From Gemmatimonadota bacterium (lineage in GTDB: Bacteria; Gemmatimonadota; Gemmatimonadetes; Longimicrobiales; Gaopeijiaceae), in the NCBI GenBank assembly GCA_039589315.1, contig JBDHHQ010000025.1:1-61003 (forward strand): DNA of 61,003 bases, written 5' to 3'. This document shows, piece by piece, positions 1-61,003 of the stretch. The notes beneath the pieces are model-generated. The model did not search any database. It saw only the letters and a program-made list of their open reading frames with translations, and had not been told where the DNA came from. Both the position numbers and the translations under genes were made by a program. How positions within the stretch are numbered: the stretch's first letter is position 1; each line of letters starts with the position of its first letter.

Positions 1-1908
1 ACGGACATGGTAGGCTTCACGGCCTTGATGCAGGAGGACGAGGCGCGCGCACGCGCAGCGGTCGACCGACACCGCGCCGTAGTACGACGGGCCGTGACCG
101 ACTACCGGGGCGATCTGGTCCAGTTCTACGGCGACGGCACCTTGAGCGTCTTCCCCAGCGCCGTCGACGCCGTGGATTGCGCGCTGAAGATCCAGCAGGA
201 GGTGGCGAAGTCACCATCGGTGCCCCTGCGCATCGGCCTCCACACCGGCGACGTCGTGCACGACGAGGGCTCGGTGTTCGGAGATGGCGTCAACGTCGCC
301 GCCCGCATTCAGGGCCTCGGAGTGCCGGGGTCGGTGCTCCTGTCCGCCAAGCTGCGTGACGAGATCAAGAACCAGCCTCGGTTCCAGACACGGGTCACGG
401 GCTCCTTCGCCCTGCGCAACGTCCAGCAGCCCATGGACGTCTTCGCGCTGACCAACGAAGGGATGGCGGTTCCCCAGGCGTCCGAGCTCCCCCGGCAGGC
501 GAACAGCCAGAGCAGCGTAGCCGTGCTGCCGTTCGTGAACATGAGCGCGGATCCGGAAAACGAGTTCTTCGCCGACGGGGTCACGGAAGAAGTCATCAAC
601 GTCCTGACCCGGATCGAGGGCCTCAAGGTCACGGCTCGCACATCCTCCTTCGTATTCAAAGGACGGAACGAGGACATTCGGGAGATCGGTGAGCAGCTCG
701 GCGTGAGTCACGTCCTGGAGGGCAGCGTGCGCAGGGCCGGCGACCGCGTACGCGTCACGGCCCAGCTGATCACGACGCGGGACGGGTATCATCTCTTCTC
801 CGATGTCTACGACCGGCGGATCGAGGACATCTTCGCCACGCAGGACGACATCGCCGCGGCAATCGCCCAGGCGCTCCGGGAGCACCTGGGATCCGGGCCT
901 CGACCCGAGAGGCGGTCCGGTGCCGAAACCCGGAACGTCAGCGCCCACGAGCGGTACCTCCGGGGGCTCCACTTCTGGAACAAGTACACCCCTCCAGCGG
1001 TCCGGACGGCCATCGGCCACTTCCAGGCGGCCGCGGGCATGGACGAGAACTGGGCACCGCCCCGCTTCATGGAGGCGAGCGCGCTGGTCTTCCTCTGCTC
1101 CCTCGGCTACGAAGCGCCCCGGCGCGGATTCCCCCAGGCGGAGGCAGCGGCCGGAGAAGCCATCCGCCTGGGCCCGGCCCTGGGCGAGTCCCACATGGCC
1201 GTGGCGCTGGTTCAGTTCTTCTACGAGTGGGACTTCGACGCGGCGGAAGAGTCCTTCGAGCGGGCCCTCAGCCTCACCCCCGGCTCGGCCAACGTGCACC
1301 AGACACTGGCCATGCTCCGGGAAGCACAGGGTCGGTACGACGAGGCCATTCAACTGATGCGTCGAGCCGTGGAGCTGGACCCCCTGTCCCTCATCATGCG
1401 GCTCAACCTCGGTCGGGCCTACCTGAGGGCTGGCCGTTTGGACGAGGCGGCGGCCCAAGGGGAGCATGTCCTCCAGCTGGATCCGGACTTCCGTGCGGCC
1501 CGGGGCGGGCTGGGCTGGGTTCACCTCGCGCGTGGGGACGCGGCCGCGGCCATCGAGTGCTTCGAGGCGCTGCCGCGGCAGACGGGAGACCCCTTCAACG
1601 CCGCGGCGCCCCGCGCCCTGGCGTACGCGGCGGCCGGTCGAACGAACGAGGCGCGGACGATGCTCGAGCTCATCGAGCGCCGTGCGGAGGAGCATCCAGA
1701 GCTCCACCTCCACATGGACTTCGCGCTGGCGCACAACGCCCTGGGTGAGGCCGAGAAGGCAATCGACGCCCTCGAGGGCGCAGTGGAAGCGCGCCAGGGC
1801 ACGATCGCCATGGTGCCCAGCGACCCCACGTGGGCCAACCTCAGGAGCCACCCCCGCTTCCAGGCGCTCATGGAGCGAGCCGGCTTGTCCAGGTGGGTGG
1901 GCCCGTGA
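1..1908 (+). CDS. Class III nucleotide cyclase + TolB-like + TPR protein (5' end truncated by window)
   Basis: Frame is open from base 1 (TDMVGFT). Cyclase motifs QFYGDG, LRIGLHTGDV, FGDGVNVAARIQ; then SVAVLPFVNMS...FADGVTEE and LEGSVRR (TolB-like); C-terminal TPRs. Confidence 0.9.
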   Translation, partial: TDMVGFTALMQEDEARARAAVDRHRAVVRRAVTDYRGDLVQFYGDGTLSVFPSAVDAVDCALKIQQEVAKSPSVPLRIGLHTGDVVHDEGSVFGDGVNVAARIQGLGVPGSVLLSAKLRDEIKNQPRFQTRVTGSFALRNVQQPMDVFALTNEGMAVPQASELPRQANSQSSVAVLPFVNMSADPENEFFADGVTEEVINVLTRIEGLKVTARTSSFVFKGRNEDIREIGEQLGVSHVLEGSVRRAGDRVRVTAQLITTRDGYHLFSDVYDRRIEDIFATQDDIAAAIAQALREHLGSGPRPERRSGAETRNVSAHERYLRGLHFWNKYTPPAVRTAIGHFQAAAGMDENWAPPRFMEASALVFLCSLGYEAPRRGFPQAEAAAGEAIRLGPALGESHMAVALVQFFYEWDFDAAEESFERALSLTPGSANVHQTLAMLREAQGRYDEAIQLMRRAVELDPLSLIMRLNLGRAYLRAGRLDEAAAQGEHVLQLDPDFRAARGGLGWVHLARGDAAAAIECFEALPRQTGDPFNAAAPRALAYAAAGRTNEARTMLELIERRAEEHPELHLHMDFALAHNALGEAEKAIDALEGAVEARQGTIAMVPSDPTWANLRSHPRFQALMERAGLSRWVGP

Positions 1909-2798
1909 CCATGTGCGTGGGCGCGTGCTCCGGTCCCGGACACTCCGTCGGCGCCATCGGATTCCTGGCTCTCGCGCTTCTCACCGCGGCACCGCTCGGG
2001 GCCCAAGGGCTCGCGTCCTACGCGCTCGACGGTGACGCGGCCGAGCAGCACGAGCTGCCGGGACGCCTACGCGAGGTGTCGGGGTTGGCCGTCACTGCGG
2101 ACGGCAGGCTGTTCGCCCACGACGACGAGCGCGCCCGCGTCTACCAGATCGAGCCCCGCAGCGGAGAGGTCGTCAAGCGGTTCGACGTCGGCGAGGGGGG
2201 CGTCCGCGGAGATTTCGAGGGCATTGCGATCGCGGGCGACCGGTTCTACCTGGTCGAGAGCGACGGGACGCTGTACGAGTTCCAGGAAGGCGAGGAGAAG
2301 GAGGACGTTCCTTACCGGGAAGTGAAGACCGCCCTCGGGCGCCGATGCGAAGTCGAGGGACTCGCCCACGATCCGGACTCGGGTTCGCTGCTCCTGGTGT
2401 GCAAGAGCACGCGGGGTCGCGATCTTCGAGACCGCCTCGTCGTCTTCGCGGCACCACTCGACACGCTGCAGCCCGACGCCGAGCCACGGTACCAGATTCC
2501 GTTTGCATCGCTGCGGGACGTGGGCGCCCGGGGACGGCTCCATCCGTCTGGAATCGAAGTGCACCCGGTCACCCGGCAGATATTCGTCGTGGCTGCTCGT
2601 GAGGAAGGGATCGTGGAGATCGACCGGGCGGGACGATTCGTGGGTGCGGCCGAGCTGCCGGGCAAGCAGCACGTGCAGCCCGAGGGGATCGCCTTCGTGG
2701 CCGATGCCCTGGCGCTGGCCGACGAGGGAACGGGTCGCAAGGCCACCCTCACGCTGTACCCCCGGCGGCGGGCCCGGCCCGGGGGGGACATGCCGTGA
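1905..2798 (+). CDS. Secreted SdiA-regulated/YjiK-like beta-propeller protein
   Basis: GTG overlaps upstream TGA. Signal peptide (LALALLTAAPLGA); repeated blade motifs EVSGLA, DFEGIA, EVEGLA, HPSGIE, QPEGIA. Confidence 0.75.
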   Translation: MTMCVGACSGPGHSVGAIGFLALALLTAAPLGAQGLASYALDGDAAEQHELPGRLREVSGLAVTADGRLFAHDDERARVYQIEPRSGEVVKRFDVGEGGVRGDFEGIAIAGDRFYLVESDGTLYEFQEGEEKEDVPYREVKTALGRRCEVEGLAHDPDSGSLLLVCKSTRGRDLRDRLVVFAAPLDTLQPDAEPRYQIPFASLRDVGARGRLHPSGIEVHPVTRQIFVVAAREEGIVEIDRAGRFVGAAELPGKQHVQPEGIAFVADALALADEGTGRKATLTLYPRRRARPGGDMP

Positions 2799-5425
2799 CA
2801 CCGACCCGACTGAGGCGCGCCGTGCCGCAGACCAGGAGGTGCCCGGTAGCGCCCACCTGCCTCCTGGCCACTGTCGTCGTCGCCTCCGGCGTGGTGACGC
2901 CTGCCGACGCTCGCGGCCAGGACCCCGGGCCCGTCGCGGCGCCCGGGCAGCTGATCGAGACGACGCCCCAGGGCCGTTATGATGCCAGCGGGCTCCAACG
3001 TTTCTTTCTGGGCGACGGCCACCGGGACCTCTGGGCGACGCCCGTGCAGGCCCGTGTCCTGGACCTGGACGAATTCGCCGGAGGGCTGGCCGTCTTGCGT
3101 GAAGGGGGAGGGCTACAGACCCGGTCGCTGCGGTTCCAGGGGGAAGACGGTCAGGTCTGGAACTTCCGCTCCGTGGACAAGGACGCGTCGCGGTCCCTCG
3201 ACCCCGAGCTCCGAAACACCATCGCCGCCAGCGTGATGCAGGATCGCATCTCGGCCGTCCTCCCGCTCGGCGCCATGGTGGTCGCGCCCCTGCTGGAAGC
3301 GGCGGACGTCCTCCACCCGGATCCCACGTTGGTGGTCATGCCCGATGATGCACGGCTGGGGGAGTTTCGAGAGGACTTCGCCGGTCTTCTGGGCTGGATC
3401 GAGGTGCGACCCGACGAGGGGCCGGACGGTTCTCCGGGATTCGCCGGGTCGAGCCGCGTCATCGGCTCCGACCGGCTCTTCGAGCGAATCGAAGACGATG
3501 CGTCGGAACGGGTGGATGCAGAGAGCTACCTCCGGGCACGTCTTATGGACGTGTTCGTGGGGGATTGGGATCGGCACCCCGACCAGTGGCGTTGGGCCGG
3601 CTTCGGCGACGCCCGTGAGATGGTCTTCGAGCCCGTCCCCAGAGACCGGGACTGGGCCCTCAGTCGGCTGGACGGGGTCGTGGGCAGCGTCAGCTGGGCG
3701 TTCTGGCCTCACTACGTGGGATTCCAGCACGAGTACCCGAACGCGTTCCGGGCCACGTGGAGCGCTCGGGTCCTGGACCGGCGTCTCCTGAGCGCCCTGC
3801 CGCGCGACCGTTGGCTGGAGGTGGCCGCCGACCTGGAGTCCCGCATTACGGACGATGTCATCGACCGCGCCATCGACCGCCTGCCCCCCGGATACGAGGA
3901 GCAGATCGGCGCCGAGCTCGGCGCGGCGCTGAGACACCGGCGCGACGACCTGATCCGCTTCGCGGACGAGTGGTACGCCCTGCTGGCTCGCTGGGTCGAC
4001 GTCCACGCCACCGACGCGAACGAGCGGGCCGAGCTCGCGTGGCAGGACGGGGGCGGTGTGGAGGTCCGCATCTTCCCGGATCCCGTGGGCCAGGGCCAGC
4101 CCTACTTCCAGCGCACGCTTTACGCGGAGGAAACGAGCGAGCTCCGGCTCTACATGCACGGCGGCGACGACGTGGTGATCGTCGAGGGACCGGGGCCGGG
4201 GTCCGTGAGGCTCCGGGTCATCGGTGGAGGAGGAGACGACGCCCTGGAGAATGCAACTGTGGGCGGAGGCGGCCAGGTTCACTTCTACGACCATCGGGGC
4301 GACAACGCGTTCGATCCGGGACCGGGGGCTCGATGGGACACCTCCGTGTTCGAGGAGCCCTTCGACCCCAGCGAGACCACCCATCAGGCGCCGTTCCGCG
4401 ATTGGGGTGCGCGCTGGCTCCCGCTGCCGACCATCACCTACGACGGCGACGTCGGGCTCTTCGTGGGCATGGGTGGTCTCCGCACCGGCTACGGGTTCCG
4501 GGCGTACCCCTACCACACCCGCCTGAGCGTGGCCGGCGGCCTGGGTACGGGGCCGGGCCGTTTCCGGGCGGAGGCGTCGTACGACTTCCCCGTCGTGGGC
4601 CGCTCCGTACGAGGCATCGCACACGTCTTCGCGTCGGGAGCCGAGGGTCGGCGCTTCTACGGCTTCGGAAACGAGACGTCGGCCGAGGGTGACGCGGCAT
4701 TCTTCAAGGCCCAGAACCGAGAAGTCCTGGTCGAGCTTCCCCTCGGCTTGAGCTGGGGCGAAGGCCGCTACGCCGGCCTCGGTCCCCTCTACAAGCACTT
4801 CGAGCCTCTCGACACCGATTCCACCTTCGTCTCCCAGGAGAGACCCTACGGCTACCAGAGCTTCAACGAAGCCGGCCTCGTGGCCATGTTCGGGTGGGAC
4901 TCCCGGGACAAGCGGATCGGGCCGAGTCGGGGGTGGCTCGTGCAAGCGGAGGCCCGCTATTTCCCGGACGTTCTGGACGTCCGGGCGCCCTTCGGCGGCA
5001 TCCGTGGATGGGCGGCCGGATTCTTCACCGTCCCCGGTCGTCTCGGCCCCACCCTCGCGGCAAGGGCCGGCGGTGAACGGGTTTGGGGCGACGTGCCGTA
5101 TCAGGAGGCTGCCTATCTCGGTGGGCCCACGAGTCTTCGGGGGTACCGTAACCGACGGTTCGCCGGAGAGGGCTCGCTCTTCCTCAACTCCGAGCTACGG
5201 TTTCGCCTCGCGAGGCTGAAGATCCTGCTACCCGAGGACGTGGGGATCTTCGGGCTGGCCGACGTGGGGCGGGTCTTCGTCGAGAACGAGGATTCCGACA
5301 CGTGGCACTCGGCGTGGGGCGGTGGCGCCTGGATCTCTTTGATGGACGTGGTGTCGTTGAACCTGTCGGTGGCTGTGAGCCCGGAATACACGGCCTTCTA
5401 CTTCCAGTCCGGCTTCTCCTTCTAG
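2795..5425 (+). CDS. Omp85/BamA-TamA-like outer membrane barrel with N-terminal atypical kinase-like domain
   Basis: Signal peptide; C-terminal LGGPTSLRGY, SELRF, DVGRV and terminal GFSF (barrel signature); N-terminal GGGLQT, GDWDRHPDQW, PRDRD motifs. Confidence 0.8.
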   Translation: MTPTRLRRAVPQTRRCPVAPTCLLATVVVASGVVTPADARGQDPGPVAAPGQLIETTPQGRYDASGLQRFFLGDGHRDLWATPVQARVLDLDEFAGGLAVLREGGGLQTRSLRFQGEDGQVWNFRSVDKDASRSLDPELRNTIAASVMQDRISAVLPLGAMVVAPLLEAADVLHPDPTLVVMPDDARLGEFREDFAGLLGWIEVRPDEGPDGSPGFAGSSRVIGSDRLFERIEDDASERVDAESYLRARLMDVFVGDWDRHPDQWRWAGFGDAREMVFEPVPRDRDWALSRLDGVVGSVSWAFWPHYVGFQHEYPNAFRATWSARVLDRRLLSALPRDRWLEVAADLESRITDDVIDRAIDRLPPGYEEQIGAELGAALRHRRDDLIRFADEWYALLARWVDVHATDANERAELAWQDGGGVEVRIFPDPVGQGQPYFQRTLYAEETSELRLYMHGGDDVVIVEGPGPGSVRLRVIGGGGDDALENATVGGGGQVHFYDHRGDNAFDPGPGARWDTSVFEEPFDPSETTHQAPFRDWGARWLPLPTITYDGDVGLFVGMGGLRTGYGFRAYPYHTRLSVAGGLGTGPGRFRAEASYDFPVVGRSVRGIAHVFASGAEGRRFYGFGNETSAEGDAAFFKAQNREVLVELPLGLSWGEGRYAGLGPLYKHFEPLDTDSTFVSQERPYGYQSFNEAGLVAMFGWDSRDKRIGPSRGWLVQAEARYFPDVLDVRAPFGGIRGWAAGFFTVPGRLGPTLAARAGGERVWGDVPYQEAAYLGGPTSLRGYRNRRFAGEGSLFLNSELRFRLARLKILLPEDVGIFGLADVGRVFVENEDSDTWHSAWGGGAWISLMDVVSLNLSVAVSPEYTAFYFQSGFSF

Positions 5426-5448
5426 ACCCAGGCAGGCGCATCCGAACG

Positions 5449-5964
5449 ATGAAGACGCTCTACCTGCTTCGCCACGCCAAGTCCAGCTGGGATCATCCTG
5501 GGCTCTCGGACTTCGAGCGGCCCCTTGCCCCCCGGGGCGAGCGAGCGGCCCCGCGGTTGGCCACGTTCATGAAGGAGGAGGATCTGATCCCGGCCGTCGT
5601 CCTGTGCTCCACCGCCCGCCGAGCCAGGGAGACATGGGCCCTGATGGAGAACGAGCTTGGAGGTGCGGCGCAGGTGACGTTCCTGGATTCCCTCTACGGG
5701 GCCGGCCCCGGCCGCATGCTCGAGGCCGCCCGGATCCACGCCGAAGACCGTTCGCCCGTCATGCTGGTGGGACACAACCCAGGTATGGAGGATCTGGCTT
5801 ACGCCCTGGCCGCATCGGGTCCTGAGGCCGAGCTGCAGACGCTCGGACGCAAGTACCCCACGGCGGGCCTGGCCGTAATCGACCTCGACGTGACGTCGTG
5901 GTCGGACGTCGTGCCTGGCATGGGTGTCCTTCGCAGGTTCGTCCGCCCCAGGGACCTGCCGTAG
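5449..5964 (+). CDS. sixA: Phosphohistidine phosphatase SixA (histidine phosphatase family)
   Basis: MKTLYLLRHAKSSW, RPL..RG, STARRARET, LVGHNP motifs. Confidence 0.9.
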   Translation: MKTLYLLRHAKSSWDHPGLSDFERPLAPRGERAAPRLATFMKEEDLIPAVVLCSTARRARETWALMENELGGAAQVTFLDSLYGAGPGRMLEAARIHAEDRSPVMLVGHNPGMEDLAYALAASGPEAELQTLGRKYPTAGLAVIDLDVTSWSDVVPGMGVLRRFVRPRDLP

Positions 5965-6029
5965 GCGACGCCTGTCGTCTGCAGCGATCCCGTCACCGAG
6001 GACACGAGTCACCCGGGCCGTCGCGTCCC

Positions 6030-8138
6030 ATGCTCCAACCAAACGACCGCGATTACACGTACGCAGACCGGGAGCTGAGCTGGATCTCCTTCAACGGCCG
6101 GGTCCTGCAGGAGGCGGACGACCCCACCGTGCCGCTCTTCGAGCGTCTCGCGTTCCTGGCCATCTTCTCGTCCAACCTCGACGAGTTCTTCCGGGTCCGG
6201 GTGGCGTCGCTTCGGAGCCTGCTGCGCCTCAAGAAGAAGAAGCTGGGCAAGCTTCGCATGAACCCGCGTCGCCTGCTCCGGGAGATCCACAGCAAGGTCT
6301 CTGCGCAGCAGGAGCGCTTCGGCGACATCTTCCGTGACCGCATCCTCCCGGAGCTGGCGGGTCATGGGATACATCTGGTCGACGAACGCTCGGTGTCGGA
6401 GGAGCACGCGGATTTCGTCCGGGAGTACTTCCGGCAACGAGTGCGGCCGCTACTCGACCCCGTACGCCTCGACCCCGAGTCGCCGTCCTTCCTGGAGGAC
6501 CGGCAGGTCTATCTGAGCGTCGAGCTCTGGGCGGTAGACGAGCATGGACTGGCTGGTCGGCCGGCCTACGCCCTCGTGAAGGTCCCTGACGAGCTCCCTC
6601 GTTTCGTCAGCCTTCCGGAGTCGGGAGACCGCAGGGAGGTGATGTTCCTGGACGACGTCATCCGGTTCTGCCTCCCGGAGCTCTTCCCCGACGCCGACGT
6701 GGGCGGAGCCTACGCGGTGAAGCTCTCGCGCGACGCCGAGCTCTACATCGAGGACGAGTTCTCCGGGAATGTGGTCGACGCCATCCGGAAGAGCTTGAGC
6801 AAGCGCGAGACGGGTGTGCCCGCCCGGTTTCTGTACGATCTGCAGAGCCCCTACGCCATGGTGGCCCTCCTGGGCCGCTGTCTGAGGCTGGAGGACGAGG
6901 ATCTGATCCTGGGTGGGCGGTACCACAACCTCCACGACTTCCATGGATTCCCCCGATTCGGGCTGACGGAGCTGGCCCATGAGCCCCTGGAGCTCCTCTC
7001 CCACCCCACCCTGTCGGCGCGCCGCCCCGTCCACCAGATCGTCTCCGAGAGGGACCGCATCGTCCACTTCCCATACCAGGCCTTCGATCCGGTGGTACGC
7101 TTCCTCGAAGAAGCCGCGGCCGACGTCGCGGTGGAGGAGGTGTGGGCGACGCTCTACCGGGTTTCCGAGGACTCGGCGGTCGTCCGGGCCCTGCTCGCCG
7201 CCGCCGAAGCGGGCAAGACAGTCCGCGTTTTCGTGGAGGTGAAGGCGCGCTTCGACGAGGCGTCGAACCTTCGCTGGGCCCAGCGCATGGAGAAGGCCGG
7301 CATCGTCACGCTGTACAGCTTCCGCGACCTCAAAGTGCACGCCAAGCTCGCGCTCGTGGCGCGAAGGGAGGGCCGTGACCTGAGGTATCACGCCTACCTG
7401 GGAACGGGAAACTTCAACGAGAAGACCGCTCGCATCTACGCCGATCACGGTCTGCTCACGGCCGACCCCCGCATAACCGAGGACGTTCGGCGCGTCTTCG
7501 GCATTCTCGCCGGCGAGGATGCGGAGCCTGCCTTCGAACACCTCCTGGTGGCGCCCTTCACCATGCGGGAGCGATTCTACGAGATGATCGAGCGGGAGGC
7601 CACGCACGCCAGGGAGGGGCGACCTGCGGGGATGGTGCTCAAGATGAACGGCCTGGAGGACGAGGGTATCATCCGTCGGCTCTACGACGCCAGTAATGCC
7701 GGTGTCCCCATCCGACTGATCGTGCGCGGAATCTGTCGCCTGGTCCCGCAGGTCCCCGGACAGAGCGAGAACATCACGGCCACCAGCATCGTGGACCGGC
7801 ACCTCGAGCACGCGAGGGTCTTTGTCTTCCGTAACGGAGGCGAGAATGCATACTATCTGGCATCGGCCGACTGGATGACACGCAACCTGAGTCACAGGGT
7901 GGAGGTCGCCTTTCCAGTGCTGGATCCGGAGATCCGCCAGGAGTTGCGCCGCATCCTGGACCTACAGATAGCCGACAACGTCAAGGCGAGGCGCATCGAT
8001 CCCGAGATGTCGAACGTGAGAGTGGACCCGGGCCAAGCAACCGGCGTGCGGGCTCAAGCCGCGACGCGGGAACTCCTGGCTGGCGTCCCCGCTTCCGACC
8101 GGAGGACCCAGGTCACGCGATTCGAGGAGACGGCATGA
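6030..8138 (+). CDS. ppk1: Polyphosphate kinase 1
   Basis: RELSWISFNGRVLQEA, SNLDEFFRVRVA, HFPY, TLYR, VEVKARFDE, KVHAK, GTGNFN, LEHARVF, SADWMTRNL. Confidence 0.97.
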   Translation: MLQPNDRDYTYADRELSWISFNGRVLQEADDPTVPLFERLAFLAIFSSNLDEFFRVRVASLRSLLRLKKKKLGKLRMNPRRLLREIHSKVSAQQERFGDIFRDRILPELAGHGIHLVDERSVSEEHADFVREYFRQRVRPLLDPVRLDPESPSFLEDRQVYLSVELWAVDEHGLAGRPAYALVKVPDELPRFVSLPESGDRREVMFLDDVIRFCLPELFPDADVGGAYAVKLSRDAELYIEDEFSGNVVDAIRKSLSKRETGVPARFLYDLQSPYAMVALLGRCLRLEDEDLILGGRYHNLHDFHGFPRFGLTELAHEPLELLSHPTLSARRPVHQIVSERDRIVHFPYQAFDPVVRFLEEAAADVAVEEVWATLYRVSEDSAVVRALLAAAEAGKTVRVFVEVKARFDEASNLRWAQRMEKAGIVTLYSFRDLKVHAKLALVARREGRDLRYHAYLGTGNFNEKTARIYADHGLLTADPRITEDVRRVFGILAGEDAEPAFEHLLVAPFTMRERFYEMIEREATHAREGRPAGMVLKMNGLEDEGIIRRLYDASNAGVPIRLIVRGICRLVPQVPGQSENITATSIVDRHLEHARVFVFRNGGENAYYLASADWMTRNLSHRVEVAFPVLDPEIRQELRRILDLQIADNVKARRIDPEMSNVRVDPGQATGVRAQAATRELLAGVPASDRRTQVTRFEETA

Positions 8139-9034
8139 CCCACGGAACGGATCCGCACGACGCCCGCGTCACGTCGACCCCGGACGACGCTTCGGCCGAA
8201 ACGGGCCCGGATGGCGCCCAGGCCGAAGCTGGCCCTGGCGGCGCACGGGTCGGAGCGAATCCCCCCGCCGGCGCATCGAGCGGCCTGGACCCCAAGAAGG
8301 AGTCGGCGGCCCCCCCGCCTGCGGACTCGCCCTCGGCGAACCAGATGGAGACGTCCACCTCCGTCGCCATGGCTCCAACGCCACCTTCGCCCGCCACCGA
8401 AGGGGACGATGTTCTTGACACGAAAGGGAAGAAAGGCAAGGGCAAGAAGAAGAAGAAGAAGGGCACGAAGGACGGGCTCGGAACGAGCCGGGGCATCGAG
8501 ACGATGTTTCGCACCTCCTACCGCACCCACCTCAACCTGAGCAACCTGGCTGACACCAAGGCCAACATCATGATCTCTATCAACGGGATCATCATCTCCA
8601 TCATCATCGCCTCCATCGCCCCCGGCATCGAGAGCAACTGGTGGCTCGTCTTCCCCACCTCCGTGGTGCTCCTCTCGTGCACGACGAGCATGGTGTTCGC
8701 GATCCTGGCCGCCCGCCCCCGCGTCAGCAGCCGCTTCGTTTCGCTGGAGGACGTTCGCTCCAACCGGGCCAACATCCTCTTCTTCGGGAACTTCGTGAAC
8801 ATGGAGGAAGAGGACTTCCTGACGGGCATGAGGGAGATCATGGGCAACTCGGACCAGCTCTACACCAACATGATGCGCGACATCTACTCCCTGGGCGGAG
8901 TCCTCTCCCGGAAGTACGCCCTGGTGCGCGTTTCCTACAACATATTCATGGTGGGCCTGAGCGTTTCGGTGCTGCTCTTCGTGGCCGTGTTCGCGCTGGC
9001 GGCGTACACGCAGGGATTCTCCGTCACGGGATAA
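8135..9034 (+). CDS. Pycsar-effector-family (DUF5706-like) membrane protein with disordered, Lys-rich N-terminus
   Basis: RGIETMFRTSYRTHLNLSNLADTKANIMISIN, AARPRV, NILFFGNF, LGGVLSRKY..VRVSYNIFM; three hydrophobic segments; ATGA overlap with ppk1. Confidence 0.8.
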   Translation: MTHGTDPHDARVTSTPDDASAETGPDGAQAEAGPGGARVGANPPAGASSGLDPKKESAAPPPADSPSANQMETSTSVAMAPTPPSPATEGDDVLDTKGKKGKGKKKKKKGTKDGLGTSRGIETMFRTSYRTHLNLSNLADTKANIMISINGIIISIIIASIAPGIESNWWLVFPTSVVLLSCTTSMVFAILAARPRVSSRFVSLEDVRSNRANILFFGNFVNMEEEDFLTGMREIMGNSDQLYTNMMRDIYSLGGVLSRKYALVRVSYNIFMVGLSVSVLLFVAVFALAAYTQGFSVTG

Positions 9035-9155
9035 AGGTACGGCCGCCCGTCGTTGGCCCGCTGGCGGCTGTCCTGACCCCGAGGCTGCGCGCCCGGACCC
9101 CGCCGGCGACCCACCCGCGGCGCCGACCCGACCACAGTGCCGGCAACGCCGGCGG

Positions 9156-10055
9156 CTATCGGCGCTTCAGCTCCTCGAGCTCCTCGAGCGTACGTGGCCA
9201 GTCCTTCCCGAGGAGGCGGGAAAGGGCCCGGTCTGCCAGGAGCCTCCCTCCCGTCTGGCAGTGCGCACAGTAGTTCGTCTCGCGCTGAGCATACTTGATC
9301 CGCTGGATGGCCGACCCGCACACGGGGCAGGGTTCCCCGAATCTCCCGTGGGCCGCCATAGCGGGGTGGAACGCGGTGACCTTCTCCGGGAAGGCGTCCC
9401 CCACCTCCGAGCGCAGCCGGTCCACCCACTCGGCCAGCGACCGCCGCGTGGTCTCGTACAGGCGGGCCATTTCGTCGTCGTCGAGTTGGCGGGTGAGTCG
9501 CACAGGAGACAACCCGGCGAAGAGGAGGATCTCGTCCGAGTGGGCGTTGCCGATCCCGGAGAGTATGCGCGGATCGGTGAGGGCCCGCTTGAGAGTGCGG
9601 TTCTCCCGGAGGAGGGCCTCCTTGAACTCGTCGAGGGAAGCGTCCAGCGGCTCCAGGCCGCCTGGATCGAGCGCGGACAAGGCGGCCTCTCCCCGCACGA
9701 CGTGTAGCGATGCCCGTTTGTGGGAGCTGGCTTCGGTGAGGAGCAGGGTTCCACCCGGGAAATCGAACGCCGCGTGACCGATCTTTCCGGGAATCGCCGC
9801 TCCCCTGGGCTTCCAGCGAAAGCGACCCGAGATCATCAGGTGGATGACCACGAACAGGTCATCCTCCATCTGCCACACGATCCGCTTCCCCATCCGCCTC
9901 AGCCCCTGGACGCGTAGGCCTTCGATGGCCGATACGGGTGGGTCCCAGGTCCGCAGGAGAGAGGGAGAGCGCATGCGCACCTTCTCCAGCGGCTGGCCCG
10001 AGAGCCGCCGGTCCAGGGCGTCGAGGTAGATGGTGATCTCAGGGTATTCGGGCAC
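9156..10055 (-). CDS. Fpg/Nei family DNA glycosylase
   Basis: GTG start giving (M)PEYPE N-terminus; RMGK, HLMISG, H2TH GIGNAHSDEIL, zinc finger CPVC...CAHC. Confidence 0.93.
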   Translation of the reverse strand: MPEYPEITIYLDALDRRLSGQPLEKVRMRSPSLLRTWDPPVSAIEGLRVQGLRRMGKRIVWQMEDDLFVVIHLMISGRFRWKPRGAAIPGKIGHAAFDFPGGTLLLTEASSHKRASLHVVRGEAALSALDPGGLEPLDASLDEFKEALLRENRTLKRALTDPRILSGIGNAHSDEILLFAGLSPVRLTRQLDDDEMARLYETTRRSLAEWVDRLRSEVGDAFPEKVTAFHPAMAAHGRFGEPCPVCGSAIQRIKYAQRETNYCAHCQTGGRLLADRALSRLLGKDWPRTLEELEELKRR

Positions 10056-10205
10056 GGGGTTTCTTGCAGGTCCGGGATGGGTCGGACATCTTTCCACTTC
10101 AACGTAACCCTCGGCGGGGCCCCGTCGACCTCCGGCTCCCGTCGAGACCGGTAGAACCCGCCACGAGCTCCTGAGGCCGACGACCTCGAGCGCCGCCCGC
10201 ATACC

Positions 10206-10535
10206 ATGCGCCACCCCAGAGAGCGAGCCCACTACCGGGTAGAGTACCCGATCCAGGAGCGGCCGGCGTTCGTCGTGGGTGAGATCGAGATGGCCGTCTA
10301 CGACCTGTCCGAGAATGGCGTGCGGTTCGCCGCCCATGCCGGTCTCCCCGTGCAGGAGGGCGACGGCCTGTCCGGGTCGATCCAATTCCGGGGCCGGGGC
10401 GAGCTGCACGTCGAGGGGACCGTGGTGTGGGTGCGAGGGCCGGTGGCGGCTCTCAAGCTCGAGGTCCCCATCCCGTTCGGCACGATCCTCGATGAGCAAC
10501 GTTTTCTGAGGACGCGCTACCGTCACGTGGAGTGA
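10206..10535 (+). CDS. Stand-alone PilZ domain protein (c-di-GMP receptor)
   Basis: RxxxR (RAHYR) and DxSxxG (DLSENG) motifs in 109 aa. Confidence 0.85.
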   Translation: MRHPRERAHYRVEYPIQERPAFVVGEIEMAVYDLSENGVRFAAHAGLPVQEGDGLSGSIQFRGRGELHVEGTVVWVRGPVAALKLEVPIPFGTILDEQRFLRTRYRHVE

Positions 10536-10816
10536 CGGTGCGGAACCGTCCCCCAAGGCTCCGGCGTTGCGCTGACGCCACATTCCTTCGCCCGGTCCGC
10601 CCAATCTCGAGGGGATCCGAGCGGCCGGAGCCGATCGCAGGCTTCGGCCCGCCGCCCGCTTGAGCGGGCCGCGCTCCACGAGTCCGCGCTGTGCCTTGAT
10701 CCGTGCGGGTTCCCACCGATCCTGGTCCGAAAGCTGCAGCAAACCCGTCCGTGGGCCCACCCGACTCCGCCGGCGGGGTATCGGCACGGCGGTGACTTCG
10801 TTTTCTTTTGGTGGCC

Positions 10817-12370
10817 ATGCAGACGACTCACCACCGGCTTCCCCCCCCGGATCCTCCGGCACCTCGGCCGCGCGCGCGGGTCGCAACCGCATGCGTGGGC
10901 GCGGGTGCGAGGGGGCCGCGGGTATGGCGCATCCTCCTCCTGCCCGTGGCGCTCCTGGCGGGCGTGCAGGCGTACCCCCTTTCCGGCCAGTCCTCCTCGG
11001 CGCCGGCCCGACCCCTCGACGCCGGGCACTGGGCGTACGACTTCATGGAGGTCGTCCACGCCCTGGGCGCTCCCAGCGTCTGGGCCCCATGGATGGAGCC
11101 CGTGCTCGCGCCCGCGGTCGGATCCGCGCTTCAGGAGGCGGGCCAGGCTCGGCCCGGCCTCGCCGCACCCCTGGATCGCTGGGTCGACTTGTTCCAGAAC
11201 GAGACGGCAATCCCGGCCGGACAGTGGGCGCGGCTGGGCATGGGCGCAGGATTCCAGGGCGGGCAGGCCTCCCTCCTCCCGGAGCGGGGCGGGTTCATCG
11301 ACGGGCTGGTCGACGTTCCACTCTCCCACAACGTAGCGCTGTGGGCCGAGGGGGGCGTCTCGAGCGAAGGGTCCGAAGCCGAGCTCGCGTCTGGCGGGCT
11401 CTCGGCCCGGTTCGGCGCGGCCCAACTGGTGGCTGGACGCGTTCGCTCCCGCATCGGCCAGGGGAGCTCTCGCATCCTCCTGGCAGGCCGGAGCTCCATG
11501 GACGGCGTGCTGTTCGGCTCAGCCCGCCCCTTCCTGCTCCCCGGGTTCCTCGAGGTCCTGGGTCGTCTGACCGCCCACATCCTCGTGTCCCCGAACGTGA
11601 GCACCCCCACCACCGACCGCGCCTGGTTCAGCTCCATGGGAGTGAGCATCGAGCCGCACCCCTCCGTCCAGCTCGGTGCCTACCGGACCGTGCGATTCGC
11701 CGGCGAGGGGATATCGGATCCCTCGGTCAGCGAGATCATTCAGGTGTTCACGGGACAGGGCGGATCCGACGATTTCGACGACAGCCAGGGCGAGCTGGCC
11801 GCCCGCGTGCGCTTCCGCGCGTGGGGCCAGGCGGTGGCCCCCTACGTGTCGGTGGGCTTCGAGGACCTGCCCAGCTTGTGGGACGACCCCGGCATCGTCG
11901 CCGGCCTGCTGGTGCCCGTGGAGACGGGGTCGGGCATCCTGGCGACCCGCTACGAATACCAGGCATTCGGCAGGCAGGCCCAGTGGTGCTTGGGATGCGA
12001 GTACAAGTCCCACCGCTGGTACAACCAGCGCTCCTACGGAGAGTACACGTACGACGACGTTCTGCTGGCGTCGAGCCTCGGAGGGTACGGCACGCGCCAC
12101 CTGGTGGAAGCCTCCTGGTGGGGAGCCCTCCCGTTGCGGCTCAGCGGCCTGGTATTCTTCGAGAACCGTGAGGAAGGGAACCTGCTGTTCGAGCGGTGGC
12201 CGGGGCAGCGCCAGGGCGTGGGAGCGTCGGCGGCAGCTCGCCCGCGACCGGGCTGGGAGGTGGAAGCCGGGAGCGTCGTGTCCTGGTCGGAAGGCTCGAC
12301 CGAAGGCGAGCTGCGCCTCGTGGTCCGGATCTACGACGTGCTCAGCAACCCCGCCGGCTTCGGTCGCTGA
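10817..12370 (+). CDS. Capsule assembly Wzi-like outer membrane protein
   Basis: Signal-like segment, PLD..HWAY helical N-terminus, IGQG..ILL....MDG, PHPSVQLGAYRTVRFAGEG, amphipathic beta strands. Start uncertain. Confidence 0.55.
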   Translation: MQTTHHRLPPPDPPAPRPRARVATACVGAGARGPRVWRILLLPVALLAGVQAYPLSGQSSSAPARPLDAGHWAYDFMEVVHALGAPSVWAPWMEPVLAPAVGSALQEAGQARPGLAAPLDRWVDLFQNETAIPAGQWARLGMGAGFQGGQASLLPERGGFIDGLVDVPLSHNVALWAEGGVSSEGSEAELASGGLSARFGAAQLVAGRVRSRIGQGSSRILLAGRSSMDGVLFGSARPFLLPGFLEVLGRLTAHILVSPNVSTPTTDRAWFSSMGVSIEPHPSVQLGAYRTVRFAGEGISDPSVSEIIQVFTGQGGSDDFDDSQGELAARVRFRAWGQAVAPYVSVGFEDLPSLWDDPGIVAGLLVPVETGSGILATRYEYQAFGRQAQWCLGCEYKSHRWYNQRSYGEYTYDDVLLASSLGGYGTRHLVEASWWGALPLRLSGLVFFENREEGNLLFERWPGQRQGVGASAAARPRPGWEVEAGSVVSWSEGSTEGELRLVVRIYDVLSNPAGFGR

Positions 12371-12394
12371 TCCCCTCTTCCCGCCCGAGCGCGT

Positions 12395-14185
12395 TCACCG
12401 AAGCGGCAAGCTCTCCCGGTTGACCAGATCCCAGTAGCTCGTCCAGCCCGTGCCCTCCGCCGCCGCGGCGAAGTCCTCGATCCGCTGGAGGAGCTGCACG
12501 CTGGCGTAGCCGGACACTGCCTGCGGGTGGCTCGTCGAAAAACGGTCGAAGTAGCTGCGCACGATCATGGAGCTCTCGCTCCGCGGCAGCGCCCTGACGT
12601 TGTCGGCGAACCGGTCGAAGGTCCGGCTCCGCCACAGGTAGAACTCCACGTTGGACGTGTAGAGCGCGGACACCGTCAAACCCCTGTCCGCGGCCTCGGC
12701 GCCGACGGCCTCGAGGGCGTGAGATCCAGCCAGGTCGCCGACCACGGGAATCACTCGATTGTCGAGCTGCATGCGGCGAAGGAAGGCGTAGGTGTCCTCG
12801 TCGGCCAGGTAGTTCATGGGTCGCCCGTCGAGGTCGGTTTCCAGGAGGAGCCGACGATAGGTGGGGTAGTAGGCCCGCGGGCTGCGGAAGTGGCTGGTGA
12901 AACGCAGGTCCAGGCCCGCCTGCATGAACTGATGGTGGATGGTGCCGATGACCGCCAGGTCATCGACGCTGAGGGCTAGGCCCATGCTCGCAGCCGCATC
13001 GCGGACCCGCTCCCACGCCTCGGCTTCGTGCGACCGCTCGTACGGGTGCGCGTCGAGGTGGGCCGCGAGCTCGTCGACGGACCCTCCGACCCACTCCGAG
13101 GGATCGGGAGGCGGCGGCCGGCCGAACATGATCGACAGGTACTCGACCCGAGTGGGCGACAGCTCAAAGAGCGCCTTGAGCCAGACGTGCTGCAGGAGGT
13201 TGTCCCGCCGTATGTCGATGACGAACGCGAGCTCGGGGCGCACCACTGCCATGTACGAAAAGTTCTGATCGGGCCCCACGCCGATGTACGCGCCTCCCTT
13301 CGCCCCCTGGTCCTGGAGGGCTGCCGTGACGTGGAGGTACGAGCGCTCGTTGGAGATCAGGTTGTCCGTGTCGAAGTAGCCGCCCTCCTCCGAGAGCTCC
13401 CGGACCAGGCGGGCGAACGTCGAGTCCGGTATAGCCGTGGTGGAGGCCGCCGCGGTGGTGGACAGGGCCGAAGCCGCGGGCGTGCCCGGATCTTCCAACG
13501 TCCCGGCCTCGTCCACGCCCCCGTTGGGCGCGCATGCCCCGGCGAGCAGGGCCGCCCCGAGTGCGGTGACCGCGCGCACGCCGGTCCGGTCCGGCCGAGC
13601 CGTGCTCCGCGGGCCCTCCCTGACGGTCCGATACGGGAGCTCCTCATTCGCTCGTGCCGCGCGGAGGAGCAGGGAACCGCGGGTCATGTCGCCCATTCCC
13701 ACGAACGGGGCGGGAAAGCGAAGGGCGTCACCGAAGGCGTGGTGGAGGGGTTCCACGTACTTCTCGGTGGCAACGCTGCCGAGGAGGACCACCTGCCCGT
13801 CCGCGGGAAGCGTCGTCCGCACCGCCGCCGCCGTCCGATCGAGAGGCTCGCGGAACACGGGCTCGTTCTGGTGGATCGTCGCGCTGGCGAATTCTCTCAG
13901 CGCCTCGGGTCCCACACTCACCTCCGGAGTCATCAGGCCTCTGGTCGCCGTGATCACATACACGCCCGGCCGACCCCCGGGCGCCCGAGCGAAGCGTCCA
14001 CCGTAGGCGAGCTTGCCCCGGAAGTACAACCCGCTCAGGAAGGAGAAGAGCTCCCCGAGCGCGGCGCCCTCCGAAAGGAAGGACTGGGCATGGCGCCAGC
14101 GCGATCCTCCCGTCAGAAGGCCGGCGGCCCTACGTCCCGTGCAACTCGCAGGGGACAGGAGAAAGATCCGGACAGAGGGTCGCAT
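12395..14185 (-). CDS. Two-domain hypothetical protein: YaaA/DUF6884-like N-domain fused in frame to a lipoprotein-like uncharacterised domain
   Basis: Single open frame. N-part IFLLSPA...FLSGLYFRG...VITATRGL; internal lipobox LLAGAC; C-part GYFDTDNLISNE, GAYIGVGPDQNFSY, YTSNVEFYL. Confidence 0.6.
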   Translation of the reverse strand: MRPSVRIFLLSPASCTGRRAAGLLTGGSRWRHAQSFLSEGAALGELFSFLSGLYFRGKLAYGGRFARAPGGRPGVYVITATRGLMTPEVSVGPEALREFASATIHQNEPVFREPLDRTAAAVRTTLPADGQVVLLGSVATEKYVEPLHHAFGDALRFPAPFVGMGDMTRGSLLLRAARANEELPYRTVREGPRSTARPDRTGVRAVTALGAALLAGACAPNGGVDEAGTLEDPGTPAASALSTTAAASTTAIPDSTFARLVRELSEEGGYFDTDNLISNERSYLHVTAALQDQGAKGGAYIGVGPDQNFSYMAVVRPELAFVIDIRRDNLLQHVWLKALFELSPTRVEYLSIMFGRPPPPDPSEWVGGSVDELAAHLDAHPYERSHEAEAWERVRDAAASMGLALSVDDLAVIGTIHHQFMQAGLDLRFTSHFRSPRAYYPTYRRLLLETDLDGRPMNYLADEDTYAFLRRMQLDNRVIPVVGDLAGSHALEAVGAEAADRGLTVSALYTSNVEFYLWRSRTFDRFADNVRALPRSESSMIVRSYFDRFSTSHPQAVSGYASVQLLQRIEDFAAAAEGTGWTSYWDLVNRESLPLR

Positions 14186-14387
14186 GGGGCTCCACGGGCC
14201 AATCCATCTCTGCAGGTCACGGGGCAAAATGCCCCCTGGCGGCCGGAGCCGACAGGGGGCCTGCCGAGCTTCCCTTCCGGGCCGAATCGGTCGACATCAT
14301 AGATGGGGTTCCCCACGGAAGGGCGCGCCCCATCATGTGCTCTGGAGCGCCGCCGCGCGCGCTCGTCCAACCGAAGGCCGTACACGA

Positions 14388-15977
14388 ATGAGCGAGTCAC
14401 CCGCAACCGGATGGCAGCTCTCGCAGGAACAGGTCCAGTTCCTGGAGGAGCTCCTGACCGACGCCGTGCTGGAGAAGGCGGAGTCGCGTCTCCGGGCGGT
14501 GCTGGACGACGACCGGGAAGCCCTCACCCGAGATCTCCTGGAAGAGCTGCGGGCCCAGCGAGCTGCCGATGAACCGACGGAGCCCTCCGTCATGGAGTTG
14601 CCCGAGGACCTGGTGATCGCCGCCGATCTCCGTGCCATGGAGGACTGGGTCCGCGCGAGGCTCGATCATGTCGCGGCGCGCCCGGCCGAGCAGGGCACCG
14701 GCGTCTCGCCAGCCGATCTGCAGGACCTGCAGACATGGGTGCGGGAGCGGCTCGAGGAGCGGGTCACGGCCACGGAGAACACATCCGGGACGGCCGGCTC
14801 CACAGACGCCGAGAGGCCGGGTTTCGGGGTAACGCGGCGTTTGGCGGTGGCCGGCCTGTCGCTCTTCGCCGTGCTCCTGGCCGTCGGATGGATGGCGCTG
14901 TCCGCCCGGGTCGACGGGCTGGTGCGGGATCGCCATGAACGCCTGGCGGCGCTGCAGGAGCAGACCGAGTCGCAATCGGCCCTCATGGTGGACCGAGCCG
15001 AGCGAGCCGACGAGCTGTTCCGAGACATCGGAGCTGCCGCCACGGAGATCCGCGACCACGCCAACGCCCGAGCCGTGCGCGCGGACATCGTAGAGGACCT
15101 CAAGGCCAGCCCCGCCTTCGTGGCGGCCACTACGGGGCCCCGGGGACCCAGGGGTCCGGTCGGCAGGCCGGAGCGGGTAGCCATGGCCCCCGGCCGCTTC
15201 TCGTTCCAGAACAGCTCGGGCGCCACGGTGGCGGTCATGGGCCAGGACCAGACGGGCCGCGGGCACACGCAGATCTTCGGGCAGTCCGGAGCCGCCGTCG
15301 CCTACCTGGGCACCGACAACGGCTCCGAGGGCACGATGCGCGTGAGCGACACGTCGGGTTCCAGCGAGGTGGCGGCGCGGGCCGGCAGAGAGTCAGGGAG
15401 CGTCTCCGTCTCCACACCACGCGGACAGCAGGCGTTCCTACGAGCCGAGAACGGGACGTTCGCGGAGATGGGCGTGACGAATCGCTCGGGAGACGGTGGC
15501 GTCGTGCTCCGCTCCCAGGGCGGCCTCGGCTCCATCGTCGTGAACGGCATGAGTATCCACGACTTCGCCGAGGTGTTCGAGCTCGGCGACCGGAGCGGCG
15601 TCGAGCCGGGCACGGTGCTGTCCGTCGCCGGGGCCAACGGCCGACTCGGACCTTCGAGGGGCCCGTACGACCACACCGTCATCGGCGTGGTGAGCGGTGC
15701 CGGCGGCCTACGCCCCGGTATGACGATCGGCTCTCGGGCCGACGGGTCGCGGGACCTGCCGGTTGCCCTGAGCGGCCAGGTGTACGTCCGGACGAGCGGC
15801 GAGGGCGGTCCCATCGAGGTGGGCGACCTGCTCGTCGCGTCCAGCACACCCGGTGTGGCCATGCGGGCGGCGGATCGTGCGAAGGCCCTGGGTGCCGTGA
15901 TCGGCAAGGCCATGGAGCCCGTGCCCGACTTCCCGGAAGGGGAGGTTCTGGTCCGCATGTTCGTCATGGCTCGATAG
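14388..15977 (+). CDS. Membrane-anchored coiled-coil/collagen/beta-rich protein with C-terminal phage-spike chaperone-like (peptidase G2/IMC-like) domain
   Basis: One TM helix (LAVAGLSLFAVLLAVGWMAL), coiled coil, GPRGPRGPVG, Gly-rich beta repeats, then DFAEVF...PGTV...VIGVVS...PVALSGQV...GDLLVASSTPG.AM...VIGKAM. Confidence 0.65.
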   Translation: MSESPATGWQLSQEQVQFLEELLTDAVLEKAESRLRAVLDDDREALTRDLLEELRAQRAADEPTEPSVMELPEDLVIAADLRAMEDWVRARLDHVAARPAEQGTGVSPADLQDLQTWVRERLEERVTATENTSGTAGSTDAERPGFGVTRRLAVAGLSLFAVLLAVGWMALSARVDGLVRDRHERLAALQEQTESQSALMVDRAERADELFRDIGAAATEIRDHANARAVRADIVEDLKASPAFVAATTGPRGPRGPVGRPERVAMAPGRFSFQNSSGATVAVMGQDQTGRGHTQIFGQSGAAVAYLGTDNGSEGTMRVSDTSGSSEVAARAGRESGSVSVSTPRGQQAFLRAENGTFAEMGVTNRSGDGGVVLRSQGGLGSIVVNGMSIHDFAEVFELGDRSGVEPGTVLSVAGANGRLGPSRGPYDHTVIGVVSGAGGLRPGMTIGSRADGSRDLPVALSGQVYVRTSGEGGPIEVGDLLVASSTPGVAMRAADRAKALGAVIGKAMEPVPDFPEGEVLVRMFVMAR

Positions 15978-16140
15978 GAGGCGCGGGCCTCCAGACCCCA
16001 CCCCCGTCCCCGCGCCTTCCCCTTTTCCCGGGCGACTCGCGGACTCCAGTTGCACCGCAGTAGGTTCCCCCGCTTCAGGTGGCCGACTGCCCCGACGCGT
16101 CGGGAGCGCGGCCCGCACGTACCCGCCGAATCAGGGACGC

Positions 16141-16944
16141 ATGCATAGAGAAATCGCGCCGGGTTTCCAGTGGATCCAGGAGTGCGGCCCGGACCGACAA
16201 GATATCGCGGCCTCACTGATCGCCAGGGGACAAACCTGGTACGAGGAAGGGCGCCCGCTCCACGTACCACAGAACGCCTACCTCTTCCGCGGGGAGCGCA
16301 GCCTTCTATTCGACACGCTGTCTCCGTCGGCCGGCGAGCAGATCGTCGGGGATCTGGACGACGCGCTGGGCGGCGCCCCCCTGGATTTCCTGGTCGTCTC
16401 TCACCCGGACGTCCCCCACGCGGGCAACACCCACCGGATCCTGGACCGATACCCGGCGTGCACCCTGGTCGCGCCGGCCGTGGGGGACATCCACGAGCTC
16501 TACGACCTCCAGGATTCCCTCAAGGTCTCGCCCGGCGACGAGATCGACCTGGGCGGTCCGGTCGTGCGGTTCCACGAAGCCACCTTTCTCGACGCGGCCA
16601 TGTCCGTGTGGATGACGGAGCGGACGACGGGCGCCCTCCTTCCCGTGGATTGGCTCGGCTTCCCCCACATGGACGGAGAATGCCTCCGCTTCACCGACGA
16701 GCTGGAGGTGGAGATCGGGCCGGACCGACTGACCGAGTTCCACGGCCGGGTCATGTTCTGGTTCCAGTACGTGGAGGTTCCGAAGGTGCAGGCCGAGATC
16801 GACCGCCTTGCCCGCGACTTCGAGCCGGCCATCCTGGCCCCGTCCCACGGCCTCGTCGTCCGCGAGGACCCGGAGCGATACTTCGGGATGATGAAGGACG
16901 TGGTCCGACGAGTGGCGGAGACGGGTCGGTTGGGGGTTCTGTGA
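16141..16944 (+). CDS. MBL-fold metalloprotein, FprA/ODP-like (copy 1)
   Basis: NAYLF..LLFDT, SHPDVPH, PVDWLG, APSHG; no flavodoxin domain. Confidence 0.75.
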   Translation: MHREIAPGFQWIQECGPDRQDIAASLIARGQTWYEEGRPLHVPQNAYLFRGERSLLFDTLSPSAGEQIVGDLDDALGGAPLDFLVVSHPDVPHAGNTHRILDRYPACTLVAPAVGDIHELYDLQDSLKVSPGDEIDLGGPVVRFHEATFLDAAMSVWMTERTTGALLPVDWLGFPHMDGECLRFTDELEVEIGPDRLTEFHGRVMFWFQYVEVPKVQAEIDRLARDFEPAILAPSHGLVVREDPERYFGMMKDVVRRVAETGRLGVL

Positions 16945-17744
16945 GCCGGCCGTCGTCTCGGCCCGGTCCCCTGGATGCAGGCCCCGGTGGGCCCCCCTCC
17001 GTGCCGGTGACGGAGGACGTCGAGTGGATCCACGAGTGTTACGACCTCGGCGGACGGCACGAGCACGTATCGGTGTACCTGATCCGCACCGACGAGGGCA
17101 ACATCATCGTCGACTCCGGCTCGTTCTACCATCGGGACAGCATCCACCGGCGCATCACCGAGGCGACGCACGGGCAGGGCATCCGGGCGCTGATCCTCTC
17201 TCACTCCGACTATCCGCACTCCGCCAACATCGGGGCGTTCCGCCGCGAATGGGGGGACTTCGAGATCGTCGCCTCGTGCGGGGATCCGGGGATTCAAGGA
17301 TTACCCTATGCGCGCCCCAGCTCCATTGGCGAGACGCTGGAGGTGTTGGGGCGATCCTTCACCTTCCTGGATCCTCCGCTGGCCGACCGCTCCCACACGA
17401 CCTGGATTTACGACCGTGCGTCCCGGGTCATGTTCGTGGCGGACGGCTTCGGCAACTATCACGACCCCGGCCAGTGCCACCTGCTGTCGCCGGCGCTACC
17501 CGAGGAGGGCCGAAGCGACGGGATCCGTGACTTCCACCGGGACACGCTCACGTGGCTGCGCTACGTCGACGCGAACCTCATGAGCCGGATCCTTCGGCGA
17601 CTCTTCACCGAGCAGCCGGTGAGCTTCGTGGCGCCGATCCACGGAAACCCCATCGCGGCGACGGACCTGGGGGACTACCTGGATCGGTTGGACGTGGCGG
17701 TGGCCGACATTGCCCGTGCCTACCCAGTCGGGGCGTGGCCTTGA
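16941..17744 (+). CDS. MBL-fold metalloprotein, FprA/ODP-like (copy 2)
   Basis: GTGA overlap with copy 1; VYLI..IIVDSG, SHSDYPH, VADGFG, APIHG. Confidence 0.75.
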   Translation: MSRPSSRPGPLDAGPGGPPSVPVTEDVEWIHECYDLGGRHEHVSVYLIRTDEGNIIVDSGSFYHRDSIHRRITEATHGQGIRALILSHSDYPHSANIGAFRREWGDFEIVASCGDPGIQGLPYARPSSIGETLEVLGRSFTFLDPPLADRSHTTWIYDRASRVMFVADGFGNYHDPGQCHLLSPALPEEGRSDGIRDFHRDTLTWLRYVDANLMSRILRRLFTEQPVSFVAPIHGNPIAATDLGDYLDRLDVAVADIARAYPVGAWP

Positions 17745-17800
17745 TCCACGCGCCGTCGCCAACGTCCTTCGAGGCTTCCTCCAGCTCCGGTGGGATGAGC

Positions 17801-20500
17801 ATGACCGACCTGGGAACGAAGCGCGCGCTCCTGACCGCCGGCCTGTGGGCCGCGCTGGGCCTGACGCTCACGGCCGTGGGCCAGGCAGACGCCCAGGGCG
17901 TTCCGACGCCTACCGCCTCGCTGGGCTTCGAGCCCGGGGCCGACTTCGAGCTCGCCACCTACGAGCAATCGGTGTCCTACTTCCGCGAGCTCGACGAGGC
18001 CAGTGAGCACCTGACCCTCCTGAAGGTGGGCCACACGTCGGAGGGGCGTGACTGGTTCATGGCCCTGGTGTCCGCACCCGACAACCTCACCAACGTGGAG
18101 CGGTACCGTGAGATCGCTCAGCGGCTGGCCCACCCCAGCGGCGTCACCGACGACACCGCACGGGAGCTCGCCCGGGAGGGCAAGGCGTTCGTGGATATCA
18201 GCGGGGGCCTCCACGCCACCGAGGTGGCGGGCGCGCAGCACACGATCCAGCTGGCCTACGACCTGCTGGCCGGCGCAGGCACCGACCCCACGGTGGACGA
18301 GATCCTGGACAACGTGGTGATCATGCTGTGGCCGTCCCTCAACCCCGACGGCCAGACCATGGTGGGAGAGTGGTACGCCGCCAACGTGGGCACGTCGTAC
18401 GAGGTGGCGCCCCTGCCGGCCTTGTACCAGAAGTACATCGGCCACGACAACAACCGCGACGCGTACATGCTCAACCAGATCGAGTCGCGGGAAGTGGCGC
18501 GCACGTGGCGCCACTGGGAGCCCCAGATCATCTACGTTCACCATCAGTCGGCGCCCTTCCCGACTCGCATCTGGGTCCCGCCGTTCGCCGAACCCATCGC
18601 CTCCCGGTCGCCCCCTCTCGTGACGCGAACCCTAAACGCGCTGGGCATGGCTATCGCTCAGGGGCTGGAGTCCCGGGGCATGCCCGGCACGACCCACATG
18701 GGGACAGGCTTCGATGCTTGGTATCCGGGCTACATCGATTACATGCCCGCCATGCAGAATCAGGCGGCGTTCTGGACCGAGACCGCACTCTACCGGTACG
18801 CGACCCCGCGTTATTACCAGGCGGACGAGTTTCCCGAGGACAGGCGGGCTCTGCGGGTGGAGGCGCTGTACACCTCACCCTGGGAAGGAGGCTGGTGGAG
18901 GCTTCGGGACGCCGTCGACTACATGCGCGTGGCCTCCATCTCCGTGCTCGAATACGCGGCGAAGTACAAGGAGACGCTGCTCTACAACCGCTATCAGGCC
19001 GGCCGCAACACCATCGCCAAGTACCGCGCCGAGGGGCCTTACGCCTACTTCATTCCCCAGGAGCAGCACGACCCGGTGGCGCCGGTCGCGATGCTGCGGC
19101 GGCTCGCCTTCAACGGTCTACGTGTCGAACAGTTGCAGCGCGACGTCCTGTACGGAGCCCATTACCTCGAAGCCGGTACGTGGGTGATCCCCATGGACCA
19201 GGAGTTCGGTGAGCTGGCGCGGCAGCTCCTGGAGGTACAGGTCTACCCGGATCTCCGGGAGTTCCCCGAGGGTCCGCCCGAGCAGCCGTACGACGCGGCC
19301 GGCTGGACCCTGGGGTACCAGATGGGCGTTCGCGTCATCGAGGCAGCAGCGCCCCTTCCCCGGGACGTCGTGGAGGCCATGACGCCGGTGTCCGGGCCCG
19401 TGGTGTCGTGGACCGACACGGGCAACGAAGCCGCTCCGTTCGACGCAGTGCCCGGTCCCGGCTTCGACACCGACTCGACGGCAGCCGGCATCGTGCCCCT
19501 GCCGGGTCGGATCACCGGATCGGGCCCCTCCCTAGCCGTGGACCCGGCCGAGAACAACGCGTTTCGGGCCGTCAACGCGGCGTGGGCGACCGGTGCCCAG
19601 GTAGGGTTCGACGAGTATGGCCGCTATGTCATCACGGGGGCTTCCGGCGGACAGCCCGAGGCCTGGGCCGCCGAGCTGGCCCTCCAGGCCCGGCGCACCG
19701 AATCGGTCGGCACCCCCCTCCCCCGACCCCGCATCGGGCTGTTCCGGCCCTGGCGGCCCAGCATGGACGAGGGGTGGACCCGCTGGCTGTTGGAGCGGTA
19801 CGGGTTCGAGCTCACCAACCTGAGGGATCCAGACGTAGCGGCGGGCGGGCTACGTGACCGGTTCGACGTGATCATCCTCCCGTCGGAGCGGCCCCAGACG
19901 CTGACGGACGGCTTCGAGTCAGGCACGGTGCCACCCGAATACGCCGGCGGCCTGGGCCCCCAGGGCCTCCGTGCGCTCGACCGTTTCGTCCGCGATGGCG
20001 GCACGCTGGTCGCGCTGAACCAGAGCAGCGATCTGGCCATCGACGGCCTGGGCCTGGCCGTCGAGAACGCCGTCGCCGAGCTCGACCGTGGCGAGTTCTT
20101 CACTGGCGGCTCCATCATGGAGGTCCACACGGACCCGGCCCACCCCGTGATGGCGGGCATGCCCGACCGGGCGGCCGTTTTCGTCCAGCGAAGCCCGGTG
20201 TTCGAGGTACAGCCGGGATTCCAGGGCCGGGTCTTGGCACGATACCAGGATGCAGGCTCGCCCCTCATGTCCGGCTACCTGCTGGGTGAGCAACACCTGC
20301 ACGGACGGTCCGCCGCCCTGGAGGTAGAGCACGGAGAGGGCCGGGTGATCCTGCTCGGCTTCCGCCCCCAGTGGCGCGGACAGCCCTACGGGACGTTCCG
20401 CGTCCTGTTCAACGCTGCGCTCTATCACGGTGCGGTGGTGGAGGAAGGCCGGGGGTCGTCCGCTTTCGCGGCACCGGTCGCCGCCTCCGCCGCCCGCTGA
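17801..20500 (+). CDS. Secreted M14 zinc carboxypeptidase-family protein with C-terminal GATase-like domain
   Basis: Signal peptide; GGLHATE, NPDG, DNNRD, VHHQ; C-terminal SMDEGWTRW, GFRPQWR. Confidence 0.88.
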   Translation: MTDLGTKRALLTAGLWAALGLTLTAVGQADAQGVPTPTASLGFEPGADFELATYEQSVSYFRELDEASEHLTLLKVGHTSEGRDWFMALVSAPDNLTNVERYREIAQRLAHPSGVTDDTARELAREGKAFVDISGGLHATEVAGAQHTIQLAYDLLAGAGTDPTVDEILDNVVIMLWPSLNPDGQTMVGEWYAANVGTSYEVAPLPALYQKYIGHDNNRDAYMLNQIESREVARTWRHWEPQIIYVHHQSAPFPTRIWVPPFAEPIASRSPPLVTRTLNALGMAIAQGLESRGMPGTTHMGTGFDAWYPGYIDYMPAMQNQAAFWTETALYRYATPRYYQADEFPEDRRALRVEALYTSPWEGGWWRLRDAVDYMRVASISVLEYAAKYKETLLYNRYQAGRNTIAKYRAEGPYAYFIPQEQHDPVAPVAMLRRLAFNGLRVEQLQRDVLYGAHYLEAGTWVIPMDQEFGELARQLLEVQVYPDLREFPEGPPEQPYDAAGWTLGYQMGVRVIEAAAPLPRDVVEAMTPVSGPVVSWTDTGNEAAPFDAVPGPGFDTDSTAAGIVPLPGRITGSGPSLAVDPAENNAFRAVNAAWATGAQVGFDEYGRYVITGASGGQPEAWAAELALQARRTESVGTPLPRPRIGLFRPWRPSMDEGWTRWLLERYGFELTNLRDPDVAAGGLRDRFDVIILPSERPQTLTDGFESGTVPPEYAGGLGPQGLRALDRFVRDGGTLVALNQSSDLAIDGLGLAVENAVAELDRGEFFTGGSIMEVHTDPAHPVMAGMPDRAAVFVQRSPVFEVQPGFQGRVLARYQDAGSPLMSGYLLGEQHLHGRSAALEVEHGEGRVILLGFRPQWRGQPYGTFRVLFNAALYHGAVVEEGRGSSAFAAPVAASAAR

Positions 20501-20586
20501 GCGTGGCGGTACCAGTCCCGTAGCTGCCCGGGCCGTGGCCGCGCCGCACTGACGAGGGGGGCGACCAGAGGGCGCGGAGCTCTCGG

Positions 20587-21870
20587 TCACCCGTAGAACA
20601 GCCGCACCAGGCTCATGGGGATGGCGGGCACGTAGGTCACCAGCAGAAGCACGGCCACCAGCACGGCGATGAAGCGCAGGTTCGCCTTGCTGACCTCCCA
20701 GATGTCGGCCTTCGCGACCGAGCACGCGGTCACCAGCACGCTGGCCACCGGCGGCGTCTGCTGACCGATCCCCAGGTTGAGCGTGACGATCAGGCCGAAG
20801 TGCACGGGATCGATGGCGGCCGCGTGCACCAGCGGCATGACGATGGGGACCACGAGGATGATGGCGGCCGCCGAGTGGAGGAAGAGACCGATCACCAGGA
20901 AGAACACGTTGAGCAGGGCCAGGATCACCCAACGCGAGTCCGTGAGGCCGATGATTCCCGCGGCCACCTGTTGGGGGACCTGCATCTCGGTCAGGTAGTC
21001 GCCCAGTAGCGCGGACGTGGCCACCAGGAGCATGACCACGGCGGTCTGGACTCCGCCTTCCAGCATGGCCGTGCGCAGGTGGGCCCAATCCAGCTCCTTG
21101 TACACCAGCCCGCCGATGATCAGCGCCGCGAAGACTGCCAGGCCGGCCCCTTCGGTGGCCGTGACCCAGCCAGTGAAGATCCCGCCGAGGATGATCACGG
21201 GAAGCAGGAGCGCCCAGCCCGCCTCCTTGAAGGTCCGCCAGACCCGGCTCAGCTGAAACGCCTCCTCCACGGGGAAGTCCTGCTTCCGCGCCACCAGCCA
21301 CGCCACGAACATCATGAGTAGCCCGCCGATGACCCCCGGCACGATACCGGCCACGAAGAGCTCCACGATGGAGCTCCCCGACATGACCCCGTAGATGATC
21401 ATGGGAATCGACGGCGGGATGATGACCGCCAGTGTGGCGGCGGAGGAAGTGACCGCGGCCGCGAAGGGCGTCGCGTACCCCCGCTTCTTCATGGCCGGGA
21501 TCAGGATCGACCCCAATGCGGCCACGTCCGCGACGGCGGAGCCGCTGATCTCGGCGAAGAAGAGCGACGCCGAGATGCTCACCATGGCGAGCCCGCCGCG
21601 GATGAACCCGAACATGGCCGATGCGAAGGCGATGAGGCGGCGGGATATGCCCGAGGCATTCATGATCGCCCCCGCCAGAATGAACAACGGGATGGCGATG
21701 AGCGGGAACGAGGTGGCTCCGTTGAAGAGCACGAGCCCGGCATTGGGCAGCACCGCCGGTCCCGACGCGGCCACCATGCCGGCCACGGCCACGACGCCCA
21801 GCGCGACGGCGATGGGCACGTTGATCGTCACCAGGGCCAGGAGCCCCAGGAACATGGCCAGCAGGGTCAT
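20587..21870 (-). CDS. dctM: TRAP transporter large permease
   Basis: AIPLFILAG, ISGSAVAD, IIPPSIPMI, GIDPVHFG-like AIDPVHFG, TPPV. Confidence 0.95.
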   Translation of the reverse strand: MTLLAMFLGLLALVTINVPIAVALGVVAVAGMVAASGPAVLPNAGLVLFNGATSFPLIAIPLFILAGAIMNASGISRRLIAFASAMFGFIRGGLAMVSISASLFFAEISGSAVADVAALGSILIPAMKKRGYATPFAAAVTSSAATLAVIIPPSIPMIIYGVMSGSSIVELFVAGIVPGVIGGLLMMFVAWLVARKQDFPVEEAFQLSRVWRTFKEAGWALLLPVIILGGIFTGWVTATEGAGLAVFAALIIGGLVYKELDWAHLRTAMLEGGVQTAVVMLLVATSALLGDYLTEMQVPQQVAAGIIGLTDSRWVILALLNVFFLVIGLFLHSAAAIILVVPIVMPLVHAAAIDPVHFGLIVTLNLGIGQQTPPVASVLVTACSVAKADIWEVSKANLRFIAVLVAVLLLVTYVPAIPMSLVRLFYG

Positions 21871-22391
21871 GGCTCCGCCTCCCGAAGCTCGCTGGCCCCG
21901 TCATCGGCCAGCGCGTCTGGGATGCTCAGGAGCTGTGCCACGATGAACAGCACCGCACCGATGGGAATCACGGACTGGGCGATGCGGGCCGGCACCCAGG
22001 GCAGGCTGATCAGGGACGTCCCCCCCAGGACGGCCATGACTCGCCACCCCGCCCAGGCGACCAGGGCGAAGAACGCCAGCACGACGGCTTCGGAGACGGC
22101 GATCGTCAGGAGGCGCGTCCGTCCCTTCAGCGCCCGGACGGCGGTGGGCACCCCGATGTGCGCGCGCTTGAGGGCGGCCAGCGACGCGCCGTAGTACGTG
22201 AGCCACGCGAGCAGGATCGACGCCACCTCGTCGTACCAGACGAGGGCGGCGCCGAACTTCCGGAAGCCGACGCCGAGGATCACGATGACCGCCAGGGCGG
22301 CCATGAGGGTCAGGACCAGCGCCTCGAGGCCCCGCTCGAGCGTGTCCCGAGCCAGTCCCCGTCCGTGGCTCCGCCCCCGGTCCTCCGGCAC
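21867..22391 (-). CDS. dctQ: TRAP transporter small permease
   Basis: Four TM segments, WYDEVA, GAS....HIGV; stop overlaps dctM start. Confidence 0.9.
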   Translation of the reverse strand: MPEDRGRSHGRGLARDTLERGLEALVLTLMAALAVIVILGVGFRKFGAALVWYDEVASILLAWLTYYGASLAALKRAHIGVPTAVRALKGRTRLLTIAVSEAVVLAFFALVAWAGWRVMAVLGGTSLISLPWVPARIAQSVIPIGAVLFIVAQLLSIPDALADDGASELREAEP

Positions 22392-22448
22392 GGTCGCTAC
22401 TCGACCCGCGCGGTCGGCCGCACCGTCGCTCGCCGCGAGGCCGCCGGC

Positions 22449-23513
22449 CTACCTCTGGGCAAGGGGGATCGCTTTGGCCAACAGAGCCTGTCCGCCGTCG
22501 ACGGTCGAGGCGAACTCGTCGTAGATGCCCCGGCTCGCGGCCTGGAATGCCTCACGGTCCACTTCGTTGATCTCCAGGCCCGCCTCGGCGAGCTCGGCCA
22601 GCAGCTCCTCGTCCATCCGGACAGCGTTCTCGTACACGAAAGGCTGCATCTCCCGGGCGATCTCCGCGATGGGGCCGGTCACGTCAGCCGGAAGACGATT
22701 CCATCGATTGACGCCGACGGTCACGAAGGCGGGCGTATAGACGTGACCGCTCACCGAGAGGTACGACTGGACCTCGTGGAGCTTGGCGCTCACGATCTGG
22801 GCCAGCGGGTTCTCCTGACCGTCCATCACGCCCGTCTGCAGGGCGATGAAGACCTCGGAAAAGGGCATGGGCGTGGGGTTGGCTCCGAGGGCTTGAAACA
22901 GCTTCACGCGCCAGATCCCCCGGGGCGTCCGCAGCTTGATGCCCTGGAGGTCGGCGGGCGTGACGATCGGCCCCCTGTTGTTCGTGAGGTGGCGAAACCC
23001 GTTCTCCCAGACGGCCAGGACCCTGTAGCCGTCCGCCTCGGCAAGGGGCGCCAGATCCGGCCAGACGACCGCCTCCTCGATGCGCTTCATGTGCTCCCGG
23101 TCCTGGACCAGGTAGGGCATCTCGAACAGGCCGAAGGCGTCGATGGTGGAGGACATGACCGTGGAGGGGAGGCCCACGTCCAGCGTACCCAGCAGCAACT
23201 TCTGCAGCATCACTTCGTCGCTGCCCAGTTGGCTCGAGCCGAAGACCGTCATCTCGACGCGGCCGACCAGCCGCTCGTTCACGCGCCGCACGAATTCGTT
23301 CGCGATCACGTCGTAGAGCGACCCTGGGGCTCCCACGTGGCCGAACTTCAGCTCGAGCACGCCATCGTCGGACGCTCCGCCGCTGCAGGCGGCGCCCGCC
23401 AGCGTGACCACCACGGCAGCTCCCGCGGCCAACGTGCGTCGACGGAAGGCGGAGGCCCCTCGACCGCGCGCGCGGAGGATGCCCCCGCGCCCGCTCGTTC
23501 GTGTTCCGATCAT
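22449..23513 (-). CDS. dctP: TRAP substrate-binding protein (lipoprotein-type signal)
   Basis: LAGAAC lipobox; SQLG, ENGFRH, LQGIKLR, PMPFSEVFIALQTGVMDGQENP. Confidence 0.93.
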   Translation of the reverse strand: MIGTRTSGRGGILRARGRGASAFRRRTLAAGAAVVVTLAGAACSGGASDDGVLELKFGHVGAPGSLYDVIANEFVRRVNERLVGRVEMTVFGSSQLGSDEVMLQKLLLGTLDVGLPSTVMSSTIDAFGLFEMPYLVQDREHMKRIEEAVVWPDLAPLAEADGYRVLAVWENGFRHLTNNRGPIVTPADLQGIKLRTPRGIWRVKLFQALGANPTPMPFSEVFIALQTGVMDGQENPLAQIVSAKLHEVQSYLSVSGHVYTPAFVTVGVNRWNRLPADVTGPIAEIAREMQPFVYENAVRMDEELLAELAEAGLEINEVDREAFQAASRGIYDEFASTVDGGQALLAKAIPLAQR

Positions 23514-23571
23514 CGGTCTCCCTGGTTGAGGGTGTCCGGAGCACCCGTTGGTCCAGTCGGCCCGGCGGCCG

Positions 23572-24777
23572 TCATCGGTCGGTCAGCTCTCCACGGTCCG
23601 TTCCCACCCCGGCCTCCCCCGCCAGATACGCCAGCGCGGCACGAACGCCCCCGGGCTGATGGGGTACCCCCGCCACTTCCAGCCCCATCTCCACACCGCT
23701 CAGCGATCCCGCCAGCATGAGGTCATTGAAGTCCCCCAGGTGACCGATCCTGAAGACCCGGCCCTCGAGGGGACCGAGACCGCCGCCCAGGGACATGTCG
23801 AAGCGCTCCAGGATGACGTGGCGCAGCACGTTCGCGTTCGTCCCGTCGGGCACCAGGACGGTGGTGCCGGCGCTGCTGTAGCCCGCGGGATCGGCACAGT
23901 GGTTCTCCAGGCCCCATGCGTCCAGTGCCAGTCGGGTGGCGTGAGCGTGCCGGGCGTGTCGGCGGAACACGGCCTCCAGCCCCTCCTCCTCCAGCATGGT
24001 CAGCGACTCGGCGAGTCCGTAGAGCAGCGTGGTGGCCGGCGTCGACGGGAAGTATCCGGCCTCGTTGAAGCGGGCCATCTCGGCCCAATCCCAGTAGGCC
24101 CGGGGCAACGTCGCCGTCTCGTTTGCGGCCAGCGCCAGGTCGCTCACCGCGTTGAAGGACAGCCCGGGCGGCAGCATGAGTCCCTTCTGCGACCCGGCTA
24201 CCACGACGTCCACCCGCCACGCGTCCCGCTCGACCGGCATGGCGGCCAGAGACGAGACGGCGTCCACCATGAGCAAGGCGGGGTGGTCGCACCGGTCCAT
24301 CGCTTCGCGGAGCGCTCCGATGTCGCTGGTCACGCCGGTCGAGGTCTCGTTGTGGACCACCAGTACGGCAGCGATCTGGTGCTCACCGTCCTGGGTCAGA
24401 CGCGCCTCCAGCGCATCCGGATCCGCCTGCCGCCGCCAGTCGCCCGGCAGGCGCTCCACCTCGAGCCCCATGCGTCGCGCCACCAGCGCCCAGCGGTCGG
24501 CGAAGAAGCCCTGGTCGAAGGCACAGACGCGGTCGCCTGGCGACAGCGTGTTCACCAGCGCCGCCTCCCACGCACCGCTCCCTGAAGACGGAAACACGAA
24601 CACCGGCGCAGATGTCCTGAAGACGGGCATGAGGCCCTCCAGGATCCCCATCGTCATCCGACCGAACTCGGGGCCCCGGTGGTCGATGACGGCCCGGTCC
24701 ATGGCCCGGAGGATGCGGTCCGGCACATTGGTGGGCCCGGGAAGCTGCAGGAAATGCCGGCCGGCTCGATACGTCAC
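23572..24777 (-). CDS. Serine/alanine-glyoxylate aminotransferase (class V PLP)
   Basis: GRHFLQLPGPTNVP, HNETSTGV, VDAVSS, GSQKGLMLPPG, FRIGHLG. Confidence 0.92.
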   Translation of the reverse strand: MTYRAGRHFLQLPGPTNVPDRILRAMDRAVIDHRGPEFGRMTMGILEGLMPVFRTSAPVFVFPSSGSGAWEAALVNTLSPGDRVCAFDQGFFADRWALVARRMGLEVERLPGDWRRQADPDALEARLTQDGEHQIAAVLVVHNETSTGVTSDIGALREAMDRCDHPALLMVDAVSSLAAMPVERDAWRVDVVVAGSQKGLMLPPGLSFNAVSDLALAANETATLPRAYWDWAEMARFNEAGYFPSTPATTLLYGLAESLTMLEEEGLEAVFRRHARHAHATRLALDAWGLENHCADPAGYSSAGTTVLVPDGTNANVLRHVILERFDMSLGGGLGPLEGRVFRIGHLGDFNDLMLAGSLSGVEMGLEVAGVPHQPGGVRAALAYLAGEAGVGTDRGELTDR

Positions 24778-25032
24778 CTGAGCACCCCGTTCGGCTCGAG
24801 GACGGGACCGCTCTACGGCCTCGCGCCGCGTTGCGGGAGAGGACAGGAGTAGAGCGGCCGGTGGCGCGGCGCAACGCGGGGCCGAACCCGTCGGGGAATT
24901 GCGCTGACGGGTGTGAGCGGAAAGCTTCTCCCGCGGGGTGCCGTCGGCCGACCGGACGCGGCGAGGCCGCGCGTCGATCCTGCGACCGGCCCCAGAACAC
25001 CCGTGACCCACATCCGGAGTGCCACAAGCCAC

Positions 25033-28000
25033 GTGACTCCAACACTCGGCGACTCGACACTGGCGGCCCGGCTCCGGCGCGAGATCGAAGGAGATGTTCT
25101 CTTCGACCCCCTGACCCGAGGCATCTACAGCACCGACGCGTCCATCTACCAGATCGAGCCCGTTGGCGTGGTCGTGCCTCGCCACGCCGAGGATATCCGC
25201 CGCGCCGTACAGATCGCCTCCGAGGTCGGCGTGCCGATCATCCCGCGGGGTGGCGGCACCGGGCAGGCGGGCCAGACCATCGGCCGCGGCCTGATCGTGG
25301 ACACCAGCAAGTACCTGCGGACGGTCGAGGCCGTGGATGCGGAGGCGCAGACCGCCACGGTGCAGCCCGGCCTGGTCCTGGACCACCTGAACGCCCACCT
25401 GGCACCCACGGGTCTGTTCTTCCCCGTGGACGTAGCCACCGCGAGTCGGGCCACTCTGGGGGGCATGGTGGGCAACAACAGCGCGGGGGCGCGGTCGATT
25501 CGCCATGGGCACACGGTCGGGCACGTCCGGGCCATCGAGGCGGTCATGGCGGACGGCACGGCCGCCCGGTTCGGTGCCGGAGAGGGCAGGCCTTTCGCTG
25601 CTCCGCCCGGCCACCCGGATGGAGGGACCGACCCCCCTGACCCCGGTGCGAGCGACCGCGCCGGAAGCGTCGCGGCCGCCGCGCAGGCCATGGCCTGGCC
25701 CGGAGCCAGCCTGGCTCTCGACGGCCAGGCTCGCGTGGCCGGTCTTCAGGCGGCCATGGCCGCTCTCCACGCCCGCGAGGCCGCTGAGCTGGAGCGGCGC
25801 ATCCCCCGGGTTCCGCGGCACGTGGCGGGATACAACCTCCAGCGCATGGGCGGTCCGGGCCCGAACCTGGCCGACATCCTGGTGGGCTCGGAGGGCACGC
25901 TGGCGTTCTTCACGCGCCTGGAGCTGAGCCTGGCGCCGCTTCCTGGCGCCCGGGTCCTGGGGATCTGCCACTTCGATTCCCTGGGCGGGGCCCTGAATAC
26001 CGTGCAGCACGTCGTCACGCTGGAACCCACTGCGGTGGAGCTGGTGGACGCCGCCATGCTCCGCCTCGCCCGTGGCAATCCCGACTTCGCCGCCGCGCTG
26101 GACACCTTCGTCCGCGGCGATCCCGGTGCGCTGCTGGTCGTGGAGTTCGCCGGGCCGGAGGCGGGCGCGCTGGTGCGGCGGCTGGACGACCTGGGCCAGC
26201 TGCTGGGAGACCTGGGCCATCCCCATGCGGTCGTGCCCGTGGTCGAGCCCGACGGCCAGGCGCGGGTCTGGGAGGTGCGCAAGGCGGGGCTCAACATCGC
26301 CATGTCCATGAAGGGCGACCGTAAGCCCGTCGCCTTCATGGAGGACTGCGCGATTCCCCTACCCCGCCTTGCGGAGTGGGAGGAACGGGCCAACCGGGTC
26401 TTTGCGGGCCACGGCACCCGAGCCATCTGGTACGCCCACGCGTCGGTGGGCCTCCTCCACGTCCGTCCGGCGCTGAACCTGAAGGCCGCCGAGGATGTGG
26501 CGCGGATGCGGGCCATCGTCGAGGAGTGCTTCGAGATCGTCCGTGACCTGGGGGGCTCCCATTCGGGGGAGCATGGAGACGGCCGAATCCGCTCGGAGTT
26601 CCACGAGCGGATGCTGGGGCCCAGGCTCGTCCGGGCGTTCGAGGAGGTCAAGGACACGTTCGACCCGGAGGGCGTGTTCAACCCGGGCAGCGTCGTGCGT
26701 GCGCCCAGGATGGACGACCGCTCTCTGTTCCGGTACCGCCCGGACTATGCCCCGCTCATCCTGCCCACCGTGCTGGACTGGTCCGAGTGGGGCGGCTTTG
26801 CCGGTGCCATCGAGATGTGCAACAACAACGGCACGTGCCGGAAACGGGACCCGGGCGTCATGTGTCCGTCGTACCGGGTCACGCAGGACGAGGTGCACAC
26901 CACCCGCGGCCGAGCCAATGCTCTTCGTCTGGCGGTGACCGGACAGCTGGGTCCGGAGGCGCTGTCGTCGGACGCCCTGTACGAGGCCATGGACCTCTGC
27001 GTGGGCTGCAAGGGCTGCAAGCGCGAGTGCCCGACGGGCGTGGACATGGCCCGGATGAAGATCGAGTTCCTCCACGCGTATCGCAGCCGGCACGGGCTGC
27101 CGCTCCGGGACCGTCTCGTCTCGTATCTTCCCCGCTACGCGCCCCGGGCCTGGCGTCTCCGGCCCATGCTGAACCTGCCCAATCGCGCAAAGCCGCTGGC
27201 GGCGCTGGGCGAGCGGGTCCTGGGCTTCAGCAGTCGACGGCCCCTGCCGGAGTGGTCGGCTGCACCGTTCGTGGAGCGACGTGGCTCGACGCTGGGCGAA
27301 GGGCCGCCCGTGGTTCTGCTGGTGGACACGTTCTCGACCTGGTTCGAGCCCGACATCGCTCGGGCGGCCCGTAGGGTGCTGGGCGCCGCCGGGTACTCGG
27401 TGTCCACGGTGCCCTGGCCCGACGGTGGCCGTCCCGTCTGTTGCGGACGGACCTTCCTGAACGCGGGGCTGGTCGACGAGGCGCGCAAGGAGATGATCCG
27501 CTTGCGGGAGGCTCTTCTGCCCGCAGTCGAAGCGGGAGCCGAGGTCGTGGGCCTGGAGCCATCCTGCCTGCTCACCCTCCGAGACGAGCTGCCGGCCTTG
27601 CTGCCGGATCTGGCCAGCGCGCGACTCGCCGGTGCCTCGCTGCTGCTCGAGGAGCTGTTGGATCCCGCTCGCGGCGACGACCGGCTCACCCTGGCCGCCC
27701 TCCCCGACGGGAGCGTGCGCGTCCATGGCCACTGTCACGAGAAGGCCTTCGCGGCCATGGGCGCGCTGGAGCGGGTGCTCGGACGGATCCCGGGTGCGGC
27801 CGTGGACGTGATCGCGTCCGGGTGCTGTGGGTTGGCAGGCTCGTTCGGTTACGAGGCCGAGCACGCCGAGCTGTCCCTGGCCATGGGCGAGCTGGAGCTC
27901 CTGCCGGCGGTCCGGGCCACGCCGACCACGACCGCACTCGTCGCCAACGGCACGAGCTGTCGACGTCAGATCCTGGACGGGGCCGGGCGCGAGGCCGTCC

Positions 28001-28035
28001 ACCTGGCCGAGCTCCTCGCCCAGATCGTCACCTGA
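25033..28035 (+). CDS. FAD-linked 2-hydroxyacid oxidoreductase fused to Fe-S/CCG domains (GlcD-GlcF-like)
   Basis: YSTDAS, PRGGGTGQAGQ, GSEGTL, SGEHGDG, CNNNGTC, CVGCKGCKRECP, CCG motifs. Start could be 25003. Confidence 0.92.
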   Translation: MTPTLGDSTLAARLRREIEGDVLFDPLTRGIYSTDASIYQIEPVGVVVPRHAEDIRRAVQIASEVGVPIIPRGGGTGQAGQTIGRGLIVDTSKYLRTVEAVDAEAQTATVQPGLVLDHLNAHLAPTGLFFPVDVATASRATLGGMVGNNSAGARSIRHGHTVGHVRAIEAVMADGTAARFGAGEGRPFAAPPGHPDGGTDPPDPGASDRAGSVAAAAQAMAWPGASLALDGQARVAGLQAAMAALHAREAAELERRIPRVPRHVAGYNLQRMGGPGPNLADILVGSEGTLAFFTRLELSLAPLPGARVLGICHFDSLGGALNTVQHVVTLEPTAVELVDAAMLRLARGNPDFAAALDTFVRGDPGALLVVEFAGPEAGALVRRLDDLGQLLGDLGHPHAVVPVVEPDGQARVWEVRKAGLNIAMSMKGDRKPVAFMEDCAIPLPRLAEWEERANRVFAGHGTRAIWYAHASVGLLHVRPALNLKAAEDVARMRAIVEECFEIVRDLGGSHSGEHGDGRIRSEFHERMLGPRLVRAFEEVKDTFDPEGVFNPGSVVRAPRMDDRSLFRYRPDYAPLILPTVLDWSEWGGFAGAIEMCNNNGTCRKRDPGVMCPSYRVTQDEVHTTRGRANALRLAVTGQLGPEALSSDALYEAMDLCVGCKGCKRECPTGVDMARMKIEFLHAYRSRHGLPLRDRLVSYLPRYAPRAWRLRPMLNLPNRAKPLAALGERVLGFSSRRPLPEWSAAPFVERRGSTLGEGPPVVLLVDTFSTWFEPDIARAARRVLGAAGYSVSTVPWPDGGRPVCCGRTFLNAGLVDEARKEMIRLREALLPAVEAGAEVVGLEPSCLLTLRDELPALLPDLASARLAGASLLLEELLDPARGDDRLTLAALPDGSVRVHGHCHEKAFAAMGALERVLGRIPGAAVDVIASGCCGLAGSFGYEAEHAELSLAMGELELLPAVRATPTTTALVANGTSCRRQILDGAGREAVHLAELLAQIVT

Positions 28036-28113
28036 CGCGGGAGTCGGCAGCCACCGGCTCGGCCGCATCCGTCGGATCCGAGGGAGCTCGCATCCACCGG
28101 ATCTCGGGGACCC

Positions 28114-28629
28114 CTACCAGTACTCGAGGATCCGGCTGATCCGGCCCTGGGCGTTCACCTCCAGGACGGTGACCTGTCGCCGCTCGAGGGGACGCCACCC
28201 GAGCTCGGTCTCGGTCTCCATCTCCAGGGTGAAGTCCAGCACGACCACACCCTCGCCCTGCGTTGACCCGTGCACGTCCGTGTCGGGGTTCCGGGTCTTT
28301 CCGAGGAATCGAGCCATGGCCTCGGCGATCTCGTCACGCCCGCGGATCCGGATTCCGACCCTGGGATGCTCGTACACGACGTCCACCGAGTAGAGGAAGG
28401 TCAGGCGCTCGATGTCCTCCGGGGTGGCGGTCTGGCGCAGCACGGCTTCAACGGCGGACAGATAGGTCTGACCCAAGCCGTCCGGCGGAGTCTGGGCCGC
28501 GGCCTCGAACGGTGCGACCAGGGACGGGGAGGCGGCGGCCGCCAACGCCAGAGTCGCGACCGCGGCGGCCCTCCCGGCGGTGCGTGCCCACCCCGGAGGG
28601 CGACTCCACACGACCTGGCCCCGCCTCAC
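28114..28629 (-). CDS. Secreted SnoaL/NTF2-like protein
   Basis: GTGA overlap with upstream gene; signal peptide; LYSVDVVYEHP, IRGRDEI, GRISRILEYW. Confidence 0.7.
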   Translation of the reverse strand: MRRGQVVWSRPPGWARTAGRAAAVATLALAAAASPSLVAPFEAAAQTPPDGLGQTYLSAVEAVLRQTATPEDIERLTFLYSVDVVYEHPRVGIRIRGRDEIAEAMARFLGKTRNPDTDVHGSTQGEGVVVLDFTLEMETETELGWRPLERRQVTVLEVNAQGRISRILEYW

Positions 28630-29243
28630 GCGCCGTCCGGCCTGAACATGCACCAGGCGTGGAGGGCGTCCACGTCCGCCTCGCCGATGATCCGGTAGCC
28701 GAGGGACTCGTAGTAGGCGACGTTCCGGGGATCCTCCGTGCTCAGGCACACACCGTGGGAGAGCGGATCGTCCTTCGACATCTCGGCCACGTGTGCCAGC
28801 AGGGCACGGCCATATCCCCTGCCCTGGCACTCGGGTGAGACTCCGACCATGCCAACGTAATAGTAGGGCCTGTCGGGCTCCGCCCCCGAGCTCAGCTCTT
28901 CGTACCGGTTCATGCGGTCCAGGGCGGCGGTGCCGATGGACTGCTCCAGCCGATGGTACGCCGCTTGCAGATCGACCGGGCGGGGCGTCACCAGGGCTTC
29001 GCTCACGAGGGCGGCGGCAACGACGCGCCCGTCGTCACGAATGCCAAGGACGGGCCACCCCCGCATGTAGCGGGCGTCGCAGAAGAAGCCGATCAGGTCC
29101 CGGAGGTGCGTGTCGTACTCATCGCCGCTGTGCGCCAGGGTGTAACGCATGACCGGGTAGTCCCGGAACGACGCGCAGAGCACGTCGAGGGCGGCGCCCC
29201 GGTCCTCCGGAGTCAGTCGCTCGATGTTCGGATGCCGTGCCAA
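28626..29243 (-). CDS. GNAT family N-acetyltransferase
   Basis: YYYVGMVGVSPECQGRGYG, NVAYYESLGY. TTG start chosen for AGGAG 7 nt upstream; ATG at 29276 is the alternative. Confidence 0.88.
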   Translation of the reverse strand: MARHPNIERLTPEDRGAALDVLCASFRDYPVMRYTLAHSGDEYDTHLRDLIGFFCDARYMRGWPVLGIRDDGRVVAAALVSEALVTPRPVDLQAAYHRLEQSIGTAALDRMNRYEELSSGAEPDRPYYYVGMVGVSPECQGRGYGRALLAHVAEMSKDDPLSHGVCLSTEDPRNVAYYESLGYRIIGEADVDALHAWCMFRPDGA

Positions 29244-29274
29244 CGGACCGCTCCTCTCGGATGGCGTAGGATCC

Positions 29275-29282
29275 ATTATACT
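29275..29282. promoter_or_regulatory. Overlapping -10 hexamers: TATAAT (minus) and TATACT (plus) between divergent genes
   Basis: Sequence attatact at 29275-29282 in a GC-rich background; no clear -35 on either strand. Confidence 0.4.
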
Positions 29283-29460
29283 GCGGCAGAGCCCTGTGGA
29301 GCGCTCGGCGCCGTATTCCTGGTGGCTAGCATCACGAACGCATACACCACCATCAATACCCCCGAGTCCTGTCTGGACCACGAATGGTTTCCGCACGGGC
29401 GTGCAGCCGCTTCATGAACCGCATGCTCCCGCCCATCACTCGTGGCGAGAGGAACGACCG

Positions 29461-30507
29461 ATGAGGATTCTCGTCTACGGCGCCGGCAACATGGGCTGCC
29501 TCTACGCGGCGCTGCTTCAGGAGTCCGGTCAGGACGTCTCCGTTCTGGCCCGCGGGACACGTCTGGCCGACATCCGTGACCATGGGATCAGGCTCCAAGA
29601 CGTGGAGGGGGGTGGGCGAACGACCTCGCGCGTGAACGCGGTCGAACGGTTGGAGCCGGAGGACCGTTACGATCTCGTGTTGGTCATCCTGCCCAAGACC
29701 CACGTCTCGGAGGTGCTGCCGGTCCTCGCAGCCAACCACCATGCGCCCAACGTCATGTTCTTCGGCAACAACGCAGCGGGTCCACGGGAGATGGTCGATG
29801 CGCTGGGGCGCGACCGGGTGCTACTCGGGTTTCCGGGAGCCGCCGCGGTGACCCGGGACCGTGTCATCCGCTACCTGATCACGTCGAAACGGGAACAGCC
29901 GACCACGATCGGCGAGCTCGATGGGGCCCGGTCAGCGCGAATCCAGGCTATCGCGGATGCCCTCGGAACCGCTGGATTCCCGGTGGCGGTCAGCGCGAAC
30001 ATGGACGCGTGGCTGAAGACCCACGTGGCGGAGATCAGCCCCACGGTCAACGCGCTGTACATGGCGGGGGGCGACGCTCGCCGACTGGCCCGCACCCGGG
30101 ACGCACTGGTCCTGATGCTCCGAGCGATTCGAGAGGGCTACTGGGTCCTCTCCGCCCTCGGCATCCCCATCCTACCGGGGAGCCACCGGGTCTTCCGCTG
30201 GCTTCCCGAGCCGCTGCTCCTGGTCGTGATGAGACGAGTGGTCGAGGACGAATCGACCGCAATCAAGATCGGCCACGCCGCGGGAGCGCGGGAGGAGATG
30301 GGCGTGCTGGCCCATGAGTTCCGCGAGCTGACTCGACGGACGGAGGTGCCGACGCCCGCGATCGATGCCCTGGATCGCTATCTCGACCCGCACGCGGAGC
30401 CGATCCCCGACGGAAGCCGCCGGGTCCCGGTCCGCTGGCGCTCCGTCTGGACGACTATGATCCTGCTCACGGTCGTCGGGAGCCTGTGGGCCCTGCTGCA
30501 GCGTTGA
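29461..30507 (+). CDS. Ketopantoate reductase (PanE/ApbA) family protein with C-terminal TM tail
   Basis: MRILVYGAGNMG Rossmann motif, LGFPG, WLKTH; GAGG upstream of ATG. Confidence 0.8.
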   Translation: MRILVYGAGNMGCLYAALLQESGQDVSVLARGTRLADIRDHGIRLQDVEGGGRTTSRVNAVERLEPEDRYDLVLVILPKTHVSEVLPVLAANHHAPNVMFFGNNAAGPREMVDALGRDRVLLGFPGAAAVTRDRVIRYLITSKREQPTTIGELDGARSARIQAIADALGTAGFPVAVSANMDAWLKTHVAEISPTVNALYMAGGDARRLARTRDALVLMLRAIREGYWVLSALGIPILPGSHRVFRWLPEPLLLVVMRRVVEDESTAIKIGHAAGAREEMGVLAHEFRELTRRTEVPTPAIDALDRYLDPHAEPIPDGSRRVPVRWRSVWTTMILLTVVGSLWALLQR

Positions 30508-30565
30508 TCAGACGATGGCCGGTCACCGTGCCCGGTCGTCGCGGCGCCCGGACCACGGTACCACG

Positions 30566-32059
30566 CTACCTGCCAAGCGGGCTCGGCTCCGCCATGATCC
30601 GCTCGATCTCCTCCACCGACGTGGGCGCCATCGCCGACAGGTTCTCGTATCCGTCCTCGGTGACCAGGATCTCCTCTTCGATCATGATGGCGATGCCCTT
30701 TTCCGGGATGTAGATCTTGGGCTCCACTGTGAAGACCATGCCCGGCTCGAGGGCCATCGAGTAGTCCCGACTGTCCAGGGCGTCGAGCCCCACGTGATGG
30801 CCCAGATCGCGTACGCCCGTTCCGCGGGCGCCCGAATAGTCGGTGTGGTCGCCGTCCCGGATGATCCAGTGGGTGGGAGACGGCATCAGCCCCCAGACCC
30901 GATCGGCGCCCATGACCTCGATGTCCTCGTACTCGTGGTAGCCGTGGTCCATGAAGACGCCGGCAGCGGCCCGGATCACGTCTCGCATCATGACCCCCGG
31001 CCGGATCGTCTCCAGAGCGGCGTTCAACGCCTCCAGCACGACGTCGTAGTGCTCTCGCTGCTCTGGTGTGAATCGACCGGACACGGGGAACGTGCGGCAC
31101 AGGTCGGACGTGTACATAGCCCACTCCGCCGCGCCGTAGTCGATGAAGATGAGCTCATCGTCGCTCATGACCCGGTGGACCGGACGGTAGTTCTCCGACC
31201 GCAGCGTGTAGAGGGAAACCGCCGAAGGACCAGACGCCACGATGGGACCAAACGAGTTCCGCGGTGAGCCCTCCCGCCGCCACACGTACTCCATGTAGCC
31301 GGCGAGCTCCAGGTCGTTCATGCCGGGCCGGATCGCCCGCATGGCCTCCACCAGGCTCAGCGCCGAGATGTCGGCCGCCTTCCGCAGCGCGGCGATCTCG
31401 TGCTCGTCCTTGACCAGCCTCATGCGGCGGATCAGCGGGGTGACGTCCTCCAGGCGCGCAACCCCGAGGAGGTCGCCGACCGAAGCTTCGAGCTGTTGGC
31501 GGTATGACAGGGCCCCGCCCATCCCGGGCGGAACGTAGAGAGCTCCACCGTGCGCGGCGAAGTACACGGGGCTCGCGCCCCCGACGAGCCCGGGCAGCCG
31601 CTCGGCGAGCTCGTCCACCGGATAGATATCGGTGATCCCCGTTGCGGCTTCGGCGTCCGGACCCGGCTCGAGCCTCCGGAGCGGCTGGTTCCACGCGGCC
31701 TCCCGAAAGCGCGGGTCCTCGACTGGATACTGGGCACCGGCGAACTGGTAGGTGTCCGGGAGAAACAGCACGTCGCGCCGCGCGCCGTCCGGGCCCGGGG
31801 CGACGACCAGCAGCGCCCAGGGCGACTCGACGCCCGTCAGGTAGAAGAAGTCCGGGTCCTGCTTCAGCGCGCCGCCGTGCCGGATCATGTACTCGCCGGG
31901 CACGATGATCGGGGCGGCCCCCACCTCCTGGAACAACCGGGCCCGCCGGCCCTCGTAGACCTCCGGGAGGAACGCGACGTCACTTTGGGCAAGCGAGCTC
32001 GTCGGGGCCGTGGCCCATGCCAGACCCAGCGCGACGAGGAAGGAAGAGTGGATTCTCAT
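30566..32059 (-). CDS. Secreted M24 family (Xaa-Pro aminopeptidase-like) peptidase
   Basis: Signal peptide; QDPDFFYLTG, RLVKD..EI, IDYG..YTSDLCRTFP, GHHVG, TVEP, IEE. Confidence 0.88.
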   Translation of the reverse strand: MRIHSSFLVALGLAWATAPTSSLAQSDVAFLPEVYEGRRARLFQEVGAAPIIVPGEYMIRHGGALKQDPDFFYLTGVESPWALLVVAPGPDGARRDVLFLPDTYQFAGAQYPVEDPRFREAAWNQPLRRLEPGPDAEAATGITDIYPVDELAERLPGLVGGASPVYFAAHGGALYVPPGMGGALSYRQQLEASVGDLLGVARLEDVTPLIRRMRLVKDEHEIAALRKAADISALSLVEAMRAIRPGMNDLELAGYMEYVWRREGSPRNSFGPIVASGPSAVSLYTLRSENYRPVHRVMSDDELIFIDYGAAEWAMYTSDLCRTFPVSGRFTPEQREHYDVVLEALNAALETIRPGVMMRDVIRAAAGVFMDHGYHEYEDIEVMGADRVWGLMPSPTHWIIRDGDHTDYSGARGTGVRDLGHHVGLDALDSRDYSMALEPGMVFTVEPKIYIPEKGIAIMIEEEILVTEDGYENLSAMAPTSVEEIERIMAEPSPLGR

Positions 32060-32095
32060 GGGGCCTCCGAAACCACGGATGAGAGTCGGCAACGA

Positions 32096-33529
32096 TCAGG
32101 CGCCGTCGCCGGCCACCCCGAAGTACGGCTGGATCGCCTCCTTCGGTGGCGCCGGCGTGATCAGGCTCACGGCGACGAGCAGGACGGCCGACGTGAGGAA
32201 TCCGGGCACCACCGGGTCGATGTTGCCCCAGCCGAACGCCTTCCACAGGAAGGTGGCGGCCACGCCGCCGATCATGGCTGCGGCCGCCCCTTCACGCGTC
32301 GCCCGCCGCCATAGCACTCCCCCCACCACCGGCATGAAGAACGCCGCCGCCATGAGGGCCGTGAACAACAACACGATGAACTGGACGAGCTCGCCCTCCC
32401 CAACGCCGCTCAGCAGCAGCACCACCGGGACGGTTCCCACGATCAGGATGCCCAGGCGATCGACCCACATCCGTCGGCCGGGTGAGGCCTCGGGGTCCAC
32501 CAGCGTCTGGTAAATGTCGTAGGACAGCGCCGACCCGGCGACGATGAGCAGCGAGTCCACGGTGGACATCATGGCGGCCGTGACGGCGGCCAACAAAACG
32601 GCGCCCAATGCCGCCGGCAGCACGGCCCGGGCGATCATGGGCATGGCCAGGTCGCCGGTGGGCAGCGACGGGAACACGATCACCGCGACCAGGGACAGGA
32701 TGAAGACCAGGAGGTTGAGACCAGTGGCCACGACGATGGCCAGCAGGATGCCGCGCCGGATGGTGGGCATGTCCTTCATGGCGTAGAGACGGATCAGCTT
32801 CTCGGGCGTGGCCACCGACCCGAGCAGGAAGCTGAGCGACATGGTGAAGAGCAGGATGGGGGGCAGCGCCCCCCAGGTGAACTCGGCGGGGTTCACGGCC
32901 TGCACATACTCGAACATGGGCCGCACTCCACCCACCTGGCGGATGGCCAACGGCACGGCGACCACCGTACCCACGATCATGATCACCATCTGGACCAGGT
33001 CCGTGTAGACCACGGCGATCATGCCGCCGACGACGGTATAGATCAGAAGGATCGCGGTGAAGCCGATCATCCCCCACCGCGTGGGCACGCCGAACACCGT
33101 GTTGGCGATGAGGCCCCCGGCCACGATCTGGGCCTGGATGTAGACGGTGGTCGCCACGAGGATGATGACGGCGGCGAGCGCCCGGACCTTCTTGCTGTAG
33201 TACCGTGTCTGGATGAACGCCGGAAGCGTGAGCTCCTTCACCCGGGTGAAACGGGGCGCCAACACCGCCGCCACGAACCAGTAGGCCAACGGAATGCTGA
33301 GCACGATCCAACCGAAGGACCAGCCCGCCGTGTACATGACGCCCATCGTGCCGATGAAGGTGCCGGCGCTGGTATGCGTAGCCGCCAGCGTTGCTCCGCC
33401 CAGGAGCCACCCCAGGTTGCCGCCGGCAATCCAGTAGTCCGTCTCGTCGCGGGTCAGTCGCAGCGCCGCCCAGCCGATGGCGAAGACGACGGCGAAGTAG
33501 GTCAGAAAGACGAGGGCCGGAATGCTCAC
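32096..33529 (-). CDS. Sodium:solute symporter (SSS/PutP-like)
   Basis: About 13 TM segments; DYWIAG, SAGTFIG, YTVVGGMIAVVYTD, AAMMSTVDS, LWRRAT.EGA. Confidence 0.93.
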   Translation of the reverse strand: MSIPALVFLTYFAVVFAIGWAALRLTRDETDYWIAGGNLGWLLGGATLAATHTSAGTFIGTMGVMYTAGWSFGWIVLSIPLAYWFVAAVLAPRFTRVKELTLPAFIQTRYYSKKVRALAAVIILVATTVYIQAQIVAGGLIANTVFGVPTRWGMIGFTAILLIYTVVGGMIAVVYTDLVQMVIMIVGTVVAVPLAIRQVGGVRPMFEYVQAVNPAEFTWGALPPILLFTMSLSFLLGSVATPEKLIRLYAMKDMPTIRRGILLAIVVATGLNLLVFILSLVAVIVFPSLPTGDLAMPMIARAVLPAALGAVLLAAVTAAMMSTVDSLLIVAGSALSYDIYQTLVDPEASPGRRMWVDRLGILIVGTVPVVLLLSGVGEGELVQFIVLLFTALMAAAFFMPVVGGVLWRRATREGAAAAMIGGVAATFLWKAFGWGNIDPVVPGFLTSAVLLVAVSLITPAPPKEAIQPYFGVAGDGA

Positions 33530-33566
33530 GCCGCCCACCGTCGTGGACCCCCGGGGTCCGGCGGCG

Positions 33567-33656
33567 TCACCGCTCCACCCACTTCATCCAGGCGACGTAC
33601 GCCGCCACGATCACCCCGGCCACGACGAAGAGCCCCCAGAAGGCGAACCCGGGCAT
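33567..33656 (-). CDS. 29-aa single-TM small protein (putative symporter accessory subunit)
   Basis: MPGFAFWGLFVVAGVIVAAYVAWMKWVER; TGATG coupling to upstream gene with GGAGG RBS; directly upstream of the SSS gene. Confidence 0.65.
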   Translation of the reverse strand: MPGFAFWGLFVVAGVIVAAYVAWMKWVER

Positions 33657-34393
33657 CAGACGGCCTCCCTCAGTCGGCGCCAGCCCACCAACCCCAGAAT
33701 CAGCAGAAGCGCCAGCACACCGCCATCCACCGCCCTGCTCAGGCTCAGCAGCGGGGCCTCCCCGACTCGCCCGCGAACGGTCAGATACGCCGGCAGCACC
33801 GAAAGCTCCAGGTCCCAGAGGCCGCGCTCGCCGTCGGAGTGGGGGCCAGCCAGGGTGGTGGGGAAGGACTCGTGGAGGGTAACCGTATTCGGCACCGCCA
33901 ACCGAGCCGTGAACGTGCCGGGCAGCGGATCTGCCGGAGGCCAATCGACGGCCAGGACCGGCACCAGAGCCTCCACCGCCGCACCGGCCGGGCGCACCGA
34001 TCGCTCTACGGCGTACTCGACGATGAGCGTCAGCGCACCTGTCGGCGGCTCTCCGGGAAAGCGGAGCACGCCCTGCCGTTGAGCGGTCTCGGATGCGGGG
34101 AGATCCACCTCCAGGATCCGTGTGGGCGTGCGGGCCACGATGTCCGTCACTCCCACCGGTCGGGGCACGAGCAAGGTGATCGGGACTTGCGTGACGCCCG
34201 GCGGCACCTGGAGCCGGTAGTCGACCCGGACGCGTGCGGTGGCGTCCATCCCCGCCAGGTCCACGCTCATGGCAGCCCGCCCGAGCGTCCCGGCCGCCGT
34301 CGTCCCAGCAGCGGTCGATTCCTGACCTCCCAGGGGCGAGGAGACGGTCGCCAGTGCCGCACCCACGACGACGGCCCGCCAGGTCCAGGCCAC
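33656..34393 (-). CDS. Hypothetical exported beta-rich protein with C-terminal TM anchor
   Basis: Signal peptide (RAVVVGAALATVSSPLGG), beta-rich core, C-terminal VLALLLILGLVGWRR. Start uncertain (34507 possible). Confidence 0.6.
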   Translation of the reverse strand: MAWTWRAVVVGAALATVSSPLGGQESTAAGTTAAGTLGRAAMSVDLAGMDATARVRVDYRLQVPPGVTQVPITLLVPRPVGVTDIVARTPTRILEVDLPASETAQRQGVLRFPGEPPTGALTLIVEYAVERSVRPAGAAVEALVPVLAVDWPPADPLPGTFTARLAVPNTVTLHESFPTTLAGPHSDGERGLWDLELSVLPAYLTVRGRVGEAPLLSLSRAVDGGVLALLLILGLVGWRRLREAV

Positions 34394-34511
34394 TACGGGC
34401 TCTCCCCTCCCAGACGCCGCCCTGCCGGCTCCGCCCACGGGCCAGGGGTCACGCCTGCCGCCGGGCCGGTCGCTCGGCCCGGGCCCACTGCCGCCGTCGT
34501 GCCGCACCTCG

Positions 34512-35729
34512 CTACTGCCATACGGCTGCCATGATCCGCAAGGCATTGCCACCCATGACTTTGGCGATGTCCTCGTCCGAATAGCCGGCCTTTACGAGCC
34601 ACCGAACGATGTTTTGTGAGCCTTCCGTGGGGTTCTCGATGCCGGCCACGTACTCGACGGGCTCGAACTCCTGACGCTCGCTTCCGCTCCGACCGCGGGA
34701 CTCCTTGATGGAGAGGTTGGGCGCGTAGGTGTTGTGGAGCCCCACGTGGTCGCCGTAGACGGAGTCCGGCCCGAAGCCCACGTGATCGATGCCCACCAGG
34801 TCCTTCACGTACTCGAAGTGTTCCATGTACGCCTCGAGGTCGTGAACCCGTCGGTTGTAGGTGAGGGTGGTGTGAGGTGCCGCCTCGATGCCGATCACGC
34901 CGCCCTTGCGGGCGCACGCCACGAGCACCTCGTCCGGCGCCAGGCGGTTGGATTCCCACAAGGCCCGTGCCCCGATGTGGCTCAGCAAGATCGGGGCTTC
35001 GCTCACCTCGATCACGTCCAGGGTGGTCTGGTCGCCACAGTGGGAGCAGTCGATGAGCATGCCGACCTTGTTCATGCGCTCCACCGCTCGCCGGCCGAAC
35101 ATGGTCAGCCCGCCGTCCCGGGGCTCCTTGAGCCCGGAACCCAGCGCGTTGCCCTCGCTGTACGTGATCCCCAGCGCACGGACCCCGAAGCCGTAGAGGA
35201 TCTCGATGCGGTCCACCTCGTTCTCGATCATGGCCGCACCCTCCATGGAGGCTATCCACGCCAGGCGGCCTTCGTCGTGGGCCCGCCGGATGTCGCCGAC
35301 TCCGGTGCAGTGAGTGACGAAGTCCTGGTGCGCGAGGTCACACAACCGCATGCCCAGGTCGTGGAGCACCTCTGTCCACTTCCAACCGCCCCTGGACTCG
35401 ATGGTGCAGATCCCGTCCATCAGGTTGTCGAACACCGCGTCCCACCACGAATGGGCCAGCCCCTGGAAAGCCGTGAACATGCGGCCCTCGCGCACGTAGT
35501 GCGGCGTCTCGGAGACGTCCGCCGGGAAGGTCCCAAGGTGCTCGTGGAGGGAGATCCAGATATTGTCCCGTACCAGGCTCTCCACCCTGGCTTCGTCGGC
35601 GTCGGAGAGCGGCACCAGGTACGGGTCGACCCGACCCACCTCCGAGGCAAGCTCGAACTCCCGGTAGTCGCTACCGGGCTCGAGGTACTCGAAGGACCGA
35701 TATCCGGAGTATCTCTTCTTGATCGTCAT
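34512..35729 (-). CDS. Membrane dipeptidase (M19) family
   Basis: SLHEH, SMEG, DGGLT.FG, IDCSH, LLSH, GGVIG, GIDHVGFGPD, MGGN; GAGGAG RBS. Confidence 0.92.
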   Translation of the reverse strand: MTIKKRYSGYRSFEYLEPGSDYREFELASEVGRVDPYLVPLSDADEARVESLVRDNIWISLHEHLGTFPADVSETPHYVREGRMFTAFQGLAHSWWDAVFDNLMDGICTIESRGGWKWTEVLHDLGMRLCDLAHQDFVTHCTGVGDIRRAHDEGRLAWIASMEGAAMIENEVDRIEILYGFGVRALGITYSEGNALGSGLKEPRDGGLTMFGRRAVERMNKVGMLIDCSHCGDQTTLDVIEVSEAPILLSHIGARALWESNRLAPDEVLVACARKGGVIGIEAAPHTTLTYNRRVHDLEAYMEHFEYVKDLVGIDHVGFGPDSVYGDHVGLHNTYAPNLSIKESRGRSGSERQEFEPVEYVAGIENPTEGSQNIVRWLVKAGYSDEDIAKVMGGNALRIMAAVWQ

Positions 35730-35870
35730 GGAGCTCCTCGGTGGAACGGTCGTTTCCCCGGGGTGGGGCAACCAGGAGGAACCAAAGGGCGCACACGGAC
35801 GCGCCGGGTCAAGAAGGGAGACGGCACCAGGGCTATGGGGCTGGGCCCGGGGGGAGGATCTCGCGGGGGC

Positions 35871-37820
35871 TCAGACCGGGGGGCCGGGCCGCTGCCGGCT
35901 ACCGGAGAGTGGTGCGGGTTTGCTCCGGATCCGGCGCGCCAGCTCCCGGAAGCGGGGATCGTCCCGATAGGCGTCCCAGACGGGATCGGTGCGCATGGCC
36001 ATCAGGCCGGGATCCCCGATCTGCACGGCCCGGTCCAGCCATTCGTAGGCCAGCTCCCTCTCGCCCAACGCCGCGTAGGTCGTAGCCATGTCGGCAGGCC
36101 CCACGGGCTTGCCCTCGGCGAGGCGACTCTCCAGATCGGCCCGGCACCACTCCCAGTAGCCCATCTCGCCATCGGTGTCGAAGGCGTGGGCGAGAGACGC
36201 CAGCCCCGCGTCGTCCCGTCCCTCCAGCTCGGCCATGCGGGCGAGGCGCACGTCGACGCCGGCCTCGAAGTCGCCGCGGGCCGTGTGGGCCCGTTCGAGG
36301 GCGGACCACGCCGGAGCCAGGTGGGGCATCTCCGCCACCACGCTCTCCAGCACGTCCACGGCCTCCTCGGTGTGTCCCGAGGCGAGCAACACGTGAGCGA
36401 TCTCCACCTGACGGGCCCTTGGAATACGCCCCATGCCCATGGCCTTCTGGAGGATGGGGATCATGGCCGCCTCGCCTCCCATTCCCGTGAGCTCGGCGAC
36501 CCAGGCTTCTCGCCGCTCCTGGGTGAGGCTGTCCGCCTGAACGCGCAGTCTGATCTCATGGGCCCGAGCCACGCGCTCGGTCTCGGGCGTGCTCGGCGTC
36601 GGGCGCACACCGGGCGTCCCCGTGACGCCCGGCGCGGGCATCGCCTCGTCCGGCGGCGCCGGCACGATGGCGCTCAGCACCGCCATTGCCTCGGGAGACT
36701 CCGCGTCCAGCTCGAGGGCCCGGGCCGCCGCGTCTTCCGCCAAGGTCAAGTCGACCTGGGCGACACCCGGCATGTCGCCCAGCAGGATGAGGGTGCTGCT
36801 CAAGGCGGCGAACGCGGGCGCGAAGGCCGAATCCATCTCGATGGCCGCCTCGAAGTGCTGCGCCGCCTGCTGCAACGACTCGGGCGTGCCCCGGGACTGT
36901 TGGAAACGCCCCTTCATGTACTCGTCTCGGACGGCCGGGTCGAGATCGGCGAGCATGAAGGTGGCGCCGGTGGGCTCGAGATTGAGCTCCTGGAGGACCT
37001 CGGCGGTGATGTCCGAGGCCACCTCCCGCTGCAGGGCGATGATGTCGGAGAGCTCCTCCTCGTAGCTCTCCGACCAGAGGTGGGTGTCCGATGGCGCATG
37101 GATGAGCTGGACGGTGATGCGGACCCGGTCTCCCGCCCGCAGCACGGAACCTTCGACGATGCCATCGACGCGCAGGTCCCGGGCGATCTGAGGCATGGTC
37201 TTGGACGTCCGCTCGTACTGCATGACGGTCGTCCGCGACACGAGCCGGACCCCGTCCAGCTGGCTCAGGGCCGACACCAGCGCTTCGTGCATTCCCGCCA
37301 CGAAGTACGCCTGGTCCCGCTCCTCGGAGAAATCGTCGAGCGGGAGTACCGCCAGAGAAGTGATGGGCGTGCCGGGCTCGTAGGCCGCAGGGACCAACTC
37401 CGGCGGAGCGCCGCTCCCCGGGGAGCCCGCCGCTTGCCCGCCCGGCACTCCCGTCACCGTGCTCTCCAGGAACCACCATCCCCCGCCCACCGCCACCAGG
37501 ATCGTGATCGCCACGAAAGCCAGCCGCGGAAGCAGCCTCACCTCGGGCCGGCCGGAGAACGCGCCGTCCGGGGTGCGCTCGATCCCGTGCCGGGTGATGT
37601 CGTAGATCCACGCCAGCGCCAGGGCCACCGGGAACCCCAAGAAGGCGAAGACCACGACCACCCGGAGACCCCACTCGGGCAGGTCGAACGCCGGGAGCAC
37701 GATCTCGGCCGCCTGGAGGACCACGAAGGCCACGGCCGCGTAGGCCAGGGCCACACGGCCCACGTGCCGGCGTCGCAGCTCGGCGACGAAGCGGCCCCAG
37801 ATTGTCGATCCTTGGGTCAT
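35871..37820 (-). CDS. Membrane-anchored TolB-like/TPR protein
   Basis: ELRRRHVGRV...LQAAE...LPEW TM hairpin, third TM, SLAVLPL...AGMHEAL, VEGSV, TPRs, DP.WD.YR.DPRF ending. Confidence 0.85.
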   Translation of the reverse strand: MTQGSTIWGRFVAELRRRHVGRVALAYAAVAFVVLQAAEIVLPAFDLPEWGLRVVVVFAFLGFPVALALAWIYDITRHGIERTPDGAFSGRPEVRLLPRLAFVAITILVAVGGGWWFLESTVTGVPGGQAAGSPGSGAPPELVPAAYEPGTPITSLAVLPLDDFSEERDQAYFVAGMHEALVSALSQLDGVRLVSRTTVMQYERTSKTMPQIARDLRVDGIVEGSVLRAGDRVRITVQLIHAPSDTHLWSESYEEELSDIIALQREVASDITAEVLQELNLEPTGATFMLADLDPAVRDEYMKGRFQQSRGTPESLQQAAQHFEAAIEMDSAFAPAFAALSSTLILLGDMPGVAQVDLTLAEDAAARALELDAESPEAMAVLSAIVPAPPDEAMPAPGVTGTPGVRPTPSTPETERVARAHEIRLRVQADSLTQERREAWVAELTGMGGEAAMIPILQKAMGMGRIPRARQVEIAHVLLASGHTEEAVDVLESVVAEMPHLAPAWSALERAHTARGDFEAGVDVRLARMAELEGRDDAGLASLAHAFDTDGEMGYWEWCRADLESRLAEGKPVGPADMATTYAALGERELAYEWLDRAVQIGDPGLMAMRTDPVWDAYRDDPRFRELARRIRSKPAPLSGSRQRPGPPV

Positions 37821-38010
37821 CTTCTCTCGAGGTCTCGCGGCTCCCGGCGGCCGCTGTCCAAAAGTGGATCCCCGGAGGATCTGGATCAACCAGCCCGCCG
37901 TCATTCCGCGCCGAGCGGCGACGTGACCGCCTGTCACGGGGTCCAGGATCCCGGCCCCGTGGATCCGGCTGCGTCCCTGCCTCATGGCCAGGACGGCACT
38001 CCTCCTGCGA

Positions 38011-38040
38011 TTGACAGGTTGCCCGATCCTGGCGTTAACT
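38011..38040 (+). promoter_or_regulatory. Possible sigma70 promoter upstream of the alkA-like gene
   Basis: Perfect TTGACA at 38011-38016, 18 nt spacer, weak TTAACT. Confidence 0.3.
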
Positions 38041-38149
38041 CGAATGGCGTCCGGCGTCGATCCGGCGGTGCCGCCGTTGCTGGAGTGACGGCGCCACCGA
38101 GCCGCATGGATGCCCGCGCATTCTTCCGGCCGGCCACCTCGGAGCCTCA

Positions 38150-38782
38150 GTGACCCGCAATCACCCTGACCCCCATGAGATCGATCGGCTCCGGCGGGGA
38201 GACCCCCTCCTGGCGGCCGCCATGGATCGGACCCCACCCTTCCCGGGCTTCCCCGACCACGCGCGGCGGGGCTCCCACTTCCACGCTCTCGCTCGTGCGA
38301 TCATCTATCAGCAGCTGGCCGGTAGCGCCGCCGCCGCCATCTACCGACGAGTCAGGGCGCTCACCCCGGGACCTGGGTTCCCCCGTCCCCAGGAGTGCCT
38401 GACCCTTACGGATCAGGCGTTCAGGACGGCAGGTCTCTCGCGCAACAAGACGCGCGCCCTGAAGGACCTCGCGGGGCGGGTCGCCAGCGGGGACGTGCGG
38501 CTCCGGTCCATCGCACGCAGATCCGACCAGGAGGTGATCGACCAGCTCACCAGGGTCTGGGGAATCGGGGCGTGGAGCGCGCAGATCTTCCTGATGTTCC
38601 GCCTCGGGCGCTTGGACGTGATGCCGGCCACGGACCTGGGCATCCGCGAAGGACTCAGGCGACTCGATCGGCTCGACGACCGCCCCGACCCCGAGGTGGT
38701 GCTGGAGCGGGCCGAGGCATGGCGACCGCTGCGGAGCGTGGCAGCGTGGGTGTTGTGGAGACTGCTCGACGCAGAGGGCTGA
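38150..38782 (+). CDS. alkA: DNA-3-methyladenine glycosylase II (AlkA/HhH-GPD)
   Basis: AIIYQQLAG, GLSRNK, HhH VWGIGAWSA, DVMPATDLG, WRPLRS. Confidence 0.88.
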   Translation: MTRNHPDPHEIDRLRRGDPLLAAAMDRTPPFPGFPDHARRGSHFHALARAIIYQQLAGSAAAAIYRRVRALTPGPGFPRPQECLTLTDQAFRTAGLSRNKTRALKDLAGRVASGDVRLRSIARRSDQEVIDQLTRVWGIGAWSAQIFLMFRLGRLDVMPATDLGIREGLRRLDRLDDRPDPEVVLERAEAWRPLRSVAAWVLWRLLDAEG

Positions 38783-38984
38783 GTCGGCGGCGGTGCGCCT
38801 CACTTGTTTTTCGCTTGACGGCAAAACCCCTATCTTGGTGTCAGTTGCGACGGTGCGCGCGGGAGTGGACCCGGGTCGACCCTCCCCCGTCGCGCCCCAT
38901 TCGGGTATCTTTTCCGGCTACACACGCGAACGTGGAGCTGGGCTGCGTATCCGAGTAGCACGCCGACTCGAACCCGGGGGCTGA

Positions 38985-40163
38985 ATGCACCTGTTCGACA
39001 AGTGTCGCGCCTTCACGCGCCACAACGAGGTAAAGGCCGAAGGCCTGTACCCCTACTTCCTGCCGGTGAGCGGATCGACGGACACGGAAGTCGTCATCAA
39101 CGGCAAGAAGAAGATCATGATCGGCTCCAACAACTACCTGGGGCTGACCCATCACCCCCACGTGGTCGAGTCGGCCAAGCGGGCGACCGACCGGTATGGC
39201 AGCGGCTGCACCGGCAGCCGCTTCCTGAACGGTAACCTGGATCTGCACCTGGAGCTGGAGGAGCGGCTGGCCCGCTTCATCGGCACCGAAGCGGCCCTGG
39301 TCTTCAGCACCGGCTACCAGACCAACCTGGGCGTGATCAGCACCCTGGTGGGCCGGCAGGACACCGTCTACCTGGACAAGCTCAACCACGCGTGCATCGT
39401 CGACGGCGCCCGGCTTTCCTTCGGCACCGTGCAGCGCTTCAACCACAACGACCTCGACGCCCTCGAGGCCATGCTCCGCTCACAAGAGAGCGGCGGCGCC
39501 ATGGTCATCGTCGACGGGGTGTTCAGCATGGAGGGCGAGATCGCCGACGTGCCGCGCCTGGTTGCGCTCCGGGAGGAGTTCGACTTTGCCCTGGCCCTGG
39601 ACGACGCCCACTCCATCGGTGTGCTGGGCCACACCGGTGCGGGCACGGCCGAGCACTTCGGGTTGACCCACAAGGTCGATCTGACGATCGGGACGTTCAG
39701 CAAGTCCTTCGCGTCCATCGGCGGCTTCGTGGCCGGACCCCGCACGGTGATCGACTACCTCCAGCACCACGCGCGGAGCCTGATCTTCTCGGCCAGCATG
39801 CCGCCCTCGGCGGTCGCCACGGTTCTGGCGGCGATGGACGTGATGGAGGCGGAGCCGGAGCGCCGTGACCGCCTCTGGGCGATCACCAAGCGGATGATCG
39901 AAGGCTTCCACGACATGGGCTTCGAGACAGGCAAGACGGAGACGCCCATCGTTCCGGTCATGATCGGCCCCATGGAGGAGGCCTTCCTGATGTGGAAGGA
40001 GCTCTTCGAGCGGGGGATCTACACGAACGCCGTCCTGCCGCCGGCCGTGCCGGAGGGGAGCTGCCGGCTCCGGACGAGCTACATCGCCACCCACACCGAC
40101 GACCAGCTCGACTACGTGCTCGAGCAGTTCGCCGAGGTGGGCAAGAAGCTGGCGTTGGTCTAG
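38985..40163 (+). CDS. spt: Serine palmitoyltransferase (AOS family, PLP)
   Basis: GLYPYF, GSNNYLGL, GCTGSRFLNG, NHACI, DDAH, GTFSKSF (SPT-type PLP-Lys motif); clustered with ceramide-synthesis-like genes. Confidence 0.8.
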   Translation: MHLFDKCRAFTRHNEVKAEGLYPYFLPVSGSTDTEVVINGKKKIMIGSNNYLGLTHHPHVVESAKRATDRYGSGCTGSRFLNGNLDLHLELEERLARFIGTEAALVFSTGYQTNLGVISTLVGRQDTVYLDKLNHACIVDGARLSFGTVQRFNHNDLDALEAMLRSQESGGAMVIVDGVFSMEGEIADVPRLVALREEFDFALALDDAHSIGVLGHTGAGTAEHFGLTHKVDLTIGTFSKSFASIGGFVAGPRTVIDYLQHHARSLIFSASMPPSAVATVLAAMDVMEAEPERRDRLWAITKRMIEGFHDMGFETGKTETPIVPVMIGPMEEAFLMWKELFERGIYTNAVLPPAVPEGSCRLRTSYIATHTDDQLDYVLEQFAEVGKKLALV

Positions 40164-40203
40164 GCCTGGTCGCTCTCCGCCAGCCTATGCGCCACCCGTC
40201 CCC

Positions 40204-41346
40204 GTGAGCGTCGACGTCCGGCCGGTCCGCACGTCCCGCGACCGGAAGCTGTTTCTCCACTTCCCCTGGCGCATCTACCCGGGGCGTTACCCGGCCTGGG
40301 TCCCACCTCTCCTGATGGAGGAGAAGAAGCGGCTGAGCCGGAAGGCGAATCCCTTCTTCGAGCACGGCGACGTGGAGCTGATCGTCGCGTACCGGAACGG
40401 TGAGCCCGTAGGCCGCATCGCGGCGGTGGAGAACCGGCTCCACAACCGGGTACACGAAGACCGACTCGGCTTCTTCGGTCAGTTCGAGTGCGTGGAGGAC
40501 AGCGACGTCGCTACCGCACTCCTGGAGGCGGCAGCCGAGTGGGTCACCGCCCGTGGGCTCGACGGCATCCGGGGTCCCGTGAACTTCTCCATGAACGAGG
40601 AGTGCGGGCTGCTCATGGACGCCTACGACGACCCGCCCACCATCCTCATGACCTACAACCCTCCGTATTACAAGGACCTGCTGGAGGGGTGGGGGATGAC
40701 CAAGGCTAAGGATCTCCTGGCGTGGCTGGCAGATGAGGAGACCTTCGACGCGGACCGGTTCAGCCGACTCGAGAAGCGGGTCGTGCGGTCCGACCGGGAC
40801 CTCCGCATCCGGTCGCTGGACATGAAGAACTTCCATCGCGAGGTGGAGCTCGTCCGCGACCTGTACAACGAGGGGTGGGAGAAGAACTGGGGCTTCGTGC
40901 CCATGACGGACGCTGAGGTCAGCCACATGGCCAAGGGCCTGAAGCCCGTCGTGGACCCCGACCTGGTTCTCATCGGCGAGATCGACGGAGAGCCCGCAGG
41001 GTTCGCCCTGTCGCTCCCCGACATCAACCAGGCCATCGCCGGGATCAACGGGCGCCTCTTGCCGTTCGGACTCCTCAGGATGCTTCGGGGAATGAAGAAG
41101 ATCGACCGCATCCGCATCCTCACGCTGGGGGTGTTGCCGGAGCACAGGCGGTCCGGACTGGATGTCCTCTTGTACTACGAGACGTTCAAGCGCGGGACGG
41201 ACAAGGGGTATTCCGGAGAGAGCTCGTGGATCCTCGAGGACAACACGCTCATGAACCGGGCCCTCGAGAAGATGGGCTTCAAGCTCTACAAGACCTACCG
41301 CCTGTACGAGAAGGCCCTGCCCCGTCCGGGTTCCGTCCCCGAGTGA
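40204..41346 (+). CDS. GNAT-fold protein, bacterial ceramide synthase (bCerS/YghO-like)
   Basis: GRIAA, GFFGQFEC, GPVNFSMNEECGLL, YNPPYY, NWGFVP, SWILEDN, YKTYRLY; directly after spt. Confidence 0.75.
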   Translation: MSVDVRPVRTSRDRKLFLHFPWRIYPGRYPAWVPPLLMEEKKRLSRKANPFFEHGDVELIVAYRNGEPVGRIAAVENRLHNRVHEDRLGFFGQFECVEDSDVATALLEAAAEWVTARGLDGIRGPVNFSMNEECGLLMDAYDDPPTILMTYNPPYYKDLLEGWGMTKAKDLLAWLADEETFDADRFSRLEKRVVRSDRDLRIRSLDMKNFHREVELVRDLYNEGWEKNWGFVPMTDAEVSHMAKGLKPVVDPDLVLIGEIDGEPAGFALSLPDINQAIAGINGRLLPFGLLRMLRGMKKIDRIRILTLGVLPEHRRSGLDVLLYYETFKRGTDKGYSGESSWILEDNTLMNRALEKMGFKLYKTYRLYEKALPRPGSVPE

Positions 41347-41368
41347 GCGGCGTCCCGGCATCTCGCTG

Positions 41369-42448
41369 ATGGCCATGTCCGACCCCTCCCGACCGACGCG
41401 GCCGGATGCGCCGCGGCCCTCAGACCGGGGCGGACCCCGGCCTGACCCGTCCGATTCGCTTCGACGCGCCGAGCCCGATGCGCAGCGCGCCCTGGTCACC
41501 GGCGGCACGGGCTTCGTCGGGAGCCACCTCGTCGACGAGCTGCTCGACGCTGGATACCGCGTCCGGTGCGTCGTCCGCGCGACCAGCGACCTTCGCTGGT
41601 TGGAGGGGAAGCCCGTCGAGCTGGTCGAGGCAGACCTTGCCGAGGGCGACCTGGAGGCGGTCGTCGCCGGCGTCGACGTGACCTTCCATGTGGCCGGCCT
41701 GACGCGGGGATCCGCCGCCACCCTCGAGCGGGCCAACGTGGTGGCCACACGCCGCCTGGTGGAAGCGCTCGTGGTCACCGGTGACCGCCATCGCCTCGTC
41801 TTCTGCAGCAGCGGCGCCGCCGCCGGCCCCGCTGCGCTCCACCGTCCCCGGGTACTCGAGGACGAGCCGGCGCCGACCAGCGACTACGGGCGGAGCAAGC
41901 TGGCCGCCGAGACCATCCTGTTCGAGGCGGGCGAACGGCTCCGTACGACGATTCTGCGGCCGTTGGCCGTCTACGGGCCTCGTGATCAGGACACGCTCCC
42001 GGTCTTCCAGATGGCCGCGCGTGGCATCGCTCTGATCCCCGGCCTGCGTCGTCGGAGGATCCAGCTGGTCCACGGTCGGGACGTGGCGTCGGCCCTGCGC
42101 CTCGCGGCAGAAACACCCCAGGCGGTCGGACGGACGTTCTTCGTAGGTCACCCCGAGCTGCCCCTCTGGCCCGAGGTGATCGCCGCGCTGCGAGAGGCGA
42201 TGGGCCGGCGGGTGCTGGCTCTGCCGCTGCCGTCGCCCGCCGTCCTGGCCGCCGGTGTCGTGTCAGGGCTCTTCGCAGGCGGCAGGCCGGGGCAGCTGGA
42301 TCTGCGGCGGGCGCGGGACATGGTGGAGCGGGCGTGGACGGCCGACGTGTCCGAAACGGTGCGAGTACTTCGCTGGTCTCCGGTGTACGACGTCCGATTC
42401 GGTTTTCGCCACACCGTTCGCTGGTACCTCGAAAAGGGGTGGCTGTGA
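41369..42448 (+). CDS. NAD-dependent epimerase/dehydratase (extended SDR), candidate ceramide reductase
   Basis: VTGGTGFVG, HVAG, CSS, YGRSK, RP.AVYGP; operon position. Confidence 0.8.
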   Translation: MAMSDPSRPTRPDAPRPSDRGGPRPDPSDSLRRAEPDAQRALVTGGTGFVGSHLVDELLDAGYRVRCVVRATSDLRWLEGKPVELVEADLAEGDLEAVVAGVDVTFHVAGLTRGSAATLERANVVATRRLVEALVVTGDRHRLVFCSSGAAAGPAALHRPRVLEDEPAPTSDYGRSKLAAETILFEAGERLRTTILRPLAVYGPRDQDTLPVFQMAARGIALIPGLRRRRIQLVHGRDVASALRLAAETPQAVGRTFFVGHPELPLWPEVIAALREAMGRRVLALPLPSPAVLAAGVVSGLFAGGRPGQLDLRRARDMVERAWTADVSETVRVLRWSPVYDVRFGFRHTVRWYLEKGWL

Positions 42449-43395
42449 CTCTGTATATGCGATGGATGACGTGGTTTCACAGGCGGGTCGGCTGGTTCGC
42501 GGCGCGGTTTCCCGAGGCCGGTCCCGCCGACGTCGTCTTGATGGCCTACGTGGCCCTCACCGGCTTGATCATCCTGTTCATGGGTTGGAGGCTCGACTCG
42601 CCCGGCCTGTGGGCGATGCTGGTCATTGCCCACGCAGCGATCCTCGTCATCACATGGCTCGTGACCCGGCTGTCCCGGCCCGACCCAGGGCTCCTGGGAT
42701 TCGCCCGGGACCTCTACCCGCTCCTCTACATCGTCTTTCTGTATTGGGAGCTCCGCTACCTGGCGCTGTTCTTCTCGGTCGGCTACAACGACGCCCTGAT
42801 CCTCGCCGCCGAGGAGCTCCTCTTCAGGGAGCAGCTGGCCATGACGCTGAGTCAGCGGTTTCCCCAGATGTGGATCAGCGAGGCCCTCCACTTCTTCTAC
42901 GCGTTCTACTGGGTCATCGTCCCCCTGGCGGGCGGTGCCATGTACCTGCGAGGCAAGGTGGAGGGCTTCCGGGAGCTGGTCTTCTCGCTGGTCGCGGTGT
43001 TCTTCACCTGCTACCTGTTCTTCATCTTCTTCCCCGTCCAGGGCCCCCACTACGAGTTTCCGCCCATCGGCGAGCCCTGGTCCAACGGGTTCTTCTACCA
43101 GATGGTCCACGCGGTCCTGGAGGACGGGGGAAGCAAGGGCGCCGCGTTCCCGAGCTCCCACGTGGCCGTCGCGTGCACGATTCTGCCGGTGGCGTGGCGC
43201 CATGACCGCCCTGTGTTCTGGGCGTTTCTGATTCCAGTTGTGGGGCTGACGATCAGCACCGTCTACGGCCGCTTCCACTACGGCGTGGATGCGCTGGCGG
43301 GGGTCCTGCTCGTCGTAGTCCTCTTCCCGCTGATCATGAAGCTCTACACGAGGCTGACGTGGTACACGGCGGGGGAGCCCGTGCGGGCGGACTAG
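42445..43395 (+). CDS. PAP2-superfamily membrane enzyme, Aur1/IPC-synthase-like
   Basis: About 8 TM segments; FFPVQGPHY, GAAFPSSHVA, GRFHYGVD; GTGA overlap with the SDR gene. Confidence 0.8.
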   Translation: MTLYMRWMTWFHRRVGWFAARFPEAGPADVVLMAYVALTGLIILFMGWRLDSPGLWAMLVIAHAAILVITWLVTRLSRPDPGLLGFARDLYPLLYIVFLYWELRYLALFFSVGYNDALILAAEELLFREQLAMTLSQRFPQMWISEALHFFYAFYWVIVPLAGGAMYLRGKVEGFRELVFSLVAVFFTCYLFFIFFPVQGPHYEFPPIGEPWSNGFFYQMVHAVLEDGGSKGAAFPSSHVAVACTILPVAWRHDRPVFWAFLIPVVGLTISTVYGRFHYGVDALAGVLLVVVLFPLIMKLYTRLTWYTAGEPVRAD

Positions 43396-43521
43396 GACCT
43401 TCAGAACGCGGCACGTACGGATCGAATCGCTTCGCGGTGATCGCCCTTGCCTGCCCTCCGGACGATCCGGATCTTCAATCCGGCCACTCATCTACAGGCC
43501 GATCCCGACACGGAGGCCGTC

Positions 43522-44304
43522 CTGAACCAGAGCCGCACCTTCTCCACGGGCCGCGCTGTGGTGACAACGCTGCTCGCCAGCGTGCTGGCACTCGCCTGCG
43601 GGGGCGGCGCGGCCGACTCGATCCCGGACGACTCCGGCAGCGAGGCCGGATCGGGCCACCTCCCCTCGACCGACGCGGCATCAGCCACCGACTTCCGCGT
43701 CCTCTTCGACGGGACCTCCCTGGAGGCTTGGCGGGGCTACCGCTCCGAAACCGTGCCCTCGGGCTGGTCCATCGACGGGGAGCACGACCTGGCCTTCGAG
43801 CCTGTCGAGGGAGGCCGGGGCGACCTGATCACGGTGGACCAGTTCACCAGCTTCGAGCTGGTCCTCGAGTGGCGGGTCGCGGAAGGCGGCAACAGCGGCA
43901 TCTTCTTCCACGTGACCGAGGACCACGACTGGCCCTGGGAGTCGGGCCCCGAGATGCAGGTCCTGGACGACGCGCGGCACGCGGACGGCCAGAGCCCGCT
44001 GACGAGCGCCGGCTCGAACTACGCGCTGCACGCCCCGTCAGTCGATGTCGTCAACCCGGCAGGTGAGTGGAACGAGGTGCGGCTGATCGTGGACGGTGCC
44101 GGCGTAGAGCATTGGCTCAATGGCGTGAAGATCGTCGAATACACCCTGGGGTCTCCGGAGTGGAATGCGCTGGTGGGCGCCAGCAAGTTCGCGAGCATGC
44201 CGGCGTACGGCGGTGCGCGACGGGGTCACATCGCGCTGCAGGATCACGGCGACCGTGTCTGGTACCGCGACATCCGCATCCGCGAGATCGGTGGTGGCCG
44301 ATGA
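43522..44304 (+). CDS. DUF1080 (3-keto-disaccharide hydrolase/lyase-like) lipoprotein
   Basis: LALAC lipobox; LFDGTSL..W, GNSGIFF, GPEMQVLD, GEWN, HIALQDHG..VWYRDIRI. Start uncertain (CTG after GGAGG, or GTG 43558). Confidence 0.9.
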   Translation: MNQSRTFSTGRAVVTTLLASVLALACGGGAADSIPDDSGSEAGSGHLPSTDAASATDFRVLFDGTSLEAWRGYRSETVPSGWSIDGEHDLAFEPVEGGRGDLITVDQFTSFELVLEWRVAEGGNSGIFFHVTEDHDWPWESGPEMQVLDDARHADGQSPLTSAGSNYALHAPSVDVVNPAGEWNEVRLIVDGAGVEHWLNGVKIVEYTLGSPEWNALVGASKFASMPAYGGARRGHIALQDHGDRVWYRDIRIREIGGGR

Positions 44305-45782
44305 CGACCGCGAGCGAAGTGAGACCCCGCAAGCTCTTCGTGGCCAGCTGCGTCGCCCTGGTCGCCACCTCCGTGACCTTCGCGGTGGTCGGCGCCGTGA
44401 TGCTCACGCTGAAGCGAGAGTTCGTGCTCTCCAACCTGCAGATCGGGTGGATCGGCGGCGCGGCCCTATGGGGGTTCGCGGTCTCGCAGCTGGTCTTCGC
44501 ACCGCTATGCGACACATTGGGGATGCGCCGACTCCTGCGGCTCGCGTTCGCGAGCCACCTGGTGGGAGCCCTGACCATGATCTTCGCCGGCGGATTCGCG
44601 ACGCTCTTCGCGGGCGCGTTGATCCTGTCCATGGGGAACGGTCTCGTCGAGGCGGCGTGCAATCCGCTGGTGGCGGCCCTCTACCCGGACGACAAGACGG
44701 TCAAGCTGAACCAGTTTCACGTATGGTTCCCCGGGGGAATCGTGATCGGCTCGGTGGCCGCCTTCGCCCTGGACGCCGTGGGGCTGGGATCCTGGCAGCT
44801 CAAGCTCGCCTTGATCCTCATCCCGACGATCCTCTATGGCCACATGATGCTGCGCGAGACCTTCCCGCCTACCGAAGGCGTGCAGGCCGGGGTGAGCATG
44901 GGCGAGATGTTCCGGGCCACGTTCACGACCCCCCTCATGCTGCTCATGCTCCTCTCCATGGCCATCACCGCCTCCACCGAGCTGGGCCCCAACCGCTGGG
45001 TGCCCGCCGTCCTGGAGGCTGGGGGGATCCCGGGCATCCTGGTGCTGGCGTGGATCAACGGGCTCATGGCTGTCCTCCGCTACAAGGCCGGACCGGTCGT
45101 GCATCGCCTGTCGCCCACCGGGCTGCTGCTCGGATGCGCCCTGGTGTCGATCGTGGGACTGGCGTGGCTCAGCTACGCCGAGACCACGCCCATGGCGTTC
45201 CTCTCGGCCACGGTCTTCGCCGTGGGGATCTGCTATTTCTGGCCCACGATGCTGGGCTTCGTCTCCGAGCGAATCCCCAGGAGCGGCGCGCTGGGACTGG
45301 GCCTCATGGGCGCAGTGGGGATGGCGGTCGTGGGCCTGGTCACCGCCCCCCAGATGGGACGCATCGCCGACCAGGCGGGACACGAGCGGATCCCGGTGGA
45401 CGAGACCGTGGCGCTCTTCACCGAAGTGGTAGGCACCTACCCGGCCTTGGCCGAAGCGGCACCGGCCGAGACGGGGCTGGACATGAGGAACGCCACCGAA
45501 GCGGTGGCAGGCGTGCTCGACGCGTACGCGTCCGCCGGTGCGCTCCCGCCCGTGACCACCGCAAATGCGCTCCGCGCCGTGACCGATGCGGGCGAGGCGA
45601 GCACCAGCGGACGCGCGGCGGCCATCCTGGGGCCGGCCGACAACTACGGCGGCCGGGTGTCGTTCCGCGCGATCCTGCCGTTCACGGCGATTCTCGTGCT
45701 GGTGTTCGGGCTGCTGTACTTGAGCGACCGCCGGGCAGGGGGTTACCGGGCGCGTAAGATCGTCGAGGAGGCGACCATATGA
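44301..45782 (+). CDS. MFS transporter (fucose-permease-like)
   Basis: About 12 TM segments; [29 protein letters not shown] overlap. Confidence 0.88.
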
Positions 45783-45876
45783 GGGTAACCGCCGGACCAC
45801 CCCCACCCCCGTCCTCTTCGCCCTGTGCGGGTGTGGCTGGATCGAGGACGCGGTTCTGGCTCCGGCGGTCCCAGTC

Positions 45877-47052
45877 ATGACCGATCCCGTCCGCTTCGGC
45901 ATGGTGGGCGGCGGCCCCGGCGCGTTCATCGGGGACGTCCACCGCATGGCCGCCACGCTGGACGGCGAGCTCGTGCTCGTCGCTGGAGCGTTTTCGTCCG
46001 ACGCCTCCCGTTCGCGGGAGAAGGGCCGCGGGCTGGGCCTGGACCCCCAGCGGGTCTACGGGTCCTGGCGGGAGATGGCCGAGCGGGAATCCGCCCTGCC
46101 GGCCGAGCAGCGCATCGAGGCGGTGGCCATCGTCACGCCCAACCATCTGCACCACCCGGTGGCGAGCGCCTTCCTCGACGCCGGCTTCCACGTGTTCTGC
46201 GACAAGCCCCTGACAAACACCGTGGACGAGGCGGAAGACCTGTGTCGGCGCGTCGCCGACACGGGGCGCGTCTTCGTCCTCACGCACAACTACACCGGCT
46301 ACCCCATGGTCAAGGAGGCGCGCGCGTTGGCCAGAGAGGGCCGGCTCGGCGAGGTCCGGAAGGTCGTCGCCGAGTACCCGCAGGGGTGGCTGACGCTGCC
46401 CCTCGAGGCCGAAGGCCAGAAGCAGGCCGCGTGGCGCACGGATCCCGCGAGAGGAGGCGTGGCGCTGGCTCTGGGCGACATCGGCTCCCACGCCGAGAAC
46501 CTGGCCCGGTACGTCACGGGACTCGAGATCGAGGAGCTGTGCGCCGACCTCACCTCCTTCGTTCCCGGCCGTGTGCTCGAAGACGACGCCAATCTGCTCA
46601 TCCGGTACGCGGGCGGCGCTCGGGGCGTCCTGTACGCCTCCCAGATCTCGGTCGGCGAGGAAAACGGCCTGGCCCTCCGGGTCTACGGCACCGAGGGATC
46701 CATCGCGTGGCGGCAGGAGGCTCCCAACGAGCTCCACGTTCGCAGCCTGGACGGGCCCGAGCAGGTGCTCCGGCGCGGAAACGCCTATCTGTCTGACGCG
46801 GCCCAGGTGGCCACCCGCATTCCGCCGGGGCATCCCGAGGGCTTCATCGAGGCGTTCGCCAACCTCTACCGGGCCGGGGCAGCAGCGATTCGCGACGCGG
46901 ACGCAGAGGAGCGCGAGGCGCTGGACTTCCCTACGGTGTGGGACGGAGCCCGGGGCGTGCACTTCATCCACAAGGCGGTGGAGAGCGCCCGGGCGAATGG
47001 GTGGGTCGGAGCGAGCTACACGCCGCCGCATGAGCCGCCCGGGGACGCCTAG
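45877..47052 (+). CDS. Gfo/Idh/MocA family NAD oxidoreductase
   Basis: GMVGGG.GAFIG..H, TPNHLH, CDKP, GDIGSH, GHPEGF. Confidence 0.93.
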
Positions 47053-47196
47053 CGCGAAGGCTGTTCGCCAACGCCCCACATAGGCCGATCCCCAGGAACG
47101 ATCCGGGCAAAGGGGCTGGCTGGGCGCCGCTGAGACTCTTGCGCCAGGCCACGAGACGCTTGCGGCCGGTACCTCGGCGAGCCGATACTCCTGTCC

Positions 47197-49532
47197 ATGT
47201 CGTCCCCCGACCTCTGGACCCGGCTGCGGCAGGCCCGCATCGTCCGGGTCCTCGCTTTCTACTTCGGTGCCTCCTGGATCGTCCTGCAGGTCGTGGACGT
47301 GTTGCAGGAGGCGTTCGCCCTCCCCGAGTGGGTGGCCCCGACTTCGGTGATCCTGCTCATGGTGGGCGGTGTGGTCATGGTTGCCACCGCTCTCGTGCAG
47401 GGATCTCCGACGACCGACGCCAAGGAGGAGGCGGGCGAGGTGCCCGGCTCCTGGGAGCTGGCCCCGAAGCAGCTGGGCCGCAGCCTGGCCCAGGGGAGGC
47501 TGCCCCACCTGACGTGGGGCCGCTCGCTCCTTGGCGGCATCATGGCGTTCTGGTTCCTCTTCGGCCTGGCGGGTCTGTACGTGATCGTCCGGGACCGGGG
47601 GGAGTCGTTCGCTCCCGTCGAGGCGATCGCCGACGAAGCGGGCACCGGGATCGCTGTCATGCCCTTCCGAGTGCAGGGCACCGCCGACCTGGAGCTCTGG
47701 CGCGAGGGCATGGTCGACCTCTTCTCCACCAATCTGGACGGCGTCGGCGGGTTCCGTACCATCGACAGCCGCACGGTTCTGGCGCGGTGGGGCGAGGGCG
47801 TCGCGGACGAAGCCGCCCCGGACCTTGCGACCATCCTCGGCGTGGCGTCGGCCGCGGGCGCGGGTTACGCCATGGTGGGCTCCGCCGTGGGCCTGGGGAA
47901 CAACGTGCGGCTCAGCGCCGATATCTACGAAGTCGCAACCGGCACGGAGGTGGGCCAGGCCCAGGTGGAGGGCTCGGTCGACGAGGTGCTGACGCTCGTG
48001 GACCAGCTCTCCGTGGACGTCATGCGGGCCCTCCTGGAAGGGGCGGGCGCCGAGCTACCCCCCATTCAGCACACCGCCAGCATCACGACGTCGTCCTTGC
48101 CGGCGCTTCGGGCATATCTCGAGAGCGAAGCCCACTACCGCGCCGCCGACTTCACCAGCGCCATCGAAGCGCTGGAGCGTGCGGTCCAGGCCGACTCCAT
48201 GTTCGCCCTGGCCTACTACCGGCTCTCCGATGCCTACGGCTGGGTGGAGAACATCAGCAGCGAGCAGGGCGAGGTCTACATGCGGCGGGCCCGGGAGCTC
48301 TCGGACCGCCTCCCCCCGCGCTACGCCGCTCTGCTGAACGGAGCCGTGGGCCTCCTGGATGGCGACCTGAGCGTCGCGCCGGACCTGGAAGAGGCGGTAC
48401 GCCGTTACCCGGACGACCCCGAGATGTGGTTCCTGCTGGGCGAGCTCTACCTGCACTACGCGGGGCCGAGCCTCAAGGGGATCGACGAAGTGTACCGGGT
48501 CTTCGACCGGGCCATTCAGCTCGATCCCACGTTCGCGCCCTACTACATCCACTTGATCGAGATGGAGATCAAGAAGGGGGATGGGCCACGCGCCACGGAG
48601 CGACTCGAGCGCCTGGAAGGCATGAGCGACGACCCGGAGGGACGTGCCTACCTCTCGCTGGGACGGGATCTCGCCTTCGGCGATTCGGCCGAGGTGGTTG
48701 CCGCGCAGGCGGCCATCGACACCACGGGCTCGGTAGTGGCGCTCTGGGCCCAGCTCGGCGTCAACGGGATCGGGACCGCCAACATGGAGCGGGTGGCCCA
48801 TGCTGCGGAGGCCCGAAACCCTGGCCCCGGCTCCCGGACCTTTACCGCCTGGGCGTACCTCATGAACGGCAAGATCCGCCAGGCCGAAGAGGTACTCGCC
48901 GACGAGATCATGCCCCCGGGAGCGCGTGCGTTTCGCGCCTACATCATGCGACGGATGATCGGCGCCCTCGACGATGAGACGCTGGACCGATACCTGGCAC
49001 CGGAGTCGTGCGGTCTCGAGCACCCTTCGCTCGAATGTGCCTGGGCGGTGGCGTCCCACGCGGCCGAGCAAGGAAGGTGGGCCGTTCACGCCGACTTCCT
49101 CGAGCGCCACCGCACGATGCAGGGGGAGATGCTCGCAGAAGGCGACTCGGCCCACGCCCGAGCTCACGGGAACGCCGCCGTGACTCTGGAGGCGCGCGCG
49201 CTCTGGCTCAACGGACGGCGGCAAGAGGCCATCCGAGCTCTCGAGGCCGTCCAGGGAGATGGCGCCGGCAACGACGCGGTGGTCCGATTCATGCTGGGGA
49301 ACATGCACGAAGAGCTCGGCCAGTCGCGCCAGGCCGTCCGGTACTACGAGTCGTTCTGGAACGACATCAACCGGTGGTGGTTCGCCTTGCGACTGGGCGA
49401 TCTGCCGAGCTCGGCGAGAACGAGCGGGCCCGGGGGTACTACGCCCTCTTCCTCGAGGACTGGGCCAACGCCGACGAGGGCCGGCCCGAGGTCGCCAGGG
49501 CCCGGGCAGCCATCCAACAGCTCGGGGGCTGA
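47197..49532 (+). pseudogene. Membrane-anchored TolB-like/TPR protein with apparent frameshift at about 49403
   Basis: Paralog-type N-terminus (RIVRVLAFY...LQVVD...LPEW), IAVMPF, TPRs. The conserved C-terminus (AELGE...LFLEDWANAD...ARAAI) lies in another frame ending 49532; the uncorrected ORF runs to 49659. Confidence 0.7.
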
Positions 49533-49563
49533 GGCCCCCTCCCCCCGGCCAGACGCCGCGGGG

Positions 49564-49597
49564 CGTCGCGCTGGCGACGCAACGTCGCGCGAGCGAC
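49564..49597. promoter_or_regulatory. Two tandem palindromes GTCGC-N4-GCGAC (candidate operator pair)
   Basis: 49565-49578 GTCGCgctgGCGAC and 49584-49597 GTCGCgcgaGCGAC, 19 bp period, upstream of the cytochrome c gene. Confidence 0.4.
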
Positions 49598-49655
49598 ACG
49601 ATTGGGACGACCAGCGGGGCCCCGACGGACTCCGCGGGACCCACGGAGATCATCC

Positions 49656-50561
49656 ATGAAGAAAGTGGTCAAACGGGTCGGGCTGGGTCTCGCCACCATC
49701 GCCCTTCTGGTGATCTTGTGCGCCGCGGCCGTGTTCGCCATCGGCAACGCCCGCATCGCGAGGATCTTCGACAACGTCGGCCACGACCTGGCGATCCCCA
49801 CGGACTCGGGCTCCATCGCCAACGGTGACCGCTTGTCCACCGCGTACGGATGCCGGGACTGCCACGGCGAGGACCTGGGCGGCACGAAGATGATCGACGA
49901 GCCGGCCTTCGCCGTCCTGGCGGCGCCCAATCTCACGGCGGGCCCCGGCGGCATCGGCCCCGACTACGCGCCCACCGACTGGGAGCGGGCGATACGCCAT
50001 GGTGTGGCCCGGGACGGCCGAGCCTTGGTGATCATGCCGTCCGGCAGCTACAGCCACTTCTCCGACCGGGACATCGGTGAGATCGTCGCCTACCTGCGGC
50101 AGGCGGCTCCCGTGGCCCGGAGCTTCGACCCGCCCCGCATGGGGGCCATGTCCCGGGTGGCGGCAGCCATGGCCGGAGGCGACCTGGTTCCCGCCATCGC
50201 CATCCAGCACGACGCGGCCCATCCGGAACCTGTGGAGCGCGCGGCCTCGGCCGAGTTCGGCGCATACCTGGCCCAGGGCTGCAAAGGCTGCCATGGGGAG
50301 GACTTCTCCGGCAATCCCCCCGCCATGGGCGACGACGTGGCCGCGGCCAACCTGACCCCCCACCCAGACACGGGGTTGGGCGGATGGAGCTTCGAGGACT
50401 TCGAGCGCGTCCTCCGCACCGGCACGCGGCCCGACGGGACTCGGCTCAGCGATGCCATGCCGGTCGCGGCGTTGAGCGCGCTTACCGAGGACGAGATCAG
50501 TGCCCTGTGGATGTACCTGCAGAGCCTTCCGGCCGTGGAAGCGAATCGACGATCGGAATAG
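49656..50561 (+). CDS. Membrane-anchored diheme cytochrome c
   Basis: N-terminal TM; CRDCH and CKGCH; APNLT/AANLT; MP axial Met motifs; GGAG RBS. Confidence 0.92.
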   Translation: MKKVVKRVGLGLATIALLVILCAAAVFAIGNARIARIFDNVGHDLAIPTDSGSIANGDRLSTAYGCRDCHGEDLGGTKMIDEPAFAVLAAPNLTAGPGGIGPDYAPTDWERAIRHGVARDGRALVIMPSGSYSHFSDRDIGEIVAYLRQAAPVARSFDPPRMGAMSRVAAAMAGGDLVPAIAIQHDAAHPEPVERAASAEFGAYLAQGCKGCHGEDFSGNPPAMGDDVAAANLTPHPDTGLGGWSFEDFERVLRTGTRPDGTRLSDAMPVAALSALTEDEISALWMYLQSLPAVEANRRSE

Positions 50562-50570
50562 GCGCCGTCC

Positions 50571-51929
50571 TCAGTGCCCGAAACCGGCGGCGATCTCGCT
50601 CAATCGAGCCTGGATGTCGGCCTCCGAGTGCCACGCTCCCCTTACCATCACCCCGGCGCGATCCGCCAGATTGCCCACGTCGTCCAGGGGATTGGCGTTG
50701 AGCAGCAGGAGATCGGCGCGCCGGCCGACGGCCACCGTGCCGAACGCATCCTGCCGACGGAAGTACTCGCCGACGTTCCTCGTGCCGCTCACGAGGATCT
50801 CCCAATTGCCCATGCCCGCGGCCGCCATGGCCTCGATCTCCCTGTGCAGGGAGAAGCCGGGCACGCTGAAGATCTGGGGTGAATCGGTTCCCATCAGAAT
50901 CGTCGCGCCGCCGTCGCTCAGGGCCTTGAGCACCCTCTGGCGGTTGGTGAACCACGTCTCGGCGCGCTCGGCGTTCTGCCTGCGGTCCGCGGCCCGGTCG
51001 GCCTGGCGCTGACGCCAGTTCTCCGTGCCCTGGTCCGGCCAGTAGCGCAGCTCGGGCATCGCCATCAGGTCCTCGGTCTCGCCCATGCCGATGATGCCCA
51101 CGTCCCAGAGCACCATGGTCGGCACGACCGCGGCGCCCGCCTCACGGGTCAGGCGGACGATCTCGTCGAGCTGACCCTGCTCGATGGGCTTGTCGAAAGC
51201 GTCGAGGTACTCGATGTAACCGTCCAGGTGGTCGAACGTCTCCTGTCCCATCTCGATGGCGTGCCGAAGACCCACGTCCGCGGGCACGTGCCCACCGAAG
51301 CGGAGGCCCACTTCGTGGGCGGCGTTGGCCATGGCGTCGTACTCCGCCACGGTCAGCCCAGGATGGATCTTGAGGAGGTCCCACCCCTCCTCCCTCTGCT
51401 GGCGTACCTTGGCCTCGGCTTGCTCCGGCGAATTCACCGAGTTCCCGTTGAAGCTCGGTCCGGCCATGTAGAGCGTAGGCGCCACGATCAGGCCGCTGTT
51501 TGCCCGGTCTCGCAGGGCGAGGTGCTGGTCTTGGCCCAACATCCCGCGGACCGTGGTGATCCCGTTGGCCACGTAGAGGAACATGACGATCTCCTCCAGC
51601 TCGCCCCCGGGCATGTGGCCGTGCATCTCGGCCAGGCCCGGCATGAGGTACCTGCCGGAGCCGTCGATCACCGTGGCCCCGCTGGGCACCTTCACCTGGG
51701 CCTCGGGCCCCACGGACACGATGCGGTCGCCGCGCACCACCACCGTGTGATCGGTCAGCGAGCGCTCGCTGTCCATGGGAAGGACCGTCACGTTCGTGAA
51801 GGCGGTGATCCCGTCGGCCATCGCCTCAGCCGAGCCGGGGCTCGAGCCCCCGTCGCCCGGCAGCGCCGCGAGACCCAGCGCCGCCGTCGCGAACAGCCCT
51901 GCTGCCAGCACCCGTCCTTTCCTGATCAT
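50571..51929 (-). CDS. Secreted amidohydrolase family protein
   Basis: Signal peptide; MPGLAEMHGH, GITTVR, LKIH, GHVP, DHLD, GTDS, GRRADL. Confidence 0.92.
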   Translation of the reverse strand: MIRKGRVLAAGLFATAALGLAALPGDGGSSPGSAEAMADGITAFTNVTVLPMDSERSLTDHTVVVRGDRIVSVGPEAQVKVPSGATVIDGSGRYLMPGLAEMHGHMPGGELEEIVMFLYVANGITTVRGMLGQDQHLALRDRANSGLIVAPTLYMAGPSFNGNSVNSPEQAEAKVRQQREEGWDLLKIHPGLTVAEYDAMANAAHEVGLRFGGHVPADVGLRHAIEMGQETFDHLDGYIEYLDAFDKPIEQGQLDEIVRLTREAGAAVVPTMVLWDVGIIGMGETEDLMAMPELRYWPDQGTENWRQRQADRAADRRQNAERAETWFTNRQRVLKALSDGGATILMGTDSPQIFSVPGFSLHREIEAMAAAGMGNWEILVSGTRNVGEYFRRQDAFGTVAVGRRADLLLLNANPLDDVGNLADRAGVMVRGAWHSEADIQARLSEIAAGFGH

Positions 51930-52274
51930 CTCCCCACTCCTTCGTACAGACCCTCGATCGCCGGCGCCTCCGGCGAGCCCGGCCGCTCTCCTCATGGCAC
52001 GGCCGGGCTGCACGCGGAAGAACTGGTACGCCACGGCCGCGCGTGACACAAGCGGATGCGAGGGTGTGCCGGCGAACGCAGGTCCGAGCCTGAAGCTCGG
52101 GGCGGCCTCCGCCCCACCGTCGCCATCCCGCGGTCGCCGACCCGCGACATGCTCCAGGGCACCAGGGAGGCTGTCCCGCACGCCCGCCACCTCCTATTCT
52201 GCAGGCGTGGGTTGCAGACGGGCCGGCCGCCCTCCGCGGCCCCCGCGCCAGGGCCAACCTCGAAGACCCGCATC

Positions 52275-53279
52275 ATGACCAGACCCGTCACTCTCTTCAC
52301 CGGCCAGTGGGCCGACTTGCCCCTGGCGGACCTGGCCGAGAAGGCGGCCGGCTGGGGGTACGACGGCCTCGAGCTCGCCTGCTGGGGAGATCATTTCGAC
52401 GTGCAGCGGGCGCTGACCGAGGACGGGTACGCCCAGGGCCGGAAGGACCTCTTGGCCGGTCACGGCCTCCAGGTCTTCGCCATCAGCAACCACCTGGTGG
52501 GCCAAGCCGTGTGCGACCGGGTCGACGCCCGGCACGAGGAGATTCTCCCGGCCCGCGTATGGGGCGACGGAGATCCCGACGGCGTGAGCGCCCGGGCGGC
52601 CGACGAGATGGGAGACACGGCCCGGGCCGCGCGTGTTCTCGGCGTCGACGTCGTGAACGGCTTCACGGGCAGCATCATCTGGCCGCTCCTCTACACCTTC
52701 CCTCCCCTCGCCCCCGGGAGCGTCGACGCAGGCTTCCAGGACTTCGCCGAACGGTGGGGTCCGATCCTGGACGTCTTCGACGAGGTCGGCGTGCGGTTCG
52801 CGCTGGAGGTGCATCCCACCGAGATCGCATTCGACACGGCCACGGCCGACCGGGCCCTGGCGGCGGTGGGCTACCGAGAGGCTCTCGGCTTCAACTACGA
52901 CCCCAGCCACCTGGCGTACCAGGGAGTCGATTACGTGGGGTTCATCCGGGAGTTCGGGCACCGCATCTACCACGTGCACATGAAGGACGTGTGGTGGAGC
53001 GAGACGCCCACCCGAGCCGGAACGTTCGGCGGGCACCTGGACTTCGGTCACGCCGACCGGGCCTGGGACTTCCGCTCCATCGGCCGGGGCCGCGTGGCCT
53101 TCGAGGAGATCGTCCGAGAGCTCAACCGCGTCGGCTACGCCGGTCCCCTCTCGATCGAGTGGGAGGACAGCGGGATGGACCGGGAGCACGGAGCCAGAGA
53201 GGCGCGCGAACGGGTGAGCGCCCTGGACTTTCCGCCGTCGGATTCGGCGTTCGACGCGGCGTTCGGGGAGGGGGCCTGA
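52275..53279 (+). CDS. Sugar phosphate isomerase/epimerase (IolE-like TIM barrel)
   Basis: [39 protein letters not shown]. Confidence 0.92.
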
Positions 53280-53407
53280 CCGCGCCGGGCCCAGCCGAGG
53301 TTTCGGCGGGATGCTGCGTCAGCCAGGTGCTCTCACGTGCGGGCGGTCCGATGGTGCAATGGGCTCCCCGTTGTGCTCATGGCGGTGACGCATCTCGACC
53401 CGGGTCG

Positions 53408-55855
53408 TCAGTCCCCCGTGATCCTGGAGGCATTCTCCATGGCCCGGCGGGCCGCATCCACCCGGGGCTGGAGCTCGGGATCGGCGCTCTCCCACAGCGA
53501 CACGAAAAGGCCGCAGTAGTTCACGGCCTCGGCCCCATTGCCGGCTTCGGCGTGGAGCGCGCAGAGCTGCTCGTAGGCCAAGGGCAGCTGTACAAGCTGG
53601 GCAGGGAGGAACGTATCGACACTACGGGCCCGCTCTTCCCAGGCGGCGATCGCCCCTGCGCGATCCCCGCCGCCCGCGACGATGCGGGCCCGCTGGTTCA
53701 TCCAACAGTACGTGCAGTCTAGGCCGCGCCTGCCCTCGTCCAGTAGCGCCAGCGCACTCTCGTAGTCCCCCGCCCTTTCGGCCAGGAACGCGTGGACGAT
53801 GGATTGTCTGGCCTCCACCAGGTCCGGCGTGACCTCGGGCGGGGTTTCCTCGGACCAGCGACCCAGGAGCTCCCGGGTCCGCTGAACCTCTCCCGCCTCG
53901 GCCAGGAACGTCGCCAGCTGGAAGAAGGGGCGATCCAACACCGGAGCCGCTTCGAGCAACCCTCGGTCGAGCGCCGCGTTCACCACGGCCAACGCGCGCT
54001 CCCGGCTCAGGGAAAGCCGCAGGTCCACGCGAGCCAGGTCAACGGCCCGGCGCAGCTCCTGGGACGGACCCAGCTCCTCGGCCTCCCTCAGCGCCTGCTC
54101 GTAGTAGCGCCGCGCGTCCGCGGCGCGCCCCCGCTGCTGGGACATCGCACCGTGCCATTGGGAGCTCCGCACCCGCTGGAAGCGACTCGCGGCCGGGTCG
54201 TCGTACAGGCTCGCCAACCGCGGGCGCGCTTCTTCCGGTCTCCCGGCGAAGGCGTCGACGATCGCGAGGGTCTCCACCGTCCAGAGGTTGTCCGGATACC
54301 GTTCCTGGAATCGCTCCGCGATGTCCTGCGCCTTGTCCAAGCGGTTCTGCCGAATGTAGTTGCCCGTCAGGTTCTGATACGCCACGTCCGGCGCACCGGG
54401 GGCAGCCACGGCCCGCTCCAGGAGCTCCGTCGCGGCCTCCCGGTCCGTGCCCAGATACATCAGCGCCAGGTTGTTCAGGGCCGTCACGTCGTCCGGGTGG
54501 GCCCTCAGCACGGCCCGGTAGGCCTGGAGCTGAGCATCCCAATCGCCGCTTACGACCTGGTGGTAGTAGGCCTCCGTGAGATACCGTTCCCGATCGGTGA
54601 GGCGCGAGCGGTGCTCGTACGCCAGACTCGCGGCATCCACCATCCGGTCCGCGTCGATACGGTTGTTGCGGAGCAGCACGGCGAGCTTCCGGTAGGCCAT
54701 GGCGAAGGTCGGATCCAGCTCCACGGCCTCTTCCAGCAGCGCGATGGCCCCCGGGTCATCGCCCTGTGTCGTGAGCTTCTCCGCCTCTGTGAGCTTCCGC
54801 AGCGCCTCGAGGGACGATGTCGTGGCGCCCTCCAGAGGCTCGCCGGCCCGGATCGTCCGTAGCGATTCGCCCGCGCGTTCCCGGATCCGTTGGGACAGCT
54901 CGTCGATGGCTCCCACCACGGCGTCGGGGTCGTCGGCCGTAACGCGGAACGCGCTCAGAGAGCGGCCGTCCTCGGTGGCCCGGATCGTGGCGGTGAGCAC
55001 ATAGCTGACGCCGGCGGGCTGGACGTCTCCCTCGATCACGGCCTTGAGGCCTTCGCGCACCGCCACCTCCCGTGCCAACTCGGCGGTGAGCGGTGCATCG
55101 GGATCCCGCTCCATGCGTCGGAGCACGTCAGCCACGTGGGCGCGCTCGGCCAGCGTGATGACGGGCGACTCCACCAGGTCGATCCGCAGCGTCGACGTCA
55201 CCAGCTCGCCCATGACCGGATCGTTCGTCCCGTTGTGGAACTCCGCCAGGACGATCGGCTCCTCGACCTCGATGACGCCCTGGGCCACCAGCGAGCCGAC
55301 CGGACCGATGCCAGTGCTCCACATGAACCAGTACGACACCACCAGGAAGCCCAGGGCGGCGAAGGCCAGGACGCCGCCGGCGATCGCATTCCGCCACGTG
55401 AACAGGTGGGCGAACCTGGACGGTCGGGTGCTGGGCAAGTCCAGAGATCCGGTGCCCTGGACGAGTCCGGGTCCCTGGCCCTGCCCGCCCGGTGGGCTCG
55501 CGCCCGCCGGGACGGCGTGGGCACCGGGGTGTGCCCCGGAGGGGTCCCGATGCGGTGCGGGACTCGAGGGGTCCGCTGGCCCAAGAGCCGCACCGCCGTG
55601 AAGAGGCGGAGTGGGTCCGACCTGGTCCGGTCCTCGTCCCATGCCCTCCTGTACGAAGGCGGTGGCCAGGACGATGGGAAGGCCGATCACCAGGAGGACC
55701 AGGGCGCCTGGCGGCACCCAATCCGGCAGCCCGAAGTTCGAGACCAGAACGTCCACGATTTGAAGCGCGATCCACGAGACGGCCAGGTAGATACCCAGAA
55801 CCTGCCAGAGCGATCGGCGGTGCGCTTCGTGGATGAGTTGCTTGAAGGTGCTCAA
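53408..55855 (-). CDS. Membrane-anchored TolB-like/TPR protein
   Basis: EAHRRSLWQV...LQIVD...LPDW hairpin; VLAEF.N, TTSSLEAL, TPRs. TTG start with GGAG upstream; ATG 55912 is the alternative. Confidence 0.85.
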   Translation of the reverse strand: MSTFKQLIHEAHRRSLWQVLGIYLAVSWIALQIVDVLVSNFGLPDWVPPGALVLLVIGLPIVLATAFVQEGMGRGPDQVGPTPPLHGGAALGPADPSSPAPHRDPSGAHPGAHAVPAGASPPGGQGQGPGLVQGTGSLDLPSTRPSRFAHLFTWRNAIAGGVLAFAALGFLVVSYWFMWSTGIGPVGSLVAQGVIEVEEPIVLAEFHNGTNDPVMGELVTSTLRIDLVESPVITLAERAHVADVLRRMERDPDAPLTAELAREVAVREGLKAVIEGDVQPAGVSYVLTATIRATEDGRSLSAFRVTADDPDAVVGAIDELSQRIRERAGESLRTIRAGEPLEGATTSSLEALRKLTEAEKLTTQGDDPGAIALLEEAVELDPTFAMAYRKLAVLLRNNRIDADRMVDAASLAYEHRSRLTDRERYLTEAYYHQVVSGDWDAQLQAYRAVLRAHPDDVTALNNLALMYLGTDREAATELLERAVAAPGAPDVAYQNLTGNYIRQNRLDKAQDIAERFQERYPDNLWTVETLAIVDAFAGRPEEARPRLASLYDDPAASRFQRVRSSQWHGAMSQQRGRAADARRYYEQALREAEELGPSQELRRAVDLARVDLRLSLSRERALAVVNAALDRGLLEAAPVLDRPFFQLATFLAEAGEVQRTRELLGRWSEETPPEVTPDLVEARQSIVHAFLAERAGDYESALALLDEGRRGLDCTYCWMNQRARIVAGGGDRAGAIAAWEERARSVDTFLPAQLVQLPLAYEQLCALHAEAGNGAEAVNYCGLFVSLWESADPELQPRVDAARRAMENASRITGD

Positions 55856-56143
55856 GGGGCGGGCTCCGGCTCTTCGGGAGAGCGTCCGTGCGAAACGGCT
55901 CCAAGATGCCATTCGGACCGAAGTTGGAGCAAGCACGCAGAAGCCGGACCCGCGGGCGAGCGGCGCCCGGCGACCAGGCTGCTGGTCTCGATGGCACCGG
56001 CCGAGCGGCGCGGCGAGCGTTCGGGCAGGACGCCGAACCACGAACGGCTTGCGGCCACCTCGCCCACCGGCTCAGGTTGCGGCCAGTCGTGAGCGATTCG
56101 GCCACGCACGCCGGAGTGGCTAGAAACCCGCAAGAGGCTCCGC

Positions 56144-56884
56144 ATGAAACGACGTGAAGCTCTCAAGGTCCTGGGCGCCGCGACGGCCCTGCCGGTGCTC
56201 GGTCAGATCACCGCCGAGGAGCTGGCCGCACTGGGCACGCTGCTCCGCAGCTCACAGGCTACCCGGCCGGTGACCGGCCAGCTGACCTACCTGAACGCCC
56301 ACCAGAACGCCACGGTCACCGCGATCGCGGAGCTCATCCTTCCCCGGACGGACACCCCGGGAGCCGCCGACGCGGGCGTGAACGAGTTCATCGACCTCAT
56401 CGTGGGAAGCTGGTATTCAGACCGGGAACGGGGCGACTTCGTAGCCGGCTTGACCGACATCGACGCTCGGAGTCAGGAGGCAGAGGGCCGGGACTTCGTG
56501 GACCTGGACGAAGCCGATCAGATCGTGCTGCTCACGGAGATGGAGGCGGAGTCCTTCGCCCTGAAGGAGGCCCAGGAAGCCGCAGCCGCGGAGGCTCGTG
56601 GCGAGGGCCCCTACGACTTCCCCACCGAAGACGTGCCCGATTCCCGGATGGCCGTTGCACCCGGCACCCCGCGTGCGGCCACCGAAGGGCCGCCCTGGAA
56701 CGAGCACATCTTCCAGCGCCTGAAGTACCTGACCCTCTACGGCTACTACACGTCCGAGGAGGGCGCCGAGGAGCTCCACTTCCGGATCATCCCCGGCGAG
56801 TTCAAGGGGTGCGTGCCCTATGAGGAGATCCACGGCCATTCAGGGCGGAGCGGCCAGCCTACGGGAGGGCCCGCTCATGGCTAG
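56144..56884 (+). CDS. Gluconate 2-dehydrogenase subunit 3-like (Tat carrier/small subunit)
   Basis: KRREALK Tat motif; ILPRTDTPGA..AGV.EFID; LTLYGYYTSEEG; PG.FKGC. Confidence 0.9.
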   Translation: MKRREALKVLGAATALPVLGQITAEELAALGTLLRSSQATRPVTGQLTYLNAHQNATVTAIAELILPRTDTPGAADAGVNEFIDLIVGSWYSDRERGDFVAGLTDIDARSQEAEGRDFVDLDEADQIVLLTEMEAESFALKEAQEAAAAEARGEGPYDFPTEDVPDSRMAVAPGTPRAATEGPPWNEHIFQRLKYLTLYGYYTSEEGAEELHFRIIPGEFKGCVPYEEIHGHSGRSGQPTGGPAHG

Positions 56885-58571
56885 GCGGCAGGAGGTGTAC
56901 GACGCGATCGTCGTGGGTTCCGGCATCACCGGAGGCTGGGCGGCCAAGGAGCTCTGCGAGGCCGGGCTGCGGGTCCTCATGCTCGAGGCGGGCAGGGAGA
57001 TCGTACCCAGCCGCGACTACACCGAGCACACGCCCATCTGGGAGTTCAAATACCGGGGCCGGGGCGACAAGGCCTGGACTGCGCGGAACCAGCCGGTCCA
57101 GTCCCTGGCAGGGCCGGTGAGCGAGACGACCAGCGAGTGGTTCGTCAACGACCGCGAGAACCCGTACGTCCAGGCCGACGGCAAGCCCTTCCTGTGGATT
57201 CGAGGCCGCCATCTGGGCGGCCGCTCCATCATGTGGGGGCGCCAGTCGTATCGGCTGGGCGACCTGGACTTCGAGGCGAACGCCAAGGACGGCTTCGGCG
57301 GCGACTGGCCCATCCGGTACGCGGATCTGGCCCCGTACTACGACTACGTGGAGGCGTTCGCGGGCATCAGCGGGCAGTCCGAGGGACTGTCCCATCTGCC
57401 CGATGGCCGGTTCCTTCCGCCCATGGAGCTCCGCTGCGCGGAGACGGCCGTGCGGGAGCGCGTTCTGGCCGCGTACGGGGGGTCGCGGGTGCTCACCATC
57501 GGCCGGACGGCCGTGTTGACCCAGGATCACATGGGCCGCGGAGCGTGCCACTACTGTGGCCCCTGCTCCCGGGGCTGCCGGACTCGGTCTTACTTCAGCA
57601 CGCTCAACGCGACCCTCCCCGTCGCACAGGAAACGGGTAATCTCACCCTCAGGGTCAACAGCGTCGTGGAGCGGGTCCTCTTCGACATGGACCGCCACCG
57701 CGCCTCGGGCGTCCGGGTCATCGACCGGGAGACCGGTGAGGACATGGAGTTCCACGGCCGGATCGTGTTCCTGTGCGCCAGCGCTCTCGAGTCCACCCGG
57801 CTGTTGCTGAACTCGGCCAACGCGCGCTTCCCCAATGGCCTGGCCAACGCCAGCGGCCAGTTGGGGCGGAATCTGATGGACCACAACATGGGCGCCGGAG
57901 CGCGCGGCACGTTCCGGGAGTTCAACGACCGCGGCTACTACGGCCGTCGCCCCAACGGCATCTACATGATCCGCTTCCGGAACGTGACGGATCAGCATCC
58001 CGACTTTCTGCGCGGATACGCCTATCAGGGCAGCGCGTACCGGGAGGGCTGGTCTCGAGGCATGAACGAGCAGGGCTTCGGTGCGGACCTGAAGAGCCGG
58101 CTGCACGACGCAGGGGACTGGAGAATGACGCTCTACGGCTTCGGCGCGTGTCTCCCTCGCCCCGAGAACTACGTCGAGCTGGATCCGGATGGGGCAGTGG
58201 ATGCCTGGGGCATCCCGGTGCTCAAGATCCACTGCAACTGGAGCGACAACGAGCTGGCCATGCGGAAGGACATGCAGATTCAGGCCGCCGAGATGCTCGA
58301 GGCCAGCGGCGCCACCGACATCGAGATGTTCGACGACGGCGCCCTGCCCGGCGAAGCCATCCACGAGATGGGGACTGCACGCATGAGCGCCGATCCACGA
58401 GCCGGCGTGCTGAACGGCTTCTGCCAGAGCTGGGACGTGCCCAACCTCTTCGTGCCGGACGGAGCCGCCATGGCGTCGTCGGCCAACCAGAACCCCTCGC
58501 TGACCTATATGGCTCTCACGGCCCGGGCGGCGACCCACGCGGTGGACTCCATGAAGCGAGGCGAGCTCTGA
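56877..58571 (+). CDS. GMC family FAD oxidoreductase (glucoside 3-dehydrogenase-like)
   Basis: VVGSGITGG, GGRSIMWG, CHYCGPC..GC cluster, LMDH, IHEMG, NPSLT. Confidence 0.93.
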   Translation: MARRQEVYDAIVVGSGITGGWAAKELCEAGLRVLMLEAGREIVPSRDYTEHTPIWEFKYRGRGDKAWTARNQPVQSLAGPVSETTSEWFVNDRENPYVQADGKPFLWIRGRHLGGRSIMWGRQSYRLGDLDFEANAKDGFGGDWPIRYADLAPYYDYVEAFAGISGQSEGLSHLPDGRFLPPMELRCAETAVRERVLAAYGGSRVLTIGRTAVLTQDHMGRGACHYCGPCSRGCRTRSYFSTLNATLPVAQETGNLTLRVNSVVERVLFDMDRHRASGVRVIDRETGEDMEFHGRIVFLCASALESTRLLLNSANARFPNGLANASGQLGRNLMDHNMGAGARGTFREFNDRGYYGRRPNGIYMIRFRNVTDQHPDFLRGYAYQGSAYREGWSRGMNEQGFGADLKSRLHDAGDWRMTLYGFGACLPRPENYVELDPDGAVDAWGIPVLKIHCNWSDNELAMRKDMQIQAAEMLEASGATDIEMFDDGALPGEAIHEMGTARMSADPRAGVLNGFCQSWDVPNLFVPDGAAMASSANQNPSLTYMALTARAATHAVDSMKRGEL

Positions 58572-58636
58572 CCGACCGAAGGCACCCAGGACCGGTCCCC
58601 GGGGCGGACGGGGAGATCCCGAGGCACAAGGACGCG

Positions 58637-58954
58637 GTGGATCTCACGCCCGCACAGGCCGCGGCGGCCGGCCCGCCGCAGGAAGGTCCGTCGCAGGAAG
58701 GCCCGTCCCTCACTGATGCACAGCTGGATCAGTACGTCCTGCTCCGGCTCCAGTCCCTGGGTGTCGACCTCTCCGTTCTTCCCGAAGACGACCCGGACGC
58801 CCCCGCCGATCAGCATCGCATCCTCCGCTCGGCGCGTCGCTTCCTGCGAAGCACGCCGCCCGACATCCTGGCCTTCGAGATGGACCCGCAGGCGGTGGCA
58901 CCCGCCATGTACCCCGCCGAGACCGCGAGGCGCACACGCCGGGGCGAGCCTTGA
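58637..58954 (+). CDS. Small hypothetical protein coupled to the amidase
   Basis: AAGGA then GTG; 105 aa filling the intergenic gap; stop overlaps the amidase TTG. Confidence 0.5.
   Translation: MDLTPAQAAAAGPPQEGPSQEGPSLTDAQLDQYVLLRLQSLGVDLSVLPEDDPDAPADQHRILRSARRFLRSTPPDILAFEMDPQAVAPAMYPAETARRTRRGEP
58676..58707 (+). repeat. Short in-frame tandem duplication (QEGPS x2)
   Basis: cgcaggaaggtccgt followed by cgcaggaaggcccgt. Confidence 0.6.
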
Positions 58955-60693
58955 AGGAGGGCCCCCGCTCGGAGGTGGACGCCGCTGCAGAGGGCCCCGT
59001 CGATCGTCGCGTCGACCGGCGCCTCTTCCTCAAGCGGATGGGCGCGATCACGGCTGCGGCCGCGGCCGGGACCACCGCCATGCCGCCGACCCGGGCCGAA
59101 GCCGCCCCTCCTCGCTCCTTGGGTCCAGTGCGCCTTCCCGACCCGCGTACCGTACAGGCCGCCGAGATCGAGGATCTGACCTTGGCGGAGGCGGCTTCGC
59201 TCATCCGCGAGGGATCCCTGGCCCCGGTCGAGCTGGTCGAGGCGTATCTGGGTCGGATCTCGGCCCATGACCCGACGCTCGAGGCCTTCAACACGGTCAC
59301 GGCGGAGGCGGCGTTGGACCGGGCCCGCCGGCTGGCTCGTGCGCCCTACCGCGGCCCGCTGCACGGCATCCCATTGGCCATCAAGGACAACTTCTTCACC
59401 CAGGGCGTCGCGACCACTGCCAACTCGCACATCTTCGTCGACTTCGTCCCGTCCTACGACGCGACGTCGTGGGCTCGCCTTCGGGATTCGGGCGCCATAC
59501 TGCTCGGCAAGACCCAGATGGGGCCCCTGGCCACCAGCCGAGCGACCACGCCGGACGGCGAGCGAACCACCGTGAACGCCTGGGCGCCTTTCGACCCGGA
59601 CGTGACCCCGAGCGGGTCATCCAGCGGCTCGGCCACCGCTGTGGCGGCGCGGCTGGCGGCGAGCGCCACGGGGACCCAGACCGGGGGCTCGATCACGGGG
59701 CCCTCCCAGGCCCAGGGCCTCACGGGTCTGAAGCCCACCATGGGCCGCGTGTCACTACACGGCATCATCCCGCTGACGTACACCCGGGACCATCCGGGCC
59801 CGATCGCCCGGGACGCCATGGACGCCGCCATCATGCTCCAGGCCATGGCCGGGCCGGACCCGTTGGACCCCCGTACCGCGAGCCAACCCGACCTGCCCGA
59901 TCTGGTGCGTGCTGCCACCCCCTTCGAGCTGCGGGGTCGGACCCACGTGCGCTGGGCAACCACGATCGGGGTCATGCCCGGCTACCTCGGGGAGCCGGAG
60001 CCTCCCTCGGAAGAGGAGCTGGCGCAGCAGGATGCGCAGCAGCGGGCCCAGCGCATGAGGTCACACGCCCACGAGATACAGTCCATCGATCTCCGCCGTG
60101 AGATGCTCTCCCGCTTCGAGACGCTGGGAGCGCGCGTCGTGGAGGTGGAGATGCCCGAGGACTGGGACACCCTGACGAGCCGATCCTTCAACAACGTGCG
60201 GCTGCCGGAGCGGTCCGAGCCCTTCCTCCGCTATCTCCGGGAGGACGTACGCCTCTTCGGTGTCTCCCTCTCTCCCTGGATCAACGGCTTGCTCCTGTCG
60301 GGAACCGAGTACCTTCGGGGCCAGCGGGCGAAGCTGTTGCTCCTGGAACGCGTCCTGGATGGCCTCTTTGACCAGTGCGACGTGGTCGTCCAGACCGAGC
60401 CTTTTCCCTTTGACATGATCGGCTTGCCTCTGATCGCCTTCCCCATCGGCTTCGAGAGCGCGTCGGCGGGAGTGGAGCGGCCGGTGGGCGCCATGTTGGG
60501 TGGTCAGCCCTACGCGGAAGACCGGCTTCTGGGGTTGGCCGCAGCCTATCAGGCCGAGACGGACTGGCATCGGCAGCGGCCACCGGAGCCTGTGAGGCCG
60601 GACCGGGGGCGCCCGGGTCTCCCGCCCGCCGGGTCCGCAGGGGAGGGCCCGGGCCGTCTCGACCTGGAGACCGTCATGGAGCACGGAGAGTAG
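58951..60693 (+). CDS. Tat-exported amidase-signature enzyme
   Basis: DRRLFLK Tat motif; GPLHGIPLAIKD, PSGSSSGS, GTQTGGSI, GLKPTMGRV. Confidence 0.9.
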   Translation: MKEGPRSEVDAAAEGPVDRRVDRRLFLKRMGAITAAAAAGTTAMPPTRAEAAPPRSLGPVRLPDPRTVQAAEIEDLTLAEAASLIREGSLAPVELVEAYLGRISAHDPTLEAFNTVTAEAALDRARRLARAPYRGPLHGIPLAIKDNFFTQGVATTANSHIFVDFVPSYDATSWARLRDSGAILLGKTQMGPLATSRATTPDGERTTVNAWAPFDPDVTPSGSSSGSATAVAARLAASATGTQTGGSITGPSQAQGLTGLKPTMGRVSLHGIIPLTYTRDHPGPIARDAMDAAIMLQAMAGPDPLDPRTASQPDLPDLVRAATPFELRGRTHVRWATTIGVMPGYLGEPEPPSEEELAQQDAQQRAQRMRSHAHEIQSIDLRREMLSRFETLGARVVEVEMPEDWDTLTSRSFNNVRLPERSEPFLRYLREDVRLFGVSLSPWINGLLLSGTEYLRGQRAKLLLLERVLDGLFDQCDVVVQTEPFPFDMIGLPLIAFPIGFESASAGVERPVGAMLGGQPYAEDRLLGLAAAYQAETDWHRQRPPEPVRPDRGRPGLPPAGSAGEGPGRLDLETVMEHGE

Positions 60694-61003
60694 CGGCTTC
60701 GCGCGAGGCACCGCGTCCTCACCCGGGACCGACTCCCCTCCTCGATCCGGCCGAAGGTGCCTGTAGACATCCAGTGGGTCGCGTCCGGTCCCCGGCGTCC
60801 GGCGGTCCGGGTCATCCGTGAGAAGGCCGGAGGGGGGAACCGGTTGTTCGAATCGCCGACTGGCTCCACTATGCAAGAACGGGCCGTCCCCACGACTACG
60901 ATTGGGGCTGTGACACCAGCAGCCCGCCCCTGGTCCTGGCGGTTGCCGACGACGGGACCGACACGGAGGGAGCCGGCTGAGCCGGTCCTGACCGCTCTCC
61001 GTT

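Follow-up and report, generated by a model that had tools for sequence, protein, structure and literature searches.

A recurring gene set in Gemmatimonadota and Bacteroidota joins a second polyphosphate kinase to a PycTM-family membrane protein and a predicted kinase-Omp85 protein: a candidate envelope polyphosphate module

Why would a polyphosphate kinase (PPK1) share a gene run with a nucleotide cyclase, an outer-membrane barrel and a membrane protein of the PycTM family? The question is raised by six genes at the start of a contig of a Gemmatimonadota bacterium (GCA_039589315.1, JBDHHQ010000025.1; the 61,003 nucleotides analyzed are referred to here as the window) (Table 1). The initial annotation described these genes as co-oriented and tightly spaced, which is confirmed by the open reading frame calls, the intergenic gaps of 23 and 65 bp, and coding-type GC3 values (0.83-0.88). 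The 4-bp overlaps that it listed are present as start-stop overlaps (GTGA at 1905, GTGA at 2795 and ATGA at 8135), the first two only under GTG starts (an alternative ATG lies at 1911). The true start of gene 1 is located 27 bp upstream of the window, on contig C246, the final 114 bases of which are identical to the initial 114 bases of the window, and gene 3 encodes 876 amino acids as called here vs 867 in the database representative. A promoter and terminator scan of the locus yielded counts no better than chance.

Table 1. Features of the six-gene locus (window positions)
Feature	Position	Strand	Evidence
Gene 1, class III nucleotide cyclase-TolB-like-TPR protein, cytoplasmic	1..1908	+	PF00211 E 5e-7 plus TPR
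Gene 2, YjiK/SdiA-regulated beta-propeller, predicted signal peptide	1905..2798	+	PF06977 E 4e-7
Gene 3, exported kinase-like domain (predicted) + GGDD-motif linker + Omp85 barrel	2795..5425	+	PF01103 E 5e-7
Kinase-like domain of gene 3, predicted, CtkA/HipA/CotH-type atypical kinase motifs	2930..3994	+	motifs, weak matches
Gene 4, SixA-like histidine phosphatase	5449..5964	+	PF00300 E 5e-9
Gene 5, polyphosphate kinase 1 (PPK1), second, module-type copy	6030..8138	+	TIGR03705
Gene 6, PycTM-family three-helix inner-membrane protein, conserved subfamily	8135..9034	+	PF18967 E 1e-29
Lysine-rich stretch directly before the conserved PycTM domain	8423..8470	+	Lys count

Gene 5 scores 750 bits against TIGR03705 (cut-off 466), contains the four PPK1 domains and retains both His motifs intact (at 437 and 594). 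It branches apart from the other PPK1 of the genome (on C60/C168) and is a second copy, from a Bacteroidota-like branch. An 18-member PPK1 group, with a branch support of only 0.52, takes in 11 of the 12 PPK1s that are adjacent or fused to PycTM and none of the 37 PPK1s of Bacteroidota without the module. The SixA-like protein matches TIGR00249 under the cut-off (E 3e-12) and contains the RHAKS and GHNPG motifs. Both PPK1 and SixA are variable members of the module. SixA is found in 3 of 20 Bacteroidota loci and can also adjoin housekeeping PPK1s; a congener (G001) has kept five module genes and reduced ppk1 to a 95-bp remnant, and in another genome (G024), the module-type PPK1 is present and neither kinase-Omp85 nor PycTM was found.

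The call of gene 3 as a kinase-Omp85 protein stands for the barrel (PF01103 at 641-837), and the kinase label comes from motifs and weak matches, given that the Pfam search yielded no match for this region. The same search found no POTRA family match and no PF00149 domain, which is carried by the Bacteroidota homologues, and the match to NF047779 (E 3e-28) falls under the cut-off. All five motif residues of the N-terminal region are kept in 45-49 of 49 homologues (K129 in 49, D259 in 47, D284 in 49, G105 of the Gly loop in 48, and Q264, a Gln that replaces the metal-binding Asn). CtkA matches weakly (E 0.064), with the catalytic loops aligned, a profile of 22 CotH sequences matches weakly across the catalytic segment alone (E 0.037), and the Atlas leads (CotH, HipA and Fam20C at 0.78-0.79) are individually weak. 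We predict a kinase-like domain that, as in HipA/CtkA/CotH-type kinases, seems to keep the Gly loop, Lys, catalytic Asp and metal-binding Asp, with Gln for Asn. The protein has an N-terminal hydrophobic segment, and its gene is single-copy in the source genome, in which no PF08757 (CotH) match was found. Elsewhere, the kinase domain occurs on 6 plasmid records, all non-mobilizable Bacteroidota replicons, and was not found in 301 genomes searched in the phylum of a gammaproteobacterial record. In genome G119, the kinase-Omp85 gene is flanked by a weak match to the phosphate-porin family PF07396.

The family profile of the gene 2 propeller matches the YjiK structure 3qqz (E 1e-11), it has acidic residues that are invariant across 19 homologues, and the protein has a single, N-terminal hydrophobic segment. 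The gene 1 cyclase, in which no hydrophobic segment was seen, keeps both metal Asp residues and the Asn/Arg pair, and a Gln is located four residues N-terminal to the second Asp. The best-scoring PycC profile matches gene 1 with an E of only 8e-4, across 68 residues, compared with 1e-62 and 1e-79 for true PycC proteins encoded beside PycTM in the control loci L221 and L217, and the cyclase is best placed in a TPR-bearing subfamily outside PycC. The same genome carries 7 paralogues of this subfamily, so that adjacency of a cyclase alone is cheap evidence. The initial annotation gave the cyclase too little weight: no other partner is fused to the closest PycTM homologues as often. Among the best 120 longer homologues of PycTM, 52 are fused to the gene 1 cyclase subfamily (40-52% identical to gene 1), and one (P0230, a single sequence on one contig) combines a whole PPK1 and PycTM in one frame; fusions of PycTM to an HD domain were also found. 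Truncated PPK1-PycTM fusions (P0146, P0160) and propeller-PycTM fusions (P0137, P0126) were set aside, because deletions or assembly joins could have produced them.

The PADLOC PycTM model matches gene 6 with E 7e-22, and the protein has three hydrophobic segments. It is 40-64% identical to 11 module-type copies vs 20-21% to two effectors encoded beside PycC; the median identity is 48% among 12 module PycTMs from two phyla vs 17% among 10 other family members. The 39-residue window before the PycTM domain contains 11 Lys, and the count is 8-11 in all 10 intact copies of the order, compared with 0-6 in the corresponding stretch of 11 non-module PF18967 genes; the lysine tail is missing from PycTMs fused to a cyclase (median 3 Lys). 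Comparison of the PycTM and DUF4956 profiles gave nothing significant, indicating unrelated families; one DUF202 protein showed no likeness to PycTM, and no significant match was found among PDB sequences, including the solved VTC chains.

The locus is not unique: the set has further copies in Gemmatimonadota and also in Bacteroidota. Across 61 genomes of the order (31 with kinase-Omp85 and 30 without), PPK1 is encoded within 8 kb of kinase-Omp85 in 20 of the 31, and anywhere in the genome in 31/31 vs 12/30. Therefore, conserved linkage with ppk, which the initial annotation had exposed to refutation beforehand, holds. Among 151 Bacteroidota genomes, kinase-Omp85 and PycTM co-occur in 54, that is, in 54 of the 64 with kinase-Omp85 and 54 of the 63 with PycTM, and lie within 6 kb of each other in 39. 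Among the PPK1 matches listed, beside which there were 10 further ones, a distance of at most 6 kb separates PPK1 from the kinase domain in 2 of 59 Bacteroidota genomes and from PycTM in 5 of 61. Kinase-PPK1 pairs within 15 kb (18/59, among the matches listed) were discounted because 16 of the 18 are farther apart than 10 kb and because the three such pairs examined are separated by about ten unrelated genes and involve a PPK1 of another branch. The Bacteroidota neighborhood that the initial annotation had described (YjiK, metallophosphoesterase-Omp85, HD-DUF5706 and ppk) exists in locus L089, which encodes cyclase-TPR, propeller, phosphoesterase, kinase-Omp85, membrane cyclase, PPK1, SixA and HD-PycTM together. 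Gene content and order differ between module loci, and their neighbors are phosphate-handling genes (phosphoesterases, PAP2, weak phosphate-porin matches). Fulvitalea axinellae, Rhodohalobacter mucosus and Pontibacter sp. G13 are among the named carriers. Of the 20 loci of the order with PPK1 near kinase-Omp85, 5 have PycTM, 10 DUF4956, none both and 5 neither. There is a sister operon, mostly with a CYTH-PPK1 fusion, in which the unrelated DUF4956 takes the place of PycTM; DUF4956 was not found in the source genome (95%-complete).

Our preferred, still tentative, reading is that these genes encode a conserved envelope module, likely with a housekeeping function, and that PPK1 supplies the exported kinase-like domain with polyphosphate by way of a PycTM pore under cyclic-nucleotide control, in line with the proposal of the initial annotation that the set could move or sense phosphate or polyphosphate across the envelope. 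In this scheme, polyphosphate would be made by the extra PPK1 at the cytoplasmic entrance of the predicted pore, where the lysine tail may gather polyanions; the polymer would then cross the inner membrane through PycTM and, in the periplasm or on the cell surface, serve as phosphoryl donor for the predicted kinase domain, which is tethered to the Omp85 barrel. The cyclase, together with an HD or MBL hydrolase in relatives, might gate PycTM by cyclic nucleotide, SixA might reset the phospho-His of PPK1, and the propeller, with a phosphoesterase in relatives, might recycle phosphate. PycTM is expected to form a pore by homology with PucTM, a hexamer with a 15.2 Å channel according to the available text of bioRxiv 10.64898/2026.08.12.744502. 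The linkage across two phyla, the PycTM fusions, the kept kinase motifs and the exchange of PycTM for DUF4956 speak for this reading. The weak linkage of PPK1 in Bacteroidota, the ppk1 remnant of G001, the solitary module-type PPK1 of G024, the cyclase-fused PycTMs with few Lys, the unlikeness of PycTM to the DUF202 protein, and the S. intermedius mutant phenotypes given below speak against it.

Flow in the opposite direction, for import and storage, is unlikely. The barrel would admit external polyphosphate or phosphate esters for degradation by the propeller and a phosphoesterase, PycTM would pass phosphate or short polyphosphate inward, and PPK1 would store it, which would fit the invariant acidic residues of the propeller, the frequent phosphatases among the neighbors, and the weak PF07396 matches, which neighbor kinase-Omp85 in G119 and HD-PycTM in 2 of the 9 Bacteroidota genomes that have PycTM but lack the kinase domain. 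However, these porin matches are weak (E ~1e-5) and PF07396 is present in 76/151 genomes regardless, no phosphoesterase domain was found in the window (a homologue is on another contig), and the intact exported kinase site would be left without a role. The set also appears unlikely to serve signaling alone, with envelope proteins sensing or modifying a phosphorylated cue, the cyclase and HD or MBL hydrolases setting the cyclic nucleotide level, PycTM altering permeability, PPK1 and SixA optional, and no polymer in transit. The cyclase-PycTM fusions point this way, as do the 20 Bacteroidota loci, 8 of which have a PF00211 gene and only 3 an adjacent PPK1, a base-contact Gln common to two cyclase families only ~23% identical to each other, and an MBL hydrolase adjoining cyclase or PycTM at the present locus and 4 others; against it, the DUF4956 operons examined keep kinase-Omp85 and PPK1, with no cyclase of the gene 1 subfamily seen, and the 7 paralogues make cyclase adjacency cheap. 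A Bacteroidota neighbor annotated as GAF was not supported as a hidden cyclase by a profile of only 5 sequences.

A loose cluster of phosphate-related genes with two independent pairs (cyclase-PycTM and kinase-Omp85-PPK1) and no single mechanism would account for the variable gene content and order, the SixA neighbors of housekeeping PPK1s, and the partnerless kinase-Omp85 paralogues at several loci, but is improbable in view of the co-occurrence of kinase-Omp85 and PycTM, the fusion of both cyclase and PPK1 to PycTM, and the reappearance of the whole set in another phylum (L089). Despite the family membership of PycTM, the cyclase in the same gene run, and the patchy presence of the module with an apparently transferred PPK1, a Pycsar-like anti-phage system of cyclase and PycTM plus accessory genes is highly improbable, as the initial annotation had suspected, because the cyclase lies outside PycC and PycTM is conserved across two phyla; moreover, the GC content of the module (0.677) is close to that of the rest of the window (0.691), and among nine proteins scanned with PADLOC (six module and three flanking), there was no further system gene, only a generic PLD match (PPK1) and one marginal DpdD match.

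The envelope module that we favor can be set against known systems. Pycsar and Pucsar TM systems, in the available text of PMC11224242 and bioRxiv 10.64898/2026.08.12.744502, combine a PycC or PucC cyclase with PycTM or PucTM, and so share with the module a class III cyclase and a three-helix PF18967 membrane protein; in contrast, the module cyclase is TPR-bearing, and its conserved, lysine-tailed PycTM travels with PPK1, propeller and kinase-Omp85 barrel. In Gram-positive pel loci, CotH, a polyphosphate polymerase and DUF4956 fill the same three roles with other families, as far as described in the available text of bioRxiv 10.1101/768473 and PMC12345266, and the latter reports for S. intermedius reduced aggregation in membrane-protein and CotH mutants but not in the polymerase mutant. 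As in this trio, a polyphosphate-making enzyme, an inner-membrane protein and a predicted exported atypical kinase are kept together, and the sister operon of the order uses DUF4956 itself; however, the polymerase is PPK1, of another family than the VTC-type enzyme, the membrane protein is PycTM, the kinase domain is outside PF08757 and fused to a barrel, cyclase and SixA are added, and no pel genes were seen. For the 'Metallo' and 'noNterm' Omp85 subfamilies, a proteolytic role was proposed (Heinz and Lithgow 2014, PMC4104836), and the words 'kinase' and 'polyphosphate' occur nowhere in the main text of that article; 'Metallo' proteins combine PF00149 with a barrel, as do Bacteroidota relatives of gene 3, and, like gene 3, lack POTRA domains. 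Literature searches returned nothing under DUF5706 and no match joining polyphosphate, CotH and the VTC domain, YjiK and polyphosphate, or polyphosphate kinase and SdiA-regulated proteins, nor any on periplasmic polyphosphate export with outer membrane and polyphosphate kinase.

In the eukaryotic VTC complex, a polymerase is coupled to a helical pore, and polyphosphate is threaded across the membrane. The module is possibly, albeit doubtfully, a counterpart of this principle assembled from other parts (PPK1, a cyclic-nucleotide-gated PycTM hexamer and an outer-membrane-tethered polyphosphate-dependent kinase), with a housekeeping pore from which the membrane effectors of Pycsar were recruited; only the proposed logic is common to the two, and the module has PPK1 where VTC has a tunnel polymerase.

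Outside the cytoplasm, ATP is presumed to be absent. If the envelope module works as we propose, it would make phosphorylation possible in a bacterial compartment of this kind, give bacterial polyphosphate an exit route from the cytoplasm, and fill a gap, the phosphoryl donor of exported atypical kinases, that concerns CotH as well. The Omp85 superfamily would gain a previously unrecognized, predicted kinase-like passenger. PycTM, until now known as a phage-defense effector, would have a non-defense job, and the 'Pycsar effector' annotations in Bacteroidota (63/151 sampled genomes) would mostly not denote defense.

The six co-oriented genes described in the initial annotation, with overlaps at 1905, 2795 and 8135, were confirmed, given GTG, GTG and ATG starts, respectively; all six reading frames are coding-like and on the same strand, and the remaining intergenic gaps are 23 and 65 bp. 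The gene 1 protein is a class III cyclase that also contains TolB-like and TPR regions. Both metal aspartates are present, as is the Asn/Arg pair. The position four residues ahead of the second Asp, usually Lys or Glu, is occupied by Gln, which makes the product of this cyclase uncertain. The same genome encodes, on several contigs, seven paralogues of this cyclase-TPR subfamily, with 72 matches to its TolB-like region. Gene 2 encodes a YjiK-type propeller (family profile against 3qqz, E 1e-11) from a family with invariant acidic residues, and the C-terminal part of the gene 3 product is an Omp85 barrel; both proteins start with N-terminal hydrophobic segments that are probably signal peptides. 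Genes 4 and 5 encode a SixA-like protein and a full PPK1, and gene 6 encodes PycTM, a three-helix membrane protein of PF18967, formerly DUF5706.

The window begins at the start of contig C25, and its first 114 bases are identical to the last 114 of another contig of this genome, C246, which provides the nine missing initial codons of gene 1. The MBL-fold hydrolase gene on C246 has homologues that adjoin PycTM or cyclase in L039, L041 (about 5 kb apart), L093 and L094, and its product is a candidate cyclic-nucleotide eraser. The glycosylase and Wzi-like genes stand downstream in the same-genus genome G001 as well.

Features of the six-gene locus, its surroundings and compared loci
Feature	Location	Strand	Context
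MBL-fold hydrolase, divergent	contig C246:1544-2359	-	directly upstream of window position 1
Fpg/Nei glycosylase	window 9159-10088	-	downstream neighbour of the six genes
Wzi-like protein	window 10808-12367	+	downstream neighbour of the six genes
DUF7790 protein	window 12398-14227	-	downstream neighbour of the six genes
PycC + PycTM pair	L221:1929-3254		Pycsar control, Bacteroidota genome
PycC + PycTM pair	L217:2803-4042		Pycsar control, Bacteroidota genome
ppk1 remnant	L037:4715-4840		G001
Broken PycTM gene	L050:6051-6819		G004
Large cyclase	L040:10202-13666		G044
Homologue of GAF-annotated partner	C3:79654-82113	-	window's own genome
Phosphoesterase homologue	C28:66-998	-	window's own genome
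CotH kinase and weak phosphate-porin-like genes	L097:4502-6636		Bacteroidota
Phosphate-porin-like gene	L225:4519-5574		Bacteroidota
Phosphate-porin-like gene	L227:1508-2527		Bacteroidota

The N-terminal domain of gene 3 has no Pfam match. Its kinase-like motifs are retained across homologues from two phyla (K129, D284 and R125 in 49 of 49 each, D259 in 47 of 49) and align weakly with the catalytic loops of CtkA (E 0.064) and CotH (E 0.037, the best of five profiles tried); the Atlas leads, CotH, HipA and Fam20C, are likewise weak (0.78-0.79). These matches are weak singly and mutually consistent. The domain had no match in 301 genomes of another phylum.

Among the 61 genomes of Longimicrobiales, gene 3 matched 35, of which four with weak barrel-only matches were dropped, leaving 31. 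PPK1 is encoded in all 31, within 8 kb of kinase-Omp85 in 20, bearing out the linkage proposed initially, and in 12 of the 30 genomes lacking kinase-Omp85. PycTM occurs in 15 genomes, every one among the 31, and lies less than 8 kb from kinase-Omp85 in seven. We give these results as counts, with no P-values, because related genomes are not independent. There are two operon types. In type A, that of the window, kinase-Omp85, PPK1 and PycTM may be joined by cyclase-TPR (4 loci), propeller and SixA. In type B, kinase-Omp85 is accompanied by DUF4956, by a propeller or phosphoesterase and, in most cases, by a CYTH-PPK1 fusion. The 20 PPK1-linked loci include PycTM in five, DUF4956 in ten, both in none and neither in five (some at contig ends); no relationship between PycTM and DUF4956 was found. 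Fourteen genomes have a strong propeller match; in the 13 of these examined, the propeller gene is next to a module gene in 11 and unlinked in two. All that is left of the deleted ppk1 between sixA and pycTM in G001 is a 95-bp remnant at 87% identity. Elsewhere, a PycTM gene following propeller and SixA is broken into two frames (G004), and PycTM and propeller are separated by an oppositely oriented gene for a large cyclase that carries a STAND-like ATPase motif (G044). The window's own genome also encodes unlinked homologues of two module partners of relatives, one GAF-annotated (40% identity) and one a phosphoesterase (33%).

In the sample of 151 Bacteroidota genomes, the kinase domain was found in 64, PycTM in 63 and both in 54, with the two within 6 kb in 39 of these 54. 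Proximity of PPK1 is far rarer, within 6 kb of the kinase domain in 2 of 59 genomes and of PycTM in 5 of 61. Of 20 hand-picked loci, 12 have an adjacent propeller and eight a PF00211 cyclase; PPK1 and SixA are adjacent in three each. The Bacteroidota neighbourhood described in the initial annotation exists, for example in L089, where counterparts of all six genes occur together with those for a phosphoesterase, a membrane cyclase and PAP2. Among the named carriers is Fulvitalea axinellae pFA2. At L097, CotH kinase and weak phosphate-porin-like genes are back-to-back with kinase-Omp85, SixA and HD-PycTM. Phosphate-porin-like genes adjoin HD-PycTM at L225 and L227 too, in genomes lacking a kinase-Omp85 gene.

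A cyclase 40-52% identical to gene 1 is fused to PycTM in 52 of the best 120 of 3642 longer PycTM homologues. Those fusions with names all come from Balneolaceae or unclassified Bacteroidetes, and a single event may therefore explain them. Most of the remainder of these 120 are HD-PycTM, and PPK1 domains are joined to PycTM in three, with the whole PPK1 in P0230 only. In a tree of 109 PPK1 sequences, the window protein falls in a 36-member branch (support 0.99), otherwise mostly from Bacteroidota and separate from both the genome's other PPK1 and the CYTH fusions, which suggests transfer from Bacteroidota. Of the 12 copies that are adjacent or fused to PycTM, 11 fall in an 18-member group (support 0.52; 0.996 for its 11-member core), from which all 37 PPK1s hand-picked from module-less Bacteroidota are absent; one member comes from G024, in which no module was found. 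The window PPK1 appears to be a dedicated module copy.

Taken together, the genes make up a real, conserved envelope module that, judging from the comparisons made, lies outside every tested family of systems. It is apparently undescribed: a search mainly of openly available main texts found no description, and none appears in the available portions of PMC4104836 (Heinz and Lithgow), PMC11224242, PMC12345266, a Gram-positive Pel preprint and bioRxiv 10.64898/2026.08.12.744502. According to the last preprint, PucTM, a PycTM homologue, assembles into a hexamer whose channel measures 15.2 A.

We infer the mechanism. A phosphoryl donor must reach an exported kinase whose site is intact, and the periplasm is generally held to lack ATP. 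Together with the PucTM channel and the linkage of the kinase gene to a polyP polymerase and to one of two interchangeable inner-membrane proteins, this leads us to favour, tentatively and at somewhat less than even odds, export of polyP via PycTM to the kinase domain, controlled by a cyclic nucleotide. Against it, PPK1 frequently lies apart from the module in Bacteroidota genomes, and the available part of PMC12345266 reports a defect in S. intermedius for membrane-protein and CotH mutants and none for the polymerase mutant. That the module serves import is unlikely, and that it is purely a signalling module equally so; loose clustering of the genes is more doubtful still.

A defence role, the least probable reading, draws on PycTM being known as a Pycsar effector, but the gene 1 cyclase barely matches PycC profiles, whereas the true PycC beside PycTM in the control loci scores E 1e-62 and 1e-79, and the 12 module PycTMs have a median identity of 48% across two phyla compared to 17% for ten other family members, so the initial preference for a role other than defence is upheld. 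Just before the PycTM domain, there are 8-11 lysines in 10 of 10 intact copies from the order, 0-6 in 11 non-module genes (many with short N-termini) and a median of three in cyclase-fused PycTMs.

Under polyP export, the polymer made by PPK1 would leave the cytoplasm via the predicted PycTM pore, a cyclic nucleotide would control its passage, and the exported kinase-like domain would take it as donor.
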